Below, in pieces: positions 1 through 64,000 of a stretch of DNA of 64,000 nucleotides (its first letter is position 1; each line of letters begins with the position of its first letter). The notes below the pieces were generated by a model, which had not been told where the DNA came from, did no database searches, and saw nothing but the letters and a program-made list of their open reading frames with translations. A program made the translations under genes and the position numbers. Source of the stretch: Lama guanicoe (lineage: Eukaryota); NCBI GenBank assembly GCA_013239625.1, contig MU053881.1, positions 15,678,373 to 15,742,372 of the forward strand, written 5' to 3'.

Positions 1-58
1 TCCTCAGCAGCATCTCCACACTGACATTTTCTATGTTCTGCTTAAATTCCTCATGCAC
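1..58 (-). CDS. FCHO1: FCHO1 coding exon (partial, runs off window): VHEEFKQNIENVSVEMLLR
   Basis: Reverse-strand translation matches FCHO1 F-BAR end; CAG acceptor at 59-61; phase continuous with previous exon. Confidence 0.93.
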   Translation of the reverse strand, partial: MHEEFKQNIENVSVEMLLR

Positions 59-151
59 CTGGGCCAGGCAGATGGAGTGTGTAACCAGGCAGGGCCAGAG
101 CCCTCTTGCCCGGCACCCACAGCCTTGTTCCCCACCCCTGACCCCACTCAC

Positions 152-250
152 CTGCCCAATCTGCACATGCGTGTCCTCCACTGAGTGGGCATAAGAGCCC
201 AGCAGGGCCTTCATGTGCCGCAGATGGGCCTCCTCCATGGCTTGAAAGCG
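152..250 (-). CDS. FCHO1: FCHO1 coding exon RFQAMEEAHLRHMKALLGSYAHSVEDTHVQIGQ
   Basis: 99 nt, cag acceptor and gtgagt donor, FCHO1 F-BAR sequence. Confidence 0.95.
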
Positions 251-469
251 CTGAGGTGGGAGGGGAGGGGCAAATGGGAAGGTGAAGCCACAAAGAATGG
301 CTATGTGACCCAGCCTGACCAATCAGAACCTTCCAACCCTCACTGGCCTCAGTGATTGACTTGGGGAAGAACCCCGGGACTTTTGCTGGAACTATAGGAA
401 AAAAACACATCCATACCCTGAGTTAATGAGCTGGTGGATGCATGTGGGGGCTGCTTGTGGCTACTTTGC

Positions 470-472
<3 letters not shown>

Positions 473-508
<36 letters not shown>
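473..508. repeat. (CA)n microsatellite
   Basis: Seen directly. Confidence 0.95.
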
Positions 509-1286
509 AGAAAGGCATGTCTCCCTAGGATTAAAGCCCTCAGGGAGAAAAACAGACTTGAGAAGCAGAGAGGCATAACTTCCTGCCAACACCATTTGAG
601 TACCTGGATCCAGCCATGCCTGATGCCCCTGCCCCCAAACTTTTCAGTTCCCTAAACTTATAAATCTCCTTGTCAGTTTGAATGAAGATTTCTATCACTT
701 GCAACTTTCTATCACTGCAAAATCAGAAAAAAGTTCTGATTCTTAATCCTGAGATTCTAATCTACCTTTTGAACATTTGATGGACAGAGACCCAGAGAGC
801 TGTTGTCAAAGGTTGCATAGCTGTGATAGATGGAGGCTGGACCAGGAATCCAGGCTTTTCAGCCACCATGACGTGTCAGGAGACCCTTAGCTTCTAAACC
901 CTGCCCTGTCTTGTTCTAAAACCTCATCAATAATAATAGAAATAATAATAATATTTCATAGAGTGGATTCTATGCACCTGGTACTAGTCTGAAAACTTCA
1001 CATATAGTGACTCATTTAATCTTCACAACAATTCTATCAGGCAGATATTATTACCGTCCCCATTTTACAGATGGGGAAACTAAGGCACAGAAATGGTTTG
1101 ATTTTTGAAATAATAACAACATCAACGGCAATAACAATAGCTAACTGGCTCTAGAATTCTATAGCTTTAAGCCTGTGATTCTAAGGCTTCTGGGAGTCGG
1201 GGGTTTGGAAAGTTCTGGCTTGAGGCCCATAGCATCCTAGGCCCAAGAATGTGTAGGTCTCCAAGGTACAGATGCCCGGTTCTTAC

Positions 1287-1391
1287 CAGAGCCGAGTCCA
1301 GCATCTTCTGCTCAAAGTCGGCACGGGCTGCGTTGTACTTCTCCACTGAACGCCGCAGGCTCTCTGCTGCCTTCTTGGTCTTGGTCTCTGC
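1287..1391 (-). CDS. FCHO1: FCHO1 coding exon AETKTKKAAESLRRSVEKYNAARADFEQKMLDSAL
   Basis: 105 nt, tag acceptor and gtaaga donor. Confidence 0.95.
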
Positions 1392-1604
1392 CTAGGAGGG
1401 ACAGGGAGGGGATGGGGTTGGGAGGGGAACACTCAAGGCACTTTCCCTGGCCCCATCCCTAGCACATAAACTCCTTGGGGTGTCCAAGGTCATGGTTCCA
1501 TAACATGTTTTCACTCTCCCATCAGGCAGCCCCGCCCACCATCGGCAAATTCCCCAGATGTGTGTGTGCCAGTGGTGGCTGGGGACCTGGAGCCCTGGAC
1601 CCAC

Positions 1605-1757
1605 CTTGTCCATCTCCTTCTGGCTGGTGCTCTCCCTCCGCAGCCGCTCCTGGTCCATGCAACGGTTCAGGTAGTTCTCGCGGGACTTGGGCAGGAGCTG
1701 GCTGACACCGGCAAGGACCTGCACCGCGTCCAGGGTGCCCACTGCTTCCTCTTTGCA
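1605..1757 (-). CDS. FCHO1: FCHO1 coding exon CKEEAVGTLDAVQ...STSQKEMDK
   Basis: 153 nt, inside ORF 1392..1922(-), cag/gtggg boundaries. Confidence 0.95.
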
Positions 1758-2242
1758 CTGTGAGGGTGGGGAAGGGGGCGCATGGGGGCCACCTGAAGCC
1801 CCTGATGGGGCGCAGGACCTAAGCAGATCCCAGGTGTACAGCGTGAAATTCCCAGCTTCCCAAACTTCTGAGGGATTCCAAGTCCTACAGAGTACTTTTT
1901 CTGAATATTCTATTAATTCCAAAATTTTAAGCTTTTAAAATAGGTAGTATCTACACATAATTCATATTTCAGAAAGTTTTAAGGGGTTAGCTCCGGTAAC
2001 AACCTCCCACACTCTCATCTCCAGCCTTCCAGGACTCTACCTAGGAGTTTCCCATTATTACCAGGATACACCTGCAGAATAACTAGACAAGCAAATGTGC
2101 TTGTTTTTGTCCATTTTTAAATGACAAATGGCAACAGTCTGTTCAACTCGCTGCTTTTACCACTTAATAATCTATTCCCAAGACTTCCATATCAGCCCAT
2201 AAAAAACTTTCTGTCCTCTAATTAAAAAATAATTGCAGAGGT

Positions 2243-2350
2243 AGGGAGAGTAATAGCTCAGTCACAGAGCACATGCTCAGCATGCACGAGGTCCTGGGTT
2301 CAATCCCCAGTACCTCCATTAAAAAAAGTGTAAATAATAATAATAATAAT
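2243..2350 (+). mobile_element. tRNA-derived SINE (Vic-1-like)
   Basis: tagctcag A-box, ggttcaatcccc B-box, A-rich tail. Confidence 0.85.
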
Positions 2351-2596
2351 AATTGTGGTGAAACACACATAACATAAAATTTGCCACCTTAGCCATTTTT
2401 AAGTCTACAGTATTAAGTACTGCCAACTTCCCTTTCTAACAGGGGTTAAAAACTGCAGATTCTAGGGCCTTGTGAATGCAAAGCTTTGAATATTCTGGGA
2501 TCCCGGGAGTCTCCTGTCTGAATCTTCCAGGATTCTAGGTTTGTTAAGAGTCTAGAAATGTCAAACAACGAGATCTGCAGCTCCTAGTGTGCTAGA

Positions 2597-3080
2597 TCAT
2601 GGTTTGGCAAACTTTTCTTGTAAAAGTTTCTGAGAGTAAATGGGTTCCACTCGTCCTGAACACTCAGCTCAGCCCTTGCAGCTGGAAAACCGCCACAGAC
2701 AATACCTACGTGAATAGACGTGGCTGGGTGTCAACAGACCTTTATTTCTCAGCACTGAAATCTGAGTGTCATGCAATGTTCTTTTGATTTTTTTTCCTCA
2801 AACATTTAAAAATGTAGAAACTAGGGGGAGAATATAGCTCAGTGGTGGAGAGTGTGCTTAGCATGCACGAGGTCCTGGGTTCAATCCCCGTTTTTTAATG
2901 GAGGTTTTTCCACCTCTGTTAAAAAAAAAAAACAAACAAAAACACCTAATTGCCTCCCCCCTAAAAATTTTTAAAAATTAAAAAAAAATTTTTTTTAACG
3001 TAGAAACCATCTTTAGCTCAAGGGCTGTACAAAAACAGGTAGGCTGGATGTGGCCTACGGGCTGTAGTTTGCAGACCGAT
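2597..3080. mobile_element. MER58-like hAT element interrupted by a Vic-1-like SINE (2824-2965)
   Basis: ttggcaaactttt ... ggctggatgtggcctacgggctgtagtttgc termini; SINE A/B boxes inside. Confidence 0.7.
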
Positions 3081-3271
3081 GCTCTAGAATTTTCAGAGTC
3101 TGAAATTCAACAGTGTTCAGGCCTGTGAGATACTGGGTTTGCTGTTGTGGGATTAACAGAATTCTCAGAGGCACACACCAGGGGCTGGAGGTTCCAAGGC
3201 CCCAGAAGTGTTGGGACCTGGGGAGCTGCTGGGGTCCCCACCCAGCGGCCAGCTGCACGCACAGCACGCAC

Positions 3272-3413
3272 CTTCTTGTGCGTCTTGAGCTGTTCGTCGC
3301 CGTAGCGGAGCACGTCCTTGATGAGGTCTTGCAGCTTCCGTGTCAGCTCCAGGTGACAGAGTGCTAGCTTGTCTGAGGAGACTCGGAAGACCTCCCAGAG
3401 TGGGGCGAAGGTT
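3272..3413 (-). CDS. FCHO1: FCHO1 coding exon [15 protein letters not shown]...QLKTHKK
   Basis: 142 nt, inside ORF 3107..3502(-), cag/gtgcgt boundaries, phase fits. Confidence 0.95.
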
Positions 3414-4563
3414 CTGGAAATGGGTAGGGTCACACCCTGGGCCCAGGAGGTCCAACCCCCCAGGGTCCCCTCAGACAGTATGACTGGCATTAGCTCAGGC
3501 ACCTCATGTGTCCCAGGCCCCGCTAAGCATGAACATATATCAACTCATTGACTTCCCACTGCAGTCGAAGGAGGCGGGTCTGTGGCAGATGGGGAAACTG
3601 AGGCACACGAGGCTCCATAACTCACCCCAGGCCCCTCAGCAAATGAACATAAGAGCTGGAATTTAAACCCAGGCTGAGGCCTCATAGTCTTCGCTCTGAA
3701 CTCCAGGTCACACCTGATACTCATAGGCAGCTAAGTCTCAACCCGCCCAAACCAAGTTTGTGGGGCCTTCCCCCCTCAACAGAAGTCCCCTCTGGCCTCC
3801 CTGCTGCCTTCCCTCCTTGCTGCCTCTATTTCAGCCACCGACAGAACCTCCACCCCACGCAGGGAACTTTGCGATGCCAACAGGATCACATCTCATCCTT
3901 GTTTAAAAGTCACTTATATGTCAGGTCCCTGTGGCCCCTTCCCCTCCATTTTCCCCCACCTCAACTCCATCTTGCCCAGGCCCTACAGCCATGCCAGCCT
4001 CTTTGCTCTTCCTTAAACATGCTTGGTGCATTGCTGCCTCAGGGCCTTTGCACTAGCCGAGCCACCTGCCTGGTTCTCTGTCCCCTAGACACACCCCCAC
4101 CACCCGCCTCAGCTGATTCCTTCTCTTTATTGAGGTTTTGGCTCCAGAGATAGTGCCGAATCTCTAATGTTTCTATGTCATTCTCTTCCTAGCCCTTTTC
4201 ACCCTGGGAAATAATTTAGTTCATGTTTGTGGTTAATATCTGTGTGTCACACATCCCATATACACACCATTTGAACATGGCATGAAGGTGACTGGAGGTT
4301 TTATCTGTCTTGATTGCCCCTGGGTCCCCTGATGCCTGGAACACAGTATGTGCTCAGTAAATACTTACTGAATGAATGAATGAACTAGTGAATGAATGAA
4401 TGATCTATATATATTCCTCTGTCTGATTAGCCCCATGAGCAAGGGGATGACTCCCTGTTCCACATATCATGAGGCTGAAGAGATGTCCACTCAAGGGCAG
4501 GCTCTTGATGCCCCGAGGGCCACACCCCCTTGGCGACTCGTGCCCCACCCACAGCCCACTCAC

Positions 4564-4638
4564 CCCATGGGGGTCCCATTGCTGGCCAGCTTGGAAAGTT
4601 TTGCCATCGCCTTCGAGTAGGTCTCCTCGATGGTGGCC
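4564..4638 (-). CDS. FCHO1: FCHO1 coding exon ATIEETYSKAMAKLSKLASNGTPM
   Basis: 75 nt, cag/gtgagt boundaries, FCH motif continuation. Confidence 0.95.
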
Positions 4639-5772
4639 CTGGGTAGAAGGATGCAGAAAGGATGGAGAAGGTTCTGGGCACACTTAGGAAAGGCCCCACA
4701 CCCCTGGGCCTCGGTTTCCCCATCTCAAACATCTGAGCAGTGGCTCTCCGGGAGATGATACAGTCCCCTGGCAGGGGGATGTGCTTTGGAAATTCATGGG
4801 ACAAGTTTTTATCTTTAAGTAATACATTTTACTAACAACAGTAGTAGTAGCAGCAGTAGCAGGTAAAAAAAAGTTGTTTTTTAAGCCAGGGCTGGGGGGT
4901 AGAGCTTAGCAAGCATGAGGTTCCAGATTCAATCCCTAGTACCTCCATTAAAAAGAATTTTTAAGCACATACTATATATGCTTTATATGCTTTTTCTCAT
5001 TTAATTGTAGATGACAAACTCATAATTCCTTTTTTCCTCTAGACAAACACCACTAAATGCCTACCTAATATCACCTCACATCTTTATCCCAATAGAACCT
5101 CAAATTTGTTTGGGGTAGCAATGTACCCAGTTAAAACCAGTTACCTACTGGGGCAATTTTTGGATAGAGGCACCCATGGGGTACCATAGACAATCACTAT
5201 CCAGGGTCTGAAGGCCCATAAAATAAAGAGTTGTCCCTGTCCTGTATGGCTGAGACAGGTCCCATGTGACCGCCACAAAGAGAAAAACCTGGTTAATAAT
5301 CCTTGGACTCTGCCTGGATTTAACGGGTGTTCAGCTGCTGAGTGGCTGGGAAGCAGAGGCTGCCTTGCAATTTGAGTTTATTATGTTTTCTGGGACATTG
5401 GAGCATTTACATGCTGAAATGTAGATGATTTCATCATACATATATTTTTTTAAAAATCATACTCAGGACTCGAGATTTGAGTTTTCAAAATTTTCCTTGT
5501 AAGTAGGTCAGATTATCGTCTTTTCAGGAGAGGCGTTAGCAGCCTGGTGATTATTGTTTAAAATGGGGCATGAGGCTGACATTGTTCAGAACTGTTGGTT
5601 TGGAGGGTCTTCAAGCCCGTCTGGTTCCTGGAGACCCAAGGGATCTGGACCCTGCCGGGCAGGGTGTGATGTGGTGGTAAGGTGGGATGGGCAAGGGGAA
5701 AATTGGAGCCACCAGGTGGCTGTGTGGACTGTGGGGCGTGGCCTGGGGGTGGGTGGGGCTCGGGGACCTCAC

Positions 5773-5864
5773 CTCTCCCGGATGAAGTCCGCCAGCTCCT
5801 TGGTGGAGATGGGCCCCTGCTTCACACTGTGGTACAGGACCTCAAAGCCTTGGTTTTTCTCTCC
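5773..5864 (-). CDS. FCHO1: FCHO1 coding exon [31 protein letters not shown]
   Basis: 92 nt, cag/gtgagg boundaries, FCH domain. Confidence 0.95.
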
Positions 5865-8576
5865 CTGCGGGGAATAGGGGTAGAGACTGAGAAAGAGGAT
5901 GGAGAGGACATCAAGGTTGCCTACCAACAGAGGAGAGCCCCAGGAGCTAACCTGCAGAAGTCCATCCTCTTGGCTATAGGGATTGGTTCAGGCCTGAGCC
6001 AATCAGCCTAATGCATTTCCCCCAATCACCAGAATTAGTTCATGGGCCTTAATTTAACCCAGTCAGAAAGAAGCCTAGGATTTTTGTCCTATAGTTGAGA
6101 GAGAGACAGTCTCATGCACTGGTTGTCTCTCTCTGTCACTATCTTTCTGTCTTTGTGTGTGTGTGTCTCTATGTGTATCTCTCTGCCTCTGTTTCTTTCT
6201 CTGTCAGTCTCTTCCCCTCTGTTTTTCTCTGTTTGTGTCTTCCCATAAATGAGGAATTATGTGATCACAGGAGATATTAGAAACTAAGTGGAAATCATGA
6301 AATTTGGAAAGAAGCTGAACCTGAGAGAGTCCGAATAAAAAGCATGTTGAGTAGAGTTGCTGGCTCAAACCAACCCTGAAGGCCACACTACCATACAACT
6401 TTTCAATTTTATTAAGCAATGTGACCTTTGTTGCTTAAATCACTGTAGTTGTCGCTTTTCTGTTTTCTTCAACATAGACACTCCCTCTCTGAGAACCCCA
6501 CAAAGCAGGATGTGGGTCTGACGCCTCTCTCAGGACCCAGCAATGTCCAGTACAGGGCAGCGGCACAGAACGGGCATTTGAGTTTGTTGACTAGATGAAC
6601 AAAAGTTATTTTGCTGTTACCTGGTACTGGTAGGAACAGAGCCTCCACCCTGGTGCCTGCTGATACCTCACACAAAACCTCTTTCCTCCTAGTTCTGGGG
6701 TCACCCTGGTAGGGGAGGCCAGGGCTGTGCTGTGTGATCCAGACCAGTCACTGTCCCTTTCTGAACCTGTAGTGGCTCCTTGTTAAGGTGGGGGCAGGGA
6801 GTCATCTATCCCTCATATGACGGTGAAGTAAATACCACGATGATCCATGTCAGGGTCCCCTAAAGCCCCAGCCGGATCCTGTCACATGTGAAGGGAAACA
6901 TGTCTGAACACTGGGCTGTCAGTTAAAAAGGACATCAACTGGGTTTGGAGGAAAGTAGGAAACATTTTAGCACCAAATGGGGCCTTGTAATTAGGACTGA
7001 AAGAGGAAGCTCATGGAGGGATCCAATAGTACTTATTTCCCAGCACAAATCACTGAAGCAATCTTTTGGGTAGCACTTCACAAGCCCTCCAGAAAGGATG
7101 GTTTCCTCCATCCTCTTTCAAACTGTAGGGTTCACCTTCCTAGTTACCTGGAAGTTCGAAAACCAAAGCCAGAAGTCACTGCCAGCTCAGCCCTCTTGCT
7201 GCACAAATGGAGAAAAAGAGGCCAAGACTGGGGCAGACCAAGGACAGCCTCAAGCCCAAATGTCCCAACAGATACTCCTCACTCTAGAATCATCGATGGC
7301 TCCCTATTGTCCATCAGCTGCTGAAGCCCAAAGTCTTTAGCCTGGAATTGCCTTTCCAACTTCACCTCCCAGCTTCCTCTTGGCCTCACCAGCAAAAGAG
7401 CCAACAGTGCAGAGACACACTGCGCCTTCCCACCACCGTATCTGTGCTGGGGGTGTTGCTGTCACCTGGCCCACTAGCCTGCATCCCTTTCAACCCACCA
7501 AATTCTTCCACCTCTCAAGGATCACTGCCAGACCCACCTCCTTCAGGAATCTTCTCAGACCCCCACTTCCTTAAAATTCACTGTTGATCCCTCCAGCTTC
7601 CCAGGAATATATTCTCTCTCTTCTCATGTCTAGAGTTGGATTTTCAAGGCTCAAGTGTCAAATCCTCCTTTTATGCACTAGGTCACTCTGGGACACTGAC
7701 TTTACTCTCTGGGCCTCAGTTTCCTCATCTGACAAATGGTGACAATGACAGTGCTCACCTCCTCCCAAAGATCTTTGTGAGATGAGGCTGGTACAGGACA
7801 CGGGGCCTCCTGCACATAGGGGTGAGGGCTCAGCAAACAGCCCCAGCAGCCCCCCACCCACCCTGTACAGGGGATCCTCGGGTGAGGCTGCACCAGGCAC
7901 CGCCGCCCAGGCCAGCATCTGGAGCTGACTCAGAGCCAACTGCTGGCCTGTTTCCCAGACCTGGCAAAGCCCCCAGCAGTGTCTGACTCCCTTGGGCTGG
8001 GCTGGCAGCTGAGGGTCCTGGGAGGGGCTGTCTCGGGCCTGTGTCTCCTATCAGAATCTCTGGACTCCAATCTTGCTTCCATATCAGCCCCAGAGAGATC
8101 TTTCTAAGACAGCTGATCATATTCCTCTCCTGCTCACACCTCCCCCATGGCTCCCCAGTGCCCTCTGTGCCTCCAGCCCTGCCTTGGTCCAACAAGACTG
8201 GGGTATCCCTGTCTGGCTTATCTCCCCTGACTGGAGCCTCCTTCAGGCCAGTCAGGGCCCCAGTGTCACCCAGCAAAGAGCCACCAATACTGACAATAGA
8301 TTAAAAGAAACTGATGAAAAGAGATGGATATTCCAGGGGTACTCCCTGAGTCCTGGGGAAGCAGAAATTTCATCCCCCTTTCCCAAATGGGAAATTGAGG
8401 CTTTGAGATGCAAAGTCACTTGCCCAAGGGCCACCAGCAGAGAGAGCCCAATGCAAATTCCAAACTCAAAGCTCTTATCCACTGTGCACCAGGTTATCTT
8501 TGGAGGGGTGGGGGTGGGAGGGGGTGGCTTCTATTTTCTCTTTCCTGGTCTGAATTTTCTGCAGTGAGCTCGCATG

Positions 8577-8654
8577 CCTCATGCTATTAAAAAGAATTTA
8601 AAATAAATGTAAGTACCTCATGCTATTAAGAGAAATTTAAAATAAATGTAAGTA
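8577..8654. repeat. 39-bp tandem duplication
   Basis: cctcatgctattaa(aaagaa/gagaaa)tttaaaataaatgtaagta twice. Confidence 0.9.
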
Positions 8655-9847
8655 CCACTTTCAGGGTTCCAAAATGTGAGCAACAACTGATCCGCAAATG
8701 ATCAACCCCCTTACATGGAAGTGCCAATAGGGCCTCAGAAAGGGGCAGCCCCTCAATGGGGTCACACAGCCATTCAGAGGTAAATCCAGGGACCCTTGGA
8801 AAGGAGGTGGAGGTCAGGCCCTCCCTACCCCTTGCAGGTGGCAAGGGGCTGAGGCCCCTTTAAGAAGGCAAGTGCTAGTAAGAGGAGCCCCAGCTGGGGA
8901 GGGAGAAAGGCCTGTTGCCAGGGGCAACCAGATGCCTAGCAACGGGCTTCCTCTCTGCAAGCTCTGGGCCTGCAACTGAGGAAGGGGGTTTCTGCCCTGG
9001 TCCTTCCCTTATCCTGTTCACATATCCTCTGTGGCTCCCCATTAGCCTGGCCCTACAGAAGTCCTTGTGCCCTAAACTGGCTACCCAGAGTCACACCTCT
9101 GGATTTTTTCCCAGGCTGTTCCCCTGCCTGGAATACCTTTCAGACATCCTGAAACATCAGTCTTCAAAGCCCGTGTGTTTTGGCTCCTCCTCTGGACACA
9201 CCCAAGGCTGGGCTCAGCCCTGACCCTGCAGGGCTGAAGGTGTCTGACTAGCCTGTGTCCCCCAGACTGGGGACTCCTCAGGGTAAAGTTTGGGATGGAG
9301 TCTCTTGGGTACCCCGGTATCTCCCAGAGCTAGCAGTGGGTGGGGTGGTGGTGACAGGGAGGGAGGGAGTGAATGAAGGAAAACATGTCTGTCTCACTTG
9401 TCCCTTGGGTCACAGACTGTGGTCCGCAGCCTGGAGGGCAGACAGGTAAGGGGTCTCCAGGGTCAAGTTAAGAAAACCCCTCAACTCTCCAGAATGGGAA
9501 AGATGTGGAAATTCCCTGGCTAGAGTGATCCTGGATCCTGGAAGTTCAGTCTGGCCCTGGGTTTGAGCCCTGACTCTGCACTTTCTCACTGGGCAACTTC
9601 AGGTGAGATTTCTACTCTGGGCCTCAGTCTCCCTGTTCAAGCTGTGACTTGCCCAAGGTCACAAAGCCTGTGAGGTCTGGAGATATAGATTCAAACCCAG
9701 CCTGACTCTTCCCACTTTAACTTCTACCCTCTGCAGGATCTCCATCTGCCCAAGATTGCCCACAAGCCACCAGGTCCCTCTATCTGCATAAAAGCCCCCA
9801 CAGCCCTTCTGGGAGCCCCCACCAAAATAAGGGTAGATCTTACTTAC

Positions 9848-9874
9848 CCAAAAATGCTCCCCAAAATACGACAT
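9848..9874 (-). CDS. FCHO1: FCHO1 first coding segment MSYFGEHFW (exon about 9848-9922 including 5'UTR)
   Basis: ATG at 9872-9874, gtaagt donor, polypyrimidine tract and cag acceptor at 9923-9925; matches FCHO1 N-terminus. Confidence 0.95.
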
Positions 9875-10549
9875 TCTGATGGCCTCTGTGGAAACCCCCA
9901 AAGGCTCCTGTTCAGTGCCTGTCTGAAGAGAAAAGCAAGTTTGGGCTGTAGTCACAGACAGCTTGGGCCTGAGGAGGGGAAATTCCAACTGTCCTCCTTG
10001 TGGAGGAAGGAGAAAGAAGATGGAGGTGGAACCAAAAGCCCCAAGGCTGGGAGTATGCCAGGGCCCCTGAGATGACTCAGATTTGGATACAGATGCCCCC
10101 AGTCTGGGGTCAGAGCTGGACTAGATGGAGAGATAGGAGCTGGGGGAGCCGAGACTAGAGGAAGGGGCATGGGAGTTGGGGTTTTTAAGTGTGAATAGGA
10201 GTTCACAGTCGGGGTACAGGTGCTGGATGAGCCCCAGCCTGGGTAAAAAACTCAGATGGAAAAACTGAGCCCCCCACCCCACCACCAAGGGGAAGCCACT
10301 TGCCAAGGTCACACAGCCAGGAAGTGCCAGTGGATTTGCACTCAGGCCAGCTGAGTCCTGACCTGAGCACTCAGCTCCACACTGGGCAGCTCCTGTGGGA
10401 AAAGGGTCTGGTGAGAGATGGCCACTGGGACTGTGATCAGCCACATGGGAGTTGGGGTCCCCACAGTGTCCCCAAGTGTCCCTCGGGGTCTCCTGAATCC
10501 ATCTGCAACAGTCCCCATGTCATGCACACTCCTGAGACGGAAAGCTCAC

Positions 10550-10671
10550 CCTTCACTGTGGTGACCCAGCTGACACTGGTACTAGCATGAGTCCCAACCC
10601 TGCCTCCTGGAAGCCAGTGTGTTCACCTGGTGTCTGAGTCACTGTCCAGCTCTGTGCCTCTGTTTCCCCAT
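10550..10671 (-). other. FCHO1: Candidate FCHO1 non-coding 5'UTR exon overlapping a MIR remnant
   Basis: tccttcttattttgcag acceptor and AAGG/gtgagc donor; MIR core gcctctgtttccccatctgcaaaat at the acceptor. Confidence 0.45.
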
Positions 10672-12195
10672 CTGCAAAATAAGAAGGAATGCCTAGAAGG
10701 GGTCCTGCTGGGCCAAGCCACCAGCCGAAGGAGGGACACTTGGTGTCCTTGGCACATTCTCGAGGTTGGGCTTGTCACTGGAGCCCACAGGCCTCATCCA
10801 TAATTCATGACCCTGCAGGCAACTCAACAGCAGCTGGGAGCCCAGGAGGCACCCTAGCAGCAGGGATGGGGCTGGAGACCGCAGGATGGGAAAGCTCCCC
10901 AGGCCTCACCAGGAAAGGACCGAGCAAGGAACTTGGACAAGGCTGCCCCTCACTGAGTCTCAGTTTTCTAATCTTGAAAGTGTTTAATTTGCCCCATTAT
11001 CATCTAGCCCCTGGTCCCTTGCCTTCTGTAAGTCACCCAGCACCCACCATGTGCCACCTGGCTAGGACAGAGCCAGGGTCCATGCGATGATTCAACCCTG
11101 AGCCTGATCCCTGAGTAGCCCCCAGTTTAGAAGAACAGAGCTGAACACAGATACCTAGTCCTGCAGGGTTAGGGCTAGACCAAATGGAGGAACAAGGACT
11201 GGAGGAACCTGGACTAAAGGAGGGGCATGGGAGTTGGGGTTTTAAAGCATGAATAGAAGTTCACCAGGCAAACAATTATTTGATTCAACAAACATTCCCA
11301 ACCACCACCCTGTGCTCAGCAGTGCTGGGGCCCCAGAGTAATTTCAGCCCTTGGTGTAGCTCCTGAGGAAACCCACTCTAGCTGGGGGCATGCTAAGCTG
11401 ATATCCCAAGGTGGGAAAAGCCCTAAATTCTTAGTTTCTGGCTATGACCTAAACCCTGAACATCTCCAAATCCCTTGGAGCTATGCTAACTGATATGGGA
11501 ACCACTAGTCCCGTGTGGCAACTTACTTGTAAACTTGGTAAAATGAAATACAATTAAACCCCAAGTTCTTCAGTTGTGCCAGCCTTGTTTTCAGGGCTCA
11601 GAAGCCAGATGGGACTGGTGGCCACAGTACTAGCCAGCACAGATAAAGTTCTGCTAGACAGTGCCGCTGTAGAGGATTCTAGCAGCTAGCAGGCCCAGGT
11701 TCCCCAGAAACCAAGAATCTTGTTACTGCTTTCACAACTCCCATTAGATCACCCCTCCCCTCCACACACACTGAGTGCCAGTGTGTGTGCAGCACTGTGC
11801 CCAACTCATCACTGGTACCAGTTCACTTAAACTTCACAACCACAGTGTGGTTGCTCAATCCCAACCTTAAAGATGAGGAAATTGAGGCCTCCCTGTCCCC
11901 TGGTCACTATGATTTTGTCCCCAACTTTTCTGCCAAAGAACTTCTGTCGGGACTACCAGATGTGGCTCTGGGGCTCTGCATTCCCACTACCACCTTGCCA
12001 CCTGTCCCACTGCTCAGAGCCGGGATGAGGGGGCAGGGTGGCAAAGCAAACGGTGGCCCTGCGCAGGGCCCCGCCTGGCCCAGGAAGTGACAGCTACTGC
12101 TTCTCCCCAAAACCTGGACCAGGTAGAAGGGCCTCCCTTCTGTTGCTGAGGGGGGCCAAGGAGGAGCAATAGGGACCTACTGATTAGGGCTCAAA

Positions 12196-12420
12196 CTTAC
12201 CGGACAGCAAGTGGGACCAAACCCCTGTCAGACGGGGGCGGGCACCAGGAGATAGCCACGTGGCCCCTGCCACTTCCGTTAGCACCAAGCAGAGGCCTGT
12301 GTGCCTGGGGGACAGGAAGCTCATCCGCCCCGCCCACCGCCCAACCGCCACCTCACCTTCCCCGTAGACCAGCCCCCATGGGACCTTCCTGGAACCACGC
12401 AGGCCATGTGTGGGTAAACT
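12196..12420 (-). promoter_or_regulatory. FCHO1: Candidate internal FCHO1 promoter / alternative first exon(s)
   Basis: GC boxes (ggggcggg, ccgccccgccc), ETS cores (cacttccg, acaggaag), minus-strand donors at 12196-12200 (gtaag) and 12351-12356 (gtgagg). Confidence 0.4.
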
Positions 12421-15149
12421 GAGGCCTCTGCAGCTGAGGCCCCCAGCTGGGGCTTCTATCACCAAGCAAATTATCTTGACAATTGTGAAATAACAGCACC
12501 CACAAATTGAGCACCAGCCCTGGGCTAAACATTCCACATTTTCCCATTCTGAGGTGGGTCAATGATGTCTGTTTCACTAGGGGGGGAACCTGAGACTCAG
12601 AGAGTCCACGTGCCCAAGTTTCCACAGCCCATGATGGGAGCCCCAAGACTCGAACACAGGGCCTCATTAGGACTTTCATAGTCCTGAGGCACTTTTGCTT
12701 TCATGAGCCCCATCCATAAAAAAAAGAATTTAAACTATGTTTTACAACTGCATTTGTCATAGAGATGATGATATGTTAATACCATATATTAAATGTTTTT
12801 CTTTGATCCTCAAAGCTTGTTTTTTTTCCTTATGATTTTAAAAGAAGTTAAGACACCTTTATGGACTCCTAAAAGGATTGTGCCTGAGACACAGGGGTCA
12901 TTGCATCTGATGGAGAGGTCAGCTCAAACCCAGGTCTCCCAGCCTCCGTAGTGCCAGGGCAAAACCCAGAGATGGACAGGGACTTGTCCAAGGTCACACA
13001 GTGTGACCCAGATGTCCTATCCTGTGGCTGCTGGAAGTGAGGGAAAGAGTCCTTTCCAGGGGTGTCTGATACAAGCTAGAGATCCAGCCTCCTCAGCACC
13101 AATTCCCAAAACCCTGGGGCTTTGTGCTGGTCCGGCATTCGAGCAGGTCCAGGAGCAGATAAAACACGACAAGAACCAAGTCAGCAAAGAAGGCAGGACT
13201 TCTGCTCCTGATGGGTCATCTGGAGCCCCTGACTCTCACTGGGTCACCTTGGGCTGCCCCTGACCTCTCTGGGCATCCAGGGTCCTGTGAAACAGGATCT
13301 GTTATTTTGCCCCCTTACCCCCACCCTTGGACTCCAGACTGTTCACAGTTGGGCCAATTTGGTATTTTTCTCTTTCTTTCCAGTGATCAGCCTCTTGACT
13401 ATGCTGTTTCAAGGACCAGCTCTGTCATGCGCTTCCTCTTCTCTAGGGCCGGCCACCAGGGCTGTGACCATTTACACAATCTGGCTTGATTCTCACAGTG
13501 GCACTTGGATGCAGTGTCTCATCTCAGCCATCACCCGTAATGAGGCAACTTAGGCACCAGCCCCATGTCCCACGGTGACTGAGCTGTCGAACGACATCTG
13601 ACCTCATGCTCAGGAATTTTTCAGTCCTTCCCCACTGGTCTCCTCCCTCTCCATCACTTCACCTATTGATCATCAACTGTGTACCTGACTACTGAGCTCT
13701 GGAGACACAGCAGATAACACCCTTGCAGACTTTCCCCTCTCCTACCCCTGCCCCAACCTGGGTCAGCTGTGACCCCATTTATGCTCACTAATACTGTAAC
13801 TAGTATTATAATTACAATATTGTAGTAATATAATATTGTATGATAATGATTATAGTATCATAGTGATAATGTCTGCATTTACAGATATCAAATGCTCCCG
13901 TTCTCCCAGTCTGCTCTGATCTTCCAAGGGGGGATTCAGCCCATTTCACAGAAGAACACACCAAGGGACAGGAGGAATAAAGCCACACACAGGAGAGCTG
14001 GATTTCAGCCTGGGAGTTTTGGACTCCCAGCCCCACCACAGGGATGGAGCTCCCAAGAACAGGGGATAGACTGGCCCAGCGCCTCCCACCTCCTCCTGCC
14101 CAGGATCCCGCCCAGGAACTGGCTTGTCCTTAGCGTGGGTGAAGGTATGTGGGTCAGGGTGTGCCCAGGGCCCCTATTCTGATGATAGCAGCTTGGTAAT
14201 ACATTTTATTGTCTGGCAGAGCAGCCCTCTTCAGCAATGGCAGAGTGTGACCATCAACCCATTATGCAGTGCAGTAAACTGAGGCCAGCAAGGCTTATGA
14301 GGGAAGGATCTCCAAACCCATTGGTCTCTCACCCTCAACCACTGACATCTTAAGCAAAAGGGTGGAGTCACAATCTGGCAAAAGATGGGGTGGGTGGATT
14401 TCAGAATCTGTAGAATACAGGCACCAAAGCCTCAATCCCATTAAAACAAAACAAAAACAAGACTCAGGGAGGTCTGTCACCTGCCCAAGGTCACCAGTGA
14501 GGCAGGTCCATCTGAAGCCACCTCTTGGTCCCCACTGCAGTTGGGGCAGGTGAATTCTGGGATCCAAGGCAGATGGAGGGGCTGCCCACCTCCCAACCCT
14601 CCTCCGCACCCCACTCGCAATCAGCCTCCAGCGAGATCCTAATTTACCTCGATTTATTTTAATCCCTGGGAACAGATGCTCACTACCCACCCCCACTGAA
14701 GCAAGGACCACCCCCAAGTCCATGCTCCAGACTCTTCTAGGCCTGGCCTGGCCAGTCCCTGCCAGGCAAGAGACCTACCTCACATTGACCTCCTCCACAG
14801 AATTCCGACCTTGGGGTCCCTGAAGAGGATACCAGTGAAACTCTCCCCCCATCCCATCCTTGTGGTAGGGGGCTGGGATAGGATACTCTAGAAGAGGGGC
14901 CAGGGGACCCTAAGCTTCTCAACCAGGCCTAGATAGGGGTTCACGGCAGAGAAAAGGGGAAGGGGGTTCTCGTCTCGTCCCCGGGGGTCTGCAGGCCGGA
15001 GCTGGGAAGAGGGAAATTGGGAGGTGGTCTCCACTTCAGCTTTCCTGGGTCCCAGGCTGGAAGGAGAGCGGCGCCCCCATCTTTGCAGCCCCCAAATCTA
15101 GACGCAGATCCAGGCTTAGAATAAAGGGATTTGGGGAGGGGTCTCGCTT

Positions 15150-15760
15150 CATAGTCGCTCCACTGCACGCTCCAGCTGTAGGCCAGGAGATGGCGGATTT
15201 GGGAGAGGTCTCTATCTCCCTTCGTGGACCCCCTATTATCACTGGGGGTTGGCTGGGACGCCCACCGCGCAGCCCCCCGCCCCCTGTTCGCCATCCCTCA
15301 CGCCCCGCCGCGCCTTTGACCCCCGGGACCGGCGGGGCTGCCGGGCGCGGTGCGCATGGGAGGCTGCGCGAGCCAGGGGGTTTCGAGGGTGTCTCGGGGA
15401 CAGCACTCACCTTCCGAGCTCCAGCCGAGCCCCGCGCCCGCCGCCACCTGCGGCTCGGTCGCTGACACCCGAGCCCGTCCCTCCCCTCCCTTCCCTCCGC
15501 GGCTGCGGCGCTGCCGCCAGCTGGCTCCGCCCCCCGGGCGTGGCCGAGATAGTCCCCACCTCCCGCGGCGGCCTGGGAGGCAGGGGCGGGCTCTGAGTGC
15601 GCGCGGCCGCCCATTGGGAAATTTAGGCGGCCTGCTCCGCCAGCCCAGCGCGCTGGTTGGCTGAGTCGGAGAAGCGGCTCCTTTTTTAATCTCTCCTGGC
15701 TCCACTACCCGCAATTATTTGCATAATTTAAAGCGATAGGCCCCGCTCCTTCCACCAGAG
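15150..15760 (-). promoter_or_regulatory. FCHO1: CpG-island promoter and non-coding first exon of FCHO1 (exon from about 15411 upward)
   Basis: Dense CpG, GC boxes, CCAAT near 15613, octamer ATTTGCAT 15717-15724, AAG/gtgagt donor at 15405-15410. Confidence 0.75.
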
Positions 15761-16424
15761 ACCGGGTGGGAAGGGTGACTACAGTTTATTGAGCTCCCAG
15801 TGTGTGTCAGGCGCCGAGAAGGACTCATTTGATTTCCCCCTACAAGCCTGTGAGAAGGACATTATTGATCCTCGTTTTACAATTGGGGAAACTGAGGCTC
15901 AGAGAAGGCTCCTGGAGGCCACACAGCAAATCCACAGACTTATGAGGGCAGTCTCAGGATCTGGCCCCAGGAGTGGGGAGAACTACCCTTAAGAATGTTG
16001 TCATGTCACAAATCTGAAGGGCCCCCGTCGCCTTCAGCTGAGTCCTCGTATAATGAGATTTATACAGCGCCTGCTGGTCCTCCATTCAACCCTTCATTCA
16101 AATACCCGTATGATCTGACTGCCCCCAAGCCTACTCCCCCACCAGCCTCCCTGGCTTAGAAAGGCAGCTCAAGAGTGTGGCCAGAGGCCTGGGAGTCTCT
16201 GAGAGCCTTCTCTTCCCTTCATTATTCATGTTGGTTCTCCTGGCCCTAAGTCTCTGAAACACCCCCAATTTGCTCATTTTTCTGTACCCTGCGGTGGCCT
16301 GGGCCTAGGCCCAGTCATCTCCAGCCTGGATGCTGCCTGGGCTTCCTACTTGGGCCTCTTGTTGCCTCCATCTCTGCCCTAGACAATCCCTGTTCTCCAT
16401 GGCAACTGTAGGTTGCAATTTTTT

Positions 16425-18290
16425 AAAATAAACTTATTATAAAGCAATTTTTTGATTTACAGAATTATTGTGAAGATAATACAGAGGGTCCCTGTGTAAC
16501 CCATACCCAATTTTCCCTATTACTAACATCTTACATTAATATGGTACATTTGTCACAGTTAGTGAACCAATCGATATTGAAATACTATTCTTAACTAAAA
16601 TACATACATTATTCAGATTTCCACGGTTTCCCCTAATGTCTGTTTTCTGTCCCAAGATCCACATTACATTCAGTCATCATGTCTCTTCAGCCTCCACTGG
16701 GCTAAGAGAGTGTCTCAGACTTTCTTGATTTTGATGACCTTGACAGTTTTGAAGAGAACTGGTCAGACGTTTCATAGGCTGCCCCTCAATTGGGATTAAA
16801 AAAAAATTTTTTTTAAATTGAACTCTACTTGACATATAACATGGTGTCAAGTTAATGTGTAAACATGTTGATTTGATACATTTGTAATATGATACATTAT
16901 AATATGATTGCCACAATTGGAATTTGTCTGAATTTTTTTCTCTGAGTTAGAATGAGGTGATGGGTTTGGAGAGGATCAGAGGTGAAATTCCCTTCTCATC
17001 ACACCGTGCCCAGACCACATGCTCTCAATGTGAATTTTCACTGTGATGCCGAGATCACCTAAGGTCTGAGGTAGTGTCTGTCAGGACTGTAAAGTTACTC
17101 TTGTCCCCCTTTTCCTGCTGTACCTTGTGGAAGAAGTCTCTTTGCACAGCCCACATCTAAGGGATAAGGAATCACTCTTCCCCTTCTCGAGGGCAAAAAT
17201 TATTTGGAATTCCTCTGATGAGAAATAGATCTCTTCCCCCCATTTCTTTTTCTATTCAATCATTCATATCAATGTGGACTCATGGATATTTATTTTACAC
17301 TTTGGGTTATAATCCAATACTACTTAGTTGGTTTTCTTGCTCCAGTTGTTCCAGCTTCGGCCACGGGAAGCTTATTCAATTGGCTCTCGTGTCCTTCTGA
17401 CACGCCCCCCCATCTGCCACATCCTCTTTTTTCTTTCTTTCTTTCTTGCTTTTTTTTGTTGTTGTTGTTCTTGTTCTTGTTGTTGTTGACGTATAATCAG
17501 TTAAAATGTGTCAATTTCTGGTGTACAACACAATGTCCCTGTCATGCATATATACATATATTCATTTTCATATTCTTTTTCGTTAAAAGCTATTACAAGA
17601 TATTGACTATGGTTCCCTATACTAGTCAGAAGAAATTTGGTTTTTATCTGTTTTTATATATGGTGGTTAACATTTGCAAACCTCAAACACCCAAATTTAT
17701 CCCTTCCCACCCACCTTTCCCCGGTAACTATAAGATTTTTTACTATGTCTGCAAGTCTGTTTCTTTTGTAGATGAGATCATTAGTGTCCTCTTTTTTCTT
17801 CTTTTTCTTGGGTTTTTTTGTTTGTTTGTTTGTTTTGTTTTAACACTTCCCTTACTTCGTCACTGCAAAATGCTCCAAGCTCATCTGGTATATTTCCTGC
17901 CCCAGTCCTAGTATCAGCCAAGGAGCAGCCCTGGTGCCTTTCTTTGGAGAATAATAGAAACCAAGATCTGAGCAGTAGGTCCCACTGGTCACTACTGGGG
18001 TGTTGCTTCTAGGCCCTCTCAGCTGACACAGCAAGGACATATACGTGTGTATACTAACCTGTGTCTGTACACAGATCTATATTTTCATCTGTAACCATAT
18101 CTATTTGAGGTTAAACATGGGTTCATGCAGTTGTCTCCGCATGCAATCCATTACTAACTGGATCCTCCTAGCCTCCCTCCTTGACTGTCTGTAATCTCCC
18201 AACAGTGAAAAACCTAGCTCCCACCATCCACTCTCCATTTACTTCATTATTCCATTCAGGGGTGCAGGTATAGTGGCTTCAGGATGTGAA
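16425..18290 (-). mobile_element. Old L1M 3'UTR fragments with a younger L1 3' end nested (about 17440-17810)
   Basis: T-rich L1 3'UTR-like text; the nested part is the reverse complement of the L1 at 60200-60530. Confidence 0.7.
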
Positions 18291-19212
18291 TTTTTACCCA
18301 CAGAGGGGTTTTCAAACAGAAACTGATCACCTACCTCTTCAGCTCCAAATTCTCCCCAGCAGCCTCAGTAAAGACCACACCCCATCCCCCTGTGCAGCCA
18401 GGCCATGCCCTCCTTGGGGCAGTCCCACCCAATCAGTCCCAACTCAGGACCTTTGCACCTGCTGTTCCTTCCGCCTGGAGTGCTCTCCTCCCAGCTTCCC
18501 ATCTGACTGGTAACTTAGCTTTCATTTCCTACATGAAAGCTCTGGTCTGGCTTCATTACAGCCCAGTGCTGAACCCCCAGGGCTGAGGCGTTATGTTAGT
18601 CTTGGCCCTCTTCCCCTCCGTGGGCTGGCACCACCCATACCAGCCAGATGGGGTCTGAACTGCATTTATACCCTCATACACGCCTCCCTTAAGCCTGGGC
18701 CAGGGGCAAGGTGGGGAAGGGACAGGGGTAATTCTTGTTTTATAGGCAAGGGGACTGAGGCTGGTGGACAAGAGGCTACTCTCTGAAGTCACACAGTGGA
18801 CATGTCAGAGGCAGGGCTTAACAGCTGCACTGGTGCTGAAATTCTCACCTGCCCTGCCCTTGGATCCCCAAAGATACTGTGGGGATGGGGAGGACAGGAT
18901 GCAGAACAGGACTGTCTGGCCTTGGAAAAGGAAACTTGAGGGGTTCAGTCACCACCAACACAGCTCAAGGATACCTAGAGGTTCAGGCCAATTTTCTTCT
19001 TTCCAAGATTGGGTGTGGGGTGGGGTGGGGGTCCAGAGTGTTGTTACCTTCCCAAGGACACATTCCCAGTGCTGCCAAGCTGGGACATAACCAACATTTC
19101 TTGAGCACCTACTATGTGCCAGGGAGGGTAAAGGCACATACTGTGTGGGATTTGTCCTTGTCCGAGAAACAGCCCAGGTTATGGACTAGAAGGAAGCAAA
19201 AGAGGGTGACTT

Positions 19213-19720
19213 ACTGGTAGACAGGGTGGCATTTTAAAGGGAGTCAGTCAGGAAGAACAGAAAGAGGGCCTAGGCTGGGGGTGGGGACCAGAGGGAAAGC
19301 AGGGAGGGCTTCCTGGAGAAAGGGCTCTAGTTGGTTGGCTAGGAAGATGAGAGGTTTTGTGCTGCTCTTTCCGGGAGAGGCTATCCCTCCCTCCTCTATC
19401 ACAGCCTCCCAAGAGCCCACATCAGTCCAGAAAAGTGCCCTGGCCACGCTCCACTAGGGACCCGGTCTCCCTCAGCCCCACCCGGTATCGCCTCCAGAAC
19501 CTCAATCGAACCTGGCCTGCTCGCAGCACCCCAGCTTGGCTCCGCCTCCCCGGCCCCACCCCCAGCCCTTGGAAGGGGAAGTCCCGACTACTCAGTGAGG
19601 TATCCAAGCAGCTACAGCTTTACCAGTCCCAACTTTACCAGTCTCCTTTCGGTTCCTCTAAAAGACCAAGACTGCCTGTGCGGGTCCCTCCGCCCGCCAT
19701 GCTCTCCCTCATTCCCTAGT
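19213..19720 (-). promoter_or_regulatory. FCHO1: Candidate distal FCHO1 promoter / upstream first exon
   Basis: Local CpG and GC-box cluster, kB-like GGGAAGTCCC 19576-19585, minus-strand gtaagt donor at 19209-19214. Confidence 0.35.
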
Positions 19721-20311
19721 GTGGCTCAATTCTTTCCATACTCATGAAGCTCTCTCCCATCCCCAGGCGTGTGGGGCTCCTGTGGCACCCCATGCCACCC
19801 ACCACACCCCACAGCGTGGGTGGTTGTCCCCGCCTATGTGTCTGGCTCCCCTACTTGACACTGTTTGCCCCGTGAGGGGAGCATCCAATATTTGTTGACT
19901 GATGGATGGCTGGATGGTGGCATTCCAGGGAGGGAACACCAGCGGATGCAAAGGCCTGGAGGCGTGATCTGGTTGTTGAAGCAACACAAGAAACCAGGGG
20001 GCGGATCAGGCTCAGGGTGAGTATCTGGGAGGGGCTGCCGACGAGCAGGCGGCACAGAGAGTGGGTGCCCGGGCCAAGATCAGTACACCTGGCTCCTGCC
20101 ACATGCTTGGGGGTCCCCAGGTGCTTCCGTGGCTACCGCCCAGATATTTTTAGTGCGTGCTCCTTAGAGGCTGGGCCAGACAGCTGTCAGGAGGGATTGG
20201 GGGAGAGGGAGGAAAAGAGACAGACAGAGGAAAGAGAAGACGACGAGGGGGTGAGGAACTCCAGGCCCCAGACTGTTCTAGCAGGTAGATGGGAAAGAGT
20301 CAAGAGTAATA

Positions 20312-20525
20312 CCCTAGACCAGGAGTTGGCAAACGACAGCCCAAAAGCCAAATCCAGCCCACTAGCCTGTTTCTGTAAGTGAAGTTTTTTTGGAATACAG
20401 CTATTTTCGCTCGTTCTGCTGCAACAGCAGAGTTGAGGTCTGGACAGGCTGTGTGGCCGACAACACCAAAAAACAAACAAACTATCTGGTTTTTTACAGA
20501 AAAATCTTGCCAACCTCCTTCCAGG
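20312..20525. mobile_element. MER58A-like hAT element
   Basis: caggagttggcaaac..gccaaatccagccc..ttgccaacc. Confidence 0.7.
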
Positions 20526-20999
20526 AGAAAAATCTTTGGGAGGAGGACTTGTCGGTAGTTATTCATTGATTGTCACCGCTATTTCTGATTCTCCTCCTTC
20601 CAGATGCAAGAGAGGAGTGTACCTTGCAACGCCTGAACTAGGCAGTCATGTGACTTGCTCTGGCCAATGAAATGAGGGTGCAAGTGGCACATAGCTTGCT
20701 GGTGGAAGCCTTAGGAGCTGGTGCCTGATTTGCCATGTCCCTTTCTCCTGTCCTGCCACCTCTGCCACCTGATGTTCTAGGTGGTGGAAGTTCTGTCACG
20801 ATGGGCTGCTGAGTGAGGGCTATGAGAAAGACGGCAACATCATAAATCTAAAGGGCAGGGAAAGACCACCAAGTATTGAGGGCCAAAGCCCAGACCCTTA
20901 CCCCCCCATAAACCCCCACAATTGACTAAAATAAAAATATGAAGTGGAGCTCTTTCTAGGAATGTAAGGATAAATCAGTGTTAAAAAAAAGCCTATTAA

Positions 21000-23500
21000 T
21001 AGGTAAAAAAACATAAACATTTCCCCCTAGTGGTTCTTAACTTTCTTTATTTTGAGGCCTCTATTAGGTGCACGTAAGTTTGGAACTGTGAAGTAAAAGT
21101 TTTGATATTCCTTATTTCTATTAATATACCAAAAATATAACCTTATTAATATGGGCATATCAGCTTTAATTTTTTTCTTTAGTATTTGTCAGGTTTGTTT
21201 TTTCCCATCCTTCACTTTCAAATTTTCAGTATCTTCATATTTAGATGTTTCTTGTAAACAGCATAAAATACGAATTAAAATAAATAGTCTGACAATCTTT
21301 TGTCTTTTAACTGGAGTTCTGGTCCATTTACATTTATTTAAATTACTGGCAAATGAATATGTATTTCCATTATCTTATTCTGTGCTTTCTAATTGTATCT
21401 CCTTCCCAATGGAAGCATTATTTCAGGTTATTTCTTTTTCCCCCTGTACTAATTTGGAAGTTATAAACTAGTTCTAGTCTTCCAGTATTTACTGAAACTA
21501 TTAATATTCCTACTCTGCTGAACTAAGTAACATATTACTCTCCCCTCAAACAATACAAAGATTTAAAAACCTCTACTCCACTCAGCTCTTATTTATTTGC
21601 CATTGTTGCCTAAATTTAATTTACCTTTTAATCCTACATATTGGACATTATAATTCTTATTAATGAGGGTGATATTTTTTTAATTTTCTTTTTCTGTGGG
21701 GGGTAGGTAATTAGGTTTATTTATTTAAATGGAGGTAGTGGGGATTGAACCCTGGACCTTGAACATGCTAAGCATGCACTCTACCACTGAATTACAGCTT
21801 CCCCCAGGGTGATGTTTCTTTAGCTGCACCCATGTATTTCCCACATTTTTTGCTGTTTCCTTCTGCAAGTCAGCCCTTCCACCTGGATCACATTTTTCTG
21901 CCTGAAAAAATTCTCTCAGAATTTCATTCAATGGGGTCTTCATTTCTCTCTCATCCTCCAAAGACATTTCTGTTGGGTGAGAACGTCTGGTTTGCTATTT
22001 TTTTTCTGTTTGAAGATGGTACCCCACTGTCCCTGACTTTCACGTTACGGGGCTGAGGAGCTGACTCTCAGTCTGCCGTTTTCCCTTTTCTTGTTGACTT
22101 TGGTTTTCTGTATTTTCAGTTATCTTTTCATACATCCTGCTTGGGATTTGGTTGGCTTTCTGAATATTGGTGAATTGATGCCTTTCATTAGTTCTAGAAA
22201 ATTCTCCATCATCATCCCCTTCAGAGTCTGCCTCTGTTCACTCTCTTCTGCATTTAACCTCCTTTTTCTCTTCCCATATTTGGGAAATTAACTCAGTTTC
22301 ATTTCCCAGTTCACCAATTTTCTTTCCAGCGATCTCAAATCCACTGTTGACCCAATCCAATTATTTGCTTTTTATTTTCTCTTAGGTCTAGTTGGCTTTT
22401 CTACAGATATTACTCTCTCTTGTTCTTTGTTCACATTTCAGGATTAAATACAGCAAAGACATCAGGATTAAAGATACCAGGTCTTTGCTGTTGGCATTGA
22501 CAGGCTGTGAGTTTTGATGCTGGCTCATATCCCCTGGGATGTGATTGGAGGAATTTTTAAAGACTGAGGTTGAAGGTTCTTGCAGCAGAGCCCCAGGGTC
22601 ACCACCATCCTGGACTACTTTAAAGCATGTCATCCACCCAAGTTTGCTTTCTATTCTTGGGAAGATCTTGTTTTGAGTTCTACTTCTTGCTTTGAGGCCT
22701 TCACTTACCAGACACACCCTCTTGAAGGTCCATGAAAACGGAAGACCAAACCTGCCTTGTCTAACACAAAAGCTGCTTCCGTCCTGGGGCTTCTGTCTGC
22801 ACTGACGTTGTGGCCTCTGACTGTTCCTTACTTTCTGGCTGCTCATTGATATGTTAGTCAAAACTGAACTCAACTTTACCCAGTAATTTTCGTTGTTTTT
22901 ATTGGGAATCTAGCTCACTACCTGATTAGAAGCAGAGGCTGACAGCATTTCTTATGCATGTGTTCAGACCCCAACCCCCCACCCCCGTGGAGATGCTAGA
23001 ACTCCAAGAGGAATGAGCGTGTAAAAACAACTTTTTATGAATGAAAAAAGTAAAATTAAGGAGAAAGAACCTGCCTGATGAGCTATGCCAATGAAATCAA
23101 TAAGGAGATGACCAGAAAGGTTGGTGATGGATTAGAACAGATTTGGAAACAAACAATGCATGTGGCATCTTATTCAGGGAGGAAGGAGTGTTTCAAATCT
23201 GAGAATCATAAAAAATAAAATGTTTGCAGCAAAACCGCTCATAAACAAAACTGAAAGGTAAATTTGGGAAAAAATTTACAACACAAAAGTTTATTAATGG
23301 TTAAGATGGTAAATTTTATGTTATGCGTTTTAAAAATTTTAACAAGTTTGTTGTCCCTATTGAAAAAAATATTATGATGTATGAATGAGCAAAAGACAAG
23401 CATCTAATAAAAAAAACTGAACCAGCCAATGAAAAATAAATACAAGAAAACTTCCAGAAATAAAATGAAAACAAGGAGACAGCACCTGTACTCAACAGTT
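21000..23500. mobile_element. Degenerate L1M fragments
   Basis: AT-rich L1-like text in both orientations, no intact ORF. Confidence 0.5.
21695..21805 (-). mobile_element. tRNA-derived SINE (Vic-1-like)
   Basis: Reverse-complement A/B boxes and tail. Confidence 0.85.
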
Positions 23501-24229
23501 TGCCCAAGATGAAAAATCAGGGTGATGTGGCCTCACGTACAAACAGTATCTTATCCTGCGATCCTGGACCAAGAAGTCCATCCTTATGGGAAAAGGCGGG
23601 TAGGTATTGGGGGCTAGGACTTGGTTGCATGTTTTTTAAGGTCACCATTCAACCCTGTACAAATGGCATCTTAATGAAAATGTTATCTAGATGTTTCTGT
23701 ATGTGCAGGACATAGAGATCAGGGAGAGGGTTCATAAGGAAATTAATGTTTTATAACCTTAAGGTTCAGATTGCTTTTTAAGACTTTTCTGTGGAGTGAG
23801 ACTTTCCTGCCATGAGTGCCGATTATCTCTAGGAACAGAAGGTAACTTTTGTTTAATGGCTTTGGATCATAGAGACTGGGGTTCAGATCTCACCTCAGCC
23901 ACCAACTGGTTTGTGTGGCCAGGGTCTGGCAGCTGCCCTCCCAGTCTATAAAGCGGGCCCCTTAGGTGGCTAGGTTGGGCTGGAAGGCCGTGGTCAGCAG
24001 TGAGCTCCACTGGCCACAGGTCATTACTTAAGAGGCACTGCCTCCCCTGGTCCCGGGTTTTCCCATCTGGGACCTAGAGGCCAGAGAGTGCCTGACCTGG
24101 GGGCCACTGGGGATTCTGCAGAGCCTGTCCCCCTAGAACTGAGAACCCACATGGCAGCAATGATGGGCCTGGGTGCTAAGTCTCCCGCCAGCAGAAGGAA
24201 CTGAGGCCACAGCTGAGCGGAGTACCTGG

Positions 24230-24235
24230 TTTATT
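24230..24235 (-). terminator. MAP1S: MAP1S polyadenylation signal AATAAA
   Basis: tttatt on + strand, 65 nt beyond the TAG stop. Confidence 0.8.
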
Positions 24236-24300
24236 TCCATCGCAGGTGAATCTCAGGACAGTGGCAGACTCTGGGCAGAGGGGCGGGGTTGGAGGCGGGG

Positions 24301-24456
24301 CTAGAACTCCACCTTGCAGGCAGGGAAGGCCTCGTCCTGCATGGACACGGTGCTGTTGCTGCCCAGCACCGTGATGCCCAGCGCCTGGTGCCGGGCATGT
24401 GTCTCCTCGTACCACTCATGCATCACCACTGAGTCGAAGGTGGGGATCAGGGTCAC
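24301..24456 (-). CDS. MAP1S: MAP1S exon 7 (light-chain C-terminus VTLIPTFDS...FPACKVEF*)
   Basis: Conserved MAP1-family C-terminus, TAG at 24301-24303, cag acceptor. Confidence 0.96.
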   Translation of the reverse strand: MTLIPTFDSVVMHEWYEETHARHQALGITVLGSNSTVSMQDEAFPACKVEF

Positions 24457-25415
24457 CTGTGGGTGGGACAGATGGACCAACGGTGAGGGGCAGCACCCTC
24501 TTCCCTCCCGCCCCAGCCCTATGGCCGCTGAGGCCCCTCTTCTCTGACCACCTTTGCTCTGCCTCCATTCTCTCTCGCTTGGATGTCTGTAGCTGCTGCC
24601 AGCCAGTCCTTGAAGTCCCTTCTCTTTCCCACAGCCCCCAAGGACCCTTCTACAATCCAGGAGACCAGACTACTCCTCTGTGAATTCCTCTCCACGCTTC
24701 CACCCACCCTCCACCACCACCCTCTCCCACTTTCACCCCCCAGGCCTCCCTCCAGCTCCTTGAATGCACCAAGCTTGCTCCCCACTTCGGCCTCTGCCTG
24801 TGCTGTGCCCTCGGCCCGGGACTCTCCCTCCCAGCTGCTCCGGAAACTGTGTGCCAGGCCAGGTGTCACACACTCAACCCCTGAGTGGGCAGCCAGGTAC
24901 CTGGAGACTCCTACCTAAACTCGCCTCCCCCTTCAAGGTTCTACTTCAAAGCTTCCTGTGGAAATGACGCCAACCCTTGGGGCCAATTCTCAACTTTCTC
25001 AGCTGCATAGACACCACACACACTCCCTGTTTCCTCCTGGCCAATCCTCATAATGTTGGGGAGGTTAAGGGGCAGAGGTCAGGGGAGGTGATCAAACCAG
25101 CCCCATCCACGCCCTCATCCAGGTTTGCGCAGACACACAAGGAAGTGGATGTAACAGGAACGTAGTCCTGAGGGCTGGGAGGGACTCTGGCATTTGGCCT
25201 CACTGCCCCATGGCCATGGGGACATGGCTTAGTCTCTCTGAGCTCCGCTCCCTCCTCTGATGTGGGTGAAGGTCACTTCGACCTCACAGGACTGTGCGGG
25301 TTTAACAGGAAGACATCAGGAAGCATTGACCCCACCCTGTGCCAAGAGCTTAGGCAATGTCCCCCTGCCATCTGCTGCCCTCAGGACTGTCCTGAGGCCC
25401 CCGCTGGTCACTCAC

Positions 25416-25651
25416 CTGGAGGTCCCGGTCCCACTGCTGCTTGCCAGCCAGGAGCGCATCTAGGACGGCCCGCATGCCCTCCTCCTTGTGCTGGTCCTGG
25501 CCACTGATGACGTAGCAGAGCGCACGCACCCGCCGGAAGAACTCCTCGTCCACCAGGCGGGCACTGCCCCCGCTGGGCAGGTAGGCCAGGTCGAGGTACA
25601 CAGGGGAGCCAGGTGGGGCTGCTGACCCTCCTGGCCGACTGCCAGCTGACC
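25416..25651 (-). CDS. MAP1S: MAP1S exon 6 (PVYLDLAYLP...VRALCYVISG...QQWDRDLQ)
   Basis: 236 nt, MAP1 light-chain motif, cag/gtgagt boundaries, phase fits. Confidence 0.96.
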
Positions 25652-26604
25652 CTGTGGGCAACAGGGATGGGGTCAGTCATGAGCTCCAGGGACAGGAAAG
25701 GGGCTGAGACCCAGGGCCCGAGATGAGGCTCCCAGCTCCACCTGCACCCCTCTTGAGTGGCTCCCTCCCTGGCAGAGGTCTGATCTCACCGTTTTATGGT
25801 TGACAAGCCCTCCCTGTGAGCAGCAGTTACTCAATGAACCCTGCAAACACCCTGGCCAACCCCTCAGTGCCTGGATCCTTCCTGGCTAGTCCCTGGACAC
25901 AGACACCCCCAGGGCCTGTGGGAGGGGGCAACCAACAAGGACTTCCTGGAAGAGGGAGTTTTGGAGGTTGAGCCCCTAAAGCAGCAGTACCTGGAATGCT
26001 CTGCTGCTTCAGCAGCATCCATCTGTTCGATTACTCAAGGGGCATTTATCAGGTGTTTATCAAACCCTCCTGGGCACCATAGCCTAGGGACATGGCAGTG
26101 ACTAGAACAAAAATTCCTGCCCTTAAGGGTGATGGGGAGCCAGAGTGGGTGTGGGAAGGACAGAGTTGCAAGTGGGAGAAGCAGGATGGGGCAGCCTGGA
26201 TGGAGATAGGGCAGCTGCTCTCCAGGCCTTGTCAAGGGGGACAAGGCCACCACTCCTGGGCCAGGGAACTCATCAACTGATGGGAGGACAGAGCTGGGTC
26301 TTGGGCACAGGAAACCCTCCAGATGTTTGGCATCTTATGCTCATAAACACTACCCAGACCAGGATATAGCACCAGGGGGCATTTGCAGAATGAATGAAAC
26401 CCCCAGCTTTGGGCAAGTAGCATCTCTTGCTCATAACTGGGGACGGTGGCATCAGGGATCCTGAGCGGAGCCTCAGGAAGGGAAAGCCACCATGGCTGTG
26501 GAAAGCAAGAGGGAGACAGGAGCAGCAGAAGGACAATAGCAAAGAGAAGATGAGGGGAACGTGGGCAGAAGCCGTGGGGCGCGAGGACAGGGGTAGAGTG
26601 GGAC

Positions 26605-26792
26605 TGGCAAGCGACGGCAACCGCCTGCTTTTGTAAATATACACAGTTTTCCTAGAACACCCATTCGGGTACTTACTGAGCTGCTTTTGTGCTACAACAA
26701 CTAGCTGAGTAGCTGGGACAGAGACCCTCTGGCCTGCAAAGCTGAAAATGTTTACCCCCTGGCCCTTTAAGACAGGCTTTGCTGACACTAGA
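26605..26792. mobile_element. MER58A-like hAT element
   Basis: tggcctgcaaagctgaaaatgtttac..tggccctttaagacaggctttgctgac. Confidence 0.65.
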
Positions 26793-27304
26793 ATGGATGG
26801 TTGGTTTATTAGAATTAGTGGGAGCAGGAGACCCCCGAGTGGCCAAGACTGTGGCCTTTGGAAAGAGGCCAAATGCCCCGGCAGGATAGGGCCTCAGAAC
26901 ACCCCCAGCCTCCAGGTGCCAGCCTTGTCCGTGGGCTCTGGGGGACCCCCCTCTATCTCCCTGCCACTGTGCTGGGAACCCCTGACCCACCAAAGAACAT
27001 AGGAGCCCGTCAGGCTTCTCCCTTGGAATCTGCCCAGGAAAGATGAGAGGTGGCGGCTTGGGGAGGGGGATAGAGGTGGCGCTGAGCTAGAAGACAATCA
27101 AGAAACCAGGAGTGGAGGACAGGCCACGCGAGGAGAGAAGTTGGAGATGTCTGTCAAATCTGGAGGGCAGAGCCTCTCCAAGCAACTAGAATAGGGCCCA
27201 GCCCTGGGCAAGCGCTCAGTGAACACAAGCTAAAGTTATGATTAGTCATGGCTGTCACTGCTTTCTCGCCATCCCTTCCTTGGTAAGTTTGAATATGCGC
27301 TGAC

Positions 27305-27441
27305 GCAGGGACTGCCGAGTACTGGAACGTGTTGACTGTGAGCTAAGACAAGCTGGGAGTGCAAAGCACTACATCCCAAGATGTAGTGTGGAAAAGAGAA
27401 AAGGGGACTATCTAGTAATTTTTCATGTTGGTTACATGCTG
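27305..27441. mobile_element. MER33-like hAT DNA transposon, left piece
   Basis: Resembles the MER33 consensus (..taatttttcatgttggttacatg); continues at 38272. Confidence 0.55.
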
Positions 27442-27445
27442 CTGG

Positions 27446-29100
27446 GTTTCTACCAAACATTTAAAAAACTAATACCAAGCCTTCTCAAAATTTTCCAAAA
27501 AACTAAAGAACAGGAAATACTTCCCAACTCATTCTATGAGGCCAACATTGCCGATACCAAGGTCAGACAAAGACACTATGACAAAAGAAAACTAGTGACC
27601 AATAACTTTTATGAATATTGATGCAAAAATTCTCCACAAAATACTAGCAAACCAAATTCAGCAGATCATAAGGATCATACACCATGACCAAGTGGGATTT
27701 ATTTCTGGGATGCAGGGATGGTTCAACATACAAAAATCAATCGATGTAACATACCATATTAACAGAATGAAGGAAAAAAAACACATGATCATCTCAATTG
27801 ATGCAGAAAAGGCATTTGACAAAATTCAACACTCTTACATCATAAACATACTCAACAAAGTAGGAATAGAAGGAAAATATCTCAACATAATAAAAACCAT
27901 ATATGGAAAAACCCACAGATCATACCATAATTAATGGAGGAAGACTGAAAGCTTTTCCTCTAAGATCAGGAACAAGGCCAAGATACCTGTTTTAGCTACT
28001 TCTGATCAACAAAGTACTGGAAATTCTAGCCAGAGCAATTAGGCTAGAAAAAGAAACAAAAGGCATCTACATTAGAAAGGAATAAGTAAAGTTCTCTCTG
28101 TTCACAAATGATACAATGTTATGTGCAGAAAATGCTAACGATTCCACACACACAAAAAACCTATTAGAACTAATAGATGAATTTGGTGAAATATTTGTAT
28201 ACAGAAACTACAAAACACTGCTGAAAGAAACTAAAGAGGACATAAATTAATGGAAAGCTATCCCATATTCATGGATTGGAAGACCTAATATTGTTAAGAT
28301 GCCAATACTACCCAAAGTGTTTCTACAGATTCAATGCAATTTCTATCAAAATTCTCAATGAATTTTTTTCTGCAGGTGTAGAATAATACATTCTAAAACT
28401 CATATGGAATCTCATAGGATCCCAAATGGCCAAGGCAATCTTGAAAAAGAACAACAAAGGTGGAGGACCCACATATCCTGATTACTACAAAACTACAGTA
28501 ATCAAGGCAATATGGTACTGGTATCAAGACAGACATATAGATCAATGGAACATAATAGAGAGCCCAGAAATAAACCGTCACGTATATGGTCAAATGATTT
28601 TTGACAAGGGTGCCAAGAACATTTAATGGGGGAAAGGGCAGTCTTTCAGCAAATGGTCCTGGGAAACTGGATATCCACATGCAAAAGAATGAAGTTCAAT
28701 GCTTATTTAGCACCATACCCAAAAATTAACTCAAAATTGATCAAAGAGCAAAATATAAGAGTTAAACCTACAAAATTCTTAGAAGAAAACATAAGGCAAA
28801 AGCTTCATGACACTGGATTTGGCAATGACACCAAAAAGCACCAGCAACAAAAAACAGACAAACTGGATTTTATGAAAAACTAAACTTTTGTGCATCAAAA
28901 GACACTAACAACAGAGTAAAAAAGGCAACCCACAGAATGGGAAAAATATTTGGAAATTGTATATCTGATAAGATATAGAGAGACAATACACAGAGAACTC
29001 TCAGAACCTAACCACAAAAAGACAAATAACCTGACTCAAAAATGGGCAAAGGACAGTCCCACAAAGATACACAAATATCTAAGAAGCACATGGAAAAGTG
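27446..29100 (+). mobile_element. L1 ORF2 fragment (RT region onward), truncated at both ends
   Basis: [58 protein letters not shown]. Confidence 0.92.
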
Positions 29101-29107
29101 ATCAATA

Positions 29108-29179
29108 TGCCCACACTGTACAGCCATGTGGCTTATGCTATACACCTGCTTGCCCCTTTCTGGGGAGTCTGGAATTTTG
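29108..29179 (+). mobile_element. MER68-like ERVL LTR, left piece
   Basis: ...ctggggagtctggaattttgg joins seamlessly to 37945 once the provirus is removed. Confidence 0.6.
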
Positions 29180-29184
29180 GTGTA

Positions 29185-30229
29185 TGCAATACTGTGATTT
29201 ATAAGAAATCTATATACAGTTGGGTCATTCACAGATGTATTTGGTCTTCATCCACAGTTCCTATCTCACAGCTCCCCAAACCCTTGGATTTCCTGATCAG
29301 TAAGAGCAATGGAAGCATCTTCTGTTATAATATTTGGTTTCCTGGCCTCAGTTCCAGAAACTACTTCAGGGCCATAAAAGTGAAATAGGTGTCTTGTTAT
29401 TCATAACAAGCCCTTTCCATCACAACTAGGTTTATGTTAATGAAGGTGACTTTGAATCCCATCCCAGGGTGGGAGCTAGTTGCCATGTGATTAGAAGGTT
29501 GGAACTTTCAGTCCTGCCCTCTTCCTCCCCAGTCTCTGGGGAGAGGAGAGGGCTGAGGTTGAATCAGTCGCCACTGGCCAATGATTCGGTCAATTATGAC
29601 TGTAATGAAGCCTCCATAAAAGCCCCAAAGGAGAGCTTTTTGGCCCTTTTTCAAAGCTTCCACATCTGGGGACCAGAACACTTCTGCGTGCCACTGTGTG
29701 GGGCCCCAAGCTCCACAAGGACATCAGATCCCTTGTTCAGGACCTCATCCTATGCATCTCTTCATCTGTTTGTTGATTTGTATTCTTTAGTGTCATTTTA
29801 TAATAATTGGTAATCTAGTGAGTAAATTGGTCTTCCTGAATTCTGTGAGCTGTGCTAGCAAATTAATCAAAGCCAAGACAGGGGTCATGGGAACCTCTGA
29901 TTTATAACCAGTCAGTCGGAAGCATAGGTAACAAATTTGACTTGCAATGGCATCCTCAGTTGCAAGGTGTCGTTCAGAACCTCCAGTTTATAGCCAGTTG
30001 GTCAGAAGCACAAGTAGAAACCTGGGCTGTGACTGGTATCTGAAGAGGAAGGTGGTCTTGTGGGACTGAGCCCTTTACCTGTGGAATGTGATTCTATCTC
30101 CAGGTAGATAGTGTCAGAATTGAACTGAATTCTTAGACACCCTGAAAGTGTCCAAGAAGCTCCTCTACCCCTCAACACACACACACACACACACACACAC
30201 AATGGAATTGGAACCAGGAACCCTTTTTG
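29185..30229 (+). repeat. 5' LTR (MER21-like)
   Basis: Starts tgcaatactgtgattt, aligns by eye to 37039-37939 along its length, followed by PBS. Confidence 0.85.
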
Positions 30230-30231
30230 GT

Positions 30232-30249
30232 TGGTGTCAGGCGTGGGAT
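30232..30249 (+). other. Primer-binding site complementary to tRNA-Leu 3' end
   Basis: tggtgtcaggcgtgggat versus expected TGGTGTCAGGAGTGGGAT, directly after the 5' LTR. Confidence 0.85.
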
Positions 30250-30299
30250 TTGTTAGAATGGTCCTGGTTTATGGAAACATGTGTTTTTTGAAGAGAAAG

Positions 30300-33200
30300 A
30301 TAAAAGGGCGGACAATGAGGAAACTGACTCATGGATGGTTACCTGGTCACCCATAGTAAGAAACTGCAGCTGTGATATGATCAGTTACTAAAGGTAAAAG
30401 TTACCAGTGGAATGTAGAAATGGTAGTAGACCCAACTTCCAATGAGTTGGTTCATTGGATATATAAGAAGTGTCAAGTAATAAGCAGCATGCTACATATA
30501 CAGTTTCCTGGCTATTGTTTCCTGTAATACCCTAAATGAAAGTTTAAAAAAGTGCTTGTTTGGGCCTTGATGCTGAACCAATTTCAGATTTGGGTCAATC
30601 TAGGCTTTGGCCATTAGCCTCAAAACTGCCCAGAAAGAGGGAAATTAGGCAGGGGCAAAAGGAAGTACCTCTAAGATTTCTGGTCACCAAGAAGGCAGTG
30701 AATATAGGGAGAGGGCAAAAGCATGAAACAACCAAAAGCAGGGGCTACAGTATGAAGAAACTGACTCATTTTGTGGATTAGTACCATCAGTTTCCTGAAG
30801 ACCCTTTACCAAAACGGACTGCAAGAGTAACCAATTTGGAGGCTGTGGCTTTGGTTTTGAATGCTGCAGGGCAAAAGAGCGTGTTTGGGTTGACGTAGGA
30901 CCTGCAGCTCCCTGCTGAACAATCAGCGACGGCTGTGTGTGATCCAGACACCCAGGAGGTTATCGTCAAAGGAACAGCCAGCCTGATGGACTGGACAAAA
31001 GCCACTGGAAAGTTTATCCTGTGGAGGAGGACTACCCGACTCCCACTATGAATGCCAGATAAAGTGGCTGAGATGCTTCCTAGGCAAGCCATGTGGGGTT
31101 GGTTTTGAGGTAACTGGGACATTCACCCACTGAACATGCCCATTACTCAGGTTATGGTAAATGCTGTGATGAAGGGAATCCCTGTTGCATGGGGCACCCC
31201 CATGTAACTTTACTGCCACAAAACTGAACAATAGTTCAAGAAGCCTCATCAGATCTGCTGTCTCAGCTTCCCCTGTGGGTCTTACTGACACCAAAAACAT
31301 TACAGAAAGAGACTCACAGACAGAGAAAACAAACTAAACTTATGGTTACCAAAGGGGAAAGGGGCCAGGGGAGGGATAAATTGGGAGTTTGGGATTAGCA
31401 GATACAAACCAATATATACAGAATAGATAGACAACGAGGTCCTACCATACAGCACAGGGAGCTATATTCAATAGCTTGTAGTAATCTATAGTGAAAAAGA
31501 GTATGAAAAAGAATATATAACTGAATCACTACGCTGTACACCAGAAACTAACACAACACTGTAAATCAACTATACTTCCAAAGAAAGAAGGAAAGAAAGA
31601 AAGGAAGGAAGGAAGGAAGGAAGGAAGGAAGGAAGCAGGGACAAAGGGGAGAGAAAGGGACTCGACACAGCAGAGTGGAACTCCTCAGACTGCTGTTGAA
31701 ACATGGCATGAATAAAGCTGACATTGACAGAGTTGAAACAGGTGTCGACTTAGAACTATTAAAAGGCCCCAAACAAGTCCACTCTATTTATTTATCTATT
31801 TATTTGGAGGAGTTTAAAAAGCTGGAAAGCAAAGGTTACAAAGAGAAACCTGACCAGGAATCCCCTGGGGTGATGATCAGGAAGATTAATCAAGATAAAG
31901 ACTGAAGTAGAGGCCAGGGTCTTCTGGCCCCACCCCCAGGCAGGGACCCAGACATATGCACATGTGTGGATAAAACAGCCAGGAGAGGAGAGGAAACTTT
32001 CCTGGAACTCCTTGATACAGGAACCCAAAGCACTGTGATTCCAACACCTGTTGGTGAAGTCTTAGCAGGACCTAAGGTTAGACTGGGAGGAACTGTAAAT
32101 GCAAATACAGTTGGGAGCAAGGTGAAATTTGGATGAAAACTGGGATGTTTATGAACAGATTTGTGTGAGGTGGTCAGATCTCCTTTACCTGAACATATTC
32201 TTGGGATGGGTACTATGTCTGGGGATTGCTACCCCTACTTCATATTGTAAAGCAGAGGCATGTAAGTCCGCCCTCCAGCTAACTGCCTAGGACAGGTGGC
32301 TAACTTGGAGCAATCTAGAACGCCTGGTAGACAAAAAGACACCCACTTTAATTCATGATATACTAGAAGCTGGAGTGCTGGTACCAAGGGGTTTGCAGTA
32401 TGATAGTCCTGTGTGGCGGAGGGTTCATGGAGACTGAACAGTAGCCTATCAAGGCTCAAATTAAGTTGTACAGCCCATGGGCTCAGCAGTTCCGGACGTG
32501 GTTTCAATGCAAGGCGGCTACAGAAAACGCAAGGCGTCTGCTACTTCCCATCTCAGAAAAGAGCCAGCAGCAGCTGGCCTTCATGTGGGATGGATCCCAA
32601 TTTACTTTTCCTGTGCTGCCGCAGGGGTATCTGAACTCACGGGCTTACTGTCACAATTTGGTCACAAGGGAAGGGACGTGACGTGGGTCTCCAGTGTCAC
32701 AATAAATTGCATTGATGGTGTTATGATGGTAGTGGAAATGGAAGAACAGGCTGGGACTGATTTGAATTCAACGGTGACGCACATGACCACAGCGCGGGGT
32801 TGGGGGGAGTTTAGTAAATCCAGCAAAGGTCCTTGGGCCTGCCCAGACAGTCAAATTCTTAGGAAGAACCTGGGCAGGAGCCACCTGGGATCTTCCACAG
32901 AGACTAAAAATAAACTGCTGTCGCTACCCAGGCCCCGATCAAACAAGCAGCCCAGCGTTTGGTTGGCTTGGATTTCGGAGCATGCGTATTCCACATCTGG
33001 GAACACTGCTAGCTCCCACCTCTAAGACTACCTGAAAGAAAGCTGTATCTGAGTGGGGACCTGAATAAGGCAGTGTCTGAATTACAAAGGGAAGCAGACC
33101 TCTCAATGCCTTTGGGCCCTTATGACTCCGACTCCGACTTGATTTTGGGAGTGTCTGCCATCATCCTAGGCAGACTGGAGTTTATGGCAAAAGACCAGGA

Positions 33201-35230
33201 GTACCTCCCAGCAGTGACCACTGGGATTTGGGGCCAGAAGATTCCAAGATGCTGCTGCCCGTACAGTATTTGAGAGACAATTATTAGCCTGCAATTGGGC
33301 ATTAACTGGAATTGCTTCAATGACTGATGGACATAAATTAATCATGAAACCTGAGATACCCACAATGCCTTGGGTGATGTCAGAGAAACCCTCTAATAAG
33401 GAAGGCAACACCCAGAAGAGTTTCAGAGTAAAACGGAAATGGTTCATACAGGAGCATGCTGCCAGGGGAAAGCAGGGAGATGCCTGCTGTATCATGATCA
33501 GGTAGCCTCTTTTCCTCTAGAACCGACTTTGGAGCCCCCTGAGGAGCTGCTGGAACAGACTGGCACGTGGACGTGCCCTGTGAACATCTCTCAACTGAAC
33601 AACAAACTGCTGCTTGCTTTACAAAGGGCAGTTTCAAGATGAATGGACAATATGCCGTTTGGAAAGCAACCACATTAAGACTGGCGGATGCAAGACTGAC
33701 TGAAGAAGGCAAGAACTGATCCGCTGAGTGGCCTGAACTGCACGCCGTTTTCCCAGCAGTGGTGGAAGAAATTGAGCAACAGTAAAAGCCCTTATGTTTG
33801 CGGTTTGACCGACTCATGGGCCACAGCCCGTGGCCTGGCCATATGGTCAGGTGGCTGGGCAATGGAAATCTGGACTATTAAAAGGGCGCCTGCAAGGGGC
33901 ACAGCCCTATGGAAATCACTCTGGGAATTTAAGAGGTGCCTTAAAGCAGGACATGTCCATGCCCATCAGAAGAACCCCTTCCAGGTTTGGAAGGTGACTG
34001 AACCACCAAGCGGATCTTTTGGTGTGCTCCCTGAGGTGGCCATGGATCAGGGTCTGTGAATGACTGGACGTTGGGGAGGGGTGCAGCAATGCAGGGCGGG
34101 TGGCTAAACCCAGATATATTCGTCTGGCAGCCTGCAAGGCACAAAAGGCCAATAAGAACCGTCAACAAGAGAGAGAAACCACAGATGGCGATGGGGGAAA
34201 CTCCCCGGGGGCAAGGCCTGGCCCAGAGCTGACAAGCGGATTACACTGGACCCATGCCAGTGGCCCCCGGGGTGGGATGAGGTGAGCACTATGAACGAGT
34301 CCTAACAGGAACAGACAGTCCGGGCTGGGTTTTCATACCTGATAGTAGATGCAAACGCTCAAGACAGTATTACGGGACTGGAACAGAAAACACCGTGACC
34401 ATTTGAGCCACTGAGTTGTAATTCTTCGGACCGAGGGACACACTTTACAGCCCATATCGTCCAACAGTGGGCCAAGAGACCACACACCAGATGTGCTGTA
34501 TTATCACCCTCAGAATGATGGTTTACTAGAAAATCGGAATGGGTGGCTGCCATGTTTGCTGTCTAAAATAGGGGGGAAGATAAAGCCATGAGAGGTGGGC
34601 TTAAACGCCTTCACAAGTGTGTGCTCATGCTTGACATCAGGGGGTTAAGGGGGGTCCCCACCGGATAGGTTCCTCCCCTTTTCTGGGGGATGTGGGGAAG
34701 TGGGGGTGGGGGAGGATGCTGACGCAACTGTCATTCTTCCCCACGTCACAGCAACTTTCTTTTTCTCTACTTGATGCAGTGGTCCCAGGACCAGGGATGC
34801 AAGTGTGGGTGCCAGAAGCAGGGATGACTCCTAAACCAGAAACGGGAACCACACCTTTAAATCTTCATGTCAGAGTTCCTAAGGGCCTGATGGAGGTGGG
34901 GCCTTCAGCCCTCAGGCAAAGCTGGGGCCACCAGTGAGTGCTGCTGTGCTGCCTGTGGTTCTGTACCCGTGTAACCCCACTCTACACGGGTGGCAGTGGA
35001 CAGAGGGGGAGGCACTCGCTAGCCTGGTTTGCTGCCAGCCGTCTGGACCAGCACAGTGGCTGAACCTCCTGTCCCCGTCCAAGGGTGGAAAAGTTTGGGT
35101 AAAGATAAATGACAAGTGGAGAGAAGGAGAAATAATAGCTGAGGGTAAAGTGATGAATAAGTGGGTTATGCAACGAGGGAAATCCAACATTTTATTAATA
35201 GCTGGAGAGAGGCTCAGAGCAAGAGAATAA
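30300..35230 (+). pseudogene. Decayed ERV-L gag-pro-pol-dUTPase (many stops and frameshifts)
   Basis: gag RGYSMKKLTHF (about 30740); protease LDTGTQSTVIP 32011-32043; RT WDGSQFTFPVLPQGYLNS (about 32586-32640) and CIDG in place of YIDD; RNaseH LTDSWATARGLAIWSG and HVHAH; IN SDRGTHF (about 34426); dUTPase-like VWVPEAGMTPK..PLNLHVRVP; C-terminal GEIIAEGK..WV. Confidence 0.85.
31301..31635 (+). mobile_element. L1 3' end with (GGAA)n tail inserted in proviral gag
   Basis: gactcacagac..atggttaccaaagggg..agcacagggagctatattca..gtaaatcaactatacttc, similar to 60240-60500. Confidence 0.85.
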
Positions 35231-35606
35231 TTCAATCTCTCAGCAGAAGCACACCAGATGCCCGGCAGGGTGAAGCTAGTTTGCTGAAGCCAGCCCTGCT
35301 TTGGGGACCTGACAAGACTGAATAGGCAGCCTGCTGATCTGAGCGGCATCACTCTAGGAGACATTCTGGTCTTAAGATATATTGATGAACAGGACCAACT
35401 GTTAATGACTAAATGGAATTCTGGTGATTCCAGCAATGTGCCTGGATCTTCTGACTCCTAGTTTTCAGGCTACATCTACTACCAAGGATATCATTTGGGG
35501 AGGAATTTCCAAGAACTGCTCCCTACTAAGACTTCAAACTATGTGGTGCGGGGCTCTGAGCTGACAGATCTATGTAATCACCGTGTAATTCTCAATCTTG
35601 ATGACC

Positions 35607-35678
35607 AGGGAGAGGTAAATTAGGAATTTGGGATAGGCAGATACAACCTACTATATAAGAAATAGATAAAAAACAAAA
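35607..35678 (+). mobile_element. Short L1 3'UTR fragment inside the env-like region
   Basis: Similar to 31371-31435 (gggataaattgggagtttgggattagcagatac). Confidence 0.6.
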
Positions 35679-36837
35679 TCCATGGTGCATTCAACAACAC
35701 TGGCCCCAAGACAGAAAAGAGCCTTAGGGGACATCAGTGCTAAATCTAGGTATCCTAGGACAAGTTGGATTCGCTCTTAATGAGCAGCAACATTCACTAG
35801 AAAAAGATTAACTGGAATAGGCAGATTAGAGGGAGGTCTCATCCAGGAAGGCAAAGGATGGGAGTCAGTCTGGAAAGAGAATGAGGTTTTAGCAAAGTGG
35901 GTCAGGCAGACTCAGCCAATAATGCTGGACGGGCTAGAACCCAGTGCTGGGAAGGGGCCTGTTCTCTGACCTAAAAAGGCCTCTCAACAAAATAGTATTT
36001 TGTATTAAAATAAATACAAACAGAGACTGAAGTGGCCCCCCAATCCTAGCTGCTGAGGCTCAGGGGCACCCACACCTATGTTACGGCCCTTCAAGCTTAA
36101 GGAAACTCTCTGGGAGGATCTGTGGTTTACAAAGATGGACCCTGACTGCTCTCACCCCCAGTAAAGCTAGAAATAAAACATATCCTGTGGTCCAGTTAAC
36201 AGGGACAGGAATATTCTAAATACCATTCATGTCTTCCCCGAGGGAGGTGGGCCCTGCTAAACAACACATGATGGAAACCAGACTCCACACAAGCCTGTGA
36301 GCTGAGACTGGGTGAGTGGCTTTGTCTTTGGTGACCTTGGAATCTGGAGCTAACTGACTCATGGCCAATTGTCACGACCCTTGTCCTTAATAATATCTGT
36401 CATATGTGCAAAGGCAGATTTTTCTGGGAAGGAAAAGTGAACATCTCTGTAGTTCTGATTTGCTCTGTAATCAAACTGAATTGTACCGTGACCATATTTC
36501 AATATGGTGTAACCCTGGAGTTGGTAAGATTCAACTACTTTAGGTAAATAAGTCTTGTGATAATGCTGACAGTGATGATCAGATGCATTGGGAGACTAAG
36601 TTAAGCCTCCTCTGGATGTAATACACATGGAAAAGGACTGGCCCAAGGAGCAACTGGATCGAGCGAATCACCAGCTGATTTCTGTGCTAAATAGCTCTGC
36701 ACAAGTTTACCGCAAGTCCAAGTAGCAAATGACGTGTTTTTTTAAATTGATCCCTACCCAACACTGGCTTCTCCAAATGTTAGGCCTACTGGTGTTGGTA
36801 CATCGGCAGGGGGCGGATAGGGATTAGGTTTGTTTAT

Positions 36838-36920
36838 TTTTCAATGGGCGCTATTGGGGATTGAACACAGGACCTCATGCATGCCAGGCATGCGCTCTAC
36901 CACTGAGCTGGACCCTCCCC
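36838..36920 (-). mobile_element. tRNA-derived SINE inserted in the proviral env-like TM region
   Basis: ggggattgaac..gctctaccactgagct. Confidence 0.85.
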
Positions 36921-37038
36921 GCAGTGTGGGTATACTATTGCTGTATCTGTTCTGTAACTGCTGTCCCATACACAGCTGCTGGGGTAGGTATGACTGTTTT
37001 GCCGTAAGGGATCTGTGTTCAAAGACCAGGGGGTGGAC

Positions 37039-37939
37039 TGTGATATTGTGATTTATAAAAAATATATACACTTGGTCATTCTCAGACGTATTTGGTCTTC
37101 ATCCACAATTCCTGGCTTACAGCTCCCCAAACCCTTGGAATTTTCTGCTCAATGAGAGCAAAGGCAACATCTTGTTACATTTGGTCTCTTGTCCTCATTT
37201 CCAGAAAACACTTCGGGGCCAAAAAGGTGAAATGGGTGTCTTGTTATGATTCATAACAACCCTTTCCATCACAACTGGATTTATGTTAATGAAGGTGACC
37301 TTGGATCCCATCCCAAGGTGGGAGCTGGTTGCCAGGAGAACCAACCACGTGATTAGAGGGTTGGAACTTTCAGTTCTGCCCCCTGATTTCCAGGGAGGGG
37401 AAGAGGAGTTTGAGGTTGAATCAGTCACCATTGGTCTATCATTTAGTCAATCATGACTGCGTAATGAAGCCTTCATAAAAGCCCCAGAGGACAGCTTTTT
37501 GGCCCCTTTTCAGAGAGTTTCCACATCAGGGAAACAGAACACTTCTGTGTGCCACCGTGCAGGGCCTCAAGTCCCACAAGGACATCAGATCTCGTTTGGG
37601 ACCTCACCCTATGTATCTCTTCATCTGTTTGTTGATTCGTATCCTTTAAGAGCCTTTTATAATACATAAGTAATCTAGTGAGTAAACAGGTTTTCCTGAG
37701 TTCTGTCATCTGCTCTGGCAAATTAACCGGACCCAAGGAGGGGGTCATGGGAACCTCTGATTTACAGCCATTTGGTCAGAAGCACCTGGACTTGTGACTG
37801 GCATCTGAAGTTGAGGGTGCTTGTGGGGTGGAGCCCTTTACCTGTGGAACACGGGTCTATCTCTAGATAGTGTCAGAATTGAAGGGAATTGTAGGACACC
37901 CAGCTAGTGTCCAAGAACTGGATCCAGGAACCCTTTTCA
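37039..37939 (+). repeat. 3' LTR (MER21-like)
   Basis: PPT agggggtggac then tgtgatattgtgattt...cccttttca, followed by TSD gcgta. Confidence 0.88.
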
Positions 37940-37944
37940 GCGTA

Positions 37945-38271
37945 CGTGTCAGGCAGAGGCTGCCTGCATGATCAGCCCCAACAGAAACCCTGGGTTCTGA
38001 GGTTCTAAGGAGTTTCCTTGGTGGACGGCACTTCACACGGGTCAGCAGAGCTCGTAGCTCAGAGAATGAAGCACATGGTGTGTAACTCCACTAGGAGAGG
38101 GCTCCAGAAGCTCGTGCCTGGTTTCCCTGGGACTCCCCCCTTGTCTTTTCCCTTCACTGATTCTACTCTGTATCCTTTTGTTGTAATAAATTTCAGCCAT
38201 GAGTCTGACTCTACACCGAGGTCTCCTAGCCAATCCTGGAACCTGGGGGTGGTCTTGGGAACCTGGACACA
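37945..38271 (+). mobile_element. MER68-like ERVL LTR, right piece
   Basis: aggcagaggctgcctgcatgatcagcccc...aataaa...gggggtggtcttgggaacctggacaca end. Confidence 0.7.
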
Positions 38272-38380
38272 AATGCATTCAATAAAATATACCATTAAAA
38301 CTAGTTTTACCTGTTTCTGCTTAAGGTGACTACTGGAAAATTCAGGATGCTGGTTGTGCTCAAGTTCCATTGACAGTACT
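38272..38380. mobile_element. MER33-like hAT DNA transposon, right piece
   Basis: aataaaatataccattaaaactagttttacctgtttc...tactggaaaatt...ttgacag. Confidence 0.55.
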
Positions 38381-38552
38381 ACTTGAGCACTTGGAATTAT
38401 AAATGCTTAAAACAGTCAGGTCAGAGCTTCCATTTTATAGGAGAAAACTGAGGCCCAGAAAGGGTGGCGGGTGTGGCTGAGACCACATAGCAAGTAGGGA
38501 ACAGGACTCAGGCAGGTAACCCACTGCAGGACTCCAGCCCCCAGGTACTTAC

Positions 38553-40908
38553 CTGATGGACCCCGAGTGGTCATCTTCGGGACTGAGGCCTTTCTGGACA
38601 GGGGTGTCCGACTTCCTCTGTCACTGGGCTCGCTCCGGGTGCTGAGTGGCCGACTGGCCCGGTCCCCACTGGTCAGCCCCTTGGTTTTGGCAGTGGTCAC
38701 TGAAGTGGCTTTGGGGGCAGCAGTGCCGGGGTTGGGGCGGCTGAGGGGCTTCCGGGTACGGCCGAGGCCCTCTCTCAGCCGGGCCTGCTCAGGAGGCAGC
38801 ATCTCAGGGTCCACCATGCAGATACTAGGTGGGGTGGGCAGCGGTGGGGGGATCTTGAGGGGGTCAGGCAGTGGGTCACGGCGAGGGACCCCAAAGCCCT
38901 CTGTATCCTCATCTGAGTCCGCAGTGCCGGGGGCAGCTGGCAGGGGGTCTGAGTCAGACAGGGTGGGCAGGGACTCACTAACAGATGTGGGTGGTGTCTC
39001 CTCGGCCCCTGGAGCACTCGCCCGCTCCTGGGACCGGGCACTGCTGTCATTGGAGCTGCCAGGGGACGAGGGTGCTGGAGCCATGGGGACGGCCTTGCGG
39101 TGCTCAAACTCACAGGGTGACACCAGACACAGGTCCACATCGTGCGGGGAGGCTGAGCGCCGCACCCGGGGGCCACAGAGTGGGAGGCTCAGCCCGGCTT
39201 CACTCGCAGTGGCAGGCGGTGGCGGGAGCACTTGCTCAAAGGAGACAGACAGAGACTCATCCACCTCTGTGGAGTGCGGGGAGCCCACCTCGGCAGGCAG
39301 CGAGGGCGTGGTCACTGTAGGGGACGCATCCGGCCCGGTCTCTCCACCCCGCAGCGGGCTCAGTGACAGTGGCCCACTGCTCTCAGCTGGGCCCTGGTGG
39401 GCTCCGGCGGGTGAGGGCGTGCATGGCTGGGGGGTGCTGGCGGCCAAGAGTAGCTCCAGGGTCTTCTCCTCCAAGCTGCCACCCTCTTCCCCAGCTGGGC
39501 TCAGCCCCAGCTCCAGGCTGCTCTCCTGGCTGGGTGTGGCCAGCAGCTGGGAGGCTGGAGAGCCACAGGCCTCTGTGGAGGGGCTGGCCTCTCCACAACG
39601 GAAGCTGGGGGGGCTGTGGGGCCCATTCTCTGTTGGTGGGACACCCAGGCGGGGTGTGTTCGGTTCTTTGCGGGGCTTGGGAGCCACCAGGGCACCTGCC
39701 TTCTTGCTGCTGACCACAGCAGGGGCCGCCCGGCGCACTTCCCGGGGCTGGGTCCGAGTGGTGTTCGGCTTGGGGTCTTTTTTTACCTCCCGGAGGTGCT
39801 TGGCTTCTTTCTCAGCCCTACGAGGGGCCTCAGCTCGTGGCGGCTCCTTCCGGGTCACCCCAGGGCGCTCTTGGGCAGACCTGGAGGGCGCTGCCAATCG
39901 ACCCTCTTTCCTCAAGCTGTCCCGGGAGCCCACGCTCTCCTTGCTCTCGGCTCGCCGAGGCCCCATCAGGTCCTGGGGGGTCACCACAGGCTCCCGCAAG
40001 AATCCCAGGTGCTGTAGGCGGACCAGGCCATCCAGGAGGCGGGCAGGCGGCGTGCAGCCAGGGAACAGCACACGCACCACCTTCTCAGCGGGGCCCGCGG
40101 GGTGCCACACCAGCAGGGCGCACACGGAGGCCAGCGTGTGGTCGGCAGTGGCCGAAGGCGGGTGCAGCACGTACATGTCCAACCGGCCCACGCCCATCTT
40201 CTGGAAGAGCACGGTGGGCTCGGCTGGCAGTGGCCCCCGGTTCAGGGGCAGGGGCGTGATGCCCAGCCGGGCCAGGAGGCTCAGGGCCAGCTCCGCCTCA
40301 TCCTCGCCGCGCACCAACCGTGAGGCAGCTGCCCGGGCATTGAGGAACACGACACCCAGGTTAGGGGAGATCAGCCTGCGCAGCCTGTCATCCCCGGAGC
40401 CCCCGCCAGCGGCTGCCTCCTCACGCTCTGCCAGCTTGCGCCGCAGCAGGCTGTTTAGGCCAGGGAGGCTGTCCGCACCCGCGTGGGTCACCAGCACAGC
40501 GTCCACCCGGTCCAGGTGCCGCACCAGTTTCCAGAAGCTCGACTTAGGGTTAGAGCCACCATTGACCAGCACGGTGAAGCCGTTGACGGCAAAAAAGGCA
40601 GCATCGCCGAGGCCACCAGGAAAAATGTAGCAGCAGGGCCGGGCAAGCCTGAGGAAGCCCACAGAGGCCGGAGGCTCAAGCAGCTCAAAGGGGGATGGTG
40701 GCTCCAGTGACTCGGCCACATACTCCAGGAACTCACGCAGGCCCTCAGCAGCTGGCAGCTGCACTGGAGGGTTCAGCCGCAGCTGGAGCACGCCCTGGAG
40801 GCCGGGCACTTCGGATGTCAGCTGGGCCCAGTCACCAAAGGTTGGGCAGGTGATGGTGAGCTTGGCTGGGCTGGCAGGTGGGGGTGTGGAGGCCAGGAGA
40901 TCCCGGAT
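38553..40908 (-). CDS. MAP1S: MAP1S exon 5 (large exon, 2356 nt)
   Basis: ORF 38416..40809(-) with PCCYIFPGG, FWKLVRHLDRVD, DVDLCLVSPCEF; tag acceptor 40909-40911 and gtaagt donor. Confidence 0.97.
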
Positions 40909-41599
40909 CTATAGAGAAGGGGATGGTTAAGGGGTCACCTGCAGCCAGGCAACACCCAGCCCCTTGGGAAAACTAAGTGAGAACATCTCTGTTCTGCCTT
41001 CTGGGGCTAGAAGGGCCCTTTGCCTGCCCTTGTCACCCTCAGGACAAAACCCAGCCTTCCTCACAGTCCAGGAGGGCCTACTGTCCTGCTTCACCACCTG
41101 TCCCCCTTCCACTCATCCTACCCTCTCTCACTCTCCCTGCCCCAGGGCCTTTGCACTTGGTATTTTCACCTCCTAGAGAACAGCTCCTTCCAGGGAGGAC
41201 TTCTATTAGTACCCACCCCCAACTCTGTGTACTGGCTCTTATCTTGCCATCACTACATCACTCACTACAATGTAAAAACATGGTCTGCCAGAGTTTTCTG
41301 CTTATCTACCCTATCCAGACTAAGGGATCCAAAAGGGGCCCCATCCAATTCTGTCCAAGATGGGAACTAGAATCTGGGGTGCCACTTGAGGCCTCTGAGA
41401 CCTCTGGGTCTAAAGGTGCAGCCTCAAACCAAAGTGGGTGATGGGACTGGGCCCTGACAACAGGAGGAACACACGTTACCACCATCATTCCACAGAAGAG
41501 GAGGGGATGATGCTCGGGGGAACAGTGGGTTGCTGGGCCATTACAGCCCAGTGGGGATGAGGCAGGATTCAGAGGCAGGATGGGGAGGGGAAGGCTTAC

Positions 41600-41740
41600 C
41601 TCTTTGTCCCCTAGGACCTGGAGGAAGTGGCGGGGTGAGAAGCCCCCTGTCTGGAGCAGCAGCTCCCCTGTCTCCTCCAGGCAGGGCCCAGCCAGCACCA
41701 GCAGCTTGTGAGAGGCAGGATCCAGCAGGAGGTTTCGGAG
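41600..41740 (-). CDS. MAP1S: MAP1S exon 4 LRNLLLDPASHKLLVLAGPC...VLGDKE
   Basis: 141 nt, cag/gtaagc boundaries. Confidence 0.95.
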
Positions 41741-42556
41741 CTGAGGGAGGGGGAGAGTTTTCAAAGCTGTATTCCATGCAGTGAGATAGCTGACCCCCCA
41801 CTTTGGGGGTAGTCCCCAGCCGCAAATCTGCATATAACCACCCCACTCCTGTCCCCACAATGGCCAGGCCAGTGCTAAACTAGAAGCTGGGATTATAGCC
41901 TGTGGACCTCCTTCTGGGCCCTGCCTGCACTCCTCCCCCCCAAATCCTGCTCATTCTACAAAGCCCAGCTCTAGTGCCCCCTCCACTTGGAAGTCCTGTA
42001 TACCCTTTCTGGGCTCCCTCAAGCCCACCTCTCCCTCTGGCCCAGTCCCGACACCATGGGGAGGAGGGTACTGTGTCTGGCTCTGTCTCCTCCAGAGCCC
42101 CACCCAGGGAGCAAACAGGAGCATTTCTGATCAGAGAAATTGACCTGGACAAGGGTCTCTAGAGGGGTGTCTGGGGGCTCTATCTTGTTTCTCTTTCTCA
42201 TGGAAAATTGGGAGAAGAGTGCAGATGTCCACAAGCTAGAAGTATTAAGAAGTCAATTCAGACAACTGCTGGGCCCCAGCCAGAAGGAACGCACAGGACG
42301 CAAATATCGGTCAGATCCTGCCCTCTTGCCTCCAGACTGTCCCTATCCCGTTCCTTCCTCCCCAACTCCCACCTTTTTTGATGCCACCCGCTCCCATCAT
42401 CAGCTCTGAGGGAATAAATTGAGGCTGGAGCCATTGGGTGGGGGGGTGTCCAGAAGAGCATTTCAAGCAGTATGAAGTCAGGGATATAGGAGGTGAGGAC
42501 AGAGGATGGCATCAGTCCCCGAAGCCTGCTCCCTGCAAAAGCCTACCCTCCCCTAC

Positions 42557-42639
42557 CTCGTCACACAGGGATTTGTCTGATGGATTCAGGAGGACCAGCG
42601 TCTCCAGGGTGTCTCCACGGTGGTGCAGGCTCCGCTGGC
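42557..42639 (-). CDS. MAP1S: MAP1S exon 3 QRSLHHRGDTLETLVLLNPSDKSLCDE
   Basis: 83 nt, tag/gtaggg boundaries. Confidence 0.95.
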
Positions 42640-44136
42640 CTATGGGGAAACCAGGCCCTGTGAGTTTAGGGCTGAGCCACGTGTGTGTGGGTCAGGCTGT
42701 CCTGGGGCCGAACCCTGCCCCACTGTGTGACCCCACGCAGCCACAAGCCTGTCTAGGACTTGGTTTCTCAGGAACCCCAGCCAGGGAGGTCATCCAGGGA
42801 CAAACATGCCTGTGGTAGGGCCACAGGTCAGGATGAGGCCATAACAGGAAACCTGCCTTGGCAGCCCTGGAAACAGCCGTGACAACAGGCCTCTGCTGCA
42901 TGCAGGGCCCAATTTTCAGCCCTGTGGGGGAGGCCACTGTCACCCTCATTTTATAGTCAAGGAGCCTGAGCCCAGGGAGGGCCAAGGAGGATTCACCAGG
43001 AAAAGGGCATAGCATGGGCAAGGGCCCTGAGGCAGGACTAAGCTCGGGGTGTCTGAGGATCAGGAGGTGGCAGGTGGGGCTGGAGCAAGGGGCTGCATGA
43101 GGGAGCCGAGGGCAGGGAGGTCTCACGGGCCACAGAGAGGGCAGTGGGGATGATTCTGGGAGCCTGACCCTGGTCTGTTCCCCAGAGCCCAGATATGTTT
43201 CAAACACAGAGCACCAGACCCTGAGTCTGGAGAGGCAAGGACCCTCCATGGCTGGTTACCCTTTATCCATTTATCACATACTTTTTATCATGTGTGGATG
43301 CTGACCCATTCAGGTGGAGAAACTAAGGCACAGAGAGAGGAAGCGGCTGCCAAGATCACTCAGAACAGGATTTCCAGCTTCCCCCTACTCCCCCGCCAAT
43401 TCAGTGAGGGTCAGGAAGCTACCCAGAACCGATGGGACAATGAGGCAAGGTGACGGACACTTCCTTCCCCTCTGGCAGCAGCCAGGAGGTGACTCAACAG
43501 GCTGGCTGAGACAGGGGGAGCTGCAGGCAACACCCAGGCCCCACCCAGCAGCTGCTCAGTTCACCCCAGTCATCCAAAAATCCCCTGGGAGCCATGAGCA
43601 GTATGGGGCTGGCCCACGAATCCCAACCCCTTCCTTGATCCTGCCTTCTCAGATCCCCATCTACTGAGCATCTACTGTACAGGAATCACAGCCACGAACC
43701 AGACACAGCTTCTGCCTCACCATCCCATGCTCCACTCTCCAGTCCCGCTCAGCAGTCCCTCACTTTCCAAATGTCCTGTCCCTTTGCCTGGGGCTCTTCC
43801 CTCCACCCTCCACACCAACCGCAGCTGCTTCTCATCCAAAAGGACCCTCCTCAGAGGTCTCCCTGTCCCCTCCACCCCACCTCAGCTGCCTCATCTGTAA
43901 AATGGGGACAATAACACAAATTCTTGCCTTGTGGGTTGTTGACGACTGAGGGAGTTAGTGCTGGCTCAGGGCCTGCCCCTCCTCTGTACTCAGTAGATCG
44001 CAGCTGTATGATTAGTGTTGCTGTTTACAGTCATCCCCGAACCCCATGCCTGGTTCACAGCTGGCACTCAGAGAACACATGCCCAATGAATGAGCAGAAG
44101 GGGTGCAGCTACAGCAGGTGGGGTCCCTAACCTCAC

Positions 44137-44238
44137 CTTTCACGATGTTGGAGAAGGTGGCTGAGTGCCGGGACACGAAGACTTTGAGCTGCTCATCGAG
44201 GCTGCAGACACCAGGGTCAATGTCCCAAGACCGGATGC
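44137..44238 (-). CDS. MAP1S: MAP1S exon 2 IRSWDIDPGVCSLDEQLKVFVSRHSATFSNIVK
   Basis: 102 nt, cag/gtgagg boundaries, MAP1 N-terminal motif. Confidence 0.95.
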
Positions 44239-45099
44239 CTGGTGAGGAGGGCAGGGGAAACAAGGAAGGAGCTCAGCTGGACTCCCCAGCTCCCAGAATA
44301 CTTCACTAACTAGCATCTGGCAGGTGGGGGCCGCCACAGCCCCCTCCCCTCAACCTGCCTCTGCACAAGACAGCCTAGAGCCTCAGAACTACCCAACGTG
44401 CCTTTGGAGCTCATTGCTTCTACCGTCTGGGAACCCAAAGCATAACTCAGGCATTTTATAGAGAAGACACATGACATTAGTAAGAAAGCCCTGCCTCCTA
44501 AATAGTCATCTCCTTCCCTCATTATCCTCCTCACCCCCAGGTACAGTTCCCACCTCAGAGAAAGCTTTGCACAAACTGTTCCCATTGCCCGGAGGCACTT
44601 CTCCCTGCCTCCCCACCCTTCAGGTCCTCTCAGCTCTGTATCCTTCTGAGCACTCCTGAACCATTTGAGTTTAAAATTTGTTTCGTCTCCTTACTCACTA
44701 TGGGTCAGCCTCTCCAAGCGCCCACCCCCACCAAAGACCACTAGCCTTGTGAGGGCACAGCTGAGCCTGCGGGTGGTCCCCACCCCATCTCTGCCCTGTG
44801 GGGTAACAGTCCCCAGCCACGTGAACCGAAATGGGTGCTGCCACCCCATTTTACAGGCCATGGACAGCAGGCCCTGCCAATCTGAGAGATGGGGAATGAA
44901 TGAATGCCTTCCAACCACGGTGTGGGGTGCACAAGGCCCGCTGGGCCCACCGTGCCAAGCGGTTGCAGGTGAACCTTGCAGGTGCATCTATGACTCACCT
45001 TCCCAGCTGCCAAATCCCCTGGGCACCTGGGCCGCACCCTCCCACAGCCCAATTAGCAGTTCTTCATGGAGCAATGGAAAGTGGGCCCCGGGGCTCCAG

Positions 45100-45660
45100 G
45101 TCCAGCCTCCCTATCGCTGCTCCTCCCTCCAGAACGTCCAGGCTGCTAAGACTCGGGGATTCGGGGCGGGCCCGGAGGGTAGGAAGCGGAGCCGTTGCCC
45201 GTGTTGCCCAATCGCGTGGGTCCCAAAATCCGGGCCCATGTCCCTTCCCTGGTCTGCACCCTGTTCGGGGCGGAGCACCCGAGCCCGAGCCCGAACGCCG
45301 CTTCCTCCGCCGGCGCCTACGTCCACTGCCTGCGACATGTGCCTAAGGGTAAGGAGACTGGGTCCCTGGGCCCCCAGGATCAGCCACCCCCTGCCCCCGC
45401 CGCACCCCGGGTCCCTGGGCCAACCGGACCTCGTTCGAGCTCCTCCAGCACGTAGGCTAGCAGCCCCGGGCAGCCGCACTCGCCGCCCACCACAAGCAGC
45501 AGCGAGCTGGGAGTCTCCGCCGCCCCGGGCCCTTCCACTGCCGCCGCCATCTTCGCACCGCCCTGACGCTCCGAGCGCCCGCCCTGCTGTCCCCGCCCCT
45601 TAAAGGGGCCGGACCGGAAGGGCTGAAGACCCCGCCCGGAAGCCCCTCCTCTTTATGTGC
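45100..45660 (-). promoter_or_regulatory. MAP1S: MAP1S CpG-island promoter
   Basis: CpG-rich; GC boxes, two CCGGAAG ETS sites (about 45615 and 45636), TTTAA element inside the inverted repeat gcccct-taa-aggggc (about 45594-45609). Confidence 0.8.
45430..45550 (-). CDS. MAP1S: MAP1S exon 1 MAAAVEGPGAAETPSSLLLVVGG...VLEELER
   Basis: AAGATGG Kozak context, 121 nt, gt donor; the seven exons sum to 3195 nt (1064 aa plus stop) in frame. Confidence 0.94.
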
Positions 45661-47729
45661 ATCCTCCCGCCCTTTGAGGTGATGGGAGATGGGCATACCC
45701 GCATGGAGAGGTTGATGGAGTCTTGGGTCGCCGTTTTGGGCATCCCTACCAAATGACCACTGATTCACTCATTCATTCACTCATTTATTCATTCTTTCAT
45801 TCAACAAGCTCTGATTGCATGACTACTACATGCCAATCGGAGTCTCTGCCCTCTGGAAACTCACATCACATCACAATGGGCCCAATCAGAACCAGGTCCG
45901 AGATGGCCCCAGTTCCTTAGATCAGGGCTTAAACAGAGAAAAGAAGGGTATCTTTGAGGGCTTTGAGGGATGTAGGATTTTGCCAGGTGTGGTGATGGGG
46001 CAAGGACATGTGAGGCATAAGTTAGAGCAAATGCAAAGTATTAGAGGTAGAAAAGTACATGTGAATTTGGGACACATTCCAGAGCACTCTGGGCCTGGAG
46101 CAGGGCACATTTATTCTGCACCTCCTGTATGCCAGGTGTTTTACTCCATTAGCTCATTGAATACATGCATAAACCTATGAAGTCGTCACTGTTACTATGG
46201 TCATTACAGAGGAATGAAGAGGAAACAGACTTGGAGAGATGAAGTCACCAAGCCCATAAAGAGACAGAGCAGAGATACAAATCTTGGTGGATCTCATTCC
46301 AGATCCAGCCTGTGGCAGACACAGACTGCCTGGCTCACATGTGCACCCCTCCCTTTCCAATCACATTTAGCCCTTTTTACACATAGTGGCCACTACTTGA
46401 AAAATCATGTTGCATCAAACTTTATGGCAGTTGCCCATACCCAGGAAGGGCTGGGCTATCTCCCCCTAGGAGTGAGGTATATAAAACAAATCAATACAAA
46501 TGAAAGGATCCAGGAAGCAGGATCAGCCTCCCACTGCCCTTCATTATCTGTTCAGCCCAACTTCCTCCCTGGTCAGTGTGCAACAGTTGCTTGCCACGTG
46601 CTGTCTAACATCTAATGTTTGAGTGCTCCACTTCCTCTCTGTCTTTTTGACCCTGGCATCCTTCCTCTATCCCAGTCCCTCCCTCTTGGCTCCCTTCCCT
46701 ATTTCCTGGCTGCCTGTGATTTCTTCTATTATTGCTCTGATAATGGAAGTGGGAGCGTCTGTGTCAGGTTCTATCTCCTCCACCAGGAAAGGAGACGGTT
46801 GGAGGCCAGACCAGGCTGAGGTCTCTCTGGGGTCCTGGCCTTTTGCGTTTAGGCATCTGGAAAGTGAGTGATAAAGGGCTGTGGAATGCGTGAAAAACTC
46901 ACCCATCCACCATTCATTCATTCATTCATATGTACTTACTGATTGGATCAGGACTGGAACCCAGGACCTTATGCATAAAGTCTATGCTCTTTCTTCTTCC
47001 CAATGCTATGAGTTATGATTGTCAATGTTCATTCTAGTTGGCCTTAAAGGGCCCTGAAGTGCCAAGATGTGTCTCTACCAGGGAGTCTGGGAGCTGATGT
47101 TCTGAGTGTTCTGGAGTCCTGAGGTTTCCTGTCCTCAGTCTGGGGTCTTTGGTGTGGAGAGTGTGGGAAGCATTTCCCAAGAGATAAAGAAGCATCTGGG
47201 GACCATTTCTGAAATCCCAGGCATCAGACCCTGGTCATTGCCCTCCTGACTTTATCCACACCTGGCCTGTTTGCAACTCATCTGCCCCAGAGGGGTCAGG
47301 TGATGGCATTTGTGGGGAAAAGAGAACCCTCAGCTCTCAGGACTGCTGGATGCTCTTGTCTTCTTCCTGTGGCAATTCTTTTTTCTTTTAAACATATTTG
47401 TTGAGATTTAACATGGGCATGGTCAGATTCATGCATGCCAGGAGTGAAGGCTGGTAGAGGTGATAACCCTTGGGTTGGGATCAAGGAAATCCCCAACCTC
47501 TGCCAGTTCCTTGGACCTTCTAGTTGACTCTGCCCTCCCTCAAGGTGACTACTACCTTAACCTCCATCACTCAAGGTGAGTTTTAGTTGATTTGGAACTT
47601 CACAGAAATAAGATCAACAGCAGGTGTCCATTCTTGGCTCTGGATTCTCTTGCTCCTCATATTGTTCAGAGCAGTCTCTCGTTCCTTTTCATGGCTATAT
47701 AGTATTCCAGTGTGCCCTTTTGTTTTCTT

Positions 47730-48560
47730 TTTAAATTGTGGTAAAATAAATCTAACATATTACTTACCATTTTAACCATTTTGAAGTGTATAATTCAATG
47801 ATATTTAGGACATTCAGGATGTTGCACGACCCTCACTAGTATCTAGCTCCAGAATAGTTAGAAGAACACCCCATGCCCATTAGCAGTCACTCCTATTTCC
47901 CTCCCTCCCAGCCACTGGAAACCACTAATCTGCTTTGTGTCCCTATGGATTTGCCTGTTTAGGACATTTCAGACAATATGTGGCCATTGCTACCTGGCTT
48001 CCTTCACTCAGCATAAAGTTTTCAAGCTGCATCCACGTTGTATCGTGTATGACCACTTTATCCCTATGTGTGGATCTACTGCATTTTGACGGTCCATTCA
48101 TCTGTTGTTGATGTTTGGGTTGTTGCTACCTTTTTGCTATTGTGAATAGCGCTGCCGTGAACATGCATGTGCAAGATTTTGTTGAGCAGCTTTTGATGCT
48201 TTTGGGTCTATACCTAGGAGTGGAATTGCTGGGTCATAGGGTAAGTCTACATTTAGCTTTTGATGAACTTCCAGGCTGTTTTCCATAGCAGCTATAACAT
48301 TTTACCTTCCCACTGATAGTGTTCCAATATCTCCACATCCTTGCAAACACTTGGTGTCTTTTCCTTTCTTATAACCGTTAGGTACGAATTTGCCACTATT
48401 TGTCCACTTTACCTGTTAATGGACATTTGGGTTATTTCCATTTTGGGACTACAGTGGATAAAGCTGTTTTGAACCTTTTTGTATGTGTCTCCTGGTGAAC
48501 ATACCCTTTTTACCCCCAGGGTTGGAATGGTATAGTCATGTGATAAGTAATGGCCAGGCT
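47730..48560 (-). mobile_element. L1M 3' fragments
   Basis: atacctaggagtggaattgctgggtcata; accattttaaccattttgaagtgtata. Confidence 0.75.
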
Positions 48561-49232
48561 GTTTTCTCAAGTGGTCCATGAGAGAGGGAGTGCCACCCCA
48601 TGTGGCACTTAGTTTTCAGCCATTTTAATATTTGCCTTTCTCTCCTTCTTCCCCAGCTGGCTCACCAACCCTGGTCATCACATTCATTAAGCACTTGTGT
48701 TAATAATATTCTAATTCTGGGTGCTGGGAGATGAACAAAGCTACTGATTCTGGGTGCAAATCACTCTCAGTCTGGGACAGGAGGGATCCTGAGGACCATA
48801 CACTTTGTATGTCAGTTTATTTCATTCTTGCAACAAGTTGGGGCACAGGCTCTGAGTAATCTCATTTAATAAAAGGGGAAGGGAGATCTGGAGAGTCAAG
48901 GGACAGATTCAATGTTCAGCATCCAGCTGATATGTGAACCAGGATATGTGACTCCAAACCCTGCAACAGGCATTCATTCATTCATTCATTCATTCATTTT
49001 TTTCATTCATCCATTCAGTAAACACTTCCTGCCAACTTTCCTGTGCCCCCTAGAGGACTCAGTCCTAGTCCCCAAGGAGACCCTAGTCTGCAGGAGGAAG
49101 AGCCGCTGGCCACAGATGGAGTGGAGTCAGGGCTGGGGTAGAAGGTGGACCTGGAGCTGGAAGAATCAGGAGTGGGGGAATGAAGGTTTTGTGTAGGGAG
49201 ACAGGGAAGGTGTCCTGAAAAAAGGGACATTG

Positions 49233-49345
49233 AGTGGGGGTAGGTAATAGCTCAGTAGTAGAGCACCTGCCTAGCTTGCAGGAGGTCCTGGGTTCAACCC
49301 TCACACCTCCATTAAATAAAGAAATAAATAAATAAGTAAATCTTT
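49233..49345 (+). mobile_element. tRNA-derived SINE (Vic-1-like)
   Basis: A/B boxes, (taaa)n tail. Confidence 0.85.
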
Positions 49346-51110
49346 TTAAAAACAGGGGGACATTGAGGCTGGGATTTTGAAGAATGCATAGGAGTTCATC
49401 AAGCAGATGATGCATTCATTAATTTGACAAACACCCTCAGCCAAATCCTCTGTGCTAACCTCACCCCAGCCTGGTCCCAAGTAGTCCCTAGGCTGGGGGA
49501 GACAGAACGAGACAGGACTTCCCAAAGAGTCATGGATGGGCAGGAAGGAGAGGTTGGGGCTGGAGGCACTCCAGATGGAGGAACATAGAAATTCTTCAGA
49601 GGACCAGCAGAGGTCTCTGGAGAGGAGGATATGGCTCCAATTTGCTCCCCCAGAGCAGAAAGAGCTGGTGCTGAATGTTTTTGCTTTGAACTATATTGCT
49701 TAGGTTCAATGAGGCCCAGACAACATGATTCTGCCTCAAAGAGATGCTTGGACCTGCTTCAAGCCACCTCCCAGCAATGGAGCCTCAGTTTTCCTGGGTG
49801 AGGTCTGTGGAAGGAAAAACATATCCCCTTACCCATGAGCCTTGTATTATGGTAGTAATAGAGAAGGACTTCAAATTGTTGCCTGTTTGTGGAGGTCTAC
49901 ACATTTGAGGTAAACAGGGATCTGTGCATGGAACAGAGATGTATCAACCTGACCTGAAAAGATCTAGGAGGACTTTCTGGGGGAAATAGCTTTTGAGTCA
50001 GGGCCTGAGCACAAGTATGGGACAGCAAAAGGAAGAGCACATGGAGAAGGAAGAGCATCTCCTGTGGGGGAAGCAACATATGCAAAGGCCCTGAGGCCAG
50101 AATAAGCTGTGTGTGTTCCAAGACTAAAGAAGACCATGCGTGGCTGGCTGGTGTGACAGGGAGATGCAGAGGAGTGGAGCCAGGGAGGTTGGTGGGGGTT
50201 GGACTAGGCAGGTTCACCGGAAAGGGTGTGAGTTTTTACTCTGAGGACTATGGGAGCCATGGAAAGCGTGGGAGCAGAGGGGACATGAAAAGTGAACTGT
50301 AAAAAGGACAATGAACTGGTTTTAAACATTTGACAAGATTAACATGTAACTACCCATCCCATTTTACAGGTGGGGAAACAGAGGACTGCAGAGAGTAAGT
50401 CATATGCCCAGTATCACATAGACATCATGTGACAGACCCACGATTTGAATCCACGTGCCCTCAGTTTTAGGGGCTGGGCTCTTTCAGCACCATGCTATGG
50501 GGCAGAAACAAAAGAGGGATCTGGGAGCAGCCTGACCAAGGTGGGAACCCGCTTCCAATCAGTTTATTCCATAAAATCACCATGATGTGGTATGGGGGTG
50601 GGAGTGGAAGAGAGAGGCTGCATCTTGTTTATAATCCAGTCCTCTCTGGGTAGGGAATCTCACAGCCCCTCCTCATATCCCCTAGTTAGTGTGAAGATGC
50701 CCCCCAGAAATGATTGTTCTCGCTCCTCTCCTCTTGCCAGCTCAGGGTTCTGCCAAGCTCCAACCCCATGGTTTATTAGACAAGATGGCCCACTTTGGAC
50801 ACATAACAGTGGCTCAGGATATGAATTTTCCCTTCCCCTCTTGGGCCACTCCAAACCCCACCTCAGGGCAGGTCCTAGATAGAGTGCAGGAAGGGAAGGA
50901 GTGACAAGCTGGAATGGCTTGGGTCTCTGGGAGCTGCAGAGGACCATGAAGTAGAGCCACAAACCACCATTGAACACATACTGTGCTCATCCTCAGAAAT
51001 AACCTGCATCCCTTACCTCCTCCGTTCCACACACGTGTATTAAGTGCCAGGCCAGTAGCAAGTGAATCTCATCCTGCCCTTAGGAACTTTTAGCTCAGTG
51101 CTCCCTAGAA

Positions 51111-51748
51111 TGTTACCAAACTGAACTCAGGTCTCCTTGCCTGACATGAAACAAAATCAATCTACTGATAATAGGTTGTGGTTAAGGAAAGTACGGTGTT
51201 TATTTGCAGGGTACCAAGCAAGGAGAACAGACAATGAATGCTCAAAAGACCCAAACTCCCTAATGTTGTCCAGGAAAGGGTTTTTAAAGGCAGCATTAGG
51301 GGGTGAGGGTCACAGGGTGTGTGATCAGCCCGTGGACATTTTTCTGATTCATCGATGGTGAGGTAACAGGGTGATTTTCAGGAATCTCAATCTCACAGTC
51401 TTCTGGCTGCTACCAGTTTAGGGTCTATATGTCCATGGTCAGCAGTTTCCATCTGGTGGGCTCTTGGTTTCTGTAAAAACACCTTAAAAATGTGGGTGAG
51501 AAGGTTATCCATATCCCTCAAGGAGTTCTGTGACTTTTATATCTGACCTATTATTTAAGTTATTATTACTTTTCCTGCTTGATTGCTTTTCCTTTGTACC
51601 TGCTTTTCCACTTCTCTAATCACTAACTTCTTGAGTCTGCTTTTGGAACTTGAGGAAGGTCTAGGAAACTAAAGCTTTTTCTATAAGCAAGAAACGGAAC
51701 ACAGGGGTCTGTCACTGGTAAGGCCCCATAGGGGCCAGTTCAGTTTCA
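51111..51748 (-). mobile_element. Solo ERV1-type LTR
   Basis: tgttacc...gtttca termini, flanks agaa/agag (4-bp TSD with one mismatch), tttatt polyA signal on the minus strand. Confidence 0.7.
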
Positions 51749-54700
51749 AGAGGGCAGAGGGCTCCCTAATCTTTGACACCAGATTCATTCATTAAGTTTT
51801 CCAGTTGACATATATTTATTGAGCGCCTATTATACGTAGGCAATGGGGAGACAATGTTTTCTGAGACCCCCGGCTTGGCTTCTGGTTGGAAAATAGGCGA
51901 GGAAACCGACGAGAAAACTGGTATGAGAACACAAGATGCCGAGGGCCCAAAGGGCAGTCTCCATTCTGCCTTGGGGATCAGGGAAGGTTTCCCAGAGGAG
52001 GGGACGTTTCAGCTGAGTGCGAAAGAGAAAGCAGCTTTTACAGGAGAAGAGAGAGGAAGAGATGTTTCTGGCAGTGGGAACAGTTAGCGCGTGAAAAGCC
52101 TTCAGGCGAGGAGTGTCAGAGGAACTAAAGACATCTAGGGAAGTCCAGTCTGGAGGAGGATGCAAGAGGAGAAGGGAAGATCGGGAGCCAATCACCATGC
52201 AAGAAGTGCCTTGTGGGCAGAGCTTTCGATGTGCGCCCTCTCATTGGCTGCCAGCTGTCGTGTGAAGGACGGCCATAGCGATTACACCCGCCGTGGTCCA
52301 ATCAGCGGCGGCCACCGGGGCGTGGTCGGGGCGGAGCTGCATCATCGAGGTCCAGAGAGGGAGGGAACCGGCCTTGAGTGACTTGCAGTCGCTGGAGGAA
52401 GGCGGGGATTGGAGGGGACCGAGATGAGTCCCAACCCGGTTTCCCACCTCCGTCCAGATCTGGACCCCCAGGCTACGCCGCGTCCTCACATCCAGACCCG
52501 AACTAAGTCAAATGGTCGCCATTGTATCCGCATCTCCGGTCCCACTAATGACGCTGCCGTGAAACACAGGCTGAGGACAACACAGGGGTCAAGGGTGCAG
52601 ACCCCAAGTCTGGTGGAGTCCAAATCCCAGCTGTGTCCTCCAGCTCTTTGATCCCTCTGTGCCTCTGTTTCCCCATTACTTGAACCCGCATCATAACAGC
52701 CCCGCCTATTAGGGACGGCATTGGGATTAAACAAATTAAAACACACGGAACAGGAACCAGCCCCTGCACGTGCTAAGCGCTCACCCGTAATTTATCATTT
52801 TGCTCTGGAAATTGGCCACAGGCAGCTCTCCAGAGTAGAGAGCTGGAGGCGATCTACCTGGGTTCCTCCCAGGGAGAGCACTGCAAATCCAGGCCTGTTT
52901 CCAGGTGCATATATATTTTTTTAAGTCCAATAAAGTTGACATAATTAAACATCAATTCATTTGGACTTTGCAGTTCCCCTTTTACATTCTGGAGCCATAG
53001 TGTGTATGCATGTGGGTCTCAAACATTTTCATAGGGCTCTGGCATTCTTGGGACCCCAGGGCACGGTAGTGGGTGGGGGAGGCTGACACAGCCCGGCCTG
53101 ACAGTGCCGTAGTTGTAGTCCTAGAGGCATAAGAGACTGAAGCCCTGGCTTTGAACTGTGCCTCATACTGCCTGGGCAGTTTGGGCAAATGCTATGGCAT
53201 CTCTGATTGTCTTCCTACCTGTCAAAAATCACATCACTGAAGCCCCTTTGTCCAGTGTTCTCAGACCTCCCCCAGGCTGAGTGCGAGTCCATGGGATCTC
53301 CAGCCAGTCTCGGGTAGGGAAGCAGGACACGGAGGGGTGGCATGAATGAGGGTGCAGCTAGGAGTTGGGGCACGTCAAGGGGCTTGGCTAGGGCAGTGGT
53401 GACAGCAAGGGCCTGGAGGCTGGAGAGGAGAGGCTGGGGATTTGGGGGGCCCTCTGCCAAGCTGGACCCAGACCCAGTGGTGGACGACCCTCACAAGCTC
53501 TTGGAATTCTCACTTTGGGCATAGAACCACATCCGCTCCCAGAGTCACTTCTTCATGCCTCAGTTTTCTTCATCTGTAAAATGGAAATAATTGTACACAT
53601 CTGGGGAGATGTAAGGTAAACAAGAAAAGCTCAAAAATTGTTGAGAGGGAGCCCTCACTTTTTTTTAAACTATCATTTTAGGGGGTTTGAGAGTGTAGTG
53701 GTTAAGGGCCCAAGCTGGACTGCTGGGATCTGCCACTTACCTGCAATGTGACCTTGGGTATATGACTTAAAATTTTCGTTCTCAGTTTCTTGCCTATAAA
53801 ATTAATTATGGGGATTAAACGAGTGAATATTTGTAGAGTTATGCGCAGCGCCTGGCACACTGCAGGCACTTGCTAAATAAATTAACTCCCCTCTAGATGG
53901 TCCCTGGCTCTAGGTGATCCCCAGCCTTAGGATCGCCCATTGGCCCAGCGCTACCCCCTGCTGGTCACTCTGGGGACTTTGGGTTGAGCCCCGCCTCTGA
54001 GGCCGGAGCCCAACCGGCCACCTCATCTGAATCAGCCGCATTTCTTTGCCCCCTCGAGGCCTCATCATCTTGAACAATCCAATCGCTCTCTTTTATTATC
54101 AACCCTCCCCAGGCCAGTCCAATCCCTTCACTTCCTCTAGTTAGTCTCGCCCTACAGCGTTGTAGGTCAGGGCTGGGAACTCAAAAGGAATCAGCGCTGA
54201 CCTTGTCCCATTGGTTCTCTAGGAAAAAAGGGTTTTTTTTGTTTTAATTTCCATGTTAAAGGAGATAAACCAAGATTGCCCTCATCAATTTCTCTTAGTC
54301 ACTGCCAGCCTGAGAGCCACAAGTAGGTCCATTGGAAGGTCCAGCCTCAGAACATTTGCACTTGTGCTCTCTGCTAGGAACTCCCTTCATCCAAGTCCCA
54401 TCATGCTTGGCGAGACCTCCTCACTCTTAAGCTTCCCCTCTTCCAGGAAGTCTTTCCCAACATCCCAATCTGACCCCCTTTCCCCCTTAGTCATCTCCCT
54501 TACTTTGTCCCAGCTTTTACCTTAGAGATTGGGTTCTGTTGCCCCACATCCTCCTCCCAGACTCCAGGTAGGACCCCAACCTTGGACGTTGCATGGAAAT
54601 GCCTGTGGATCCAGGCTGTGTTTGTTGAGGGAGTAAATGACTGCGTGAAGATCTGTGTTGCAGAAACAGCCTATTGTAAGAGTTGGTCCAGCCTCACTTC

Positions 54701-56640
54701 ATATCCCAGCCTTGTCTCCCCAGTCTCTCAGTCTTCCTATCCATAAAATGAGCAGAGTATTGCACCCATCTCAGGTTGCAGACGATTAAGAGAAATAGCA
54801 TATGGCAGGCACATAGCACATTGCCAAGTACACTGTAGGCCTTCAGGAATCACGTAAGTACTCTTCCCTCCAGTTATGAGAACCTCAGGCACAGGATTCA
54901 TGTCCTACTTCGTCTGCTTCAGTACTCTCCCATCCCCCACCCTGCCCTAGTACCCAGGGCAAGGTCATTGACAACAGAACTGTCGGTGAGGTGGGGAGAA
55001 GATGAGAGTGTCCCAAGGACTCTGAATTCCATGTTCCCCACACATACCATTGCTTGCTATTCTGATAACAGGGACTGGAGTCAGAGATAGATAGACATGT
55101 GGAGGATGGACCCCTGGGTTTGATGTCTTGATTTTGGTCCTGGAAGCCAGGTGGCCCTTTACCGTCTGTCTACACTCTGGCCCCAAGTGGCTATACCCCA
55201 TCTCATGTTGATGTCTATCCTGTTTGTATCACCAGCCCAACCTCTCCCCTGAGCTCCAACTCAAATGTGCAACTGTACTGGGTATTCTTATTGGGTGCCT
55301 TGTGAGCATCTCACATTTAGCAAGTTTCCCACCCTGAGATCTGCTTCTCCATCAGCATGGTGGAAGGCTCCGCCATCACCCAGCTGGCCAGGCCCCAAAC
55401 TCTGGACCATTCTTGTCACATTCTTGACTCCACGTGTCCAGTCCATTTGTTGGTCCTCTAGGCTCAGACTCCAGAATGAACCCAAACCTCCCCAATACTC
55501 CCATGAGCCCAGCAATCTCATGTCTGGATGCTGCCCTGGACTTCTGCCACCTATACTCCTGCCCTGACCATCCCTGCTCTCCTAGGCAGTATCAGAGGGA
55601 TTCTTAAAATTATAAATCAGATCATGTCCTTCCTCAGCTCAAAGCCTTCCCATGGCTGCCCACTGGCCTTTGAGTTAAGCCCACAATCCTCCTTGTGGCC
55701 AGGAGACCTCACAGGGACTGTACTCCAGCCCACAATCTCCTCCCTCCCTCCCTTCCTCTGACTTGTACTGACTCATTCACACTTATGGAATACCTATTGT
55801 GTGCTGACATCATTCTCAGCACAGGGTGGGTAGGTGGCCACCTCACTGACCATTGAAGTTGGGGCATCAGAGAGGGGTCTAGGGTTGTGGGGTTCATGGG
55901 TGAGGAAGGGACCTCCGTAGCTACAAGATGCTCATGGAGCCTTGGGTCCTGCTGGACCTATGTCCAGCCCCACAGGATCCCATCTCTCCCTCTCATTCAC
56001 AGTTTCCCTCTCTTAGTGTCTTTCTCTGTATCTCAGACCCCTCTCGATATCCTTCAGTCTCCTCACAGCCCCCGATCATCTCCCCTCTCTCTCACTCTGC
56101 TTGCGCCACACCAGCCTCCTTGATATTCCTCCAACCAACCAGACACAATCTCACCTCAGGGCCTTTGCACCTGCTCTGCCCTCTGTCTTGAATGCCCCTC
56201 CCCCAGATCTCCCCATGCCTGGCTACTTCTCCTCCCTTGGGTCTCAGCTCATGGCTTGCCTCTTCCAGGACTCTCTCAGTGACCCTCTCCTCCACCATTT
56301 CTCTCTATCGTGGGACCCATCCTGTTTTCCTCATAATTTTCTTTGATTTTCTCTGTGCATGCTTATTTGTTTCCAACTCTCATGCTAGGGACCATGTCAC
56401 TTGTTGGAACCTGTTGACGGTAGTAGTTCCCAGCATCCAGATGGTGCCAACAAATGTTTTGCAGAACAAATTGATTGACAGCTGATTCATATCTGTCTCC
56501 TCCATGGAGCTTCAGACAGTGTCAGAAATATGAGATGTATCCACTAAGGACTGGGAATTTATTTGAAAACCAAGCAGTGTGACCCTGAGTTGGGGCTTTA
56601 GAAGAAGCTCCATTTATTCCTCATTAAACAGCTGAGCTCA

Positions 56641-56766
56641 GGTGGGGAAGGTATAGCTCGGTGGTAGAGCTCATGCTTAGTATGCACGAGGTCCTGGGTT
56701 CAATGCCCAGTACCTCTATTAAATAAATAAACAAACCTAAATTACCTCCCCCACTCCCCCCAAAAA
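56641..56766 (+). mobile_element. tRNA-derived SINE (Vic-1-like)
   Basis: ggggaaggtatagctcggtggtagag..gggttcaat. Confidence 0.85.
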
Positions 56767-56912
56767 AGCTGAGCTTAGCAGATGCTGTGGAGGAGGAACT
56801 TTCTCATTCAAAGCCCAAAAGTATCCATAACTGCTTTTGGCACAGGGAATTTGCAAGTTTTAATAAGAGCAGGGCCCCTGGGGATGGCCAGGAACTCAGA
56901 TGACAGGGAGGG

Positions 56913-56913
<1 letters not shown>

Positions 56914-56943
<30 letters not shown>
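56914..56943. repeat. (TG)n microsatellite
   Basis: Seen directly. Confidence 0.95.
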
Positions 56944-56944
<1 letters not shown>

Positions 56945-57379
56945 TGTTTTTCACCAGTCTGTGCACTGTCTCGCATCATCCCTCTTTGAGTAATTTTTCT
57001 CTGAGGATGTCATAGGATGGTGGAGAGAATGAGACATCAGAAGCCAAGAGAGAAGAGAGACAGAAAGAGAGAGAGTCTGAGAGTTTGCAAAAGACGTGTA
57101 TGGAGATGCATAGTGAGGAGAGTCAGGGAAAGAGGGAACTTCAGAGGAGAGAGAGCAAGAGGAAGACAGCATGGCGTAATTAAATGGAGGGATGAGATAG
57201 CTCAAATAAATAGCTTTGGAATGAGCCAAGCTGTTGGTGGAGCAAAATGGGACACTGGGGCTGAAAATTAATTGGATCTGAGTGATCAATTTATCAGGGA
57301 CTTTGGCAGAAGGAAGGAAATGGGGTGCGAATAAGAGAGAGATAGAACAAGAGAGACCAATGATATCAAATATATTGAG

Positions 57380-60300
57380 AGAATGTAATTCACACGAACG
57401 GATTAAAGGTGAAAAGTTACAGAGTTGTCCCAATTGATGCAGGAAGTGCATTTGCTAAAATTCACCACTCGTTCATGATAAAAGAAAAACATGTTAACCA
57501 CTGAAAATAAAAGTGGACCTCCTTCACTTGATTTTCTATTAAAAACCTACAGCAGATACATTTAATGGTGAATGTTGAAATGTTTTCTTTAAGATGAGGA
57601 ACAAGGCAAGAATTCCTGTTACCATGGTGTCTGAGATTATACTGAAGTCCCTGGCTTGTGCTGTAGGGTAGGAAAAAGAAATGAAAGGCCAACATACTGG
57701 AAAGAAAGAAATGAAAATGTTTTCATTTACAGATGGCATTGTGTACAGTGGAAACCCTGATGAATCTGCAGCTCTAATGATTGGATTTACGAAAGGTCAA
57801 GAGAGCTTGTTAGATGCTAGAACCAATTGTATTTTACACTCCTGCAACTAACAGGTAAAAAATGCAATCTGAAAAGACCATTTATTCATAGCATCAAACA
57901 TACAAAGCATCTAGAAATAAATCTAAAAAACAAAGACTTGCAAGATTTATGGAGTGGGGGAGGGTATAGCTCAGTAGTAGAGTGCTTGCTTGGCATGCAC
58001 GAGGTCCTGGGTTCAATCCTCAGTACCTCCATTAAAGAAATAAATAAATAAACCTAACTACCTCCTGCTCCCTCCAAAAAAAACAAGATATATGGAGAAA
58101 ACTATCAGCTTCATTTGTCAAAAACAAATAAATGGAGAGGTTCATTGTATTCACACTCTGGAAGAGTCAAAATAAGAAAAGATGTTGGTTTTCCCTCTCT
58201 TTGGTTTATAGGTTCAAAGCAATTCCAATCAAAGTCCCAACAGGGTTTCTCAGTGGAACTCAACAACCTGAGAAAAAAATGAAGAATAACCCAGATATTC
58301 CTGAAGATGAGAGAGGGGGCTCATAATAATAATAATTAGCAAGGACTGGTATAAAAGGATAGATGGTCTCAGGCCAGAAGAGAGAGCCAGAACAAATCCT
58401 CAAGTAGGACAGAAATCCTGCAGTACAGCCTACATTATGGTTGGTCTGTGTCCACTATTAAGTCCACACATGTACAAAAACTTGCTTTGTGGCAGTTTCA
58501 TTAAAGGTTGTTGGGATGATTGACTATCCACATGGAAGAAGTATGTAATTGGACTTTATCTCACTCCACACTCCCAAATCAGTTCCTCCAAGAGAGGTCG
58601 ACTTGACTATAAATGATTAAAGTCTAAAAATGTAGAAGATGCTATGAGAATATATGATGCTGGAGCAGGAAATAATTCCTTAAACAAGACACGGTGGGCA
58701 TTCATCACAAGAAAAAAATCTGTAACTATGTATGGTAATGGATGTTAACCAGACTTACTATGGTGAAAGTTTCAAAATATATACAAATATCAAATCATTA
58801 TGTTGTGCACCTGAAACTAATAGAATGTTGCATGTCAATTATGCCTCAAAAAATAAAAGGCCACAGTGTGCGTACTGCAAACTGATTGATCAAGTTGAAG
58901 AACTTAAAATTAAATTAATAGATACGGAAAGCAGATTAGTTGTTGCTGGGGCAGTGGTGAGGAGGAATGAGGAGTGACTACTAATGGGGATAGTGTTTTC
59001 TTTTGCGGTGGTGGAAATGTTTAAAGATAGAAGTGGTGGTTGTACAACCCTGTGAATATACTAAATGTCACCAAATTGCACACTTTAAAATATATAAATG
59101 GTAAATTTTGTTATATGTGTTTTCAGCAATAAGAAAAAGGAATTTAAAATTAAGAGCTTCTCAGAAACTCCTGCTCAGGAGGTGAATTTCCTCCCCATGA
59201 GGGTGGGCTGGGCTTAGTGATTTGCTTACAAACAACACAGAAGGGAAAGGGAAAAATAATAACTTGACATGGATAAACTTGGGAGACAGCACCTTACTCA
59301 GGTCATCAAAATTAACATCCTCTGTGATGTCACATGGACATCAGGGACCTCTAGTATGAGGAGGAGGGAACCTCATCTCTGCGATCTTCCTCCCAAGCCC
59401 CATAACCCCAGCCTAATAATGAGAAAACATCAGATAAACCCAAATCAAGTGATTTTCTACAAAATACCTAGCTGGTACTCTTCAAAAGTATCAAGATTGT
59501 GAAAATCAAGGAAAGATTAAGAAACTCACAGAGAAGGAGACCAAGGAGATAAGATAATTAAATACAATACAGGATCCTGGATTGGATCCTGGACTAGAAA
59601 GAAAATGTTAGTGGGAAAACTGGAGAAATATAAAGTCTGCAATTTAAGTAATAGTAAGGGCCAATGTTAGTGTTTTAATTTTGACATATGTACCCTGTAA
59701 CCATGTGTAAGATGTTAACATTAGGGGAAGCCTAGTGAAGGATAGATATATAAGAATGCTTTCTGCCTTTTATAACTCTGTACCTCTGTAACTTTTTTGT
59801 ACATCTAAAATTTTTCCAAAATAAAAGTTTTTTTTTAATTAAGCACTTCTGGTATGGAGATTCCTCAAAAAACTGAAAATAGACTTATCATATGATCCAG
59901 CAATTCCACTTTTGGATATATAGCCACAGGGAACTTAAATGCAAAAAAATACAGGCATCCCAATGTTCATAGCAGCACTATATAATAGCTAAGTCATGGA
60001 AGCAACCTAAGTGTCCATTGGCAGATGACTGGATAAAGATTTTGTGGTATATTTACACAATGGAATACTATTCTGCCATAAAAGGAATAAAATAATGCCA
60101 TTTGCAGCAACATGGATGGACCTGGAGAATGTCATTCTAAGTGAAAAAAGCCAGAAAGAGAAAGAAAAATACTACATGATATCACTTATACGTGGAAGCT
60201 AAAAAAAAAAAAGGACACTATGAATTCATCTATAAAACAGAAACAGACTCACAGACTTAGTAAATAAACATGGTTACCCAGGAAATGGGGTGGGAAGGGA

Positions 60301-61450
60301 TAAATTTGGTAGTTTGATATTTACAAGTGTTAGCCACTATACAGAAAAATATATTTTAAAAAACTTCTTCTTTATAGCACAGGGAACTATGTTCAATATC
60401 TTGTAATAACCTCTAATGGAAAAAACATGTAAACAAATATATGCATGACTGGGATATTGTGCTGTACACCAGAGACTGACACATTGTAACTGATTGTACT
60501 TCAATTTTTAAAAATGAATAAATAAAATTAAGCACTTTTGTTCAGAGAATGACACCATGAATAGATTGAAAACAAACCACAAAATTGGAGATTTTTACAA
60601 CACATGAAACCAACAAAGGGTTTGTATCTAACATGGATAAATAGCTATATAAATCAATAGAAAAAGACAGTCACATTGTTCAAAAATGGATAAAAGACTA
60701 AAAGGCACTTCACCCTAAGAAGAAACCTAAAAATTACATAAAGTGTTCCATCTCATGAGCAATCAGGAAGCTAATCAAAACCAAAACCAAAAATACCCTC
60801 TCCCCTTTGGCACAATTCAAAAACCTGGAAAATTCAAAGTATTGGCAAGGAAATGGAGCAGCTGAATGCTTATGTAAATTGCTGAGGCCAAGTCAAAAAA
60901 ACAGTTGATATAATTTCATGGAGCTGAGCATGTAGGTGTCCTATGATCCAGTCATTACTACTCATGTATATTAGCCTGTATTTCTTAGAATGGTTATAAA
61001 AGCCTTGTTTATAATTCCTGAATGGAAACAATTATAAAGTCCGCCAACTGGAAAATAAATAATCAAATATGTACTAATTCAAAGGAACACTATACAGCAG
61101 TGAAAAATACATGCATTACAGCTAACCACAGAAACTCCGATTAGTATCAGTAGAATCATGTTGAGCAAACAAAACAAGTTAAAAGAATGTGAAGGTTTTA
61201 TTCTAGATTATGTAAAGTTCAAAACCACACAAAACTAAACAATGTTTTGTTTGCTGATAAGTATGTGGTAAAATTGTAACAAAAAGTAAGGCAATGAAAA
61301 ACAAAATTTGGGGTAGTTCTTCCTTCAGAGGGAAAGGACAATAGATTGGGAAGGGACAGTGGCCTACAGGGTGTTCCACTATGATGGCAATGTTTTTCAC
61401 TCAAGCCTGTCATCACTGCTCCTTATTCCTTACTATGGTTAATTGATAGG
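57380..61450 (+). mobile_element. Composite L1 fragments including a younger L1 3' end (about 59850-60530)
   Basis: atatgatccagcaattccact, aatgttcatagcagcac, catttgcagcaacatggatggacctggag; decayed ORF2 text. Confidence 0.8.
57953..58085 (+). mobile_element. tRNA-derived SINE (Vic-1-like)
   Basis: ggggagggtatagctcagtagtagag..gggttcaatcc. Confidence 0.85.
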
Positions 61451-62339
61451 TGATAAAAAAATTTTAAAGCAATGAAAATCACAATGGTTAACATTATACA
61501 TTACTATTCCAAGTGCTTTCAGATGTTAATTTATGTAATATCTCCTACAACTCTGTGAGGCAGGTCCTATTATCTCTGTTTTACAGATAGGGAACCTGAG
61601 GCAGAGTGGTCACATGACTTGCCCAAAGTCATGCCTGTGATTAGAGGCAGAGTTAGGTTTTGGACACAGGCCTCCCTTGTAACTAACTCCATATATGGCT
61701 TGTGTTTATGAGACTCTGCGTGTGTGCTGGGGGCAGGGGACTCTGTGGGGCTCAGCCTCTGGGACTGTTCTAGGTACTGGAGATATACAGTGAACAGGTT
61801 TGTAGGACATCAGCTCACATGGAACTGCCTGGTTAGATGTACAAGGAGGCGTAGTGAGCAGAGCTGTGTTGGGGTCAGGGCCCAACCAGAGGAAGAGTTA
61901 GGGTGTGGGGGAGTCCTGAAAGGTGGAGTAAGGATTAGGTTTGAGGGAATCAGGTAAGGCTTTCTGGATGTTCAAACTGGGCATTGATGGATGAGTAGGA
62001 GTTTGCCAGTTACACAAGGGAGTGAAGAATGGAATCCAGTTCGAGTGTGTGCAAAGATCCACAGCCTGAGTGAAACAGAGACACAGAGGGAGACCAAGAC
62101 AGGACTTTGTAGAGACAGAGAGGCTGGACATAGGCTCAGCGGGAGACACATGATCGAGAGAGACAGAGAGAGGAACAGAGAGACCCAGAGAGAGAAAGAG
62201 ACAGAGAAACAGATGCAAGGAGACAGAGATGTATAGACAGAGGAACAGAGGTATTCAGGGAGAGCAGAGACAGCAAAGGACTCAAAACTGAGAGTCAAAG
62301 GAGAGACAAAAACACGCAGAACCAGAAGGGAACCTGCCT

Positions 62340-62632
62340 GGAAATCGCCCTCTGGTCCGGGAGCCGGGACTCAGCTCCGGCCCTTTAAACTCCACCCCCA
62401 CCCCCAAGCTTGCGGCGCCCGCACCCCATCAGGCGTCGCTGGGCTCCGCCTTCCATCCACATCACTGCCACGTCAGGAGCTGTCCGCGCCCCTGGTGCTG
62501 AACCAAGATGGCCGGCGGCGGAGGCCGGGCCCCGGCGTGAACTGAACGCGGGCTGCAGCACCCGCCATGCCCCAGCCCAGCGGCCGCTAAAGCCCAACCT
62601 GACAGAGCCGGTCCGCCGGCGACCCCGGAGAC
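62340..62632 (+). promoter_or_regulatory. UNC13A: UNC13A CpG-island promoter / 5'UTR with CRE/UPRE-like ccacgtca, bipartite RE1 and YY1-like CAAGATGGC
   Basis: Motifs read directly; dense CpG 62340-62960. Confidence 0.75.
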
Positions 62633-62654
62633 ATGTCTCTACTTTGCGTTGGAG
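62633..62654 (+). CDS. UNC13A: UNC13A (Munc13-1) first coding exon MSLLCVG(V)
   Basis: ATGTCTCTACTTTGCGTTGGAG/gtagga; Munc13 C2A N-terminus; synteny head-to-head with MAP1S. Confidence 0.88.
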
Positions 62655-63877
62655 GTAGGAGGCGAGACTGCGGGGCGGGGAACCGGTGTGGACCCCGACT
62701 GGGCTCGGGGTCCGTGTGGACGCGGCTGGGCTCCTGAGGGGGTGACCCGAGTACATGCGGCTGGACTTTCGAGGGGGCAGCCCTTGTAGACGAGTCAGGG
62801 CGCCTGAGAGGGTGATCCGTGTAGACGCAGCTGGGCTCTGAGGGGGTCTTGGTTGCCGCTCCTGGGGGTCGTGTGGACACGGATGAACGCGGAGGCCCGT
62901 GTGGACGCGGGCAGGGATGTGGGACTCTGTCTGGAAACGGTCTAGACTGGGTCGTCCGTGTAGACCAAGCAATTAGGGGGGGTCTGTGTGGAAGAAGCTG
63001 AGCTGGGTAATTCGAATGAATTCTGCAGGGTACTTGGAAGGAGTCCTGTGCTGTGGGCTGGGCAGCAGACTGGGCTCGGAATTGGGAGAAGAGTGCGGGG
63101 TAGGGTGGGGGTTGTCTCCAAGCCCTGAGCGTGTAAGCTTTGGGTAGGGGGGCTTAACCGTTAGGACTACCGCGAGCTCTAGGTATCCTTCAGCCCTGGG
63201 AGTGGAGAGGACTGGGAGGGGAGCCGTGGAGACCCCTTCCAGAATTCTGAGAGGGCTGGGATTCTAGGGTCTGGGGGAGCTTTTCTGGTTGACTCTTTGG
63301 CTTCCCTAGTAGGGGCTGGGGGAATCGCCTGAGGGCCTTCCCCTCTCCGCCCGCTCTTGCCCCTCGGAACGCATATCTGGGCTTCTCCGTAGGGAGCCGA
63401 CCCCTTGAAGGTGCAGTTCCCCCCTGCACCCCTCATGGCCAATCTCACCTCACCCACATTGCGCTGTAGAGAGGGAGGAAGAGGTGGGGTGGAGCTATTT
63501 TGGGGCCAGAACGCCATCTGCACCGAGGCCCACGCCCAGACCCACGCTCTGCGTTGGGGTGAGGGGAGGGAGAGAGATGCGGGAGGGGCATGACCGCCCC
63601 CCCCCACCACGCACCTTTGAAGCAGGGTTATGGAGAATCCAGCCCACCTGGATCAAGGCGTCTGGGGGCAACTCTGAGTTCTCAGCAGGGTGCTGTGGCA
63701 GCTGGGGTGGTGGTGAACCGGGGCTCAGGGCTTACAGAGGTCTCAAACTTGAGTTTTAAGGATTGGGGTCCGCCTCTCTCACCTCTACTCCCTTCAAAAA
63801 GGCTGGGGTGGGGGAGAGGTGTGTTGGCCAAGCCTGAGATGGCCGGCTTCAGGAGACCTCAGGCAGCCTAGAGTATA

Positions 63878-63880
<3 letters not shown>

Positions 63881-63973
<93 letters not shown>

Positions 63974-64000
63974 GAGAGAGACAGAGAGAGAGACAGAGAG
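63881..64000. repeat. Compound (TG)n(AG)n microsatellite in UNC13A intron 1
   Basis: Seen directly. Confidence 0.95.

Follow-up and report, generated by a model that had tools for sequence, protein, structure and literature searches.

An old provirus in the guanaco genome raises the question of what lies between its pol gene and its 3′ LTR. The window analyzed is a 64,000-nucleotide stretch of contig MU053881.1 (Lama guanicoe, GCA_013239625.1, positions 15,678,373 to 15,742,372), and the initial annotation described this interval as an Env-like fossil with an F-protein-like layout. We consider it probable that the interval is the broken env of an old ERV-L-marked provirus and that its protein was not a gamma-type Env but a class I fusogen of the F type known from pneumoviruses and paramyxoviruses. 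The collinear homology to intact membrane proteins, the order of the layout and the lack of CX6CC are observations, and the domain II counterpart is a prediction.

A full provirus read as ERV-L class

The retroviral features of the element, all on the plus strand, are as follows.

29185..30230, +, 5′ LTR containing a CA repeat and an additional internal stretch; 3′ limit approximate
30232..30249, +, primer-binding site (PBS) of leucine type; 15 of 18 bases equal the PBS typed L(CAG) by hand count (PMC4724089 supplement)
30290..31900, +, degraded gag region between PBS and protease, without a Pfam match; limits approximate
31930..35230, +, degraded pro-pol; pol stop codon at 35228-35230
near 32014, +, DTG protease motif inside the degraded pro-pol
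32547-32672, +, best piece of RT, followed by an RNase H-like and integrase region
34797-34886, +, dUTPase-like piece downstream of the integrase region
37021..37038, +, polypurine tract (PPT)
37039..37939, +, 3′ LTR, followed by GCGTA at 37940-37944

Together with the env fossil, the two LTRs, PBS, degraded gag and pro-pol and PPT make up a full provirus. It is flanked by GTGTA (29180-29184) and GCGTA (37940-37944), a 5-bp duplication with four of five bases equal. The LTR pair differs in 142 of 857 columns (K2P 0.19), a divergence that suggests insertion about 43 to 64 million years ago, the lower figure at a literature rate of 2.2e-9 and the upper at an assumed rate of 1.5e-9. The extra stretch in the 5′ LTR (~95 bases at 29950-30045) duplicates the adjoining segment and is absent from the 3′ LTR, as is the CA repeat at 30160-30200. 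A repeat insert begins at 31369 in the gag region, and we take it to be an L1 3′ end.

The provirus lies antisense within an intron of a MAP1-family gene, presumably MAP1S, whose exons (PF25281) flank it on the minus strand at 38419-40908 and about 24300-25720. An L1 remnant is found upstream (RVT_1 at 27599-27931). The immediate flanks (~29100-29184 and 37940-38270) resemble what we take to be two halves of another, older LTR, and the provirus therefore appears nested. DNA read runs under five organism labels from six studies contain 0.98-1.00 of the words from 35230-36830, and the env locus seems common to close relatives; the type of SINE points to a camelid. RNA read runs contain 0.12-0.56 of the words from the env region; these matches were not counted as env expression because the provirus sits in an intron.

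The class of the backbone was examined piece by piece. Over the 42 RT residues of the best piece, hand counts against a published alignment give 24-25 identities to the ERV-L rows, 23 to XtERV-S, ~16 to bovine foamy virus (BFV) and ~14 to MLV (AKV). Searched against the PDB, the RT piece matched only foamy Pol, weakly, and the integrase and RNase H pieces returned nothing relevant. The dUTPase-like piece is identical to the HERVL dUTPase consensus at 14 of 30 positions (hand count) and has no Pfam or PDB match. Pfam matches of the pol pieces to RT_RNaseH (E 0.005) and gag-asp_proteas (E 0.21) both fell below the cut-off. A 5-bp target duplication is given for ERV-L in the available sections of PMC8278194. 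From the RT identities, dUTPase-like tail, leucine PBS and 5-bp duplication we read the backbone as ERV-L class (class III), an assignment made by hand counts. ERV-L (HERV-L, MuERV-L) likewise shows RT motifs, a dUTPase after integrase, a leucine PBS and a 5-bp duplication, as do class III elements that carry env. Descriptions of ERV-L give it no env, and in the strict sense (HERV-L/MuERV-L) it is defined by lacking this gene, whereas the guanaco provirus carries an env fossil and falls outside that definition.

The start and body of the LTR resemble MER21C, and MER21 is our presumed family name. The available portion of PMC4724089 lists MER21 with a leucine PBS, recovers no Gag, Pol or Env and leaves the class open, whereas the guanaco provirus, if our presumed name holds, shows gag-pol-env.

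The env fossil is collinear with an intact cat protein

The env region contains the following features, with residue numbers taken from an unbroken 679-residue protein of the cat.

35258..35608, +, env, N-terminal part of the upstream (surface) subunit; approximately cat residues 55-129; also matches many other copies
35608..35681, +, 74-bp repeat fragment, 77% to 31369-31442; ~105 env codons missing there
35709..35720, +, RQKR furin-type site at the basic-site position of relatives; frame breaks on both sides
35721..36040, +, env glycine-rich fusion-peptide-like stretch and long predicted helical region (HRA-like); approximately cat residues 258-367; helices of low confidence
36043..36606, +, env cysteine-/tryptophan-rich beta region; cat residues 369-562
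about 36380-36575, +, predicted Ig-like domain II counterpart within the beta region
36609..36782, +, env HRB-like and membrane-proximal region; cat residues 564-633
36785..36970, +, env transmembrane anchor split by a SINE (about 36838-36923), then CNCC (36953-36964)

When 1.84 billion proteins were searched by phmmer with one env frame, stops written as X, 50 relatives reached E≤0.001, one of them the full cat protein (P0022). The env region is collinear with this protein, with 202 of 483 aligned residues identical, apart from a few spurious columns over the repeat fragment. The best tblastn piece scores 61.2 bits, and the maximum among 100 shuffles was 24.6. In other copies, too, this pol tail leads into the start of this env, which shows that env belongs to the family. 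The frames and pieces of the window gave no env match in Pfam, a word-based protein search with a window frame returned 0 of 8000 candidates, and none of 75 pattern matches in a metagenome scan was confirmed. A signal peptide was not recognised in the guanaco copy.

The pol end, RQKR, glycine-rich stretch, helix-like run, WEGACSL, ACEL, CNCC and PPT were all found where the initial annotation had placed them. The SINE reported to split the anchor is tRNA-derived, with an Rfam tRNA match at 36854-36909, and the repeat insert reported upstream of RQKR is the 74-bp fragment at 35608-35681, which is presumably L1-like. Other details differ in the alignment with the cat protein. In place of the single frameshift there are nine frame breaks and at least six stops. 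DPCP and LICSVIKLNCT proved to be out of register and were rejected as env motifs, and intact relatives have residues other than cysteine opposite the cysteines of NICHM. With its frame breaks, stops, two inserts and one large deletion, the guanaco env copy is dead.

The deletion also accounts for most of the short upstream subunit that had been proposed. The guanaco copy has no counterpart of cat residues ~130-235, a gap placed exactly at the repeat fragment, and these residues are present in the human relative described below. The intact subunit is ~257 aa long with a cysteine-rich part, and a short F2 was rejected as an original feature. The RQKR site lies where relatives show K-x-K-R or a decayed form before the glycine-rich peptide. 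Its frame differs from that of both flanks, and the flanking frame also reads through the site with one stop. The proposal that RQKR is the original cleavage site thus holds as to position and is likely, not certain, as to originality.

Relatives in felids and other mammals

The felid, human and 814-aa relatives are known here from protein sequences alone. The cat protein (P0022/P0051 cluster; RefSeq LOC109503008) is labeled 'uncharacterized' and is unbroken over 679 aa. Its cluster has 11 members; eight, in eight felid species, are full length and 96.5-99.6% identical, and three (tiger, lion and one more) stop before the anchor. Felids have another unbroken locus (P0079/P0081; LOC123611597 in Geoffroy's cat, LOC121033631 in the jaguarundi), which encodes 682 aa and is 85% identical to the first. 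The same env family includes the human gene model hCG1648894 (P0122, EAW99983.1; 434 aa), whose lineage is 54-56% identical to the cat protein, and many related fragments in the P0116 cluster (35 members). An 814-aa lineage (P0080 cluster, 21 members) is 37% identical and open in many near-identical members; its tail is longer, and where the other lineages have the basic site and the glycine-rich peptide it has neither. Different mammals carry at least four lineages, 37-56% identical. No bird, reptile or fish relatives were found by searches whose reach falls short of such distance.

Within the felids, 3 of 46 variable columns fall at C, W, G or P (p about 0.02) and 14 of 14 sequons are kept, and the substitutions are not significantly conservative (p 0.12-0.22). 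These are protein-level counts and carry an ascertainment bias, since only open frames get annotated. The unbroken cat relative may have been adopted by the host and is a candidate co-opted env gene with modest signs of constraint.

The intact proteins bear directly on what kind of protein this was. An ordinary gamma-type Env masked by decay is the form to be expected from the class III Envs known in the available text of PMC4724089, and the upstream chain of the cat protein does contain a CXXC. This motif is missing from the ectodomain of the 814-aa lineage, however, and CX6CC, reported absent by the initial annotation, is indeed absent in four of four full-length relatives and nine of nine further fragments. 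The cat protein has ~375 residues between cleavage site and anchor, in contrast to the short ectodomain with an immunosuppressive domain of a gamma-type membrane subunit, and the intact relatives have no match to the Pfam Env families. Unless they are misaligned, these relatives refute a standard gamma-type Env, the outcome set against the F-like reading from the start, and we give it almost no credence.

A captured cellular or accessory membrane protein without a fusion role was also weighed. The lack of a named family and the 814-aa lineage, with neither basic site nor glycine-rich peptide, would fit such a protein. It is nevertheless very unlikely, because the gene has the env position between pol and PPT, three lineages carry the basic site and the glycine-rich peptide, every fold lead is a viral fusogen, and all relatives found are uncharacterised or repeat-like fragments.

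Layout and predicted fold point to a probable F-type fusogen

Along the chain, the basic site is followed by the glycine-rich peptide, a long helical region, a beta-rich region, a heptad region and a single anchor with a cysteine-rich tail. Hydrophobicity along the cat protein shows a short stretch at the N terminus and one strong peak, the anchor, and there is one cleavage site. HRB gives a clear heptad signal, with 71% of a/d positions hydrophobic against 23% elsewhere in the cat protein, and the HRA signal is weak (0.43 versus 0.34). Immediately ahead of the second heptad, where F has its domain II, an Ig-like sandwich is predicted. Foldseek aligned the 216-residue model that contains it with RSV F and hMPV F over most of its length, and the best BFVD match of this partial model was A0A384ZVF2 (928 aa, E 7.6e-4). 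The Atlas neighbors in a language-model search carry PF00523 or PF12259. Models of domains I and III were below pLDDT 50, and the structural support consists of one 65-residue predicted domain and the layout. By sequence, the cat protein and intact relatives had no match to PF00523 or PF12259 at E≤1 to 5, and the cat protein and two profiles returned nothing relevant from PDB sequences.

The RSV and hMPV matches could reflect a generic Ig sandwich in a separate class I Env type, or in one that is F-like only in the sense that coronavirus spike and foamy Env are. We think this improbable. The sandwich stands at the place of F domain II in the chain, directly before the second heptad, the alignments to F cover most of the model, and the language-model search agrees with F. 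Of the F-like layout first proposed, the long, non-gamma ectodomain stands, probably F-type and on an ERV-L-class backbone, and the short F2 does not.

Comparison with known fusogens

Pneumovirus and paramyxovirus F proteins (RSV F, hMPV F; PF00523) are laid out like the cat-type Env, from cleavage site and fusion peptide through HRA, beta-rich head and HRB to the anchor, and the predicted Ig-like sandwich aligns to their domain II. Identity is only ~10% without an HMM match, however, and the ERV protein differs in its upstream chain of ~235 aa with an extra cysteine-rich part and in its retroviral backbone, which has no attachment gene.

F-like Env is reported in lokiretroviruses of lampreys, fish, amphibians and reptiles (available parts of PMC7947760 and PMC9040795). 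As described there, it has an RXKR site, a fusion peptide, a coiled coil, an anchor and similarity to F in common with the guanaco env. By RT, lokiretroviruses are a lineage of their own, found from lampreys to reptiles, whereas the guanaco ERV is mammalian with an ERV-L-like RT and a dUTPase-like tail; their Env matches PF00523 (reported E 2e-7) and that of the guanaco family does not, a distinction drawn from the published description. These three differences speak against the lokiretrovirus-type affinity suggested by the initial annotation, and membership was rejected.

Foamy virus Env is F-like with domains I-III and belongs to the nearest exogenous kin of class III, according to the accessible text of PMC11468914, a parallel that the initial annotation did not draw. 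It shares the long membrane subunit of the cat-type Env, but its leader spans the membrane, it is cleaved at two sites, and a receptor domain of ~330 aa is inserted in domain III (same source). The cat protein, by contrast, is 679 aa long with a short N-terminal hydrophobic stretch, one site and one anchor peak. No foamy Env chain was among the Foldseek matches listed for the partial model; the two proteins may nevertheless be related. Identity with CARenvV/ARTenvV was rejected as well; these are said to be gamma-like and to lack an anchor.

Proposed mechanism and origin of the envelope

The proposed mechanism is drawn from the workings of F proteins and foamy Env. The precursor would be cut at the basic site into an upstream chain of ~235 residues and a membrane chain of ~420 residues. 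Receptor binding would fall to the extra cysteine-rich part at the N terminus, because no separate attachment gene is present. On triggering, the first helix would extend and insert the fusion peptide, and the second heptad would then fold back to form a six-helix bundle. An F-type mechanism would imply that the founder was an enveloped, infectious class III retrovirus.

Whether this envelope was inherited or captured is about evenly balanced. A single ERV-L-related branch could have acquired an F-type env by recombination, in which case it would not be the ancestral ERV-L envelope; we give such a capture an even chance. Class III elements have repeatedly acquired foreign env genes, as stated in the available text of PMC4724089, PMC8278194 and bioRxiv 2024.07.05.601823, and domain II matches pneumovirus F with no foamy Env among the structure matches listed. 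Against capture, the at least four lineages, 37-56% identical in different mammals, indicate a long history, and foamy Env, from kin of class III, is also F-like (PMC11468914, as far as available). The broadest proposal joins two claims: that the F-type Env is the original ERV-L envelope from an ancestor shared with foamy viruses, present in several mammalian ERV families including human ones, and that cats adopted LOC109503008 and its orthologues as a host gene that differs in structural class from every syncytin described. Taken as a whole we regard this as rather unlikely.

Discussion

In the parts of the literature available, mammalian class III elements are env-less or carry a class I-type Env (PMC4724089, PMC8278194, PMC5753468, bioRxiv 2024.07.05.601823); HERV-S, HERVL32, HERVL66, XtERV-S and AnERV6/8 carry class I gamma- or alpha-type Envs (same sources). 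F-like Env is also reported in invertebrate errantiviruses, and the accessible text of PMC13524379 defers vertebrate analysis to a later report. A full-text literature search, at the level of titles and abstract openings, returned no description of an F-type env in mammalian ERV-L; Dfam, Repbase, subscription journals and bioRxiv supplements may already annotate it. The cat locus LOC109503008 is unnamed in the literature searched by full text, and no such gene is mentioned in the available portions of PMC13709493, PMC11521997, PMC7499964, PMC11089739 and PMC12583693. Six short motifs of the env family are absent from the PMC4724089 supplements.

The finding bears on an open question stated by Vargiu et al. 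and would supply a candidate for the missing ERV-L envelope. If it is true, it would explain why the gene is missed by standard Env screens, which look for the immunosuppressive domain and CX6CC. It would extend F-type retroviral Env beyond fish, reptiles and foamy viruses to ordinary mammalian ERVs and would inform the question of whether F was the fusogen of ancestral retroviruses. The F-type question can be tested directly on the unbroken cat proteins and the 434-aa human model, and the cat locus is a further candidate for an env gene co-opted by its host, which may be new.
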